64,000 nucleotides of DNA from Tetramitus jugosus (GCA_937625935.1 OW569388.1:310001-374000), one strand, 5' to 3'; numbered from the stretch's first letter, positions 1-64,000 are shown. Numbers and translations: made by a program. The notes: a model not told the origin generated them from the letters alone.

Positions 1-122
1 AAGAAACATCATCTTCTTCTTCTTCAAAATCGATTCATAATAATAATAACATTAGTAGTAGTAGTAGTCATAGTACTGTTCATACTAGCAGTAGCAGTAG
101 TGGTAGTGGTAATAATAGTAAT

Positions 123-3100
123 ATGTTGAGTAAATCACCCAATAGTAATAGTAGCATGTCATCACTGTTGTTCTCAACAGGAAATTCCATGAAAAAAAAT
201 TGGAACAAATTTTTAATGGGAAACAATAATAATAACAACAACAATAGTAACAATCATTCAATTGAAAATGCAACTCTTTTAAATTCTAATAATAATAATA
301 ATAGTAATAATAATAGTAATATGGTTGAAAATGAACCATTGCGCATCTATTCCAATGGTTCTTCCTCCAATTCGATTCTGTGTTTTGGTGATGTGACTTG
401 TCCGTTGATTTCCGTGTTTTTTCACACGAATAACAACTCTAGCAGTAGTAGTGCGAATAGTGCTAGACAATCAAGTAAAAGTGGTGAATCTGCTCATGTG
501 AATGAATCAAATCAAGCATCAGGAGCACACCACATGGACACGTATTTGTTTGCGTTACAACAGAATGGAAATTTGTGGATTTGGCATTTTGATGAAGTGC
601 TGTATGTGTGGAACAGTTGTGGATGTAGAAAATTGATTGATCTTTTTGCATCATCATCATCATCATCATCGAATCATCATAATAATAGTGGTGGTAGTGG
701 TAGTAGTCGTAACGATAAATCGCATGTAAATAGACAGAGTGGTGATCGTGATGATGTGAGTGAAGAAGATATAAATAGTACGGAGAAGAGTGTGAGAATT
801 TTGAATGCGGCGTTTGTACCGTCGCTTCAAAGATTGGTTTGGACTCAAATGACCACGTGTACTCGACGAAAGAAGAGTAGTACATCGAATAAGAATGATT
901 CTGCTGATGCAATGATGATGAATGATTTGGAACAGAATAGTAGTGATGATGATGAAATGATGGAAAAGGACATTGTTGTTTCGGTGATGACGGCGATGCT
1001 AAAGTATGAAAAATCGTCGACTACTGCTGCAACATCATCGTCACCATTGTTTGATATTGGACCAGTGAGTGTCGTTCGAACGTGGAACTCTCTGCCGACG
1101 AGCAATGAAATGATCAGAGGTGACATGAGTCAGTGCGTTCTTGATCTTCAACCATCCAAGAATGGTTTCTGGATGTTTACACCAGACAACATTCAACATA
1201 TATCCTTGGATGTGGATGGTCATTATCCGTCATCTGTGGTTCCCGGTGTTCACATTCGCCATTTTGTTCAGTTCATGACCACCATCGAAACATTGAAACC
1301 AGCTCCTACTGTGACGCAGGCAGCTGATTCGAACTCTGAGTCAAGTGTTGATAACAATAGCAATCATCAGAATTCGACTACGCCGGATCAGTACTATGTG
1401 GCACATTATGTGCATCCTTCTTCGAGAGAACTCGTGTTGCTCGATATGAATTGCGAAGTTCATGTGATTGCTCCGTCAACCATGACTCAGACTGTACTCT
1501 CTGTTCGCAAGCTGAAGCAACCGATTACTCAGTTCTCCATTGACGAAAAAATTAATCTGTACAAGAAGTTGATTGTTCACTATGATCAAGCGAAGAAGTC
1601 GCCTGCAACGACACCCAATACAATCTTAACATTGAGAAAGCAGGCTGCTCAATGCCGACAAGGAACATTTGTAGAACTATTTTTCATGCATAATACGATA
1701 TTGAGCATTACTGATCAGGAGTCTATCACAATGTACGAGCCAAAAACCTGTGCTAAGCTAGGACAAGCACAACTACCAAATGAAATTGCTCTGGACGACA
1801 AATTTTACTCTCAAGCTGGTGCCAAGTCGATTGTTTGGCAATTCTATGGTCCAAATCAGAGACCGGGATTGTTTAGCAGCAGTGGTCTGTACTACATCAA
1901 GTGCCCACCCATGGCTGATCTCCTGAAGCAAACTGTTGATCAGTTGGCAGCTGTGTCTCCTGGTTGGAACATTCGAGATCATGATCTGTACCATATTGCC
2001 AATAGAGCCAAGCAATGGGGACTAGAGCCCTGGTATGTGAAGTATGTACTGAAACTCGTGATCCAAGATGCAGAACAGATGCAAAAGAAGAATTATCTTG
2101 GAAGTTCAAAGCAGAGCACGAACGATATACCTAGTAACTCGAGCAATCTGATGGATTTCGAAGCAAACATCAATACCAAGAAGAAACTACTTCAGGAACT
2201 GACAGAGAAGCTCGAGAATCCATCTCTGGTCTGGACAGCCACAAAGTCTCTTGCAGAACAAAAACATATTCTGTCCCAGGTGGCACAGTTTCTCATGCAC
2301 TTCCCATGTCCTGATTCATCATTCTGGAAGACTGAGAAGCAAACTCATCTTAGTCAGACACTGCAACAAAAATTCAAGAGTTTGAGTTCATCGAGCAACG
2401 TGCCCGATCAAGACCAATCTGATGCGTCATGTGTGTCTCAGTGGGATCAACTGATGAACGAAGTGAGCAACATTCAACGATCTGATATCACCCCATTCGA
2501 TATTTATGATAAGATGACTCCTTTGAATCTATCAATTGTACCAACATTGGCCAAGTCTCTCTCATTGAGCAAAGAGCAAATTGACAACTTTTCTGAAGAG
2601 TTGCCATCATTCTCTCGAGCATCTGAAAGTGAAGCTGAATCGAGCTTGAGTCGTGTTGCAACAGAGAAGTCAATTGATCAATCAGTCATTAAGAATTTGA
2701 GTGCTATTGAGCTAGAAGATCTCGCTAGACAGCAACCCTTGCCTGTTCTCAGAGCACTGTGTGAATTGTGTGGATTGACTTCCTTCTTGGACTACATTGA
2801 CAACAAAGCTGTTCCTTCACAAGAGATGAAGTTCTGTCCATCCAAGTCTAATCTTGTGTTGGGATACACGATACCAGATCACACTGAAATCAACAAGATT
2901 CTCTTGGACAATTTTGAGTTGTCTCATGATGAATTATTGGCTCAGTTCGATCCTGCTTGCATGAGCAGACCAATGACTCAGCTTGAAGCTGTTTCACCAG
3001 ACTTGGCCTTCAACAGAGATAATGCCGCTTCTGATCTGATCTCTAATCATGCCAATGCTACCTATTTCTCATCGTTTAACGTGTTTGCCGGATGCAATTA

Positions 3101-4028
3101 CTTTGAGATACTGGGTCGATTGCTGTTTGAGTCCACACAACACCCTGCACTGATCGTTGTTCTCATTTCCATGATTCATAGATGTCATATTGATCAAATG
3201 AAGAAGGAGATTGAAAAGTTGGAAGCTCAGTTGAACAAAATGCTTGCACAGCCGAACAAGAGCGTATCAGAACAAGTTAGAAAGCATCTGTTGGATATAC
3301 AGAGACAAAAAATCAATCACTTGAACAAATTCATGAACACCAAGGATGCTGTTTTCAATAGTTCCGAAAGCATCTTCAAAACATTTTATTCATCGAGAGC
3401 ACTCGAGCTTTTGCACTCGGTTTATTACTCATCAGACATGCTCAGATTCGATAACCTGAAATCAGGCTCAAGTGACGGCGGGTACACGAATGAACAATTG
3501 TTGACCATATGCCAAATGTTGCTGTGGAACGGACAGGTTCTTCCTGCGATACAACTATTGCTGCCAAAACAATTGGACGAGCACGTAGTGAACGTGTTGC
3601 GATTGTATGTCATCCAACAACAGTATCAGAGCAACTCTCCGCTCAATTCAGTAGCCAAGTATGAACTCGACTATCAAAGCATTCAATTGTCTCATGAACA
3701 ACAATGTGAACTGGTTCATATTCTCACTGGATATTGCATTAACCAACACAATGAAAAGAGAGATAGTGAGCTGTGGTCTCTTGTTTGGGAATTAATCCCA
3801 ATGTCATATAATCCATTCGAATTCATTAAGCAGTTTGAAAGAGTCAACAACCATTCCAACAATGACGAAGTTGAAGATTTCGAACCACAACCCACTCAAC
3901 GATGCAACATGTTTGCAGCAAGGAGCACCGATACCTCGGCACAGAGCGGTACGCTCTCTATGGAAGAGTTGATTGATAACCTTCAAAACAAGTTTGTGAC
4001 TCGAACGAGCATTCACAATCTCTTCTAA
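123..4028 (+). CDS. Large hypothetical protein (N/S-rich N-terminus, probable beta-propeller then helical solenoid); possibly HPS6/BLOC-2-like
   Basis: Uninterrupted 1301-aa ORF; beta-rich N half and helical C half. The family guess is weak. Confidence 0.55.
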   Translation: MLSKSPNSNSSMSSLLFSTGNSMKKNWNKFLMGNNNNNNNNSNNHSIENATLLNSNNNNNSNNNSNMVENEPLRIYSNGSSSNSILCFGDVTCPLISVFFHTNNNSSSSSANSARQSSKSGESAHVNESNQASGAHHMDTYLFALQQNGNLWIWHFDEVLYVWNSCGCRKLIDLFASSSSSSSNHHNNSGGSGSSRNDKSHVNRQSGDRDDVSEEDINSTEKSVRILNAAFVPSLQRLVWTQMTTCTRRKKSSTSNKNDSADAMMMNDLEQNSSDDDEMMEKDIVVSVMTAMLKYEKSSTTAATSSSPLFDIGPVSVVRTWNSLPTSNEMIRGDMSQCVLDLQPSKNGFWMFTPDNIQHISLDVDGHYPSSVVPGVHIRHFVQFMTTIETLKPAPTVTQAADSNSESSVDNNSNHQNSTTPDQYYVAHYVHPSSRELVLLDMNCEVHVIAPSTMTQTVLSVRKLKQPITQFSIDEKINLYKKLIVHYDQAKKSPATTPNTILTLRKQAAQCRQGTFVELFFMHNTILSITDQESITMYEPKTCAKLGQAQLPNEIALDDKFYSQAGAKSIVWQFYGPNQRPGLFSSSGLYYIKCPPMADLLKQTVDQLAAVSPGWNIRDHDLYHIANRAKQWGLEPWYVKYVLKLVIQDAEQMQKKNYLGSSKQSTNDIPSNSSNLMDFEANINTKKKLLQELTEKLENPSLVWTATKSLAEQKHILSQVAQFLMHFPCPDSSFWKTEKQTHLSQTLQQKFKSLSSSSNVPDQDQSDASCVSQWDQLMNEVSNIQRSDITPFDIYDKMTPLNLSIVPTLAKSLSLSKEQIDNFSEELPSFSRASESEAESSLSRVATEKSIDQSVIKNLSAIELEDLARQQPLPVLRALCELCGLTSFLDYIDNKAVPSQEMKFCPSKSNLVLGYTIPDHTEINKILLDNFELSHDELLAQFDPACMSRPMTQLEAVSPDLAFNRDNAASDLISNHANATYFSSFNVFAGCNYFEILGRLLFESTQHPALIVVLISMIHRCHIDQMKKEIEKLEAQLNKMLAQPNKSVSEQVRKHLLDIQRQKINHLNKFMNTKDAVFNSSESIFKTFYSSRALELLHSVYYSSDMLRFDNLKSGSSDGGYTNEQLLTICQMLLWNGQVLPAIQLLLPKQLDEHVVNVLRLYVIQQQYQSNSPLNSVAKYELDYQSIQLSHEQQCELVHILTGYCINQHNEKRDSELWSLVWELIPMSYNPFEFIKQFERVNNHSNNDEVEDFEPQPTQRCNMFAARSTDTSAQSGTLSMEELIDNLQNKFVTRTSIHNLF

Positions 4029-4061
4029 ATTATTTTGATATACTACTAGTACAGTTTGTTT

Positions 4062-7000
4062 TTATTCAAAAACACAATAAATTAGATCTCTGGCAGCCAG
4101 AGCAGAAGTGAAATCCCCAGTCAATTCGATTCGACTCTCTATGTTGTTTTGATCTACCTGGCGTAAGTATAATCCATGAAGATTTGTGAATCCATAGCAA
4201 GATTTAAAGTCCTTAGACTTGGCTAGAATTTCGTTCGTGAGATAAGGGAGATCCGTCACCTTCAGGTTGTCAACAGTTATAAACGTGTCTGCAATCTCGT
4301 TCATCATTTCGCCCTGCTTAACCACGTACTTGATAAATAACAACATGGTGTTACCCATTGAATTCATGAACAATAAATGAGGATCAGACTCTGCAAACAA
4401 CGAGTCGTGTGCAACAACTTCCTCTTCATCATCATCGTCGTCGTCGCTGTCGTCTTCATGAGCAGCAGTCACACGCGAAGTGGAACGACCTGTTAAACGA
4501 GCCACTTTTTGTCCAAAATCATCCGAGTCCGAGTCTGATTGTCCATGAATGTCAATTTCGTTCAACTTCTTGGCACTTCTCGTATTGACTCTCTTTCTCT
4601 TCAATGGAGAAGAGACGGAGACATGAGAGGACGCTGACAAGGGAGATACCGAAGGAGATGCCGAGGAAAGACAATAGTTGCAGTACCATGCGACTTCACC
4701 GTTGGTTCGCTCAGTGTCCTCTTCACCATCCATGCACGTTGCACAAAAGCTCTTATCACATGATCGACAGAGATTGAGTGACGATGTTTGATGTGATCCT
4801 TGTGGCTTGTTGTTGCACATGGCACAGCACTTGCAATCAGTGCATACCCATTTGAAAAAGAGTGACTCATCGAGCTTCTTGTTTGCATAGCAACGTCTGT
4901 GGCACCATTTGGCGCATTTTGTGCACTTGAGCCATATGGATCGATTAGCCTTATTGAGATGTTCCGTGTGACATTCCATGCACTTATCACCTGGTTCTGG
5001 ACATGGGTGTTGGTGAGCATTGTTGCTCTGCTGTTGATTGGAATTCATGAGCAAAGGATGACCAGTACCGGAAACTACATGGCCACTGCCGCTACTACTA
5101 CCACCAGCATTGGAGTTTGATGTAGCAATTGTCAATCCTGATGTTCTTTGTTGACCATTACTATGTCTGAACTGGATATCAACCGGAGAAAATGAACCGC
5201 CAAAATCCAAATCTACAGAGGAACTGTTTGTGATAATTTTGGCGGGAAATGCATTGTCCTTGGCCTTCTTGTGATGAGCGTAGCACTTGTTGTAGCAAGT
5301 GGCGCAAATCTTGCCCTTCTCTCCACTCTGTCTCAAGTTTGGAAACACAGCCTTGTACCTAGCAAAGTTGTCCATGGTGAGTGCATAGCCCTTGGCGAAC
5401 GATACATTGTCTCTCTTACATATGCTACACACTTGTTGAGCAGCAGGGAACTGAGAAGCATTGCCTGAACCGGGACTAGAAGCAGACGAGGAAGGTGAAC
5501 CACGATTGGAAGGAGACGAAGCATTGGCACGTTGTTTGGCCTTGGAGCTATTGTTTTGTCTTCGAGAAGCTACAGTCGCAGCAAACTGATGACCACCACC
5601 ATTGTTCACTGTATTGGATCCAGACGTTGGAGTAACAGGGGTACCAGGGGGACTCATGAGCTGATGATGCTGCGGAGTTCCATTGGGCGATGTGAGAATA
5701 CCAGGAGAAAGTGTATTGTCGAGGTGACCTTGTAGGTATCCAGCAGTGTGATATCCATGCGCGGAGTAAAAGGCATTTGGGTGTTGCTGCTGCTGTTGAT
5801 GGTGTTGTGGGTGGTGATGGTGGTGGTGCTGAGCGGCAGAATGGGGGTGTTGCTGCTGCTGATGGTGATGCTGAGGATGAGCGGCAAAATTTAATCCGTT
5901 GTGCGCATTTGTTGTATTGAGCCCATTCGGAGTATTATTACCCCCTAAAGAGTCCAAATGAACAAATGAGTGCTGCTGATGCTGCTGATGGTGTTGTTGT
6001 GGATAAGGATTTCCCATAAGCAACTGATTAAACTCTCCTGCCAATGCAGTCGTAGGTGTATTCATTGGACTAGAGTTCTGTGAAGAAGAATGTTGATTAT
6101 GGTGATTGTGAGCTGCATAATTGTGATGTTGTTGTTGTTGCTCATGACCATTGTTATTATGGTGATGTTGTTGAGCATGGTGGTGCTGATGGTGAGCATG
6201 ATTATGATCATAGCTATGATGTTGATGACCATTGTTTCCACCATTGTTCAACTGTTGAACTGCTGCTGCTGAGTTGGTATACAAGTGCTGTTGATGCTGA
6301 TACTCATGTGACTGCTGTTGCTGTTGTTGTTGTTGTGTCAGTGCAGCAGCAGTAGCTGTCGTATACTGAGCTTGTTGTTGTTGTTGAGTATAGTGAGCAT
6401 GATTGTGATGTCTCAGATTGTCATCCGTATTGTTGTTATCCAACTGTGAAAAGTGATGTTGTTGTTGATGCTGATGTGGGTGATGATCCCAAGCATGTTG
6501 TTGTTGTTGATAGCTATGGTTGTTGTTGTTGTTGTTAGTATTGTTGTTATGACTGTGATCATCCAATAGAGTTACAAACGCAGATTCTCCTCCAGTTAAA
6601 ACTCCACCACCATTACTACTACTACTACTACTGTTATTGTTATTATGGTTCAGGTGATGGTGATTATGATGATGAGAAGGATGAACTGTAGTGTGGTGGT
6701 GCTGCTGATGCTGATGGTGATGATGGTTCGGTATCACTTGACCAGCTTCAGCGATCGATTGTTGTTGTTGTGAAGTGAGTGAATGAGTGTAATCTTGATG
6801 TTGTTGTTGTTGTTGTTGAGGAAAAATCGTAGTGGTGGTAGAGCTATAGGAGAGAGTCGTTGTTGGAAAGCTCTGATGAGATTGCTGCTGTTGTTGTTGT
6901 TGTTGATGTTGGTGTTGTTGAGAAGTGGGAACAACTGTCGTAGCAACAGATGTCGATTGTGCTGTAGCTGTTGGACTGCTGCTGCTGCTGTAGTGAAAAT

Positions 7001-7124
7001 TGTGGTGTTCACCGTGTGTGTGTCCGTTAGCAGCAGCAACTGAAGCAACAGCTCCTACGACAACGTTGTTGCCATTGACATTGTTGTTTGAGGTATTGTT
7101 ATGTGTAGTAGTCGTGGTTGCCAT
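4062..7124 (-). CDS. Q/H/N-rich protein with a CxxC...CxxC zinc module and tandem PHD fingers (chromatin reader)
   Basis: CMEC...CTKC...H..C...WVCTDC followed directly by CAMC...CRSC...C..C...WYCNYC, a double-PHD pattern; long low-complexity N-terminus. Confidence 0.75.
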   Translation of the reverse strand: MATTTTTHNNTSNNNVNGNNVVVGAVASVAAANGHTHGEHHNFHYSSSSSPTATAQSTSVATTVVPTSQQHQHQQQQQQQQSHQSFPTTTLSYSSTTTTIFPQQQQQQHQDYTHSLTSQQQQSIAEAGQVIPNHHHHQHQQHHHTTVHPSHHHNHHHLNHNNNNSSSSSSNGGGVLTGGESAFVTLLDDHSHNNNTNNNNNNHSYQQQQHAWDHHPHQHQQQHHFSQLDNNNTDDNLRHHNHAHYTQQQQQAQYTTATAAALTQQQQQQQQSHEYQHQQHLYTNSAAAVQQLNNGGNNGHQHHSYDHNHAHHQHHHAQQHHHNNNGHEQQQQHHNYAAHNHHNQHSSSQNSSPMNTPTTALAGEFNQLLMGNPYPQQHHQQHQQHSFVHLDSLGGNNTPNGLNTTNAHNGLNFAAHPQHHHQQQQHPHSAAQHHHHHHPQHHQQQQQHPNAFYSAHGYHTAGYLQGHLDNTLSPGILTSPNGTPQHHQLMSPPGTPVTPTSGSNTVNNGGGHQFAATVASRRQNNSSKAKQRANASSPSNRGSPSSSASSPGSGNASQFPAAQQVCSICKRDNVSFAKGYALTMDNFARYKAVFPNLRQSGEKGKICATCYNKCYAHHKKAKDNAFPAKIITNSSSVDLDFGGSFSPVDIQFRHSNGQQRTSGLTIATSNSNAGGSSSGSGHVVSGTGHPLLMNSNQQQSNNAHQHPCPEPGDKCMECHTEHLNKANRSIWLKCTKCAKWCHRRCYANKKLDESLFFKWVCTDCKCCAMCNNKPQGSHQTSSLNLCRSCDKSFCATCMDGEEDTERTNGEVAWYCNYCLSSASPSVSPLSASSHVSVSSPLKRKRVNTRSAKKLNEIDIHGQSDSDSDDFGQKVARLTGRSTSRVTAAHEDDSDDDDDDEEEVVAHDSLFAESDPHLLFMNSMGNTMLLFIKYVVKQGEMMNEIADTFITVDNLKVTDLPYLTNEILAKSKDFKSCYGFTNLHGLYLRQVDQNNIESRIELTGDFTSALAARDLIYCVFE

Positions 7125-8497
7125 TGTGTTGTTGGTTTGGATCGATCGATTGTCGTTTGCTAAAAAAGTCGTAGTCTGTGTTGGATTTTGTTTTTGGGTG
7201 GGTTGTTCGTCTCAGATTGGAAGTGGGTGTCACCAACTTTTTTTTTTCTTATGTGTGAAAAGGAGGGTCAGAATCTTCTGTTGTTGTAATTGTTGTGCAA
7301 GTCTTGATACCAGAGAGCTATTGTGGTGGTTTTGTCAAAAAGGCCAAAGAGCAAAGTGACAAAATGAGCAGCTGCAGACAGGGGAGAGAACTCTGAAAAA
7401 ATTTCTTTGTGTTTGAAAGTGTGATCAGAACTGAAAGAAAGGTGGATTTTGGGTTCTGTTGGTTTTTGTTTTGTTTGAGTTTTTGGGGAGGGAGCTCACA
7501 AGTGAATGGATATCGCAGAGTTTGTTCAAATGGATATTGTGCTCAGGGCCCTGTTGCAAACGTTTCCTACTGAGAATGAGAGAAGTTTTGTGTTGTTGTT
7601 TGGGTGTGCTTGTGTTTTTGGGTGTGTGGTCTCTCAGGGAGGATGACACTCACGGGGTGGGTTACCACAAACAACAGATGCTCGCGCAAAGTGACAAGCT
7701 CTTGCCTTGCTATGACCAACAATTGGTGTGTGTTCTGAATTCAGCCCCAAGTGAGGGCCACTTGGAAGTCGGGTTGTAAAGTGTATACTACAAAAGGGTG
7801 AAAGGTGAGAGCCCGTGTTCCAAAAGGCCGCGTCAAAATTTACGATTTTTTCGATTCTTTCAATCGATGATGTTTACCAGAACAAGAGTTTTTTCTTTTT
7901 TAGGTGGTTATTGAACCACACCGTAACTTGGTCGACTGGTAACGGATTGTCATCTTCATGGTTTATTCTCCCAGCTCTGTTGTGTTGTGCTGCTGCCAAC
8001 AGAAACGAATTGGAAACAATAGTTAGAGGTACAGAGGTTGATGGGATATGATATGAGGCGCCTGTTTCTGACCTGTATCGTGCAATCATTGTCCACAAAG
8101 ACTTGGTTCTCAATGTAACCACCAGTTGCACGGTCGGAGGGTTGTACAGTACTTCAAGGCCAGCCAAAATCAAGCACACATCATTGTTTAGCCAATATTT
8201 AGAATATGAAACTCACTGGCAGAAGAAAGCGAAAGTTGAGTGCTAAAAAGAGAACAGCACAAGTTGTAGTATACAACTACAACTATGTGTGTGCGCGATT
8301 CAAATTAGGTGAACAAATAAGCTAACTTATTGATAGTTCTATGATTCAAAATCGCTAACATTCCAACTCTAGATTATTCTCTATTGACCTATTGTCAGCC
8401 CTATCAGCTGTTGCGTATGGCCCAAGTCTGTCATTCCATGAACAATGATCTTTAATGTGGAGTCATCCATGACCAACCACCTGCATCGTCCTCATGT

Positions 8498-8989
8498 ATG
8501 ACTGGTGAAGCAGGGCTAACAAAGGAACAATTGAGTAACAAGTTGGAGTTGAATCTACAGCTGGAAGAGGGCATTGACAACTGGTTGGATCAGTACAAGT
8601 TGATCTGTTCTTACGCGTGGGAAGCATCAAGCTCCAACCCTTCTCGAGTGCTTGACTTTACCAACGAGGATCGAACTGTAGAGAATCCTCATGTTCGTGA
8701 TTCCTACTGGGCCACTACAAGAGCAGCAAGAACACTGACTGCAGGTCACAGTTACCGATGGGAGATTGAAATCAATGAATTTTCACCAAACTTGGCAAAC
8801 ACTTTGTGGATTGTTGGTATCGAAAGTCCACTCTTTCCGTTCATTGATCAATCCACCAGTGATGTCATTGGATGTCAATCACAGCTTGGGTGCTTGGTTG
8901 CAATGTCATGCAACCTGCTGCGGAGTATATATCGATTCATGAAACTTCGAGTCTGTGGTCATCATTTTATTGTTTCGGTCAATTCCTGA
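8498..8989 (+). pseudogene. SPRY/B30.2-like domain fragment
   Basis: TRAARTLTAGHSYRWEIEINE...LWIVGIE resembles a SPRY N-terminal half; the frame degenerates afterwards. Confidence 0.45.
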
Positions 8990-9582
8990 ACAATCCGTCG
9001 TGTTCATGAGTTTTTCTTGGTGCAGGTCAATACATTCGTAGATGTCAGGTCATCTTCCACATTTTTGTGGATACCCGTACCACATGTGAGTTTGGTTTCC
9101 GCTGCCCAAAATACTACCATAAATTGCAAACAATTTGAGCAACATTACTGATTTGAAACATGACTGTACTTCGTCAGGATTATTTCTGAAGTCGTACTTA
9201 AACACCCTATAAAATCACGGAACGTGATCTCCCGGATGAGGATGTATAGACCGTTTGCCTGAGCGTGAATTTTGTACTGGATGCTATGCTAGCCTTGTGC
9301 TTCTTCATCCTCGTATGTTGATGATCGCTACAAACTGGTGGCTTCGGCTGCTTGATTGGGGGCTTCCTGGTCATACTGACGGGTTTCTTATTCAAAATAA
9401 ATAGAAGTTTCAAATTCTTTGCAGTGTTGTTTTCTCCCAACCAATCTCAGCTTTTGTTTGTGTTGAACTGCTCTTTGGTTTTTTGGGAAACAACCAAGGA
9501 ACACACACATGTCACAACAACAATCTTCGATCGGTGTGAGAAGACCTGACGAATTCTTTACATTTGAAGAAGAGAGCAGACT

Positions 9583-10173
9583 TTGTGCATCACACATCCG
9601 AGACGGTATCAAAAAGTTTGTTCGACGAGTGGAGGCACATTTATTCTCAGCTGGAGTGGCAGAGTGTATGGCATTGGCTCTTTAGGTGGTGTGCCGTTGA
9701 CTCAATTTTCAAAGGGATCACCGTCTGAGACCGAGACTGAGTCTCACTCTCAGTTGTTGCTGTTTGACTCTGGTGGACTGGAAGACAAGCTCTTTACGAA
9801 CATTGTAGGTGGAAACAATATTCTGCTCTTGTTCTCCACAGAGAACGAGTTGTTTGCCATTGGAGAGAATAGTTATTCACTGACGGGTCAGACTTCACCA
9901 ACACTAATGAATTCACTGACACGTACTGTTACGTTTCTGGATGAAGGTGAGTATCCATTGTTGGCTGCTGTTTGTTTCAGTAGCTCTCTGGTTTACACGA
10001 GCAAGAATCGTGTGTTTGTCATGGGTCAAACATGCTGGTTCCTCGGTGAGTCAGATGACTACTTACCACTGACATACAGATCGAACAAGAAGATTGTGAG
10101 TATGAGTGGGCTTACTTCCATGCCAAATCCGACTCTAACAAGCTCGGTACGGGCGAAACAGAGAGGGATTTGA
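9583..10173 (+). pseudogene. RCC1/BLIP-II repeat fragment
   Basis: Repeats such as TFILSWSGRVYGIG, LLFSTENELFAIGENSY and LVYTSKNRVFVMG; no ATG start, truncated. Confidence 0.5.
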
Positions 10174-10320
10174 TTCCATTGGACACGATTAAGGAAAAGG
10201 TGATTATTGCACAATGCGCCTTCAATCACTCCATCTTTGTGTTTTGAGCCCATAAAAAGATTCACTTTTTTTGCGAACCGCTTCGCGAGTCATTTTGTGA
10301 GAATTTAATGTTATCATCAA

Positions 10321-10391
10321 GCATCTGTAGTGTAGGGGTATCATGCAGCGTTGCCATCGCTGCGACCCGGGTTCGAATCCCGGCAGATGCA
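10321..10391 (+). tRNA. tRNA-Gly(GCC)
   Basis: Acceptor stem GCATCTG/CAGATGC+A; anticodon arm CAGCG-TTGCCAT-CGCTG; T arm CCGGG-TTCGAAT-CCCGG; followed by a TTTTT Pol III terminator. Confidence 0.96.
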
Positions 10392-10457
10392 TTTTTGCTC
10401 GCGAAAAGGTTTTTTGCCCGTTTTTTACGGTTCTCTCGTTTGTTGGAACCAAGAATC

Positions 10458-11504
10458 ATGGAGCAAGATCAAGGTATAGCTCTCATTCCTCCAGAAGTTG
10501 GCCATCATGATTATAACTCCTCATCACCCGAGGAAGATAGAAGAAGGAGAAGTGCCAATCTCCTGAGAAGAAGAGTAACTTCACATGGTTCTCACAATGA
10601 GATTACTGTCGAGCTCATTCAAGAACTTTGCAAGACTCAAAATCTCTATCAAACACCGTATTTGAATGACAAATTGTTTCTGCACTTTAAGGGCTTTAAA
10701 GAGATCAAGAACTTGGACTTGTACACAGAAGTGAAAGCACTGTGGCTCGAAGGCAATATTATCCTCCAAATAGAGAACTTGGATCATTTAACAAAACTAC
10801 GATGCTTGTACTTGCATCAGAATATGATTCGAAAAATTGAAGGATTGGATAATTTGAAAAAGTTGACCACTCTGAACTTGGCATCGAATCACATTACATC
10901 GATTGAGAATTTGAGTGATTGTCCAAAGTTGAGTGATCTCAACTTGGCAAACAACAAACTGAGCTCACTTGAATCAATTGAGCATTTATCTAGATGCACA
11001 AGCATCTCTGTTCTAGATCTATCGAACAATCAAATTGAAGATGAGAGAATCATCGATGTATTGAAGGACATGCCTAATTTGGGAGTGTTGTATCTCAAAG
11101 GAAACCCCGTCGTGAGTAAAATTCGAAGCTACAGAAAAGTAATGGTCTCCAACCTGCCTGGACTGAATTATCTGGATGATAGGCCAGTGTTTGAAGATGA
11201 AAGAAGGTGCACCATGGCTTGGGTGAATGGTGGTATCAAGTCTGAAACTGAAGAAAGAAGGCGAATACGGGAAGAGAAAGCTAACAAACATCGTCAAAGT
11301 ATTCAAGCGTTCAAGCAACTGCAGAAGGAGTCATTAGCAAGAAGACAAGCTGAGTTGCAATCGATTGGTGAATCCAAAGAACCAATGACAAGCGTCAATC
11401 ACTCCTCAAATGCTCTGCCAGCCACAAAAGATGATGCCTTCCAATCTCCCAACAAGAACAAGTATGATCCAGAGGAAGATGAATTGTATTATCAAGTAGA
11501 GTAA
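10458..11504 (+). CDS. DNAAF1: Dynein axonemal assembly factor 1 (LRRC50/ODA7), SDS22-like LRR protein
   Basis: [38 protein letters not shown], LRRs, and [20 protein letters not shown]...E..ER. True ATG taken at 10458, downstream of the tRNA. Confidence 0.88.
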
Positions 11505-11610
11505 TATCAAGCAAAGTTGACAAAAGTCCTTCCAAGAAAATACAAACAAAAAACAAAACCATTAAAAAAAACAAAGACAAGAGACTGATCTTCTCAAAAT
11601 TTGATTTGTG

Positions 11611-11979
11611 ATGACTATTGAAGCTGAGAACAAGAAGAAGGCACCATGGTTCAAGCATGAACCCTCTTGGTATTTTTCCTATTACAAGTTCAAGATGAAG
11701 CAACAGTTGAAGGGACTTGTGCTCAAGGATGTGTTGACACTGGTTGTGTTTTGCTTGTTGGGCTACTTTGCATACAAGGTTGAATTTTTTGTCGTGTTTC
11801 TCATTGTTGCCGCTCTGTATTTGCTGTATCGATTTGGGTTGGATCATGGGAAGAGTCAAGGAGGCGGAGGTGGTATCCGTTCTGCCTACAGTGTTTTCAA
11901 TGAGAATTGTCAGAGTATTCCAGGAACGTTCTCTGCGAGAGATATTGACAGGAATTTGCGTAGAGGAGGAGTCATGTAA
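11611..11979 (+). CDS. SAYSD1: SAYSvFN domain-containing membrane protein
   Basis: Hydrophobic hairpin followed by the literal SAYSVFNENCQSIPGT motif. Confidence 0.88.
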   Translation: MTIEAENKKKAPWFKHEPSWYFSYYKFKMKQQLKGLVLKDVLTLVVFCLLGYFAYKVEFFVVFLIVAALYLLYRFGLDHGKSQGGGGGIRSAYSVFNENCQSIPGTFSARDIDRNLRRGGVM

Positions 11980-12112
11980 GACACTCAAACGGTTTGTTGT
12001 TGAGATTTTGTATTGATTGTAAATATATGTAAAGGAGTAATGTTTATCATAATCTTGTTTTCATTAAAGTATTCCATGAGAACCGCACAGGGTGTACTTG
12101 TTGTGGATACTC

Positions 12113-13297
12113 TTATTCTTCTTCGTGACTCTCTCTGTACACCTCTTCTTCGTGTTCCTCGGCATTCTCTTCACCGTGCACCTCTTCTACTGCTTGCTCT
12201 CCACCATCCAACATATCTTCGGGCAAATACTGCAGAATGATTAGCAATTGATCAACTCCCTCGTCAATTGTGGTGTTGTTCCAAACAGTCTGCAAATTTT
12301 TGGAGACCTTATGAATCTTTTTTGATTGCTTCTCCTTCTTCTTCAACATCTTCTCAATGTCTTCCTCGGACTCGCTTAACCGTTGGCGAATGACATCATC
12401 TTCGGCATTGATCTCTACTACTGTTACAAAACTATTCTTGAATGTCTTCTGTGCATTTCCTAGCGCTTTTTGCGACACACTAGCCACCACAGTCTTGCCC
12501 TTTCCTAACTTCTTTAGAATCTTAAAAGGAAGGGCGCATCTGAGAGTTTTGTCTTCCCATGCAAAACTAAACTTCTCTTGCTGTAACATTTCGTCATATT
12601 CAATCTCTGTAACGCTTTCAAAGTTTTCACCATCCGTATTCTCTCTTGTGATGATTGTCTTTGCAAAGTAGAAGCTCTTGTTGTCTCCAATGGTTTTCTT
12701 GGCTCCATGAATCAAGGTGCTCCTTCCTACCCCTCTAGGTCCCACAACCAAGAACAATTGACCTACAGGCTCCTCACAATATTCTTCTTCTTCTTTTTCT
12801 TCCTTCTTTTTCTTGTCTTTCTTATCTTTCTTCTCATCGCCCTTCTCTTTTTTATCTTTTTTGTCCTTCTTGTCTTTCTTATCCTTCTTGTCCTTCTTCT
12901 TTTCGTCCTTCTCGGACTTCTCTTCCTTTAATTCTTCGAGCTCATTGACAGCTTTTTCTACGTTGTCTATGACTTCTTGATCATGTACAACTTCTTTTGG
13001 CTCTTCATCATCCTCATGATGTTCCTCATCACCCTTCTCCTTCTTTTCTTTCTTTTCTGATTTGTCTTTATCCTTCTCCTTCTTGTCTTTCTTCTCTTTC
13101 TTGTCTTTATCGTCTTTCTTTTCCTTCTTTTCCTCCTTGTCTTTCTTCTCGCCCTTCTCTTTCTTATCCTTCTTATCCTTCTTGTCATTCTTCTCTTTCT
13201 TCTCGCCCTTCTCACTGTGTTGATCACCATCTACTGATGGTTCATGTGGCTCAAGTGGCTCTGTTTCATGTCTCTCAATCGATGCTCCACAACCCAT
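12113..13297 (-). CDS. N-acylated (MGCGAS) K/D/E-rich protein with a PhnN/guanylate-kinase-like P-loop domain
   Basis: MGCGAS start; KKDK repeats; GQLFLVVGPRGVGRSTLI...ITRE...ENFESVTEIEY...FSFAW...VVASVS is colinear with PhnN ribose-1,5-bisphosphokinase motifs. Confidence 0.7.
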   Translation of the reverse strand: MGCGASIERHETEPLEPHEPSVDGDQHSEKGEKKEKNDKKDKKDKKEKGEKKDKEEKKEKKDDKDKKEKKDKKEKDKDKSEKKEKKEKGDEEHHEDDEEPKEVVHDQEVIDNVEKAVNELEELKEEKSEKDEKKKDKKDKKDKKDKKDKKEKGDEKKDKKDKKKKEEKEEEEYCEEPVGQLFLVVGPRGVGRSTLIHGAKKTIGDNKSFYFAKTIITRENTDGENFESVTEIEYDEMLQQEKFSFAWEDKTLRCALPFKILKKLGKGKTVVASVSQKALGNAQKTFKNSFVTVVEINAEDDVIRQRLSESEEDIEKMLKKKEKQSKKIHKVSKNLQTVWNNTTIDEGVDQLLIILQYLPEDMLDGGEQAVEEVHGEENAEEHEEEVYRESHEEE

Positions 13298-13579
13298 TGT
13301 TGTTGTTGTTAATATCTCTGATGTCTTTGTTCCTTGTGATGGATAGATGACTCTGAGAATTTTTTCGCTGTCATCCGAGCTGAAATACTGTAACAGTCGT
13401 AACCGACCGCCGTGTTTTGTTCCTATGTTCCAAACGGTTATCGGTTATACGAACATCAGAAGAGTCATGATCGCCGCGGATTTTGGACAAATGAAGTACA
13501 TGCACTCAAAGTACATGTCCTTGTTTATTTTAGTAGTAGGTTATATCAGGGGTATAGCTCTGATCAGTAATTAAGTAGT

Positions 13580-16500
13580 TTACAACAAGTTAACGGCGAC
13601 GGTCATCAAAGTGATAAGGAGAGTAACAATACCAGCCTTTAGCATGTGTGCACCGCCAATGGAGCAAGCAATTGGGTCCCTGTCGAATCCAGGAGGACAT
13701 GTGCAAGTTCCAGACTTTCTGTCACATGTTCCTCTTCCACTGCAGTTGTTTGGACATCTTCTGTATTCGCATGTCTGACCAGTGAATCCAGTTTGGCATG
13801 AACATCTACCTCTGGTCAAATCACAGGTTCCTCTACCACGGCAGTTTGGATCCTTGCAACCGAGCAGAGAGCAGTCAAAACCAATGAAACTCTGTCCACC
13901 GACACCAGTGCTCGAGTAACAGTTGCACACACCTTGTACATAATCGCAAGCACCTCTGCCGGTACAGGCGTTAGGGCAAGCTCTCTTACCAACGAGAATG
14001 AGAGAGTGATCGTAACCAGCAGACACATCCAAACCAATGTGACCATCAGGAATGGTGAGTTCCACAAAGCCGTATCGAGTGACAGTGTCACCGAGACCCA
14101 ATTGACCCTTGTCGTTTCTTCCACTGACATATACTCTTCCGTCAGTCATCAAAATCAAAGTATGAGCACCACCTCCGGTTGCAGTAGACACGTAAAGCAC
14201 GGATCCAGTGAGACCAGTCACTTGAGTTGGAGTCTTGACAGTGGTGGTTGAATTACCGAATCCAAGTTGACCATCAGCGTTGCTGCCAGAAGCCCACAGA
14301 GTACCGTCTTGCAACAGGAAGAAGGAGCACTTGGTTCCAGCAAACACCTTGGAAACAGCACCGAGAGAAATTGGCATCCACTGAGAACTGTACAGAGCAA
14401 CAACGAAGCCAGCTCTGCCATCAGTGTTGTCACCAGCACCCCATGCAGTATTGTTCTTGTCAACGTAGAGACTGTGCCAATCTCCGACAGCAATCTTCTT
14501 TGCCGATTGAGTTTGAAGCAGAGTACTACGTTCAATGAGACTAGGACCAGCGCCCAATTGACCCACACGTCCATCACCACACACATACATCTCATAAGCA
14601 CTGGCATCAGTTGTTGCATCACCGAGTGCAAACGTGTGACGTCCACTGACTGCATACTCGCGAATCTTTCTGTTTCTTGTCAAGATACTACCAATATGGT
14701 ACACTGGAGCATACGTTCCGTTCAAGTACTGATATCCCAATTGATACTGTTGATTGCTGCCCCAGGAACCAGCTTGAGTGCTATCATTGTACAACACAAA
14801 GAACGTAGTTGGAGTAAATGGATAGGACACAGCAGCAGAGTGTGAAGTAGCAGAACCGTCAGTGGCACCGAATGCAATGCTAGTGACGTTGACTCCCTTC
14901 AATCCGTTGAACTCTTTTGGAGCAAAGACGTGAAGCTTTGACTCACCATTGGTCAAGAAGGCGTTTGGATATCTCTGAGCGCCCCACAAGAACAATTTTC
15001 CGCTAATTCTAGCAATGGCGCCAGAAACGGAATAACCAGCAACAATCTTCTCAATCATCATCTCTTCCTTGTCATCAGAGTACACGTTGATGACAGCAGG
15101 TGAGAGAACGTTGACGAGAGGACCAGGCAATCTTACGACATCTCCTTGAACATAAAGCTTTTGATCACTTGTGAGAACAAAGAGATTGCTGTCAAGAGAT
15201 TGAATGGTGGTGCCGTTAGGGAACGTTTGACCAGAAATCTTTGTCCAAGAGGAGAGATAAGCTGGTGGTAAGCTATCATAACTGTTCAACACACCCAAGC
15301 TACCAAAAGTGTTGTTACCAACAACCCAAATCTCATCCAAATGAGCAGACGAGTCCAAAACGACCACGCTCAACGAAAATCGACCAAGACTGACTTGTGC
15401 AATGTGTTGATTGGCGCCCAAGGTCACACCCGTAAAGGTGGTGGGTGTGTGCACGGAAGTAGCAGCGGAATTTCCAATTTGAGAGTTCAAATTGGCGCCC
15501 CAGAAATAAAATTGATTGGTGCTGTCAACGGCTACCGTAGTGCTACCCTTGGTAGACACGTGCTTGACGGTCTTTCCTGTCAATAGCTCTTGAGGTGAGT
15601 CATAAATGTTGGTCGAAGTTTGACCCAAGCCCAAAGTTTGACCCTTTGTATCCGAACCACAACCATACAACTTTCCAGTTGTTGTCAAAATGATTGTAAA
15701 TTGATTACCACCAGTCACCTTTTGAATCGTCTTGTCTGCACCATGCGTGCTCAACACGTCAACTGGAGTGTATCTGCTGACTGTCGAATCAGAATTATTT
15801 CTACAGAATTGACCCAATGAATTATCACCAAACGCGTAGCTATCGCCTTGATCATCAACCACAAATGTGCCGTTACCCACAGCCCACGCATTCACAAAAT
15901 GGTAGCTCTCCAAATCCGGTGCTCTCTGTGGTGTAACGACATAGCTAGAATCAGCATACGTTGCATTATCACCAATACCCAACTGACCATACTGTTGAGA
16001 ACCAAACACAACGACTCTACCCAATCCAGTAATAATCAAAGTATGAGCTCTACCACATGCCAACGACAATACAGATGAATCATTGACTGTTTCACCTGAT
16101 TTTTTCAAATTGTTGATATTGACCAAAAATTGGAACGGATAATTTTTGCCGCTCTTTAATCGATCACCAGAAACTCCGTGAGCTTGAGAACCGTGACCCC
16201 ACGTATACACGTTCAATTTGGTGTCAATGAGCACACCATGAAACTCGTATGGATCAAAATTGGCTGGACTCGTATCCGTACTACCAATCAATGATTCATA
16301 ATCATTGGTCGAGTCATGATTCACGACACAAGTTTTCAAGACTTTGGCTGTTGGGTCCCTCAGGTATTTTGTAGTGTCGAACGACCACAGTGTAGTAGAA
16401 TCTTCCAATCCCAATTGACCATACTTGTTGTTACCGAAACCCATGAGAATACGAGTGTTGTTGACAGTTTGAACTACTGCTGCATGAACATTGTTGAAGA

Positions 16501-16582
16501 GTGAGAGAGTAGTGAGTAATAGTAGTAGTATACTTAGTGCATATGGCAAAAAGGATGATGATTTTCTTTTGTTCATCATCAC
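13580..16582 (-). CDS. Cell-surface protein with RCC1-like repeats and tenascin-type EGF repeats, C-terminal TM/GPI signal
   Basis: Signal peptide; many GxNxxGQLG repeats; CPNNCSGRGTC EGF repeats; hydrophobic C-terminus. Confidence 0.85.
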   Translation of the reverse strand: MMMNKRKSSSFLPYALSILLLLLTTLSLFNNVHAAVVQTVNNTRILMGFGNNKYGQLGLEDSTTLWSFDTTKYLRDPTAKVLKTCVVNHDSTNDYESLIGSTDTSPANFDPYEFHGVLIDTKLNVYTWGHGSQAHGVSGDRLKSGKNYPFQFLVNINNLKKSGETVNDSSVLSLACGRAHTLIITGLGRVVVFGSQQYGQLGIGDNATYADSSYVVTPQRAPDLESYHFVNAWAVGNGTFVVDDQGDSYAFGDNSLGQFCRNNSDSTVSRYTPVDVLSTHGADKTIQKVTGGNQFTIILTTTGKLYGCGSDTKGQTLGLGQTSTNIYDSPQELLTGKTVKHVSTKGSTTVAVDSTNQFYFWGANLNSQIGNSAATSVHTPTTFTGVTLGANQHIAQVSLGRFSLSVVVLDSSAHLDEIWVVGNNTFGSLGVLNSYDSLPPAYLSSWTKISGQTFPNGTTIQSLDSNLFVLTSDQKLYVQGDVVRLPGPLVNVLSPAVINVYSDDKEEMMIEKIVAGYSVSGAIARISGKLFLWGAQRYPNAFLTNGESKLHVFAPKEFNGLKGVNVTSIAFGATDGSATSHSAAVSYPFTPTTFFVLYNDSTQAGSWGSNQQYQLGYQYLNGTYAPVYHIGSILTRNRKIREYAVSGRHTFALGDATTDASAYEMYVCGDGRVGQLGAGPSLIERSTLLQTQSAKKIAVGDWHSLYVDKNNTAWGAGDNTDGRAGFVVALYSSQWMPISLGAVSKVFAGTKCSFFLLQDGTLWASGSNADGQLGFGNSTTTVKTPTQVTGLTGSVLYVSTATGGGAHTLILMTDGRVYVSGRNDKGQLGLGDTVTRYGFVELTIPDGHIGLDVSAGYDHSLILVGKRACPNACTGRGACDYVQGVCNCYSSTGVGGQSFIGFDCSLLGCKDPNCRGRGTCDLTRGRCSCQTGFTGQTCEYRRCPNNCSGRGTCDRKSGTCTCPPGFDRDPIACSIGGAHMLKAGIVTLLITLMTVAVNLL

Positions 16583-16975
16583 TATTTTTTTTTGTTGTTG
16601 TTGTTATTTGAGGAGGTGATGATGTAAAAAGTTTGTTTTTTGTTTGTTTTGTGTTTGGAGGGTTGCAAAAGGATTTTTTGTCGTTGCTGTATGCTTGATT
16701 GTGCTTGTGAAAGAAGAAGGGTTAATTTATCAACAGACAACGTCAAATGTCAGACCACGACACCAATCATCATCTGAAATACCCCGATGATTGGTGCAAG
16801 GATTCACCGATGTTTGAATTATTCCTCTGTGATTGCGGAGAAAAAAATCATGAGAATGAGGAAAGATCCGCACCTGGGTGGTCGGTTGACTGGATTTCAC
16901 TTTGAGAGGTCTATTTTTTGTGTGCAATACAATTGGAAGGAACATAAAATCAAGAAAGGTCAGATCAAGCAAAAC

Positions 16976-17916
16976 ATGAATATCATTGTGGCTTCTTTGA
17001 CCGTGTTTCAACTCGTGGGAGCTTCATGCAGCTTTCTGATTGACTTTATCCTTGCGATTTATGGTATCGTTCTGCTGAAGAAGGTTGCTGCTCCTTTCTG
17101 TTCTTCTCCTGTTCAAAAGAACATAACTGCATTGATTGTTTTTGAATTTTTTAGCATGGTGTTGTCCATTGTGCGAGTTTGTCTTTTGGCGTTCGGTAAG
17201 TCAAATATGTTGTTAGCTAGTGTTCTGTAATGTTCTCACCTTTTTGGTTGATCAATAAAAAACTAACTGATTCAATAGAATACAAGAGAAACCAGAGAAG
17301 AGAAACCAAATCGACCATTCAGAGTCAATTGTACAGTTCTATGACTTGGGGATGCAAGGCCGTTGCAGCAGACTTACCTAAACTGATTATTTTGATATTG
17401 TTAACTGTGAACAAGTCAGATGCTTGCACAAACGGAAAAGAAAGAAACATTGATCGATACACAACAGTGTATTGGTCATTCTTCGCTGTTGGAGTCGCAT
17501 TAGGAGTCTTTTTGTTGTGCAGTGCCGCTTTCGTGCGTATTGTTATCAGAGATTATGAAGCTGATGATTCGGACACTCAACCAAAAATCATTGCTCAGGC
17601 AACTCGATTGAAACGAAGGTTTTCCCACAAACATGATGAAAGTGGAGATCGTGGAGTTAAGCGCAGTCAACCCATCAAAAATCTGATGTTGAGATTTGCG
17701 TCTTCTCCTGCTCACGGTATTTACAATGCTGATACCTCATCCTCGAGCGACAACCCAGACAGAATCAATGTCCAAATAGTCGAACGAGAAGTGAAAATGG
17801 ATCCAACAATCGTGACAGACTTGAATCTGGACGAACTCAGTTTTGCTCATCAAAACAAGCGACGAGCAAGTTTTACAGAGACAGATTTGTCTACACTGCC
17901 CACTTCCCCTCCATGA
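16976..17916 (+). CDS. Multi-pass membrane protein, 2 exons (16976-17195, 17279-17916)
   Basis: Intron GTAAG...CTAAC...TAG (17196-17278) joins the two ORFs in frame (F-E-YKRN); about 4 hydrophobic segments. Confidence 0.7.
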
Positions 17917-18134
17917 AAACTATGGAAGTGAGAGTGAGAATGTTATGGTTCTTGTCCCTCAACTGTAAAAAACCAGGTGAGATAAAAATAGTCATCTGCA
18001 AGTGTTGCCAGATCTTCAAAAAAAGATTGAGCAGATGTTATCATGATTTCAAACAACACCAACACCATCAAAAAAACCAATACCAAACTCTGAGAGTCAG
18101 ATTAACAGATAACATAACACTACTTGTAGAAATA

Positions 18135-18937
18135 ATGAAAAACACCCTATCACCAACTGGCAAGAACAGAGTCTGTTGTAGACAATTAGTCTTACTGTTC
18201 GTTGCACTCTTTTTTGTTTGTTTTTTAAGTTCTGATCGGTATACTGCCGTACAGGCTTTGAAAGCCGAATTTCGAATCAACCAGGAAATGTGCTTCTTTG
18301 AGAATTTAAATCCCAAGGGACAAGTTGTCGTTCGTTTCAAGTTTCCAGGTATGGGAACTCAGGGATATCCTCACAGCATCTACGTTTCAATTGTAGATCC
18401 ACTTGGAAACGTTGTTCTTTCTCAAGCAAAGACTGAACCTGAAGCCCAAATATACTATTTGGCAACAGAGAGAAATGCAGGTGAATTCAAGATTTGTATG
18501 ACACCTAAAGCGGCCACTAGTTTCTCATTTTCTGCCAGTCCTGTTTATCGTGTCGATGTGGATGTGGGAGTTGATGACGATGCCATTCATTATGACAAGT
18601 TGGAGTCTCGAGACCGCCTCGAAAGTATGTTCCCTTCATTTGTTCATTCAGTTTTCAGGGAGTATTTGTTTTTGTTCAAGCACTCTAATCCTTGCATTGT
18701 TGTCATCCTTGTTTAGAAATGTCCGGTTTATTGGAGAAATTAAAGGACAAATTACAATATATTGAGGAAGATCAATCTTACTTCAAGACGAGAGAAGAGA
18801 GGTTCAGGATCACATCAGAATCCATTGCATCAAGAACTTTGTGGTACAGTTTGGCAATGATTTCACTCTTGGGTTCCTTGGGTACGTGGCAGGTCTTCAC
18901 GATGAAAAACTTTTTCCACACCAAAAAAATGGCTTAA
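18135..18937 (+). CDS. p24/emp24/gp25L (TMED) GOLD-domain cargo receptor, 2 exons (18135-18624, 18717-18937)
   Basis: Signal peptide; EMCFFE...GEFKICM; coiled coil; REERFRITSES; TM; tail KNFFHTKKMA; GTATGT...TTTAG intron. Confidence 0.9.
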
Positions 18938-19070
18938 GATTGTGGGAATGAATAAAAAGTTCTTAACGGAGTATCTCTTAAAGGATAAATTGGAAACACT
19001 TCTTTTCCCTGACTCTTGACTGGTTGACCAGAAAAAGGGAAAAACACACATCAAAAAAGGTCTGTTTCAG

Positions 19071-22000
19071 ATGCCCCTCCATGGAGATCAACAACCACAA
19101 GAACAAGGACTAGTGGATCATTTGGTGGCAGTTCCGAATACACGACAACATACCACTCAGCTACTCTCAAACATACATCAACATCGATTACTAACTCCTC
19201 CATTGGCTCTACTCCAACCTTCAAATCCCCTTCATTTGCAAGCCAGTGGTGAGAATGGAGTCCGATCAGACGTGGCACAGTCACAAGCATCAGGCCATCT
19301 CCTCTTGGCAGCCTTTTTGGACAAGGTGCCACCTCCAACTCGATCTTTCTTTCCTTGAGCAAGTGCGAAGGATGTGGAACAAAGGAAGCCACAATTCAAC
19401 TGACAAAACAACCCGATAATTTTACCCAAAATCTTTGTCCGTCTTGCACCAAAGAAAAGAACCCTCAAACTGGTACTCGAAGTAAACAGGTTTCTGACAC
19501 ATTCAAATGTCTAGGATGTGATCAGATTTTTGATTCTTTCGATAAAGTAAGGAAAAGACAAAATCATGTGCCCCACCTCGGGAAGAAAGGAGATTGTCCC
19601 TTGGTGGCTGATAAAAAACAAAAGGTAAGCTCTGGTTCTTCTCGCGCAAGCACAGTAAGTACAGTCAATGGAAACAAGAGATCAAGTAGCAGCACAACTG
19701 ATAGATCAAGTAAGCGACAAAAAATTCCTTCTGTTCCACATTTACAGTTCTTATTGGAGCAACTAACATTTGAATGCGAAGAAAAACTTCGATTTAACAA
19801 CCCACGTCAATTTGCTCACCTGTTCTTTCCGAAAACAATTGCAATTCATTTGAGTCCGGATCATAGAGAGCCGCAATACTCAATTCTTCATGAATTCTTT
19901 CCGAAGCTCGACGATATACAGATAGTGGCTGCCGAAGAAACAACATTTATGTTGAAGAATGATGAATTAACCATGATCATTGCTCTTCCCTCTTGGCCCA
20001 AACCGGAGGAAGGAGATATCGCCAAAGTCAACATTCAAGTAAAGTTCACAGATTCTCGGAAAACAATCAAAAGTCAAAATGGAAAATTGACTCACATCAA
20101 TCGCCACAATTGCCCAGCAGATATAACCTTTCAGAAAGATGAAGCAGGTACTTTGAACACAATCGCCGCTTCAGTAAATCAGGCACCATTGATTGATTTG
20201 AGTAATTTATTTGAGCCTGATGAGTTAACGAACTTCCGTCCACTTGGGTCATTGGATGCTAGAGGATTCACAGATATAGAATTCAGCACGGCTAACTTTG
20301 ACTATGGAGATTTGGAAAGAGCTCTGCAATCAAATAAGTTCAATTTGAATACTAAAGACAACTTGGGGTACACCAAAGAGTTTTGGTGTCACTACTTCAA
20401 AAATAGGAAAGCACTTGAGATGATTCAAGATGCAAAGATTAGAAACATGAATCTTTCTCGATTATGTGATTTGGACAGTATTGTTTTGAACATTTTATCC
20501 TTCATTAATTGTGGATTCACCTTGAACTTTGCTCTTCATGATGACTCAATCTATAGTTATTTAACAAATAGAAATCAATATTCGTCATCATCACAATCGA
20601 AGATCAATCCATACAAAACACTCTTTGGTCGATTAAAGTCAGGAAACATCCACATGTTATACTCTGATCAACCAATTATTGGTCAAAGTACCATTGTCAG
20701 TGCTGCTGAATTGAATATCATAGAGAAGGAGCACGATTTTCTTGACTTTGGTCTCCCACATTGGGTTATTCACCTTATTTGCTCTGAAGCAAGTTCGAAG
20801 CTCATCATGTGGCTGAAATCAACTATGAAAGAACTGGTGAACGAAATGAAGGTGATTGGTTGCGGCAATGGATCTGACCAATGCAAACATCACAAAGATT
20901 TGTCACAATCTGTCACATACGACTTTGGTTATCATTCTACTTTGAACTTGGATGATCTGAGCACTTCTGTTCACACGCTCCAACTCGTTCATTCTTATGC
21001 CGGTCTTGTGCAGTTGGAAGGCAGTGCACCTGAGAATCTCACTCGTGTAATTTTGGGTCCTCACTTTCATATTGATGATTCATTGGATGTGGAACAACTC
21101 GCTACTTGTTGTAGTAAGCTTCGACATCTTGAGCTTGGTGATGTTACATTCGAAGATGAACAAACGATCAATTATTTTTGGGAGGTTGTTGGAGGAACAG
21201 CACCAAATTTGAGAAATGTCTCAATCGATCTGACATGTCAGAATGAATCCGCGCAAGCATCTCATATTGAGAACTTATTGTCGAATTGTCCTTTCGTGCA
21301 AAATCTATCAGTTGTCACACATCAAGGAACCTCGGCGGTTAGTGCATTGGTGAAACAGTACAGCCCCGATACAATGATCAATAGTATAGAGTTGAAGTAT
21401 GGGTCATGTGATGAAGAAACATTGAACAAGTTTATGATCTTGTACGGAAATATGTGTCAGGTAGAGTGCAAAATGGTGATATGGATTAAATCTAATGATG
21501 TTGTGTCAGAGCAAGCATCACTGAGTATTGCCCACCTTAATGATTCATTCCTAGGATTGAAAAATGTTGGAGGAGAACCCTTGCCTAGATCACTGCTTCA
21601 ACTACCAGAGGATCACAAAAATCGAATTGACAAAGGGTATGACAAAACAATTCCAACACAATTTCTCACCAATAATCAACACGAATTTACAAGTATGGAA
21701 ACAGGAAGTTCTTGTTCTCCATTAGGAGATCTCACTTCAGAAGAGAAAGCTCATTTTCAATACATTGAACACTTGCTCCCAATGTTCAGACAAAAACACC
21801 CTGACATGATTAAAAATCTTGTTCTGAGGGAAGTCGAGCTGTTTTCTCAAGAGAATGACATGTGTTGTCTTGAGGTTTTAGAATCCATTCGAAAAGGTGC
21901 TGCTGCTCGTGAGCCAATGCTCATAGCAAATCCACATGACTCAACCTCACTGTTGCCATCAGCTATTCAGTTTTTAGAGAATACTGGCACAATTTCTAAC

Positions 22001-22432
22001 TACTTGAATGAACAATCCTCACAGATGAGAATCAATAGTTTGAGTATGGAAATATTAAACTGTAAACGCGAACCAAAGAGAAGAAGAAGTGAAGTGGAAG
22101 ATGAAGATGAAGATCAGGCTTTACAACCAGAAAAGAAGAGATCAAAGGAGGTGTTTTATGTACAGGCCGTTGTGGATGATGTACGTGTGGATGATTTAGT
22201 CACCAGGAAACAACTTGCAAACATTTCTGAAAGATGCTGTAGACAGGAAAGGTGTGATAATTACGAGAGAGAAACGAAACTAGACGCTTACGTAATTATT
22301 AAGGACGAAAACGAGATTAACCGTCTTGTGCGTACTTATCCCACCATTTCAAATCAATTCAATACTAACAATTCAAAAGAATTGAAATTGTATCACAAAG
22401 CATACTTTATGTGGTGTGCTGAAGGAAATTAA
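19071..22432 (+). CDS. Large hypothetical protein with N-terminal zinc-finger motifs and an F-box-like/LRR-like region; frame break near 19355
   Basis: CEGC...CPSC and FKCLGCDQIFDSF...H; LDSIVLNILSFI; LRR-like LRHLEL/LRNVSI/VQNLSV. The upstream 95-aa ORF would join through a frameshift or a short intron. Confidence 0.55.
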
Positions 22433-22988
22433 TGAACGTAATACTGTGAATTCTCGGTTACAAGCAACACTTTCGTGCTTTGTGATTTCTCTGCGGCGGA
22501 GGTTCGGGCTTCTTTATTTGGGCCCGTTGACAGCAACATTGAATTCTCTCTGGGGTATACAAAAACACACTTGGATGATTAGAGTCATCCACACGTTGTC
22601 ATTAAACAAGTTCTGAGTCAAAGATGCAATACTTGGTAGAGTTTCATCTTGGAGTCTCTTCCAGTAGATGATTTCGGTTGTTGTGTGTATTGGTTCAGAG
22701 AAGACAGGGGACCTTCAGCTTTTAAAAAGGAGAGGACAAAGTTTTTCCGGGCTAATTTTGTCGCCAAACAGATGCTGTTGCTAGTAAGCGAGTGTTGCTT
22801 GTAACCGAGAATTCACAGTACTCAAAGTCCGGAAAATTGGAACATTTTCCAGGAGAATATTCTTCTCTGACCAGCAATCAAAATAAAGCCACAAATCAAA
22901 AAAGCTCCCAAAGCTCAAACACAACAATTTTTTTTAATAAAAAAAACAAAATCAGAACAAAAAAACAACAACAATCAACCAAACAATC

Positions 22989-24197
22989 ATGTCACAAGAC
23001 AGCGCCTACATTATCGACTGCATAAGAACTCCCATTGCCATTGGTAAACCCACTGGTGCTCTTCACAACATTCACCCAGTGACTCTTCTCTCTCAAGTAC
23101 TCGATGCAGTGACTAACCGTGTCGACGTGAACAAGGCACTCGTCGAAGATGTCATTTGTGGTTGCGTTACCCCACTCAAGCAACAAGGCTCCAATATTCC
23201 CCGACTTGCCCTTCTCAAGGCGAATTTCCCCGTCTCCGTCCCCGCCGTACAATTAAACCGAATGTGCGGATCGGGACAACAAGCCGTACATTTTGCCGCT
23301 CAGGGCATTGAAAGCGGAGATAATGAAGTGGTGATTGGATGCGGCATTGAAATGATGTCTGTGGTTCCAATGGGCGCTGACGCTGATCCATTGCTCTTCT
23401 CAATGAACCCAGAAGATCAACACAAGCTTGGTTTTGCACCATTCCCACACAAGCTCGTCCATCAGGGATTGAGTGCTGATTTGATTGCTGAAAAGTATGG
23501 CATTTCAAGAGAAGAGCTTCATCAATTTGCTGCTGAATCTCACAAGAGAAGCTTTGAAGCCAATCAAAAGGGAATTTTCAAGAGAGAAATTTTGCCTGTT
23601 CGCGTCACCAAGGGCGACAAGCAAGTTTGGTTCACTCAAGACGAAGGCATTCGCTATCCTGTCGACACACAAAAGCTCGCCAGTTTGCCCACCATTTTTA
23701 GAAAGAACGGTTGGATCAACGCTGGTCACGCCAGTCAAATCTCCGACGGCGCTGCCGCCGTTTTGCTCATGAGCGGAAGAAAAGCGGATGAGCTTGGTTT
23801 GAAAAAGCGCGCGAGAATTGTGGCCAAGAGAACCATTGGTTGCGATCCAGTTATGATGTTGGATGGTGTCATTCCTGCAACGCGTGCTGCCCTACAGAAA
23901 GCAAACATGTCAATTGATCAGATTGATGTGTTTGAAGTCAATGAGGCTTTTGCGAGTGTTGTGCTTGCTTGGGCCAAGACTTTTAATGTGCCAAGAGAGA
24001 AGATTAATGTCAATGGTGGTGCCATTGCTCATGGTCATCCATTGGGTGCCACTGGTGCTGTATTGATCACAAAGCTTGTTCACGAGCTTGAAAGATCCAA
24101 CAAGAGATTTGGTTTGGTTACCATGTGTATTGGACACGGTGCTGCTGTTGCCATGATTATCGAGAACTGTTCCTATAATCCAAGTGCAAAGCTCTGA
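22989..24197 (+). CDS. Acetyl-CoA C-acyltransferase (thiolase) with a C-terminal PTS1-like AKL
   Basis: NRMCGSG catalytic Cys; NEAFA; GGAIAHGHPLGATG; CIGHG; ends in SAKL. Confidence 0.93.
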   Translation: MSQDSAYIIDCIRTPIAIGKPTGALHNIHPVTLLSQVLDAVTNRVDVNKALVEDVICGCVTPLKQQGSNIPRLALLKANFPVSVPAVQLNRMCGSGQQAVHFAAQGIESGDNEVVIGCGIEMMSVVPMGADADPLLFSMNPEDQHKLGFAPFPHKLVHQGLSADLIAEKYGISREELHQFAAESHKRSFEANQKGIFKREILPVRVTKGDKQVWFTQDEGIRYPVDTQKLASLPTIFRKNGWINAGHASQISDGAAAVLLMSGRKADELGLKKRARIVAKRTIGCDPVMMLDGVIPATRAALQKANMSIDQIDVFEVNEAFASVVLAWAKTFNVPREKINVNGGAIAHGHPLGATGAVLITKLVHELERSNKRFGLVTMCIGHGAAVAMIIENCSYNPSAKL

Positions 24198-24881
24198 GCA
24201 AGAGAATGATCATAAATTGTAAATTATTTTGACAACGTGATAGTCATGGTTGTTTTATTTTGTTATGTGCTCAGTGTTAAGGCTTGGAGCGACATTCAAT
24301 ACTCCCTCATCCCTGCAGGGCTTTTTTTTCAAGAGACCGTTTCAAGTTGGCCTGTCCGACATCCTCCTTCAAATAGTTAGACACATTTTAAAGATGGGCA
24401 TTCTCTTCAATGAATTAATTGTTGAAGAAGTGGAGATAATCTGGGATACAAGAGTTTTGGTACTCTGAACAACCGATTAGAATTTGTCGAAGCACACTTG
24501 TTCAGAGTGATTCAGAGTATTACTTCATCAAGAAGGAACATGAATTGGTATACCATGGTCTCGGCAAACACTGTGAACTCAGTCATTTTATGTTCAGAAA
24601 CGAACTCAAAGATCATGATATTGTCCCGGAAATATCATCATGAAGGATCGTAGCGGAAGTGAAGATTGGTTTCAAGATCTTTGTTTCAAAACCTCCCATC
24701 GTTTGTTGCTTGTTATTGTTGTTTTGGAGTAGTTTCAGTCACTGCATCTTTGAATCAAGTTGTTTTCAATGATGGAAACTCAGAACAGTTAACTGTTCTC
24801 CTTCAGAAAAAATTCACTGCTCATTACAGTCCGTAATGTAGACCAGCCATTCAAAATCCCAAAATAATGCATGATGTAACA

Positions 24882-27599
24882 CTACGACTTGCTCTTGAAC
24901 AAGAAAGAAAATACATCTGGTTCCTTTTCTTCTTGACTCTCGCTAACGAAGACGTTGCAAGTGGGACTGACATCATCAATCAATGATCTCAGTTTTGTGT
25001 TCGTAGCAGCAGTGTGTGGTAGTGGTGTCTCCCAAACTTGTGCACTCTGTAGGTTCTGTTCTGAAACAGCATGAACCGTCGGTAAAACGTTAGATGTTTC
25101 CGTCACTTTGTCAGTCTTGGTGTGCGTGTTATTATCAATCATAGTATCAATAGTGTTCGTGTTAATCTCGTCGTTCTGGCTAGATGGAGTGTCTATTCCA
25201 TTTAACGACAATTCCATTCCCAACAATGCTTGAGTAGAAAGTGTTTCTTCGTACTCTACTTGTTCTGTAGCACTAGTCGACGTTGGCGGTAATACTGAGC
25301 TATTCCTTTGTCGTTTTGGTTGGCTCTGTTGTGGTATTTCACTTGCTTGTGTCATTTCTGTGGAATCCAATGAACGCTTCCGTTTTCTGAATTGATTTTC
25401 AGTCTGAAACTCTTTCATTTCATCCTGTGTATTGTACATTGTTTCAGGCTCAGGAGAGTCCATTGTTGGTATGTGCACAATCGAGGCAATCTGCTGTTGT
25501 TCTTGCTTTAGCGGTTCCTCCACTGTATTCACATTGGATACAGCAGAGCAAACAGTAGTATTGTTGCTGCTTCCTAGATTAGTCAATGATGCTTGTGTCG
25601 TTGTGTTACTATGATGATGACTGGGCACCGAATTCCATTGGTGCTGCAATTTGGCCTGAGTCAATTCATAGACCTCATTCTTCCTCTTTCTTTGAGAATA
25701 GCCAAACAAGTCATTAAAATCATTGTGATTCTCCTCGTCCACAACGATTACTTCATTTGAATCAGAAGCAACACTATTGCCATTTTTCAAGTCGTGTTGT
25801 GAAGCACCTAAGTTGCCCATCAGTTCCAATGTATTTGTGACAGACAAGTCCACTTGCTTCTCTCTGTCATTCAACGAATCATTTTGTTCTTCTTCGTCCA
25901 ACCGACCCAACAACTCAGCGAGTTCCTGAGCTTCTTCTTGTTGAGTCAGAACTTCACTCACATCGTCATATCTTGCTTTTCTCTGCCTTGGTGGTGTTGC
26001 TTGTGGCCTAGAGCTGTTACCAACGATATCATCATCGTCATCGATACAGTAAATGGTTTTTGCTGACGATTCAGTCAAATCTACAATTGAAGCTAGTCCA
26101 TCATCATCTCCACCAGCACCGACGCCATTCTCTTTATCAGAGTGAATGATGCGTAGTCCAAGTCTACTTGGTTTCGTAGGATTCAACATCGGAGATAACC
26201 TCTTCTTTGCAGATGCAGTACCACCAGAAGGTGATTTACTGCTACTTGTTGTAGAGATCGCTATTGGAGTTGCAATGGTACCTGTATGGGAATGTTGCTG
26301 GTGCTGGTGATGCTTTGATCTCATTTCCATGGTGAGTCGCACTGAGCGTGGAATCTTGTTAATCAACTGGTTCATCGCCTCATGTTCATCCATCACTGTT
26401 GTGCCACGTGCTGATGTTGTCGATGGCGATGGTGGAGACAATCTTGTGCAGTATTGACCCAACAATCGTTGCACATAAGCATTATCATGCTTTGATCCAC
26501 TGTAGATGCACTTTGGTCTCAGTGCACTCACAAATGAGATCAACTCCGAGTACGAAGAATGCAGACTGTACGCAACACGGTGAATCCATGGATTTCCCTT
26601 CTTTTGTTGATTGTTGCTCGTACTCAGAGCAGACACTGACCATCCACTAGGCAATATACCAATAACAGGCAACGAAGGACACGATGTTCGCAACTGTCTC
26701 ATCTTGGCATACACTTCCTTCTTACCGACAACAATGACTCGACCTAAACGTTCATCATGAGTAAACACATGAGGTATGCCTGTTCCGGAAGATGATGCTG
26801 AAGAACTGGTAGCATCACGTATCGTATTCAACATTCTCAACCGTTCTTCATCCACAACAACAAGACTCTTTAGTTTCAACGCCACAGCAATCAACAATTC
26901 TTCCTTGCCTAACGTATCCATTCCAATGACAAACCGAGTCATCAATGCCTTACTCGCATTCATATTGTTGCCAATAGTAGCAGTAGTCGGAGGAGCATAT
27001 GGTTCCAATATTTGAAGAAGTTGATTACCAGCGATTCTTCTCGTAGGAAACTCATAGTCCGGATCCAAAAACGTATCATCCAAATACAGTGCATCCAACA
27101 CTTTATTCTCTCCACCTACTTCATTTTCACCCTCATCACCCTCATCACCCTCATCATTTTGTTCCTCATCTTGTCCATGTTGACGTGCTAACAATGGTCG
27201 AAAGCTTTTCAGTGCAGGATGATCCAAAATCAAGGGATCAAATCGAAAATCACCCGTATGCAACACACTACCAAAATACCCTTGCATCAAAAACATGCAA
27301 GCTCCAGGACAATGATTCGCATCAATCAATGTCAATTGCATACTCACTCGATTGTCATTGTCCAGTGGTATACTATGGGATTCATCTTCATCGAGAGCTA
27401 CGACACAACTTGCATCATTGACTTGAAACTTGTCCAATAGTAGAGCACGTGTAATACGAGTACAGTAAATCGTACCGTGGTTCCAACTGGGTGTCAATCC
27501 AGATGTGTGATCCGAGTGCATGTGAGTCAATAGGTAAATGTAGACACCTGGGATGTAACGAAATTCATCAATGACAATCGGTGTGTTTGGTATTCGCAT
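24882..27599 (-). CDS. SNM1/Apollo-family (DCLRE1) metallo-beta-lactamase/beta-CASP nuclease with a long disordered tail
   Basis: LTHMHSDHTSGL; DANHCPGA; LHTGDFR; LYLDDT; LGKEELL; YSLHSSYSEL. Confidence 0.9.
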   Translation of the reverse strand: MRIPNTPIVIDEFRYIPGVYIYLLTHMHSDHTSGLTPSWNHGTIYCTRITRALLLDKFQVNDASCVVALDEDESHSIPLDNDNRVSMQLTLIDANHCPGACMFLMQGYFGSVLHTGDFRFDPLILDHPALKSFRPLLARQHGQDEEQNDEGDEGDEGENEVGGENKVLDALYLDDTFLDPDYEFPTRRIAGNQLLQILEPYAPPTTATIGNNMNASKALMTRFVIGMDTLGKEELLIAVALKLKSLVVVDEERLRMLNTIRDATSSSASSSGTGIPHVFTHDERLGRVIVVGKKEVYAKMRQLRTSCPSLPVIGILPSGWSVSALSTSNNQQKKGNPWIHRVAYSLHSSYSELISFVSALRPKCIYSGSKHDNAYVQRLLGQYCTRLSPPSPSTTSARGTTVMDEHEAMNQLINKIPRSVRLTMEMRSKHHQHQQHSHTGTIATPIAISTTSSSKSPSGGTASAKKRLSPMLNPTKPSRLGLRIIHSDKENGVGAGGDDDGLASIVDLTESSAKTIYCIDDDDDIVGNSSRPQATPPRQRKARYDDVSEVLTQQEEAQELAELLGRLDEEEQNDSLNDREKQVDLSVTNTLELMGNLGASQHDLKNGNSVASDSNEVIVVDEENHNDFNDLFGYSQRKRKNEVYELTQAKLQHQWNSVPSHHHSNTTTQASLTNLGSSNNTTVCSAVSNVNTVEEPLKQEQQQIASIVHIPTMDSPEPETMYNTQDEMKEFQTENQFRKRKRSLDSTEMTQASEIPQQSQPKRQRNSSVLPPTSTSATEQVEYEETLSTQALLGMELSLNGIDTPSSQNDEINTNTIDTMIDNNTHTKTDKVTETSNVLPTVHAVSEQNLQSAQVWETPLPHTAATNTKLRSLIDDVSPTCNVFVSESQEEKEPDVFSFLFKSKS

Positions 27600-27702
27600 T
27601 ATGGTGGTGGTCCAATTGTAACGTTGTGTGAATTGTTGTGTTGGTGGAATCGAGTTCCAGAAAGGAGAGAGAAAAAAGTGGAATTTGAGATTGCCAAAAA
27701 CT

Positions 27703-27790
27703 AGGCCCCACCGGGGATTGAACCCGGGACCCCTGGCTATCTGATCGTATTAGATACGAGGCCAGTGCACTACCTCTGTGCTATAAGGCC
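27703..27790 (-). tRNA. tRNA-Thr(CGT) with a 16-nt intron at position 37/38
   Basis: Minus strand reads GGCCTTA-TA-GCAC AGAGGTA GTGC-A-CTGGC CT CGT A [TCTAATACGATCAGAT] A GCCAG-GGGTC-CCGGG TTCAATC CCCGG-TGGGGCC-T, with TTTTT just downstream. Confidence 0.93.
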
Positions 27791-27851
27791 GACTTGAATA
27801 CAATTGTTTTTACAATAAATTAAAGGAATATTTGGAAAAAAACAAAACGCA

Positions 27852-29211
27852 ATGAAAACAAACGCAAACATTCCATCCTCTCGCGAGGTTCGAGAATATA
27901 CTCGAGATAGGTATGCGGTGTGGACCACATTGAAAAATGGCAGTGGAATTAATAAAAAGGAAGCAGTCATCAAAGGCAGGGAGTGCAACAGGACAGGCCC
28001 AGCAATTGCTCGATCGATTGGAATGAATTACTCTGAATGGGTGACCAGAGTGCAAGTGATCAAATGGAATAAAGGTCACTTCATTGCATGGGTAAATGTC
28101 AAAGGAGACAAAATATATGAGTTTGTGGATGAATTCAACAAGACTGGAAAGATTTCACACACTGTGGCTTCAATCAAGAGAGGAATGGACTCTGAGAAGA
28201 AACTGGTGGTACACAAGATCGAGGGTAAGACAAAGCTTGAGATAGCCAAAATGATTGGCGAAGACAAGGTGCAACATGTGGATGTAAAGGGCAAAACAGC
28301 CTTTGTCACTATGATGACTCAGACATATGCACAGACAGTGATTGGGAATAAACAGCTGAACTCGGATATCTCACCATATATTAACAAGGAACTAGATCCG
28401 CACAAGGTCATGGCGAAGAGACTCCAGAGGACAAAGGAAGGAATGAGCAAGCAGATAGAAAGTCTTGATCAAGAGAGTCAATAAATTGGAGCAACTGGTT
28501 GCAGAAGGTAGAGGATATCGCAAAGGAAAGAATACTGTAAATACAAAGTCAAGTCAGGTGACGACTAGTATTGAACAGCTTGCTGTTGGGCAGTCTCCAC
28601 AAACAGGTCACACGGAGGATGGATCTATGGACAGAATGATAGGTGAGCAATTGGATAATCAGGAAAGAATGCAGGATGAAGGGGACATTGTCCCTTTCGA
28701 GTCCACAGTTGAAGCAACAAATACCGAAGCACCATCAGAAACACAGTTCGATAGTTCCGAGGAACAGGAGCAACCAGTGAGGATTGAAGAGATGGAAGAT
28801 TCAAATGACAACTGGGAATCAGTATTGTATGAAGAAACCCCCACAACAGTACTAAATGCATGTATTCCCATAACTGCTACCACCAATTCTAGTGAAGGAA
28901 CTACAATTGGAAGTAACTTGCTACAAAGTGAGGAGGAGAAGAAAGAGAGGAGAAGGGAGTGGAGAAGAAGAAGACTCGAGCGCCAATCGAGCATTGAACA
29001 ATTTCTGACTATGGAACGTCCACCAGTTACAATAGAGGAGCATACCCCAATTAAGGAGAGTGGTAAAAGGGGTGCACACCATCCTCTCACCGAAAAGACA
29101 AAGAAGAAACCCATGCTGTTCACACCAGACAAATCAACAGATCGGAATGACGTCAACCAAACGATGGTTGATGAGTCCCCAGAGTCAGTTCAAGAGCAAC
29201 AACCATGTTGA
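27852..29211 (+). CDS. Element 1 ORF1 (two RRM-like repeats, coiled coil, acidic tail); +1 frameshift near 28463
   Basis: ORFs 27852-28484 and 28465-29211 overlap in the +1 frame; RRM-like KKLVVH...TAFVTM; stop codon overlaps the ORF2 ATG. Confidence 0.75.
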
Positions 29212-32200
29212 ATGTTGTATGGTACAACATCAACGGCATCAAAGGAAAAGTCACAGATGTCGTTGCTATGATGGAGGCGGAGGAGATAGATATACTCATG
29301 CTGCAAGAGGCCACGGGAATTGACGATGGGTGGTACAAGAAGATAAGCCGAATGCTCAGTAGAATCAAGTGTGTGTTGATTTGTGACTCACCCAATGTTC
29401 AACTGGCAATCATAGTGCGGACAACAAGAGTGCCAACATATGGACTACTACACAGTGAGGAACGTCTCCAAGTGATCAGAGTAGTAGTTGATAATACTGT
29501 GGTAACACTCGCCAACCACTACGGACCGCACGAAAAAGACTCGGAGCACTACGAAAGAATCAAGGATACGATTAGTGGTTTCGCTGTTGAAGGGAAGTTC
29601 TTGATCGGAGGTGATCACAATGCAGTAGCCAAGGCGGAAGACAGAACAGCAAGAAGAGTTGACTGTAACACCGCGCTACTAGTAGCGTCGATGTCACAAA
29701 ATAACCTAATGGATGTAAACGATGCATTAGGCGTTGAAAGATATCACACATTCTATAGAAAGGGAACATCGTCTCGCATAGATAGTGTGTGGTGTAACAG
29801 AGCGGCGCTGGATATAGTGAGTGAAGTGAAGATGTTCACTAGGAATGGGGTAAACAGTGACCATGTTCCCACCCTCCTGTCATTGAGATGCGAACCGCAG
29901 GTCGCTACTGTTGACGAAAGGGTGTCATATATGTTCCCGAAGAACAAAAAGGAACAGAGGTGGATACTATACGGCCAAAGTGTAGTGAATGAGTTGGAGA
30001 GTCGCAATGTCGAGAACATAAAAGATGTGGACAGGCAATGCGATGCGATTACAACCACACTACTGAAGCACGCACAGTCGTTCCGCAAAACTGACAGTTC
30101 TAAAATTTGGAGGCACAACAGAGCAGTTCGTAGGCTTCTACAACGTAGGGCCATACTAATGAAATTTTTGGAAGAGCATGTGTGGAGTTCGAAGCTTGAA
30201 GCGCTGTGCATGAATTGTGAAGGTGGTGCATCTAGATCGGACAAAGTGTTGGAAACTCTCTGTCAAGTTAACAAAGTTCTACACCATACCAGAGCCATGA
30301 ATGCTGGGAAAAAGTTTCGGAAGTGGGAATGGGTGGCAAGAACTGCGGAATTCAGCGACCCTTCCAAGTTCTTCTCGGCGGCCTCAGCTAAAAAGAGTTG
30401 CAGAATCAGATTGGCAAGAGTCACTAAGGAGGGAATGGAACATACTGACCCAGTCACTGTAGGAGAGGTGGCTGCCAAGTATTTCGAACAAGCTTTCAAA
30501 AGAGAGGAGGCTGACATGGGGTTCCTGAGGAATTTGGAATATCATGGTGACAAAAGAAAGATGCGGGAAGCATTCGTCCCATTTGTGACGGAGGAAGTGG
30601 TAACTGCAGTAAAATGGCTGCGAAACAGGAAATGTCCAGGAGCAGATGGACTGCACAATGAAATGTTCAAACTGCCTCGGACTAAGAAAAGAGACTACAA
30701 TTTTGCGTTGGCCGAAATCCTGTGTGGGTTCTTCAACAATGTGACTTCCAGTGGGTGCTTCCCTAAGGCGTGGAAAGAGTGTATCATCATCCGTGCCTAC
30801 AAGAAAGGGGATGTGACCAACCCGGAGAATTACCGGCCGATTTGTCTGCTGAGTTCATTGTCCAAACTGTATACCAAGCTGCTTAATATGAGAGTTTCTA
30901 AAGCCGCAGAGGTAAGTGGAGTGTTCACCAACGTGCAAGGTGGAGGGAGGAAATTCCGTGATATTAGAGAGAAACTCTCGATTATCAGAGGGGTGATTGA
31001 CTCGGCCAACCGGCATGACAAACAACTGTATCTGTTGTTAACCGACATCTCTAAAGCCTTCGATTCGGTGCCACATAATGCAATCGAAGCGGTGTATAGG
31101 TTCTTTGGTTTCCCGGAAGGAATTGTAAGACTTGTGAGTGGAATGGTTAGAGACAATTTTGCGCGAGTGCTCACGTCATCCTTGTCACGGAGGTTCCACA
31201 TAGGTAAGGGAACGAGACAGGGTGATTCCCTCTCACCAACAACATATGTGCTGGTACATCAAACAGTGCTGATGTATGTTAACAAAAGAATGGATGGATA
31301 CAGGGCTATGTCACAAAGGCTGTGGAATGCTGCATATGTAGATGACTGCAACTTGTTCGCTGAGTCCAGAGCAGACATAGAAAGAGCTACAGAAGCGATG
31401 TCCTCAGTTCTCGGATCACTTAGGATGACCATGCATCCTGACAAGCTGGAACTGTATGTGAGAAAGTCGGAAGACGACAATTGTCATGACATAGCGGTGA
31501 ATGATAATTTGGTAAAAGCGCGAAATCGGAGAGAAGTGTTCAGAGCTCTAGGTCTGTTCACCAATCTTCAGGGTGATACTAAGAAGCAGCGTGAGCAAGC
31601 TTGGCAGAAGGCTCAAAGGGTGGTTGTCAGGCTGAAGTTGATGAAACTGACATCTAGACAAGTGAGCAGAGTTGTCAACACTTGCATTCACCCGATATTC
31701 ACATATGCCTCTGAGTTCACAGACTGGTCAGCAGAATGGTTTGATAAAGTAAATTTGCTGGGCAGAAGTCTAGTGAGGCATGGATCTACTGCTATGCCGC
31801 GATTTCCAGTGGATCTTCTCTCAGTAGGAGACGAAAAGGGGTTGATGGGCTTGAGGGACATCGAGGAGACCATCGCGACCCGTACTTCGTGGTTCGTGTA
31901 CTCGATGATAATTGAGGGACACCGAGGCTAGACAACTGTTTCTTGGCACGCTTGAGGAAATCAAGCAAACACAAACATTCCAAAATGAGAATGTATTCCA
32001 GTCAAGAAACAGGCTTGAATTTGTCAAGCACTCCTTCCTCAAGTGGTGTGCATGCAGAATGCACAAACATGAAATACGTGTCACCAAAACTAATCCCTAC
32101 TGTGATAGTTGTTGGTTGGCCAGGTATGTACCAAGTGCAATTCTCAAGAAGCTCTACAAGGCAGGTATCACAAGCCGTGAGCAACTAATGGTGGACGATC

Positions 32201-33021
32201 ACCCACTGTGTCTGAAGGAATTTAAGCATATTTTTCCCTCCTGCAAGGTCGGAGCAATGTCGTTTGAGGTGCTGAAAGTGTTAATATCCCAAATGAGTGG
32301 GTGTGGATGCGAAGGGAAGAGGTCTATCGAAGGTGCAGAACCGGACTTGTACAAAGGAAATCTGCATGTGGAAAGTAGATCGCATCTACAGTCGCTGTTT
32401 GATCAAGAAAGAAGTGCAAGAATTGGTGAAGACGAGCGATGTTGGCTACAGAGGGCAGCAAATAACAGTGGTGCAGATTTTAGCTTCCTCAAATACCCCC
32501 ATGGTATAGACAGGAAGCTGGAATGGTTTCATGCACAGGTACGCAGTGGAACACTCCACACAGCAGAAGTTGTACGGTATCTATACAACACTGGTGAGGA
32601 ACAGATCATGTGCAGCTGGTGTCAGAGTGAGCCCGAAAGTGTGCTACATTGTTTGATCAGGTGTCCAAGGGCCATTATGATTAGAAGGCAATTGGCTGTG
32701 AAAGTGGGGCATGAGCTCAAGAGTATGGGAATCCCGGACTCTGCCTACGCCGATGTTTGGTTTGATGAGGTGCGACTGAAGGAAGGAAAGGTTGTGAGGC
32801 AACCAATCAAAAAGTCTAGCCGTGAACTGCTGCAAGGAATGATGGGCATAGAAACGGACGCCATCATGGAGGTCGCTGAGGGTCTTATGTCTGGAGGAAT
32901 GAAGAAGCCATTGGCACAGAAGAAAGCCAAAACTTATGTGAATAGTGTCAAGAGGAGATGTCTTAAGACGCTCCACCACCTGTTCACTACGACGAAGGAT
33001 AAATGTAATCAACGGCAATGA
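29205..33021 (+). CDS. Element 1 ORF2: AP endonuclease, reverse transcriptase and C-terminal CCHC; +1 frameshift near 31915
   Basis: APE motifs YNINGI, LQE, GGDHN, SRID, SDH; RT motifs PGADG, YRPICL, DISKAFDSV, GTRQGDSLSP, YVDD; CSWC...ESVLHCLIRC in the second frame. Confidence 0.92.
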
Positions 33022-33169
33022 CGCTCTCCGAGAATCATTGCCTACCAACTGGTAACTAACCAGGGCCTACGCTCTTCGAGCGTAGGCAAGTGAATAAGCA
33101 AGACAATAAAAAGAGCAACCGAAATGGTTGTATTTAAAAAAAAAAAAAAAAATTTGGAAAAAAACAACG

Positions 33170-34081
33170 ATGAAAAAACGAACACACACCCCTGTTGTTC
33201 GCGAGTATGAGAATCCACGCTATGCTGTGTGGACCACAGCACCAAGAGGAACTGCTCCAAGCAAGGAGGTCATCATCACTGGAAAGTGTGATGACTCTCC
33301 CAAGGCTGCCTTGGCCAAGAAGATTGGCTTGGATTTTGGTGATTTGCTCACCAGGGTCCAAGTCATCAAGAAGGGCCCCAAGAGGTTTGTTGCGTGGGTA
33401 ACTGTTGTTGATGACAACATTTACCCATTTGTTGAATCCTTCAACCGCAACAAGAAGATGAGTGGCTGCAAGGCAGCACTCAAGCACAACGTAGATGGTG
33501 CCAAGAAGGTCGTCCTCCACGGAGTTAAAGGTAAGACTGAGGACGACATAAAGGCCATGCTTGGCACAACAAAGGTCAAGAACGTGCTCAAGAAGCACGA
33601 CACCGCCTTTGTTGTGATGGAGTCCGAAACGTATGCCGAAGCTTTGCTTCGGAACGTTCAATCCATGCCAGTGGAGGTGGAAGCAAAACGCTTCCTTCCA
33701 CGCCCACGTGATCCGGTCAAGGCTGTCAGCAAGAGGCTGACCAAGATGTACCAAGAGCTCCTGGTTGTGGTGGACGACCTGATCCTCGAGCTAGTATTGA
33801 ACACCTCCGAGGTGTTCAAGAAAGTCAAGAAAGAGATTGCTGCCCGAGCAATCATGGTGGACCGTGCAAGAAGCACAACCACCGAAGAAGATCCAGTTGA
33901 GTTGGATCTCAGTAACTCTGACTGTGAGTTACAGAGTCCCCAACTCAACGAACACAAGAAGCGATCAGCACGTGTCACCGTTGGTGACACTGCTGCCAAC
34001 AAGATCCCGGCCAGGTTGGCCAGTATCAAGTCAGCTACAATTGAGAGCAGGCAAGCCTGCTCTCACGCAAAAGAAAAATAA
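33170..34081 (+). CDS. Element 2 ORF1, a diverged homologue of element 1 ORF1
   Basis: Shared blocks VREY..RYAVWTT, TRVQVIK...F.AWV.V..D.IY.FV..FN, KK.V.H...GKT, TAFV.M...TYA, DP.K...KRL. Confidence 0.85.
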   Translation: MKKRTHTPVVREYENPRYAVWTTAPRGTAPSKEVIITGKCDDSPKAALAKKIGLDFGDLLTRVQVIKKGPKRFVAWVTVVDDNIYPFVESFNRNKKMSGCKAALKHNVDGAKKVVLHGVKGKTEDDIKAMLGTTKVKNVLKKHDTAFVVMESETYAEALLRNVQSMPVEVEAKRFLPRPRDPVKAVSKRLTKMYQELLVVVDDLILELVLNTSEVFKKVKKEIAARAIMVDRARSTTTEEDPVELDLSNSDCELQSPQLNEHKKRSARVTVGDTAANKIPARLASIKSATIESRQACSHAKEK

Positions 34082-34294
34082 AAGTTCCGCAACGTGGTGC
34101 GTGAGCACCACCCGAGTAAAAATTTGTCCACCAACATTTGGAAGTTGACACGATAGATGAACCGTCGACTTTTTTTTTCTCCCGTGTCGTTCTCACTTAC
34201 GATTCGACTTTTAAAAGTTGGCACGTCAAATACAAAAAAAAAATGGGTCCAAAAAGAAAAACAAAAAGAAATTGTTTTACCTTGTCATAATCTT

Positions 34295-35636
34295 TTATTG
34301 ATGACGAGCAATTTTGGCAGGAGGTTCCACTTCGTCGTCGTCTACATTATCTTCGATAACCTCCTCACTTGAACCTTTCTTCTCAAGGCGCTCCTTGTGA
34401 AAGTCTGCCAATGTCTTACCCAAAGCTTTCGTGATGGAAGCATCATTCGCACCAATGAAGAAGTTGAATGACTTTCGGACACAAGCGCAAATGTTGTTTA
34501 CCAATTGACGATCCAATCTAATCCTATCTGTGCCTGTATATCCAGGACGACTGTAAGACACGTTTACCAAATCCAACTGGCAATCGGAGGCGACAATTTC
34601 CAAGAAGGCCTTGAGAACCACATTCGGTTGGGAAAGACTCAACTTGTGGTGTTGCTCGGGAGTTGTTTTGTAAAACTTGTTGTTGAACTTGAACCCAGTT
34701 TCAAAGTTCAGTGACTGGCACTTTTTTTCCCTGAGTCACTTCAGCCATCTTTTCTATCACTGTCTTTTGGGTCTTCATGAACCATGCTTCAAAGACCTTC
34801 AAGTTCTCCAGTCTCTCCAGAGCTTCAACCAATCTTCTTTGTGCATCCTTGCCTCGTTCAAATTCTTCCACCGGTACCGTGACAAACCCACTATCTTGTG
34901 TAGGAGGCACCTGATCTGATTGACGCAATTGAGGTTCTTGCGTTTGAGTAAGAACCACTGGTGGAGGAGCGATGGTTTGGGAGCTCCCTCTGACATCGAA
35001 GAATTCATCCACATGCTTAAAGCGCTCCCTATCCTCATTAGAACTACTCTTGGTGAATTCATCTTGGTCTACAATGAGAACTTTATCCCAACCGACGACA
35101 GAACCAACGCATACCGGCTCTGTCTCCTCTGGAAGATAAAAATCTGAGGCGAACTGAGCATTAATGAAAATGATGGAGACAGTCACTTTGTCCTCCTGAG
35201 TGCTGGGGATGTCACCGCAGATATTTGCACTTCCAAAATGCGCTCCATCTGCGCACAGCAGCTCGACACGACTACCGTCTTGCAAGAGTGATGGCTTGAA
35301 TTTTGTCAGGTTAGTAGTACCTGATGAGGAAGTTGCCCCTTTCTTTGTGTTGGCAGATGGTTCGACAGGTAGTTGTCTTACAAAAGGTAGACACTCTACC
35401 TTGTACTCCTTGAGTTTCTTGGCCAAATCGTCATACGAGAGTCCAGTAAACTTTTTTTCATTCTTGTTTTTTTGTATTACTTTGTCCTTTGAGGACAGCC
35501 ATACATACAGCAGTTGTTTTTTGGACAGTTTGCTGTAGTTGTTGTTGGAGTCCTGTGACAAGAAGGTGATGAGAGCTAAACGATCTGCGGACGAAAACTT
35601 CTCCACATGAAGAGTTTTGTATGTTCTAGTGCTCAT
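34295..35636 (-). pseudogene. Transposon accessory gene: coiled coil plus C-terminal BEN-like domain; +1 frameshift near the A7 run (34722-34728)
   Basis: ORFs 34701-35636 and 34295-34642 join if one base is removed; VLKAFLEIV...LVNVSYS.PG....RLDRQLVNNI..CV...F...I.K.LG..L.D fits a BEN pattern. Confidence 0.55.
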
Positions 35637-35759
35637 GTTTGTTCAATTTAAGTGTGTTTCGTCTTCAAGACAAAGCTCCGACTTCAGCCGCTCGTGGATA
35701 CAATAAATCACAATTCTCAAAGTTTCTCACTCAAAAAACCTACAAGCACGTCCATTTAT

Positions 35760-38390
35760 ATGAAATATCGAACGACAAGAACAAGAACTAGGCGACAAGT
35801 GTTGTTGAACATGTTGGAAAATCCAACATATAGCTTTGTTGATCATCAATATGATTGTTGCTCCTCAACAGTCCAAACAACACCCAACACTCCACTGATC
35901 ACCACTGCCGTGCCCTCTATCCAATGCCAAACAACTGATTTTGGTGGTAGTGAACCAATGCTTGGTGATGAAGAGTTCATCGAAGCCAAACTCTCGTCCG
36001 TTGATGTAGAAGACTTGGCTCAAGCTCGACCCGTGCTCGAGATGCAAGAATCAAGGTCAGTCATCGGAGATGATTACACCAATGGAATCTCCACGATTCA
36101 TAGTGATGATCCACTATGGGATCAAAAGGTGTGTCTATATCTTCCCATTTCTTTGTATACTGCTTACACTTTGATTTTGTATCTCATGGTCCAACTCAAT
36201 CTGAGCAAGTCAGGTTTGGAAAAGTTGTTGACCTTCCTCCAGGCGTTTCTTCCCAAGAACAATGCTCTAGTGACATCCAAGCACAAGTTTTTCAAGTGCC
36301 TTGCTCACCACTCAAGAATGAACAAGATTTACTTTTGTCGCGAGCACAATTTTGTGACGGGCAACAGTGTTTGCAAGCACAATAGGAATTGTGCCATGGA
36401 GTATTTCCTTTGGAACAATCCGGTCCAGCAGTTTGTTGACAGAATGAAAGTGGACAAAGGGTTTTACACTCTCGCCCAGCACTATCGCCTGAGGCATTGT
36501 AAATCATCTGATATGATTAGTGATGTTTATGACGGTGAAGTTTACAAGAGAATTGCTGCTCCTGTGACAAAAACCAGAGGGGGCTACTCCTTTCTGGTGA
36601 ATTATGACGGTGCCACAAAGTGGAAGAGCAGTCTCGTTACTGCCATTCCCATTTTCATGGTGTGCAACGAGCTGCCTTTCAACGAGAGGATGAAGATTGA
36701 AAATGTCATCTTCTGTGGCGTGTGGTTTGGCAAGAACAAGCCAACATCGAACATTTTGTTCTCGGTGCTAGCAACTGAATTGAAGGAGGCTGATCAAGGT
36801 ATTAGAGGGCAGGATGCACACGGTAAAGAAGAGTTGTTCCGGCTCCGATGTATCAACTCTTGTTGCGGTCTACCGGCTAAAGCAGGTTTGTTCATGCAAC
36901 AACAACACGGTGGAAGGGGCGCCTGTGGATTTTGCAATCACTCTGGTTGCACTATTGATAAGAGGTTTTGTTATCCTCTGTTGAGACGATTCCAAGATTT
37001 TGTGTTTGATCACTCCCTGAGAACAGAGACTCAAGTGAAAGAAGTGTACAACAAGTATCGAACACTACTCAGTGAAGGAGTGGCTTGGTCTGATCTACCA
37101 GTCATCAATGGACACACTGTGGGAATGGACAAGTTTTGGAAGTATTGATATTATGCATTTGCTGGAGGGAGTATTCTCCTTGTTGATGAAGCTTTGGACA
37201 GAATCCAAGGTATGTGACGTTTCATTGTTTACACTCATTCTCCAAGGCACATACTCTTTGTTGACAATCATTCTTCATGGCACTCATGCAGTATAACGAC
37301 AGATTGGGAGCAAGAGTGAGCAAGCAGATGTGGGAGTCATTCGATCAATTGCTCCTGCAGCAACAGCTTCCATCTGTGTTTCGACGAAATCTCAGATCAA
37401 TCATCAAGCATCATCGATATTTTAAAGCATCAGAGTGTCTTGTGTTCATGCTCTATACATCGAGACTTACAAAACACTTGTTTCCAGCAAACACTCCCTA
37501 TTTTGACCACCACATGATTCTGGTCAATGCTCTGTATGACCTGCTTCAACCTGAACTGTCAACGCAACAATTGGATAAAGTACAAATGGAGCTGACACAT
37601 TATGTGACTCAGTTCCAGGAAGTGTATGGTGATCGGTATGTTACCTTAAATGTTCATCTTCTTACCCATTTGGTTGACTGTGTGAAGAGGCATGGACCTC
37701 TCTGGTGCTACACAGCATTCCCGTTTGAGAGTTTTAACCGAGTGATTCTTCGATCCATCCACGGAACGTATCGAGTGGATCAAGGTATTTGCGAGGCTAT
37801 TCCCTTGTTGCAGCATCTCGAAGATCGCTTGAACTGCATGACACACAAAGGAACGATGAAAGTGTTACATGCAATGAGTGTAAGTAGTATGTTGTTGTCA
37901 CTTTGTTCAATGAACTCAACCAATTCTTACTTACCCTTGTAGAAGAGACGATTCGGGTCTCGCTCTGATGGTGTTCGGCTGGACGGGGTGCATGTGTTTG
38001 GAAGAGTGAAGAAAAAGGAGGAGGGCTACTACAAGTACATGAGAAAAGACTGGTATTCAATTGATGCGCTGCATGATGTAAGACAAAGGTCGTACAATAA
38101 CTCCACTGTAAGGTTAAGAGATGGAAGGTATGTTGACTTGGTGTAGCTGTTTCATTTATTCTTGATCATCTAACTGTCATTGTTAAAGAGTTGTTCAAGT
38201 GGTGGGCATTCAAGTGAAAAAGCAGGAGGGAGTGTGCATCTCATTCAAGGTTTTGATGAATCAAGTGTTTCAAGGTCTTGAGCATTGCCGAGTATCGGCT
38301 ATCGAAACTCCAGTGATTGTGTTTTGGAAGCAAGAGAAGGTGATTGGTTGTGTGGATTTGTTGCCCTGGCATGGAGCATTGCTGCGCTAG
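35760..38390 (+). pseudogene. CMC/EnSpm-type (Transposase_21-like) DDE transposase; introns 37210-37291, 37880-37942, 38128-38188; frameshift near 37135
   Basis: SDVYDGEVY; VNYDG...NELP..ER...N....G.W.G..KP; GLPAKA (normally D-x-PA); GACGFC; IDIMH; NVHLLTHL...V.RHGPLW..TAFPFES. The GT-AG introns keep the frame. Confidence 0.85.
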
Positions 38391-38720
38391 TTTAAGTGGT
38401 AGGCGGAGAAGAGGTCACGAGACACTTCAAAGACTTTGTTAATTTTCGATAAAAGAAAAGTTGATACTACCTTTGTTTTATTTGCTCCAAGGTTGCATGT
38501 TGTTCCGTTCATGTTAAGGAAAGTGGAAGGGGAGAACATTGCTTCATTGTTCGAAAAGTTCATACCTCGAAGATCAACCTTTCAATTTTCGACAGTGAAC
38601 ACTGCAAAGAAAACTAAAAAACTTATGTGTCCACTTTGTATTGTTGAGGGGTCGACTTTTAAAAGTCATGTGGAGCTCCAACTGGGAAAATCAGAAAAAC
38701 GACCGTAAAAGTTGGTGGTC

Positions 38721-39295
38721 TTCTGGAGAGATTATCAGTCAAGAAAATTGCAGCAGGAAGGCAAACAGCTTATGCAGTTGCTGAAGATGGATTCTTGTAT
38801 GCTTGGGGTGACAATTCATTCGGTCAACTCGGAATCAATTCAACAATTCCAATGTCAACAACGCCTGTGAGAGTCATTGGAATTCAAAACATCACCGTGC
38901 TTTCAGCAAGTGTTTGGTCAGACAGTGTTCAAGTCACAACAAGTGATGGATTGAGTTATGCTTGGGGAAACAATGCCAACAAGCACTTGAGTTTGGAAAC
39001 AACAATGTCCAAAGTGCTGTTTCCTCATCCAACTTTCAGATTCGAGAATCAAACAAGTTTCATTGTTTCATTTTCATCAGGAAGTGCTCATTCATTGATG
39101 ATTTACAATGGAACATATTGTTTTGGAATTCTTTCAGATGATGAGAATGCTTGTTCAAGGAGAGGAGCATGTGTTGGGCCAGATGAATGCTTGTGTGATG
39201 AAGGATATTTGGGCAATGATTGCAGCACCAATATCTGCTTCGGAAAACACCACACTGACCCGAGAGTCTGCTCGAGTCACGGAGCATGTGTCGCC
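38721..39295 (+). pseudogene. Captured host RCC1+EGF gene fragment inside the transposon's right TIR
   Basis: Open frame KKIAAGRQTAYAVAEDGFLYAWGDNSFGQLG...CSRRGACVGPDECLCDEGYLGNDC; lacks native start and end; flanked by the two halves of the TIR. Confidence 0.8.
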
Positions 39296-39338
39296 AAAAT
39301 TTTTATTCGGGCATTTGTTGTATTAAAAAAAAAAAGGA

Positions 39339-40222
39339 ATATTTGGACAGCTCAGCTGCACCCAAGCGTCGTGCAATTTCCCAAGACAGGTGGTAGTCCA
39401 TGACATGAAGAACATGTCAGTGGGCGACATCAAGAAGCTACTGGGACCTGAGAACCCGCGGCTGACGAAAATCTGAACAGGAATAGAACCAAAAACGGAT
39501 AAAGCGACAACCAGTAACAAATTGTTGATAAGAGGTGTTGAAACAAAATAGAAGATATCAAGCGTTTACACAAGGATAACAAGTTGGAACAAACCTGCAA
39601 TCAACAATGTAACGATAGATGCTGTAATCTTACTCGTACCAGAACCTTGGTACACTGGGAGTGTTGGAAATCTAAGACCAGCAGTTTTCAAAGTCCTCTC
39701 CAACTTCTTTAGATGAGCCATCATTTCAGAATAGCACATTCTACTCATACAGCTGTCAAGATCATACATTGCTGCTTCTAAATATAACATGTTGCATTTG
39801 TTGATAGCACAAGCATGCGCCAAACCTACCTCAGCAATATATCTTGAACCAGTAGCAGAACGATAGACACAAATTCCTTGTTCAGCTCCAGCATTACATG
39901 CACATACAGCTCTATGATCATTGCAATCAGATGTAGTTGCACACATAGTTGAAGGTACTTGTAGAGCTTGGACGACTATGTGTTTATGTGGGAGGTCCGA
40001 CCACGAAACGTCAAAAGATCTGCAGAGGGGCTTGAAGGTCTGATGGGAAAAGAGTAAGACTTTAGGGAGGATTATCGGGAGGAGCTGAAGCTTAGAGGAC
40101 GCAAGAAGAAGGAAGCAGAGAAAAGGATGAAGGGAATCGTCGACTCAACCAAACGTGCCTGCATTAAGGCACAAGGTGTATATCAATTTGTTGTGAAGAG
40201 AAATGAAACACCGTATTAAAAA
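39339..40222 (+). mobile_element. Old, internally deleted retroelement (element 3)
   Basis: ORF1-like remnant (IWTAQ.../RQVVVHDMKNMSVGDIKKLLG); ORF2 C-terminal remnant (VKRSAEGLEGLMGKE*...KGIVDSTKRACIK); 3' end CCGTATT(A)5; degenerate TSD AATAAATTAAAGGA (27814-27827) / AACAAATTAACGGA (40221-40234). Confidence 0.68.
39566..39946 (-). pseudogene. 3' fragment of a Cys-rich surface (GPI/TM-anchored) protein gene embedded antisense in element 3
   Basis: CATTSDCNDHRAVCAC...; hydrophobic C-terminus ITASIVTLLIAGLFQLVILV; no signal peptide; flanked by LINE remnants. Confidence 0.6.
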
Positions 40223-40270
40223 CAAATTAACGGAGAACTACGTTTTATTGAACCACACATACTCGGGCTG

Positions 40271-41281
40271 TCAACTCACGATGCATCTGGTCTTTGTTTT
40301 TGATCGTTCTAGAACTGACTGTCGATAGCATGAGTAAAACCTTCTCAACAAGAGATCAGACATGGCAGCTAGGTTGTCATGAGTGAATTCAAAATACTCC
40401 AAAGGCAAAATGTTGAATGATTGAGTACAATCCTTGAGGAACATCTGGATTGAGATTGGTGCATCTTGTGACCAAATTCCAACACCAACAATCAATACGC
40501 CTTGGCAAACACCTGACGATTCGAGCTTGAACATGGGTTTAGCTCTTTTGAGTACGGCTAAAGCCCTCGATAAAGAGTTTGAACGATAGTAGCTACAACA
40601 TGATTGAGTGGTAGAATACGTGTCTTCGTTCCACGCATCTCTCGAGTCTACTGTAACCACCATGCAATGACTCCCACGATAATACATTCTCGAAATATCT
40701 TGAGGTCGCTCCGTTTGAAATCGTCCTGGACCACTCGTCCATATTTGAAAAACCATGTCAGTTATATCTGTCTGTCTGGATGCCATAGATAAGATCAAGA
40801 AATCACGTAATGGTCGAGTAAACTGGCCAACCGTTGGTATCACGAGCGTTTTGGTCACTAGGGCATCAACCACTGGTTCGTTCAACGAGAAATCGGGCAC
40901 TAAGAACAGTACCTTTAATATCACATACTCGTCTTCCACGAACCCGTGCATTACTCTTTCAAATGGAAGACAATGATAAAAACGTATCCAGTGACACATG
41001 TATTCTCTCATTTCATCACAAGAACAACCACAATTTGGATCCACAAGCGCATCCGAAGTCATTCGAGCTTCTCTGTCCAGTTCCAATATTGATCCCAAAT
41101 TCATTTGTTCGACAAGGGCAGAAAAATCTCTATTGATAAGTTCTTGCCAGAGAGATGAACTGCGGTTCATGTGGTCATACGCAGTGCGATTCGTTTGACA
41201 ATAGTGAACCATATCAGTCACTGGAAGAAAAAGCAAAATCTGGTTCAGTTCGTCCCAGCTCACACCCGTAATCCTCAACAT
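40271..41281 (-). CDS. F-box plus degenerate Ras/Rab-like GTPase domain plus CaaX (CIVS)
   Basis: DELNQILLFLPVTDMVHYCQTNR...LWQELINRDF; ILKVLFL...IPTVG...FQIWTS...ISRMYYRGSHCMVVTVD...VLIVG; C-terminal CIVS. Confidence 0.65.
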   Translation of the reverse strand: MLRITGVSWDELNQILLFLPVTDMVHYCQTNRTAYDHMNRSSSLWQELINRDFSALVEQMNLGSILELDREARMTSDALVDPNCGCSCDEMREYMCHWIRFYHCLPFERVMHGFVEDEYVILKVLFLVPDFSLNEPVVDALVTKTLVIPTVGQFTRPLRDFLILSMASRQTDITDMVFQIWTSGPGRFQTERPQDISRMYYRGSHCMVVTVDSRDAWNEDTYSTTQSCCSYYRSNSLSRALAVLKRAKPMFKLESSGVCQGVLIVGVGIWSQDAPISIQMFLKDCTQSFNILPLEYFEFTHDNLAAMSDLLLRRFYSCYRQSVLERSKTKTRCIVS

Positions 41282-41308
41282 TTTCAGTCTTGTTGTTTTT
41301 CTGGGCAC

Positions 41309-41427
41309 TGAAAAATTCCCAAATTCCACTTTCTTTCTCCCGAGATCTTCCAACTGAAAAGTTCGTCATTCCAAGTTTCTCAACAACAAAACAACCATTG
41401 ATCCAAGTGGAATTTGGGAATTTTTCA
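41309..41427. repeat. Perfect 23-bp inverted repeat in a divergent promoter
   Basis: TGAAAAATTCCCAAATTCCACTT (41309-41331) and AAGTGGAATTTGGGAATTTTTCA (41405-41427), 73-bp spacer. Confidence 0.9.
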
Positions 41428-41451
41428 CAACGACAAGTAAAGTCACACAAC

Positions 41452-42873
41452 ATGGGCACAGCAGCTTCTAACATCAATTATAGTCCCTACTATTCCTCGC
41501 CGGCCTATAGTACAACTACGACCCAACTACGACAATCATCTGATGATGATGAAACTGTCAATTTCTCCAGTGACAATATTCTTGGATTTGGAAACAATGC
41601 CAAGGGTCAACTCGGTCTGGGTGATGATCTTGTTCAGTCAAGTCTTCGAGGTGTACACTCGGTACAGTACCATCATGTGAATCGAGAGGTCAATCTGGTG
41701 GCTACAGGTGGTTACTTTACAATACTGGTGACTGGAACAAGGAATCAGCAAATGTTTGTCTGCGGAGAGAACAGTTATGGTCAATTGTTTATGAACCCAG
41801 AAACAGTGACAAAATTGACAACGTTTTCAGAGTTGGATGCGTCGCAACATCCTTGGTTGAAGCGAGGTGTTCGTGCCATTGGATGCGGTAGAACATGTAC
41901 TATTCTTGTCACCATGGACCATCGTATTGTGAGTGTTGGGTCGAATTATGATGGTCAACTCGGTAGAACCGATTGTACTGCGGCTTTTGAGTGCAGTGAG
42001 CCACTAGGAGATGGATCTCTGGAATTTGTAAAGGTGGCTTGTGGTATGAGGCACTCACTATTGTTGACAAGTGATGGAAGAGTGTTGTGCGCAGGGTCCA
42101 AGGGTTATTGCTCCACTGTTCCAGTAGGCAAAGCAGTGCCTGGATATGATGGTTGGAGATTTTTCCAGGATTTCGATTTGCCAAGGGATGGTTCTCCAGC
42201 TGCAAACAGCATCCAACCCACGGTTTTCGACCGATTCTTGAAGGGCCGTTCTTCGAGGAGTCCGAAGAGTGTGACAGATATTGCATGTGGTTTGTACTTT
42301 TCTGCCTTTTTGGTTGATAATCGTCAAGTATACGTATGTGGGTTCAATCGCGCAGGTGGACCCCAAAACAATACTCCAACATTGCTGTTCGATGCAACAA
42401 CTGTTGGCTCTCAAGGTATCAAGTGTATGACTTGTGCAGGTAGAACTCTTGTGGTTCTTACAGAGGAAGCCGAAGTGTACATTCATGGTGAAGCACTAGC
42501 TTTCAATCACGAGTATCAAACAATGACACACGTCTCCTATTCTTCACTCGGCATTCCACCCATTGATATTCGTTTGATTGCTGGTGGTGAACAACACATG
42601 ATTTTTGTGACCTCCCAAAACCATGTTTATGTGTGTGGCACGAACTCCTTTGGTCAACTGGGAGAGAACGTTTATACGACACAACACTTGGCCATTGGTC
42701 CATTGCGCGACATTAATCATAAGCTTGAACTTCATCGGAGAGAAGTGTTCCATGTGTGTTGTGGTGCCTACTTTACTCTTGTTGTATTGAAACGTCCGGT
42801 CAAGAATGAAAGACTGTGGACGTATTGTCTGAAACAACAACTCACCGAAGTTGAAGTTTTCACACAGCACTAG
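41452..42873 (+). CDS. RCC1-repeat protein with a possible N-myristoylation motif (MGTAAS)
   Basis: Multiple GxNxxGQL and VACG.RHSLLL repeats. Confidence 0.85.
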   Translation: MGTAASNINYSPYYSSPAYSTTTTQLRQSSDDDETVNFSSDNILGFGNNAKGQLGLGDDLVQSSLRGVHSVQYHHVNREVNLVATGGYFTILVTGTRNQQMFVCGENSYGQLFMNPETVTKLTTFSELDASQHPWLKRGVRAIGCGRTCTILVTMDHRIVSVGSNYDGQLGRTDCTAAFECSEPLGDGSLEFVKVACGMRHSLLLTSDGRVLCAGSKGYCSTVPVGKAVPGYDGWRFFQDFDLPRDGSPAANSIQPTVFDRFLKGRSSRSPKSVTDIACGLYFSAFLVDNRQVYVCGFNRAGGPQNNTPTLLFDATTVGSQGIKCMTCAGRTLVVLTEEAEVYIHGEALAFNHEYQTMTHVSYSSLGIPPIDIRLIAGGEQHMIFVTSQNHVYVCGTNSFGQLGENVYTTQHLAIGPLRDINHKLELHRREVFHVCCGAYFTLVVLKRPVKNERLWTYCLKQQLTEVEVFTQH

Positions 42874-43396
42874 AAACAACTGTGTTGGTGATTGACGTCT
42901 GAGAGATTAGTTTCGGAAACCATACGGCCTGAGATAAAAATCTCTGGTCTTTATTCCTTTCTTCCCATCTCCTTCCTTTTGGTGAAGATGCAGGACTCGC
43001 GGCTTTTCTTTGATTTGACCACGTTTGTATCGAGATATCGGAATTTTATTGTCTAATCGTTGGTGACGTCTCTTGCATTTTGCTGACATCGCAAATTACT
43101 AATCTGGAACGTTCCACCAAAAAGAATTGGGCTTTTCGCTGTTCTAGCGTCGGGTCATCGCGAGCGCACATGGAAAATAACCAGAGGGGCTTTGAAGCTG
43201 AGCTACCTTTCAATCTTTGCATAAAAACCCAACAGCCACACTACCACCTTTCCTCCCAACAACAAAAACCAACCACCACCACTCATCACCCACACTCACT
43301 CACAACCACTCACCCATAACCATAACCCTATCATCCTATCTTACCATCCAAAAGCTAAAGCTAAAACTATTACTTTCACACAACCAACACTCAAAC

Positions 43397-44504
43397 ATGC
43401 ACTCCAAAAATAATCAACAACAACTAGAACTAGAGCAACAACAACAGCAACAACATAAAGAACGTGCTCTGAAACAATTACATTATCAGATGGCACAAGA
43501 ACAACATGAAGAAGAGATTTCACGGAGAGAGCTATACCATGCGAATCAACACTTGTTGAAACATGGATATTTTGGAATGACTCAATATGAATTTTTTTAC
43601 ACATTTGTGTGTTCACTGTTGGAAGTGGCTGGACAAGGTGATGAAACTCAAAAATTGATACACAATAACAACAAGAAGAAGAAGAGCACGGTAGCAAAAT
43701 TGTTCACTTGTACGGATTGGGAGACGATTGATCTTTTCACCTATGCGGAAAGGTAAGATTTTGTCCATTTTTCACCAAAGATTTTTTTTACGGTGTCGCG
43801 CATTTTTTCGTTTCCGCGGAATAATGCTTTGACCCAAAATATCCGTAGTGACGTGAACCGTTTTCTAACCCGAATACCAAAAATAATTTCTCCTCTACTA
43901 CAGAATATCCAGGTTTAGCTTTTGCGGACCAGAAATTTACGTGGCATCTCTCATTTACATTGATCGCCTCATGATGGCCAATTTTGAGGTTAGCTCTCAA
44001 ACGATTCACAAGATTCTGCTCACAAGCATTGTCATTGCAAGCAAGTTCTTTGATGAAAAATACTTTGACAATGTCTACTTTGCTAGAGTAGGTGGTGTCT
44101 CAACCAAGGAGTTCAATCGATTGGAAATTGAGTTTTTAAAGCTCATTGACTATCGATTGCACATTTTGCCTCATGAGTTTACACAGTACACTGACTCTCT
44201 GTTGCATCTATTGTCATTGATTATCAATAACAGTAACAATAACAACAACAATAATGCATCACATAGTGAGTCAGAAAGTGTCTCTACTGATCATGATACT
44301 GATGAACAAGAAAATGGCAGTCATCATTCAGCTGGAGAAGAAGAATCAGAAGAGATTGCTGATGACTCTGAACACACAAGTGATGAATATGACTATTTTA
44401 CAAGCAATGAGGAAGAAGAAGAAGAAGTGGATCATGACGGCTATTATCATCATCATCACTCGACAACACAAGAACAACAGCACAATTTTGTTTTTGCGTG
44501 CTAA
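43397..44504 (+). CDS. PHO80/P-type (U-type) cyclin, 2 exons (43397-43752, 43904-44504)
   Basis: The spliced product reads YAERISRFSFCGPEIYVASLIYIDR...IHKILLTSIVIASKFFDEKYFDNVYFARVGG...FNRLEIEFL; intron GTAAG...CTAAC...CAG. Confidence 0.9.
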
Positions 44505-44731
44505 GTTTTTTGTTAGATTTATACACTAGGCTCCACTTAAGATCACGTGAAAGAAACACTTGCGCGATAAGTTCTCTCTAAGGCGAATGTGTGTTCTCGT
44601 TTTGAATACTCACGTGAAATGTACTTTAGATGTTCCACAATCATCCCTCCACAATAAATACTCTTGCTAGGTTTTTGATTGATTGAGCGTTGGTCTTTTT
44701 GATGGTTGTACAAATTTTATTTCCTTTGTTG

Positions 44732-46690
44732 TTAGAGTTGACTGTCTGGCATTTCTTCGTCATCTTCATCTTCGTCTGCTTCTTCCAGCATTCTTCGTTC
44801 CTCTTCGGTGAGATTCTCCAGGTCAATGTCATCCGTCAGGAGATCATCATCGTTATCTTCCATGAGTTCTTCTTCGTCACCGCCCTCTTCGTCTTCCTCT
44901 GGCATATCATTTTCGACATCATCTTCGTCGACATCAAACTCGTATGATACATTGCTCACTGCACTTGGCAATTCTGCTTCATCAGCACCTAGCATAAATC
45001 CTTCCTTTTCAGCACGAGCTTTGTACACCTTCTCGAACCAAAGATCCGTTCCTGATTTGGAAGCGCCATCCACCGGACCGAGCTTCACTTCCTTGTCCTT
45101 TTGTAACAGTGCTTGCTGATAAAACTTTTGAACGTCATCGATAAATTTGTCTGCCTTTGCTTCGTGCTCAAAAGTTTGCCACTCGTCATGCAGTCCCTTG
45201 GCAGGAGTAGGTTGTTGATACGTCATCTGAGCATTGAGTCGACTAGAGTACTGCACGATATAGTACGGCAACACCAATTCAGTGTTTGTAACGGTAAAGG
45301 AGGTGAATTGGTTCACTTGATGTGGAGCGAGAACGAGCGACAGAATCAACTTTTGGTTCTCACCATTCTTGATGTGCGAAGACACTTGAGATGGCTCATA
45401 AAAGAAATTGATTGGCTTGTTTCTATCGTATCCCTCTCTAGCAATACGCAACAAGTTATCGTCTGAATCATCAGCAATAGGAGCAAATGCCAGTATAGGC
45501 TTAAAATCCTTGAATTTCTTCTTGGCCTCAAATGCCATCTGTGCTCTGTTTCTTTCGAACCGATGAATCAAGTCGGGAGACACAATGTACTTGACTTCAG
45601 TTACCGTGTGACTTGATTTGTTCACGAGCAGACGATGGAACTCTGATTCGGCCACTCTGAAATGAATATGTGAAACTTCATTTGCAAATGTTCGTTCAGG
45701 CTTGAACGTGAACAGTCTAAATTCTTCATTCTGAATGGCTTCGTACTCACCGGCCAAGAACAATCGATTCGATGTCATTTCATCTTCATCTATATTCTTG
45801 ATACCTGATGTGAGATGAGACAACACTTGATGAGAATCTCTGTGCATTTGAACAGTTTTGTTCAGTTTGTCAATGGCTAGCTTCTCCATGGCAATTTGAG
45901 AGCTAATAATCATCTTTCTAGTGTTCAACAGATTGGTTAATGATTCATTGTCAGTCGTCTGTTTTTTGTTGTTAAAAAAGTGTAAGGTAATATCAGGCAA
46001 CAGTTGATTCTCTTCATTCTTCTGTTGCTGTTGCGAGGAAGCAGAAGAAGTATTCTTGACCTTTTTCTTGATCATTTTCTTGATTTTTCGTGTGGGAATG
46101 CTTGGTCTCATAGGAAGCTTTCCACCAGACAGCAGAGTTTCCAATGCTGTAGCTTCATCTCCGCCGCAGCAAATGAGAGCTTCCCTGATTTTTGTTTCAT
46201 GGACATCAGTCAGGATCCCCTTGATGGATCGAAGCTTGTTCTCATAGCCACGAACATTGTCTCTAATGTAACCTTCAATGTCCTCCTCTTCCACTTCAAT
46301 CTCCTCTTCCACAAACTCAATTCGAATACCGCCTCCGCTATTGTCTTTCGTCTGATTGTCCGCAGTAGTCGTAGTAAAACCGGAGAAAAGATTGGCGAGT
46401 AATCCCGAATTTTTGTTCGTTGTAGGGGGAACTGTTGTAGTCGTAGCTCCGACAGAGACGTTGTCGTGTTGTGATTCGTTGATGGACCTTGTGACAAACT
46501 TGCTTCGTGCAATGTCCAAGTCACGTTCCATCAAACACTTTAGTTTGACTGATTCTGTTCGAGAGAGTAATCTTGTCAATTCATCCAAGTCGGAACTTGA
46601 AAATTGACTCAGTATATCTTGATGCTGTAGTGTGTGACGTGTTACATGTTGGTTGGTACTGCTCGTACTACTAGCGACAGAGGTACTCAT
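44732..46690 (-). CDS. UBA/CUE-like domain plus degenerate PARP/ART-like domain, acidic tail
   Basis: IREALICCGGDEATALETLL; FRVAESEFHRLL...VTEVKYIVSPDLIHRF...ILAFAP...NLLRIAREGY...LILSLVL...VLPYYIVQY. Confidence 0.55.
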   Translation of the reverse strand: MSTSVASSTSSTNQHVTRHTLQHQDILSQFSSSDLDELTRLLSRTESVKLKCLMERDLDIARSKFVTRSINESQHDNVSVGATTTTVPPTTNKNSGLLANLFSGFTTTTADNQTKDNSGGGIRIEFVEEEIEVEEEDIEGYIRDNVRGYENKLRSIKGILTDVHETKIREALICCGGDEATALETLLSGGKLPMRPSIPTRKIKKMIKKKVKNTSSASSQQQQKNEENQLLPDITLHFFNNKKQTTDNESLTNLLNTRKMIISSQIAMEKLAIDKLNKTVQMHRDSHQVLSHLTSGIKNIDEDEMTSNRLFLAGEYEAIQNEEFRLFTFKPERTFANEVSHIHFRVAESEFHRLLVNKSSHTVTEVKYIVSPDLIHRFERNRAQMAFEAKKKFKDFKPILAFAPIADDSDDNLLRIAREGYDRNKPINFFYEPSQVSSHIKNGENQKLILSLVLAPHQVNQFTSFTVTNTELVLPYYIVQYSSRLNAQMTYQQPTPAKGLHDEWQTFEHEAKADKFIDDVQKFYQQALLQKDKEVKLGPVDGASKSGTDLWFEKVYKARAEKEGFMLGADEAELPSAVSNVSYEFDVDEDDVENDMPEEDEEGGDEEELMEDNDDDLLTDDIDLENLTEEERRMLEEADEDEDDEEMPDSQL

Positions 46691-47007
46691 TTTTTTTAGT
46701 TGTTGCCAATGTCTGTTTGTTCTGTTATTTGTTTATTTTCGCAATGTTCAAAGTGATGGTGCACTTTGCTTTTTGCCCTTCAGCAGCTACTTGTTCTTGT
46801 TGTTCGCATCGTGAACGAACAACACCAGAACTCCACATTTTTTTGACGTGGTCTGTTTTTACACTGGTGCGTCGCTGTTTCTGATCGAAAAATGTTCAAT
46901 TGTGAAAAATCACTCACACCACGTACGTTTCATGCTCATAGCTCAATTTGTGTCAATCCCATTGGATCATCGTCATTCGTTTACTCTTCTCATCAACGAC
47001 CATCGCA

Positions 47008-47871
47008 TCACAGTAAAACTCCCTTGGCAAAGCTATGAGCACCAACAAATCCCTTGAAACCAATGTATTGTACATCGATATTGTTGCCTTCAGATCCAAT
47101 TCTAGATCCAGTCAAATGAATCGTAATGTACTTTCCCCATCGAGGCACTCTCAACGGTATCATTGTACAATAGTTTTTGTCTTGTAACGAAAACGTACAA
47201 CACCGATTCTCTTGACTCAAATCTCTCTCGTCATCCGTTTGATCATCATTATCACTCTCATCATCATCATTGTTACTACTATTGCGATCCAAATGACGCA
47301 AAGAATGATGAATATAAATAGATCCTGTACCAACAGGTGAAGTATAACCGAATTCTGGTGCTTTAATGAGCACATGAGTCAACACAAAGTGTTGTTCCTG
47401 TTCCTGCTGTTCTTGTCTCTGTTCTATATCATCCAAATTTTGATATTCAAATTCTTCATTTTCTTCTTCCATTTCTTCATCATTTTGTTCTTCTTCTTCT
47501 TCTTCTTGTTGTTGTTGTTCAGTATTCAATGTAGTTTGTGGTAATGGTTGTTGTTGTGGTTGATCACACAATAATTTTTCAATATCTAATCGAACAATCA
47601 TTTTCACATCCAGAGTACGACTCGTACAGTAGACGGAAGAGTCTGGTGCGAGTGCATTTTCAGCGGGATAGTCTCTACTGAATTGACCACCATTGGATGA
47701 GATGAGTTTCATGGGTAACCATACACATTGACTATGAGAAGGCATTCGTAAAGTACTACTACTACTACTACTGGTGGTAGTGGTAAGAGGTGGAGTGTGA
47801 AGGATCATGGGTGATGATGATTGATGATGATGACTAGTAGAGTTTGTTCTTGTGTTGTGAACAAGAGTCAT
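47008..47871 (-). CDS. Galactose-binding-like/discoidin-type beta-sandwich protein with acidic insertions
   Basis: SNGGQFSRDYPAENAL.PDSSVYCT; LTHVLIKAP..GYTSPV; GKYITIHL...NIDVQYIGF. Confidence 0.6.
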   Translation of the reverse strand: MTLVHNTRTNSTSHHHQSSSPMILHTPPLTTTTSSSSSSTLRMPSHSQCVWLPMKLISSNGGQFSRDYPAENALAPDSSVYCTSRTLDVKMIVRLDIEKLLCDQPQQQPLPQTTLNTEQQQQEEEEEEQNDEEMEEENEEFEYQNLDDIEQRQEQQEQEQHFVLTHVLIKAPEFGYTSPVGTGSIYIHHSLRHLDRNSSNNDDDESDNDDQTDDERDLSQENRCCTFSLQDKNYCTMIPLRVPRWGKYITIHLTGSRIGSEGNNIDVQYIGFKGFVGAHSFAKGVLL

Positions 47872-48178
47872 AGTAGTGGAATGGTTGTTGTTGTTGGTTG
47901 TGATCAAACGAATTGCGTTCGTTGTGAGCTTGTCAGTTTTTTTTGGTGCACAGTGGAATGAAAAGAACGAGCTTGAAGAGTTTTTTTTGTCATCGGGGAT
48001 TTTCGAATGTTGATGGCGCGAAGAGAAATTCGTAGACGTATGGGTATTGAGCGACTTCTTGTCATGGGTCACATTTTGAGTTCTTTGCTAGTTCCCCTTC
48101 CTTGTTCTGTTTTCATGGGAGTCTAACATGTTTGATTCGTTGTTTGTTGTTTGATCAAACCAAACAAGCAAAATCTCC

Positions 48179-51100
48179 ATGTGGCTCTCTTCTCTAAAGA
48201 AGCGATTAGCTAATAAGTCAAAGTCGTCTCCTTCTGATACCGACAATGCAACCTCTGCAGATCCAAGTACAATCGATTGCTTGCAGCAGCAAAGAGAAAC
48301 AAAAGTAGGAAATCCCTCTTTTCCCATGATTACCTTCTCTGATAAGGCGAGTACTCCACTGCAGATTGATTCTCAGAAATTGACTGTTCAAGTGACTCTA
48401 CCCATGGTCAAAGTCACATGTTTGATGACATTTGTGAATCATCATTCTACGACATTGGAGGGAGAACTCGTGTTTCCATTGCCCGACAATGCTGCACTCA
48501 CTGGTTATGCGTTGGATGTCGATGGTGTGCTGGTTGATGCTGTTCCGATTGATAAGGAGAAGGCCAAGGTTGTTTTTGAGCAAGAGGTCAGATCTAGGGG
48601 CAAGGGTGCCGCAATTGTCGAAATGTCAGAGCAATCCAATTCGTTCAAGACGCGAGTGTATCCATTGCATCCCAATCAGAAGAAAACCATCAAGGTGGTG
48701 TATACGATGCCAGTCGAAACGACACAAGACAAGAAATCTGTGGTTCATGTGCCGTTTGGTCTGCCTCCTGGTGTGGACAAGTCACAGGTGAACATTGAGG
48801 CCAGTATTGAGTGGCTCTGCGCTTCGACTCATGAATTGAAGCTCTTCTTTAATGGTCAAATTGAAGTACGAAAAACAGCGAGCTTCAAGAACGGTTATCA
48901 AGTGGCAACGGTGGATCAAAACGATTTGAACTCTGATGTCCAAGTGCTTGTAGTTCAAAGCACTCACACCTTGGAGGATAATGTGACTATTGTGGAAGAT
49001 GCCTACTTTTGTTCCCGATTCAAGGTTCAAAAACCAGAAACGAACGCCAGGATCGATGCCGAGACTATTCAGATCATGTGGGACTGCTCCTTCAGTAGAG
49101 AAGGCAAGGTAGATCGAGATGTTCAACTACTGACGAGGATTTTGAAAGAGCTATCACCCAAGCAGATTATCTTTACACCATTTAGCAATGGTATCCTGAA
49201 AAAGCAAGAAGCAACGTTTACCAATACTCAATCCATCATCCGTCATATTCAGGAGAAGATTCACTATGATGGTGCGACCAATATTTCCATGCTAGAGCAG
49301 GGATTGAACGAGTCTGCCGCCTACTGCATTGTGTTTACCGATGGTATTCACACCTTGGGTGTGGAAGCAACCCCAGAAACAACCTATTCAATTCCGTTGT
49401 ATATTATTTCATCTGCTGTCACATCGAACAGTCAACTATTGTCCCATATTGCTACCAAGAGCGGTGGTTCGTTCCTAAGTGCTGTCAAGATGAGCGACGA
49501 TCAAGTCATTGATCAGATTGGACGACCAGTCCTCTATTTCCTTGTTGCCGATTATGAGTCAGAGCAGTTTGAAGAAGTTTATCCCAATGAACCAACCATC
49601 CTTGATCCAAATGGCTACTTTAATCTGTATGGTAAGATTAAAGAGGGAGGAGAGATGGCAGTTAGTTTTAGATATGGAGCCGATATTGTGGAGACGAGAG
49701 TGCTGCGTATTGAACAACCAAGCGACAAGCATGAAACAAGTGAAAGAATTGTTCACTTTTTGTGGGCAAAACAAAAAATGAGCTCCATGTCTGTGTTTCC
49801 TCATCTGTTCGAAGAGGAACTCAAGCAATTAGGAAGAGATTGGTCTATTGTAACTCCAAAAACTTCTTTGATTGTATTAGAGAGTTTGGAACAGTATGTA
49901 AAGCATAAAATTATGCCACCAGCATCATTGGGCACTATCAGAAAGGAGTACCTCGCTTCCTTGCTCAAGAAGGACCAAAGTGAAGAAGAAAGAGTAAGAA
50001 ACAAAATCATCAGCGTTTTAGCGACATGGGACGGAAGGAAACGTTGGCATCAAACTACTTTTATTGAGGAGGTTGAGCCAGAACCACAGAATGATAACGA
50101 TGACTTTAGCAGCTTGATTGACCCTCCGATGCCACCCTCCACTTCCATCTCTTGTCCACCACCACCGCCATCGTCTACTGATGTCCCGCCACCTCCTCCA
50201 CCTGCAACACCCTGTTCTGAGCCTCCTCCACCTCCCTCATCCGCACCTTGTCCACCCCCACCTCCAACAGCACCGATAGCATTTTCTGGACCTCCACCAC
50301 CTGCAATGCTCTGCTCTGGACCTCCACCACCGCCACCTTCATCCACACCTTGCCTACCACCACCACCACCGACAGTATATGCTGGTGCTCCACCACCTTC
50401 TCCAATGTCCAGTTTGGGACCTCCACCACCTCCTCCAGCATCCACTGGTTGTGCTATGCCTCAGACCAACTATCCTTGTGTTCCACCCTCTGGATTACTT
50501 AGATCGGTTTCCCGTCCTCCACAATCGCAGGCTACTCGTAGTGACGAAGGATCCTTGAATGGAATTCTTGCTTCTGCAATGTCAATGAGACGTTCATTTT
50601 CTGAGTCCGAGTCCGCGTCTGATTCATCCGAAGATGATGATGAATGGGACGAAGTCCCAACTCCTGCGAAGAATTCTGCAAGAAGAGAATCATCAGCTGT
50701 CAGTGCGAAAATTAATGTGCAAGTATGGAAATCATCCGCCTCGTACATGGCCACTATCCAAAATTCGACTGATCCATATGAAACGTACTTGAAGGAGAGA
50801 GATGGACATCGTTCTTCTCCTGCATTCTTTTTGGATGTCGCTGATTATTGGTTGACTCAACTCAATGAGTTAGAGACTGGTGTACTCATCTTGACCAATA
50901 TTCTGGAATTGGAGTTAGAGAATGCTCAATTATTTAGAATTGTTGGTTATCGATTGGATCAGGCCAAGCAGTATGACTTGGCTGAAATTGTGTTTGAGAA
51001 GGTAAAGAAGATGAGACCAGATGAGCCTCAAAGCTACCGTGATCTTGCTCTGATCAAAGAAAAGTTGGGCAAGTTTGAAGAAGCAGTCGAATTATTCAAC

Positions 51101-51601
51101 AAGGTGATTACAGGCGAATGGGACATGAGATTTGATGAAATTGAACAGACGGCTGCTATTGAATTGAATCATTGCTTGCAAAAGTGTCCAGATTTGAAGC
51201 CATGTCATGAACGCTTCAGATACAAGATGGACCTCGATCTGAGAATTAGTATGGCCTGGGATGTAAATGACGTTGATATTGACTTGCATGTGCATGAAGG
51301 TTGTCGAAATGGTGAGTATTGTTACTATGCGTATCCTCGAACGAGGATTGGAGGCTATGTTAGTCGTGATTTCAGACAAGGTTATGGTCCCGAGGAATAT
51401 ATGCTCCGCAAGGCTCCCACAGGCAAGTACAAAGTAGAAGCAACATATTTTGCAAATCATCAACAGTCATTGACAGGAGGAACAACCGTGCTTTGCACAT
51501 TCTTTACCAATTACATGAGAGAGGATGAGAAGTCAGAAGTAGTAACGATTCGTTTGCCTTCCAGTCGATCAAAATTCTCTGTTTGCACAATTTCTATCTG
51601 A
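48179..51601 (+). CDS. VIT + vWA-like + polyproline + TPR + DUF2135/YfaP-like protein
   Basis: LEGELVFPLPDNAALTGYALDVDG; MWDCSFSR...YDGAT...FTDG; RPDEPQSYRDLA; DLRISMAWD...DIDLHVHE...GYGPEEY. Confidence 0.85.
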   Translation: MWLSSLKKRLANKSKSSPSDTDNATSADPSTIDCLQQQRETKVGNPSFPMITFSDKASTPLQIDSQKLTVQVTLPMVKVTCLMTFVNHHSTTLEGELVFPLPDNAALTGYALDVDGVLVDAVPIDKEKAKVVFEQEVRSRGKGAAIVEMSEQSNSFKTRVYPLHPNQKKTIKVVYTMPVETTQDKKSVVHVPFGLPPGVDKSQVNIEASIEWLCASTHELKLFFNGQIEVRKTASFKNGYQVATVDQNDLNSDVQVLVVQSTHTLEDNVTIVEDAYFCSRFKVQKPETNARIDAETIQIMWDCSFSREGKVDRDVQLLTRILKELSPKQIIFTPFSNGILKKQEATFTNTQSIIRHIQEKIHYDGATNISMLEQGLNESAAYCIVFTDGIHTLGVEATPETTYSIPLYIISSAVTSNSQLLSHIATKSGGSFLSAVKMSDDQVIDQIGRPVLYFLVADYESEQFEEVYPNEPTILDPNGYFNLYGKIKEGGEMAVSFRYGADIVETRVLRIEQPSDKHETSERIVHFLWAKQKMSSMSVFPHLFEEELKQLGRDWSIVTPKTSLIVLESLEQYVKHKIMPPASLGTIRKEYLASLLKKDQSEEERVRNKIISVLATWDGRKRWHQTTFIEEVEPEPQNDNDDFSSLIDPPMPPSTSISCPPPPPSSTDVPPPPPPATPCSEPPPPPSSAPCPPPPPTAPIAFSGPPPPAMLCSGPPPPPPSSTPCLPPPPPTVYAGAPPPSPMSSLGPPPPPPASTGCAMPQTNYPCVPPSGLLRSVSRPPQSQATRSDEGSLNGILASAMSMRRSFSESESASDSSEDDDEWDEVPTPAKNSARRESSAVSAKINVQVWKSSASYMATIQNSTDPYETYLKERDGHRSSPAFFLDVADYWLTQLNELETGVLILTNILELELENAQLFRIVGYRLDQAKQYDLAEIVFEKVKKMRPDEPQSYRDLALIKEKLGKFEEAVELFNKVITGEWDMRFDEIEQTAAIELNHCLQKCPDLKPCHERFRYKMDLDLRISMAWDVNDVDIDLHVHEGCRNGEYCYYAYPRTRIGGYVSRDFRQGYGPEEYMLRKAPTGKYKVEATYFANHQQSLTGGTTVLCTFFTNYMREDEKSEVVTIRLPSSRSKFSVCTISI

Positions 51602-51658
51602 TGATTCATTCGTCTCAGATGCAATTCAATTAGTAATTACATTACAATAGCTCTTTAT

Positions 51659-54523
51659 TCAAATAAAAGTGATGAGATATTCAGGGTATGCTCTTGAATT
51701 CTCATAAATAATGAAAATGTTTCCATCTGGACTGTTGACCGCATCATATCTGATGCTGTGTGCAATATCAACACCTGTGTTCTTCACTGGCGGCATCGTG
51801 ATACTGTTATCGTTGCTCATCTTGATTGCATCACCCACAGCAACTTTGGCCAGAAACATTTGCTTTGTGTTTGTTGATTGCTTGGTGTGGGCATACCCAC
51901 CACCAGAGTAGGAAGCGTCATTTGCAAAGTAACATCCTCTTCCCCACATTCCTTGTTGAGAGTGACGCATATCAAATCCAACTTCATCTTCATAGACTTG
52001 CTTTGGAGGTGTTGATTTCGTTCCATGGAATAGGTATCGTTCGTTTGCGGCACCTCCATTCTTCATCTCGATCAGTTCTCTCTGGTTGACATACTTCTTC
52101 CACAACCATCGATTCTGAATTCGCTCCACTTTGATAATACGACATTGTGGGAGAGTATGTTTCACCCTGGCACTCACACTAATGTGCTCTCGATTTGTAG
52201 CATACAAATTAACTAACCTACAATTCTCAGTTTGAGTGGTCCAATGTTCTGGATACTTCATCGAGCTTGGTTGTTGTGACTCTGCACGAAGAATGATGTT
52301 TTCTGCTGCGTCCAACTTCTCTTTAATTCCATTTAGTGCAAAGAACTGTGAATCTCCTTCATTCATTGCAATCACTTCGACATCGGGCATGTGCTTGATC
52401 AATTTTCGAAGCTTACGAAGAGTTTGAGAAGTGTTTGTCAGCTTCCGAACTCCAATGAGTTTGTTAAGCAACTCGAACAAATCGTTCTTTGCCTTTGCAA
52501 TGTTGGAAGGCCTTCCCACAAGCTCAATAGTGACTTTCTCATCATATTGAGCACGAGGCGGAGTGTATTTCTCTTCTTTCCTCCTCATATGGCGTTGGAA
52601 TTGAGTAGCACTGTTTTGTTGAATGTGCTTTCCATTTTGATAGTCATAAACAATGTAATAGTTTTGTTTTTCGTCATCAATCATTCTCGATAAGCCAATT
52701 TCTATGTATCGCTCCTTTTGTTGATATCCCTGTTCGATTTTTTCAGCATTTTCAAAGGAGTACTCTTGCTCAACTTTTTCATCATCAATCCACACCCAGC
52801 TGCATAAAGTTCTCTGATGATCTTTCGTAGCACCCACATTATTCTTTCTGATCAACACCATTTCGACCTCTGTTTCGTTCATCATACGGTTCTTTAAAGT
52901 CTCCGCCACAGAGTATTGTATTTTGCTCAAGGATAGTTGTGTACGATGAAGAGATTGTTGGATCTCGAGCTGGAGTTCTTCGATATCTCTGGTAATATCT
53001 TGAGTATGCTGCTTATCAACTTTGAATGTGAGGCCTTCTTCCCTAGCCCTCTGTTGGAATTTTGCTCCATACTTGGCCGCAATTTGATCCACATCCTCTT
53101 TCTTCATTAGAATTCTCATGAACAACCTGCATGGCACATTGACGTTTATAGGTGAGGTGGCTGTAGGACACACAGACCGCACGAGTTCATCTATTGTGTC
53201 CAAAAGTCCAGAACTCACGCAAGTGATATTAAGCACAACTCCCGAAACAGGCTTCGGATCTTCCATTGTGAAGATGAAACTGTTCTCTCCTTTTTGCATT
53301 TCTTCCAACCTTTTCTGAAGAGACCTTCTTGTGGTTGCGAGCAGATTCTTTGGGAGTTCATATCGCAATTGTTGAACAATTAATGACTCCTTAACGGCTT
53401 TCAATTCTTTCATGACATTCTCGACTGCTTCTTTCTTTCCTTCAATCTTAAAAGCACCATTTTCCTCCTTAATACTAACTGTCTTGGCAATCTCTGATTT
53501 GGGGATAGTAAATTGTTTAAGAAAAGTCTTTTGCCCCTTTTCTCTTCCGCTGAATGTCAGAACATCTGTTTTGACATCTTTCTCATCTAAAAACCTGTTG
53601 ACCAATTGAATTGCTTCAACAATCCCTTTTGATCCAATTCCATTGAAATCTAATCCTAGATTCTGAAACACAATAGTGACTTTCAGTTTGTTCACTTCGC
53701 TCATTAGTTTTGAATCTTTGACAAGTTTGATTCTCTCTACACACAATGGCAGGTGCATGCTCGGAAATATCATCAGGAGGGCCTTGTGATATTCATCTAC
53801 ATCGCTCTTCACAGGGCTGGTCATTTCGATGTATCCTTCATTCCAGGCAATTTTCTGAAAAGAAGAGCGTACGGTAGGCCACTCCTCCGATAACAGTTCC
53901 AATTCTTTCTGCACATCAGAGCTCCAACTCACTTTTACGTACAGTCTCATCTTCTTTCGGTGAATGTCTTTCTTGGTAGCACTAATTGTCCAAGTATTAT
54001 TACTACTAATTGACACGGTTTCGGAAACATTTGAAACAGAAAGAACATGATCTTGGGCACTGTACTCTTTGAAGAACATGGATGGTTCACGAACTTCCTT
54101 GACATTCAATACTTGAATAAGATAGTCCTTGAGAATGGAATACTTTTGCTCATCACCTACAAAGGCCATCCAAATTAAATTGCTGGCCGAGGCACTCTGA
54201 TAAAACTGCAAAAAGTAGCCGCCCTGAAAGTAAAACTCACAAAAGTCTTTCAACATCATTCTGTTGTCTGGAGCAGTAGTAATCACTGCCTTTTTACTGG
54301 TGAGCCCTTGCTCTAGGTCATCTATGATGCATGATAAATTGTGTCCAGATAATTCAATGGTTTTGTTTGTTGGGTACTCGAATTGGACTTCACTGAGGCA
54401 AGGTGCCAAAAATTGTTTCACATAGCGCACGGCCAATGGTGAAGAAAATTGGAGGATTCGTCTCTCTGGTTTCTTCTTCTGGATGTCCTTTGTGTGCTTC
54501 TTTCTTGGTCGGCCTGAACTCAT
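51659..54523 (-). CDS. PARP14/PARP12-like mono-ADP-ribosyltransferase, copy 1 (KH-like repeats, 1 WWE, PARP catalytic domain)
   Basis: IIKVERIQNRWLW; YLFHGT; GMWGRGCYFA; MFLAKVAVG; IFIIYENSRAYPEYLITF; WWE motif WVWIDD...IEQGY. Confidence 0.9.
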   Translation of the reverse strand: MSSGRPRKKHTKDIQKKKPERRILQFSSPLAVRYVKQFLAPCLSEVQFEYPTNKTIELSGHNLSCIIDDLEQGLTSKKAVITTAPDNRMMLKDFCEFYFQGGYFLQFYQSASASNLIWMAFVGDEQKYSILKDYLIQVLNVKEVREPSMFFKEYSAQDHVLSVSNVSETVSISSNNTWTISATKKDIHRKKMRLYVKVSWSSDVQKELELLSEEWPTVRSSFQKIAWNEGYIEMTSPVKSDVDEYHKALLMIFPSMHLPLCVERIKLVKDSKLMSEVNKLKVTIVFQNLGLDFNGIGSKGIVEAIQLVNRFLDEKDVKTDVLTFSGREKGQKTFLKQFTIPKSEIAKTVSIKEENGAFKIEGKKEAVENVMKELKAVKESLIVQQLRYELPKNLLATTRRSLQKRLEEMQKGENSFIFTMEDPKPVSGVVLNITCVSSGLLDTIDELVRSVCPTATSPINVNVPCRLFMRILMKKEDVDQIAAKYGAKFQQRAREEGLTFKVDKQHTQDITRDIEELQLEIQQSLHRTQLSLSKIQYSVAETLKNRMMNETEVEMVLIRKNNVGATKDHQRTLCSWVWIDDEKVEQEYSFENAEKIEQGYQQKERYIEIGLSRMIDDEKQNYYIVYDYQNGKHIQQNSATQFQRHMRRKEEKYTPPRAQYDEKVTIELVGRPSNIAKAKNDLFELLNKLIGVRKLTNTSQTLRKLRKLIKHMPDVEVIAMNEGDSQFFALNGIKEKLDAAENIILRAESQQPSSMKYPEHWTTQTENCRLVNLYATNREHISVSARVKHTLPQCRIIKVERIQNRWLWKKYVNQRELIEMKNGGAANERYLFHGTKSTPPKQVYEDEVGFDMRHSQQGMWGRGCYFANDASYSGGGYAHTKQSTNTKQMFLAKVAVGDAIKMSNDNSITMPPVKNTGVDIAHSIRYDAVNSPDGNIFIIYENSRAYPEYLITFI

Positions 54524-54729
54524 TTTGTGTTTTTGTTTGGTGTGATTGCCGAAAACTTTCCTCCTTCAAGTGTCAAGATATTTTCCGCCTTTTTTGGAGG
54601 ACGCTCCTTCATTTTTGTTGGGTCGGAGATTCAATGGTCCACCGGAGATTCAATGAACCAAGGCTTGTGTCACTAAAAGCGAACAAAAAGTGATCTTTAT
54701 TTCACTTGACGTCTTGAACGATCGAATCG

Positions 54730-64000: not shown

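What the first reader, a model, noticed from the sequence alone, without database searches (positions are those of the whole stretch)
27703..40234. tRNA-gene-targeted LINE stack: three successive retrotranspositions 37-55 bp upstream of tRNA-Thr(CGT)
Seen in sequence: three poly(A)-tailed elements lie head-to-tail, all with 5' ends facing the 5' end of the tRNA gene. Each poly(A) is followed by a copy of a different, overlapping piece of the tRNA-upstream DNA: ATTTGGAAAAAAACAA (27830-45 = 33152-67), AAAGGAATATTTGGA (27822-36 = 39333-47) and AATAAATTAAAGGA vs AACAAATTAACGGA (27814-27 vs 40221-34, 12/14). Nesting gives the order element 3, then 2, then 1, each new copy pushing older ones away from the tRNA; this matches their increasing decay. 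The three target sequences differ, so targeting appears to depend on position rather than sequence. Established knowledge: Dictyostelium TRE5-A, an APE-type non-LTR element, inserts about 50 bp upstream of tRNA genes in this orientation through ORF1p-TFIIIB contact. Inference: this is an independent or unrecognised Pol III-targeting LINE family in a non-dictyostelid protist.
Basis: partly seen in the sequence, partly recalled or inferred. Interest (0 to 1): 0.95.

Follow-up and report, generated by a model that had tools for sequence, protein, structure and literature searches.

The report
LINEs aimed upstream of Pol III genes
A free-living amoeboflagellate relative of Naegleria carries retrotransposons that insert about 50 bases upstream of tRNA and 5S rRNA genes, always head to head, as the TRE5 elements of Dictyostelium do, and this window holds a pile of three such insertions at one tRNA gene.

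Summary
The core observation holds. Upstream of tRNA-Thr(CGT) lie nested poly(A)-tailed retro-insertions. Their target-site duplications (TSDs) match 16/16 (element 1), 15/15 (element 2) and 12/14 (element 3, weaker).

The anatomy needs correcting:
- Only element 1 is a full LINE (5.3 kb: ORF1, then APE-RT-CCHC ORF2). Both of its ORFs are broken.
- Element 2 is a 1-kb copy of an abundant ORF1-only non-autonomous element, split by a 5.2-kb DNA transposon.
- Element 3 is a composite remnant.

Genome-wide tests support targeting:
- 17 of 34 tRNA genes chosen without regard to repeats carry an element starting mostly 36-58 bp upstream. All 17 have the element's 5' end towards the tRNA.
- Dispersed 5S rRNA genes are hit at 50-51 bp.
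- TSDs are 15-16 bp with no shared sequence.
- A related species' assembly and an environmental contig show the same geometry.

The host groups with Heterolobosea (one marker gene), not dictyostelids.

Most likely mechanism: target-primed reverse transcription steered by the Pol III transcription complex. The tether itself is inferred. Kinship to TRE5 could not be tested.

First readers of this scan noted the same system in many other windows of this genome; none of those notes had been followed up. I found no paper describing it.

The parts
27703..27790 (-). tRNA-Thr(CGT) gene with an intron; the Pol III gene that was targeted
   Evidence: ARAGORN
27791..27845 (.). 55-bp spacer. It holds the tRNA-proximal copies of the three nested TSDs: 27814-27827 (element 3, 12/14), 27822-27836 (element 2), 27830-27845 (element 1). 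Its last 9 nt are the original 5' end of element 2.
   Evidence: Sequence; shuffle test
27846..33152 (+). Element 1: the only full-length copy of LINE family A found in this assembly. It has a 6-nt 5' UTR and ends GTATTT plus A17. It is young: 5'-truncated copies elsewhere are 97-99% identical.
27852..29211 (+). Element 1 ORF1, in two frames (27852-28484, then 28465-29211). It is broken by a 1-nt indel near 28467. A variant contig in run X1 lacks that extra base.
   Evidence: homology to the ORF1 of families B and C
29205..33021 (+). Element 1 ORF2, in two frames (29205-31931, then 31912-33021). It is broken by a 5-bp deletion at about 31913 that every other copy lacks. Domains: APE endonuclease (GGDHN, SRID and SDH motifs), RT (RVT_1; YVDD), C-terminal CX2CX8HX4C.
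33152..33167 (.). Distal copy of element 1's 16-bp TSD
33168..34110 (+). Element 2, main part (its first 9 nt, 33159-33167, lie inside element 1's TSD). It belongs to family B, an ORF1-only non-autonomous element. It is 97-99% identical to more than 40 other copies and lacks two internal stretches (about 226 and 180 bp) relative to the 1.39-kb reference L040:1496-2882.
34111..39311 (+). DNA transposon inserted into the 3' end of element 2. It has 15-of-16 matching terminal inverted repeats (CCCGAGTAAAAATTT at the left end; the right end differs at one base) and a 2-bp duplication (CA at 34109-34110 and 39312-39313). Transposase ORFs lie at 35652-37148 (Transposase_21, below cutoff) and 37277-37942 (DUF4218, below cutoff).
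38715..39288 (+). RCC1/EGF gene fragment carried inside the transposon. It is 96% identical to one locus on contig 40 and absent from the other transposon copies.
39312..39335 (+). Last 24 nt of element 2: 3' end GTATT plus A11
   Evidence: 100% match to the 3' end of the L040 copy
39333..39347 (.). Distal copy of element 2's 15-bp TSD. Its right part is probably the original 5' end of element 3.
39348..39454 (+). Element 3, piece a: an ORF1 fragment of family C, another abundant ORF1-only family (87-89% to more than 30 copies)
39455..39989 (.). Unique 535 bp inside element 3. It is not repeated and has no LINE homology. A single-copy 126-aa ORF lies on the minus strand (39566-39946). Origin unexplained.
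39990..40220 (+). Element 3, piece b: the ORF2 end of LINE family D (84-88%). It then jumps to GTATT plus A5, lacking about 70 bp of family D's 3' UTR.
40221..40234 (.). Candidate distal TSD of element 3 (12/14 to 27814-27827)

Best explanation
These are APE-type non-LTR retrotransposons (several related LINE families plus ORF1-only passengers). They integrate by target-primed reverse transcription at a position set by the RNA polymerase III transcription complex sitting on a tRNA or 5S rRNA gene.

Inferred geometry from the TSDs:
- The first nick, which primes on the poly(A) tail, falls about 33-41 bp upstream of the gene's 5' end, on the gene's sense strand.
- The second nick falls 15-16 bp further out.
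- Every copy therefore ends up with its 5' end about 50 bp from the gene, pointing at it.

A new insertion lands at the same distance. It cuts through the junction of the spacer and the previous element and pushes older copies outwards.

In this window that happened three times. First came a now decayed composite remnant, then an ORF1-only element (later hit by a DNA transposon), and last the full-length LINE.

Shown here: geometry, orientation, TSDs, the range of targets, the domain content, and recurrence in a related species.

Inferred: that a protein of the element (by analogy ORF1p, here a tandem-RRM plus coiled-coil protein) is tethered to TFIIIB, TFIIIC or Pol III.
For: - Element-centred: among the first 30 loci found with element 1, 20 of the 21 Pol III genes detected lie on the element's 5' side, head to head. 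Thirteen of them are 28-67 bp away and include tRNAs for Thr, Ser, Asp, Phe, Asn, Gln and Trp.
- Gene-centred: of 34 tRNA genes picked only by Rfam score, 17 have an element. All 17 point their 5' end at the tRNA, and most start 36-58 bp upstream.
- 5S rRNA genes, which have a different promoter type, are hit at 50, 51 and 50 bp (L002, L007, L014).
- Clean 15-16-bp TSDs span about 34-56 bp upstream and share no sequence.
- In this window the TSDs are nested: 16/16, 15/15 and 12/14.
- ORF2 is collinear with human L1 ORF2p (E 1e-17). The APE catalytic motifs, the RT YVDD motif and a CCHC motif are present.
- The ORF1p model is confident over residues 10-180 and matches tandem-RRM proteins (Foldseek E about 1e-5). 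A long helix follows.
- The same geometry appears in a related species' assembly (tRNA-Val, 58-bp spacer, element 78% identical) and in an environmental contig.
- Published parallel: TRE5 inserts 40-54 bp upstream of tRNA genes and 37-41 bp upstream of 5S genes, with ORF1p binding TFIIIB (PMC5911963).
Against: - No protein contact was tested.
- The tRNA sample covers only about six isoacceptor families.
- Some copies lie 145-1300 bp from the nearest Pol III gene. Stacking explains some of these (L005/L023, L012), but it was not checked for all.
- One pair of matches on contig 7 points its 3' end at a 5S gene 193 bp away.
- No empty-site allele was seen among the listed joints.
- Element 1 has both ORFs broken, so current activity of this copy is excluded.
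Confidence: 0.85

Rival explanations
1. Random integration followed by selection. Elements insert anywhere, and only copies in harmless DNA beside Pol III genes survive in this compact genome.
For: The genome is gene-dense, with long ORFs packed throughout the window. Such genomes tolerate few insertion sites (argument of PMC5006619).
Against: - Selection does not give a fixed orientation (17 of 17; 20 of 21).
- Selection does not give a fixed window of about 20 bp, nor TSDs at the same distance at both tRNA and 5S genes.
- Very young copies (97-99% identical) already sit there.
- Nothing was found downstream of the tRNA genes in the loci with both flanks.
Confidence: 0.04
2. Sequence-specific endonuclease targeting, as in R1, R2 or Tx1. 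The endonuclease would recognise a short conserved motif, for example a TATA-like element, that happens to lie upstream of Pol III genes.
For: The spacers are A+T-rich, so a degenerate motif cannot be excluded by eye.
Against: - The 15-16-bp TSDs share no sequence.
- Re-insertions cut inside the 5' end of an earlier element at the same distance from the gene.
- tRNA and 5S upstream regions are unrelated, yet are hit at the same distance.
Confidence: 0.08
3. Assembly artefact, or recombination between dispersed copies, rather than three serial insertions.
For: - Repeats of 97-99% identity can mislead assemblers.
- No single listed contig spans the stack.
- Element 3 is a patchwork with a unique 535-bp insert.
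Against: - Perfect nested duplications of the unique tRNA-upstream DNA after two poly(A) tails cannot come from misjoining.
- The last 24 nt of element 2 resume exactly after the transposon, with a 2-bp duplication.
- Stacks of the same kind occur at other loci and in another species' assembly.
Confidence: 0.03

Closest known systems
TRE5-A (and TRE5-B/C) of Dictyostelium discoideum and TRE5-like elements of other dictyostelids
   Same: - Non-LTR element with two ORFs and an oligo(A) tail.
- ORF2 has APE, RT and a His/Cys-rich end.
- Inserts about 50 bp (40-54) upstream of tRNA genes and about 40 bp upstream of 5S genes (PMC5911963, PMC5006619). The head-to-head orientation of TRE5 is recalled from memory.
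- Copies pile up at one gene.
- From memory: ORF1-only derivatives (TRE5-A.2) ride on the autonomous element, as families B and C appear to do here.
   Different: - The host is a heterolobosean (Discoba), not an amoebozoan.
- No dictyostelid protein appears among the named relatives of ORF2 or ORF1.
- The 5' UTR is only about 6-25 nt, whereas TRE5-A has a long modular 5' UTR (from memory).
- Here the 5S genes are dispersed chromosomal copies.
- Kinship of the RT domains was not testable.
NLTR-B of Polysphondylium (Heterostelium) pallidum
   Same: A non-LTR element unrelated to the TREs that nevertheless sits about 50 bp upstream of tRNA genes. It is the precedent for convergent origin of this habit (PMC5006619).
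   Different: NLTR-B has an RNase H domain after the RT and a single ORF (PMC5006619, PMC5911963). No RNase H was detected here.
Ty3 and Ty1 of Saccharomyces; DGLT-A of Dictyostelium
   Same: They use the Pol III machinery (TFIIIB for Ty3, the AC40 subunit for Ty1) as a landing beacon upstream of tRNA genes (PMC5911963, PMC7459421).
   Different: They are LTR elements that use an integrase. Their distances differ (at the transcription start site for Ty3, a broad window for Ty1) and they have no fixed head-to-head rule.
Human LINE-1
   Same: Collinear ORF2p (APE, RT, Cys-rich end), an RRM-containing ORF1p with a coiled coil, a poly(A) tail, about 15-bp TSDs and frequent 5' truncation.
   Different: L1 has no Pol III targeting. 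The order of domains in ORF1p differs: here two RRM-like domains come first and the helix follows.

Membership tests
Pol III-gene-targeting non-LTR retrotransposons with TRE5-type behaviour | Insertion in a narrow window about 40-55 bp upstream of tRNA genes | tested here: met
   Starts are mostly 36-58 bp upstream in a gene-centred sample. TSDs span about 34-56 bp.
Pol III-gene-targeting non-LTR retrotransposons with TRE5-type behaviour | Fixed orientation, with the element's 5' end facing the gene's 5' end | tested here: met
   17 of 17; 20 of 21.
Pol III-gene-targeting non-LTR retrotransposons with TRE5-type behaviour | Targets defined by Pol III transcription, not by tRNA sequence (other Pol III genes are hit too) | tested here: met
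   5S rRNA genes are hit at 50-51 bp. At least 15 different tRNA species are hit.
Pol III-gene-targeting non-LTR retrotransposons with TRE5-type behaviour | Dependence on an active Pol III complex, by contact of an element protein with TFIIIB | not testable with these tools
   Host TFIIIB subunits could not be fetched, so no complex prediction was run. This needs a bench test.
TRE5 clade of dictyostelids (phylogenetic membership) | RT domain clusters with TRE5 elements in a tree | not testable with these tools
   - No TRE5 sequence was available by reference.
- The named nearest relatives of ORF2 are arthropod and algal LINEs at 26-29%.
- Most near hits are unnamed.
TRE5 clade of dictyostelids (phylogenetic membership) | Long modular 5' UTR (A and B modules) carrying the promoter | tested here: not met
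   ORF1's ATG lies 6-25 nt from the 5' end in full-length copies. The feature of TRE5-A itself is recalled from memory.
APE-type (L1-like) LINE | N-terminal apurinic-endonuclease-like domain with catalytic Asp/Asn/His motifs | tested here: met
   GGDHN, SRID and SDH align to D145/N147, D205 and D229/H230 of the L1 endonuclease. The domain-only scores are marginal (PDB E 0.007; Pfam E 0.0013, below cutoff). The full-length alignment to L1 ORF2p scores 1e-17.
APE-type (L1-like) LINE | RT with a YXDD motif, a C-terminal Cys/His motif, a poly(A) tail, variable 5' truncation and TSDs | tested here: met
   RVT_1 at 2.6e-26; YVDD; CX2CX8HX4C; tails of A8-A29; truncated copies; 15-16-bp TSDs.

The most novel reading that the evidence does not exclude
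Fixed-distance, fixed-orientation landing on Pol III genes arose independently in Discoba, in a LINE lineage unrelated to the dictyostelid TREs. These elements have almost no 5' UTR, so they may also depend on the site they choose for their own transcription, through divergent promoter activity or open chromatin upstream of Pol III genes. Targeting would then serve expression as well as safety.
Probability: 0.45. Interest if true: 0.75.

Novelty: new member of a known kind. Interest (0 to 1): 0.62.

Why it matters
Until now, LINEs aimed at Pol III genes were described only in social amoebae. The 2016 survey (PMC5006619) found none in other Amoebozoa and left the origin of the habit open.

A second, well populated system in a distant supergroup would provide three things:
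- A natural replicate for asking which part of the Pol III machinery a LINE can read, and how an endonuclease is placed at a set distance.
- A test of whether compact genomes repeatedly select for this 'safe haven' strategy.
- A set of young copies, ORF1-only passengers and nested stacks from which rates and rules can be read.

Position-specific LINEs are also of practical interest as models for safe-site DNA insertion.

Tried and rejected
- Element 2 as a 6.2-kb LINE: rejected. Only 33197-33661 and the last 24 nt are retroelement sequence; the rest is a DNA transposon with its cargo.
- The RCC1/EGF fragment as a retrocopy ending in the GTATT(A)n tail: rejected. The tail belongs to element 2, and the fragment lies inside the transposon's inverted repeats.
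- Element 3 continuing past 40220 into a family-D 3' UTR: rejected. There is no significant similarity (714 of 2000 shuffles reach the score). No other genomic copy shares its short end.
- The 'frameshifts' in element 1 as long-read homopolymer errors: rejected for ORF2. It is a private 5-bp deletion, and it is not in a homopolymer.
- Full tRNA census of the genome: not possible.
- Fetching host TBP/Brf1 for a complex prediction: not possible for the same reason.
- Naming the LINE clade from database neighbours: the close hits are unnamed environmental or related-assembly fragments.
- Identifying the species: accession searches in papers gave nothing.
- Empty-site allele for element 1: no such joint among those listed. 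Contigs cannot prove absence.
- Pfam, PDB sequence search and ESM Atlas features for ORF1p: nothing significant by sequence. Only the fold search was informative.


Full report
WHAT IS IN THE WINDOW

ARAGORN finds a tRNA with an intron and anticodon CGT (Thr) at 27703-27790 on the minus strand.

Element 1
- It starts 55 bp upstream of the tRNA's 5' end and runs on the plus strand from 27846 to 33152. It ends GTATTT plus 17 A.
- It has a 6-nt leader.
- ORF1 is homologous to the ORF1 of other families here.
- ORF2 has three parts. The RT domain matches RVT_1 at 2.6e-26. The N-terminus aligns to the L1 endonuclease with the catalytic GDxN, D and DH motifs in place. The C-terminus carries a CX2CX8HX4C motif.
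- The whole of ORF2 is collinear with human L1 ORF2p, residues 84-720, at E 1e-17.
- Both ORFs are broken. ORF1 changes frame near 28467; a variant contig in run X1 lacks one base there.
- ORF2 carries a 5-bp deletion at about 31913 that every other copy, in all families, lacks.
- It is the only full-length copy of its family found in the assembly. The other copies are 5'-truncated and 92-99% identical, most of them 97-99%.

Element 2
- After element 1's tail comes a 16-bp repeat of 27830-27845, and then element 2 begins.
- Genome searches show that only 33168-34110 and 39312-39335 belong to a retroelement. That element is family B: 1.39 kb, with one 414-aa ORF1, no ORF2, the same GTATT(A)n end, and more than 40 copies at 94-99% identity.
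- The 5.2 kb in between (34111-39311) is a DNA transposon. It has imperfect terminal inverted repeats, a 2-bp duplication (CA), and ORFs with weak Tnp2/DUF4218 matches. Independent copies lie on contigs 21, 29, 10, 11 and 8.
- The window's copy of the transposon also carries a 0.6-kb RCC1/EGF gene fragment, 96% identical to a locus on contig 40.
- After element 2's A11 tail comes a 15-bp repeat of 27822-27836.

Element 3
- It is a remnant in three pieces: 107 bp of the ORF1 of family C (another abundant ORF1-only family), 535 bp of unique DNA, and 231 bp of the ORF2 end of LINE family D.
- It stops at GTATT plus A5, without the last ~70 bp of D's 3' UTR.
- The 14 nt after that tail match 27814-27827 at 12 of 14 positions. 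By two controls, p is about 0.002-0.015.
- An alignment suggests that the right half of element 2's duplication is the diverged 5' end of the family C piece. That makes the three nested duplications mutually consistent.
- The order is element 3, then 2, then 1, with the junctions at 37, 46 and 55 bp from the tRNA. Decay agrees with this order: about 87-88% identity for element 3's pieces against 97-99% for the other two.

IS IT TARGETING?

Element-centred evidence
- The 30 best loci found with element 1 were scanned for tRNA and 5S genes. Of the 21 Pol III genes found, 20 lie on the element's 5' side, head to head. Thirteen of these are at 28-67 bp.
- Loci without a nearby gene are mostly diverged families. 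There the match starts inside the element, so the true 5' end lies outside the piece that was fetched.

Gene-centred evidence
- Seventeen of them have a repeat upstream. All 17 are in the same orientation. Most start at 36-58 bp.
- The other tRNA in this window, Gly-GCC at 10321-10391, is empty.

Other Pol III genes and the target sites
- 5S rRNA genes are dispersed here, with at least 47 copies. Three of the fetched loci have a LINE 5' end at 50, 51 and 50 bp, each with a clean 15-16-bp duplication.
- Duplications at seven loci are 15-16 bp (21 bp at one locus). They span about 34-56 bp upstream and share no sequence.
- Because tRNA and 5S genes use different promoter types, what the targets have in common is the Pol III machinery (TFIIIB, TFIIIC, the polymerase). 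That last step rests on established knowledge.

Other DNA
- A contig of a related species' assembly has a family-B-like element (78% identical) 58 bp upstream of tRNA-Val, head to head, with a second element stacked behind it. That assembly, GCA_037189345.1, also holds a thiolase 93% identical to the host's and an RT 60% identical.
- An environmental contig shows a 97.5% identical family B copy about 59 bp from a tRNA.

WHO IS THE HOST?

- The window's intron-less thiolase is closest, among named proteins, to those of Acrasis kona (69%), Naegleria lovaniensis and N. gruberi (68% and 67%) and Willaertia magna (66%). Dictyostelid thiolases score 56-58%.
- So the genome (26.35 Mb, 56 contigs) is most likely a heterolobosean. 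This rests on one marker gene.
- Runs holding this DNA include soil, groundwater and sediment metagenomes.

HOW IT LIKELY WORKS

- Geometry, shown: the 3' poly(A) end is distal and the duplication is 15-16 bp.
- Nick positions, inferred from that geometry and from the established model of target-primed reverse transcription: the priming nick lies about 33-41 bp upstream of the gene, on the gene's sense strand. The second nick lies about 49-58 bp upstream.
- This is the upstream edge of the region that TFIIIB occupies in model organisms (established knowledge).
- By analogy with TRE5-A, whose ORF1p binds TBP, Brf1 and Bdp1 (PMC5911963), an element protein is probably tethered to the complex.
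- ORF1p here folds with confidence over residues 10-180 (pLDDT about 85) into two RRM-like domains, followed by a long helix and a disordered basic tail. It has no named sequence relatives.
- Families B and C keep only ORF1, so they must borrow ORF2p from LINEs such as families A and D. They share the GTATT/GTATGG(A)n end with those LINEs.
- Full-length copies have only 6-25 nt before the ATG. How they are transcribed is open. One possibility is use of the Pol III gene's upstream region.

COMPARISON AND NOVELTY

- The behaviour equals that of TRE5 in distance, in 5S targeting and in ORF1-only riders. The head-to-head orientation of TRE5 and its ORF1-only TRE5-A.2 derivatives are recalled from memory; the distances and 5S targeting are from PMC5911963.
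- Membership of the TRE5 clade could not be tested. The short leader argues against simple identity, and no dictyostelid protein appears among the named neighbours.
- The 2016 survey found TRE-like elements only in dictyostelids (PMC5006619). The 2018 review lists no Pol III-targeted non-LTR element outside them (PMC5911963).
- Full-text searches for Heterolobosea or Naegleria together with such elements found nothing. A 2026 preprint on heterolobosean transposons does not mention tRNA at all.
- First readers of this scan flagged the same system in many other windows of this genome. None of those notes had been followed up.

LIMITS

- The taxonomy rests on one marker.
- The tRNA sample is small and narrow.
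- There is no RT tree with reference clades, no RNA evidence and no long-read check of the stack.
- Laying public contigs on 27650-33400 showed coverage, variant copies and depth rising towards the 3' end. It showed no bridging record among those listed and no empty site.

Noticed in passing
window 34111-39311; also L033 (contig 29) and L032 (contig 21): - A 4.6-5.2-kb DNA transposon with weak Tnp2 (Transposase_21) and DUF4218 matches, 15-of-16 matching terminal inverted repeats and a 2-bp CA duplication.
- On contig 29 a 97% identical copy sits at the same position in the 3' end of a different (66% identical) ORF1-only retroelement. This suggests a preferred target inside these retroelements.
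- From memory, a 2-bp duplication fits the Mirage branch of the CACTA/Mirage/Chapaev superfamily.
   Followed up: partly
window 38715-39288: The window's transposon copy carries a 0.6-kb fragment of an RCC1/EGF-repeat gene, 96% identical to contig 40:426945-427529, just inside its right end. The other copies lack it, so this looks like gene-fragment capture.
   Followed up: partly
window 39455-39989: 535 bp of single-copy DNA, with a 126-aa minus-strand ORF (39566-39946, no family), sits between two retroelement fragments of element 3. Origin unknown.
   Followed up: partly
window 10321-10391: The tRNA-Gly(GCC) gene in the same window has no retroelement in the 600 bp upstream. This is an empty target, in line with about half of the sampled tRNA genes being occupied.
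   Followed up: yes
window 28306-30059 and 31913 (runs X1, X2): Public contigs of the same organism hold variants of family A that lack element 1's two lesions. They have one base fewer at 28467 and five bases more at 31913, and differ at 9-32 other positions. The isolates therefore carry at least one further, possibly less damaged, full-length copy that was not seen in this assembly.
   Followed up: no
L038, L041, L042, L057 (5' ends of family B copies): Full-length family B copies begin either at AACGCCG-ATG or with an extra AAAAAACGCAG unit in front. The leader is thus a variable, A-rich 7-25 nt.
   Followed up: partly
genome contigs 54 and 56: The two contigs give identical tRNA hits at identical coordinates. 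They are probably the same organelle or extrachromosomal sequence assembled twice.
   Followed up: no
window 13580-16582 (-), 41290-42873 (+): Several genes in the window encode RCC1-repeat proteins, one with tenascin/teneurin-type EGF repeats. This looks like an expanded family in this genome.
   Followed up: no
contig 7:241083-241586 against the 5S gene at 240771-240890: One pair of family A matches has its 3' end, not its 5' end, facing a 5S gene 193 bp away. It could belong to a different Pol III gene on its other side. Not checked.
   Followed up: no
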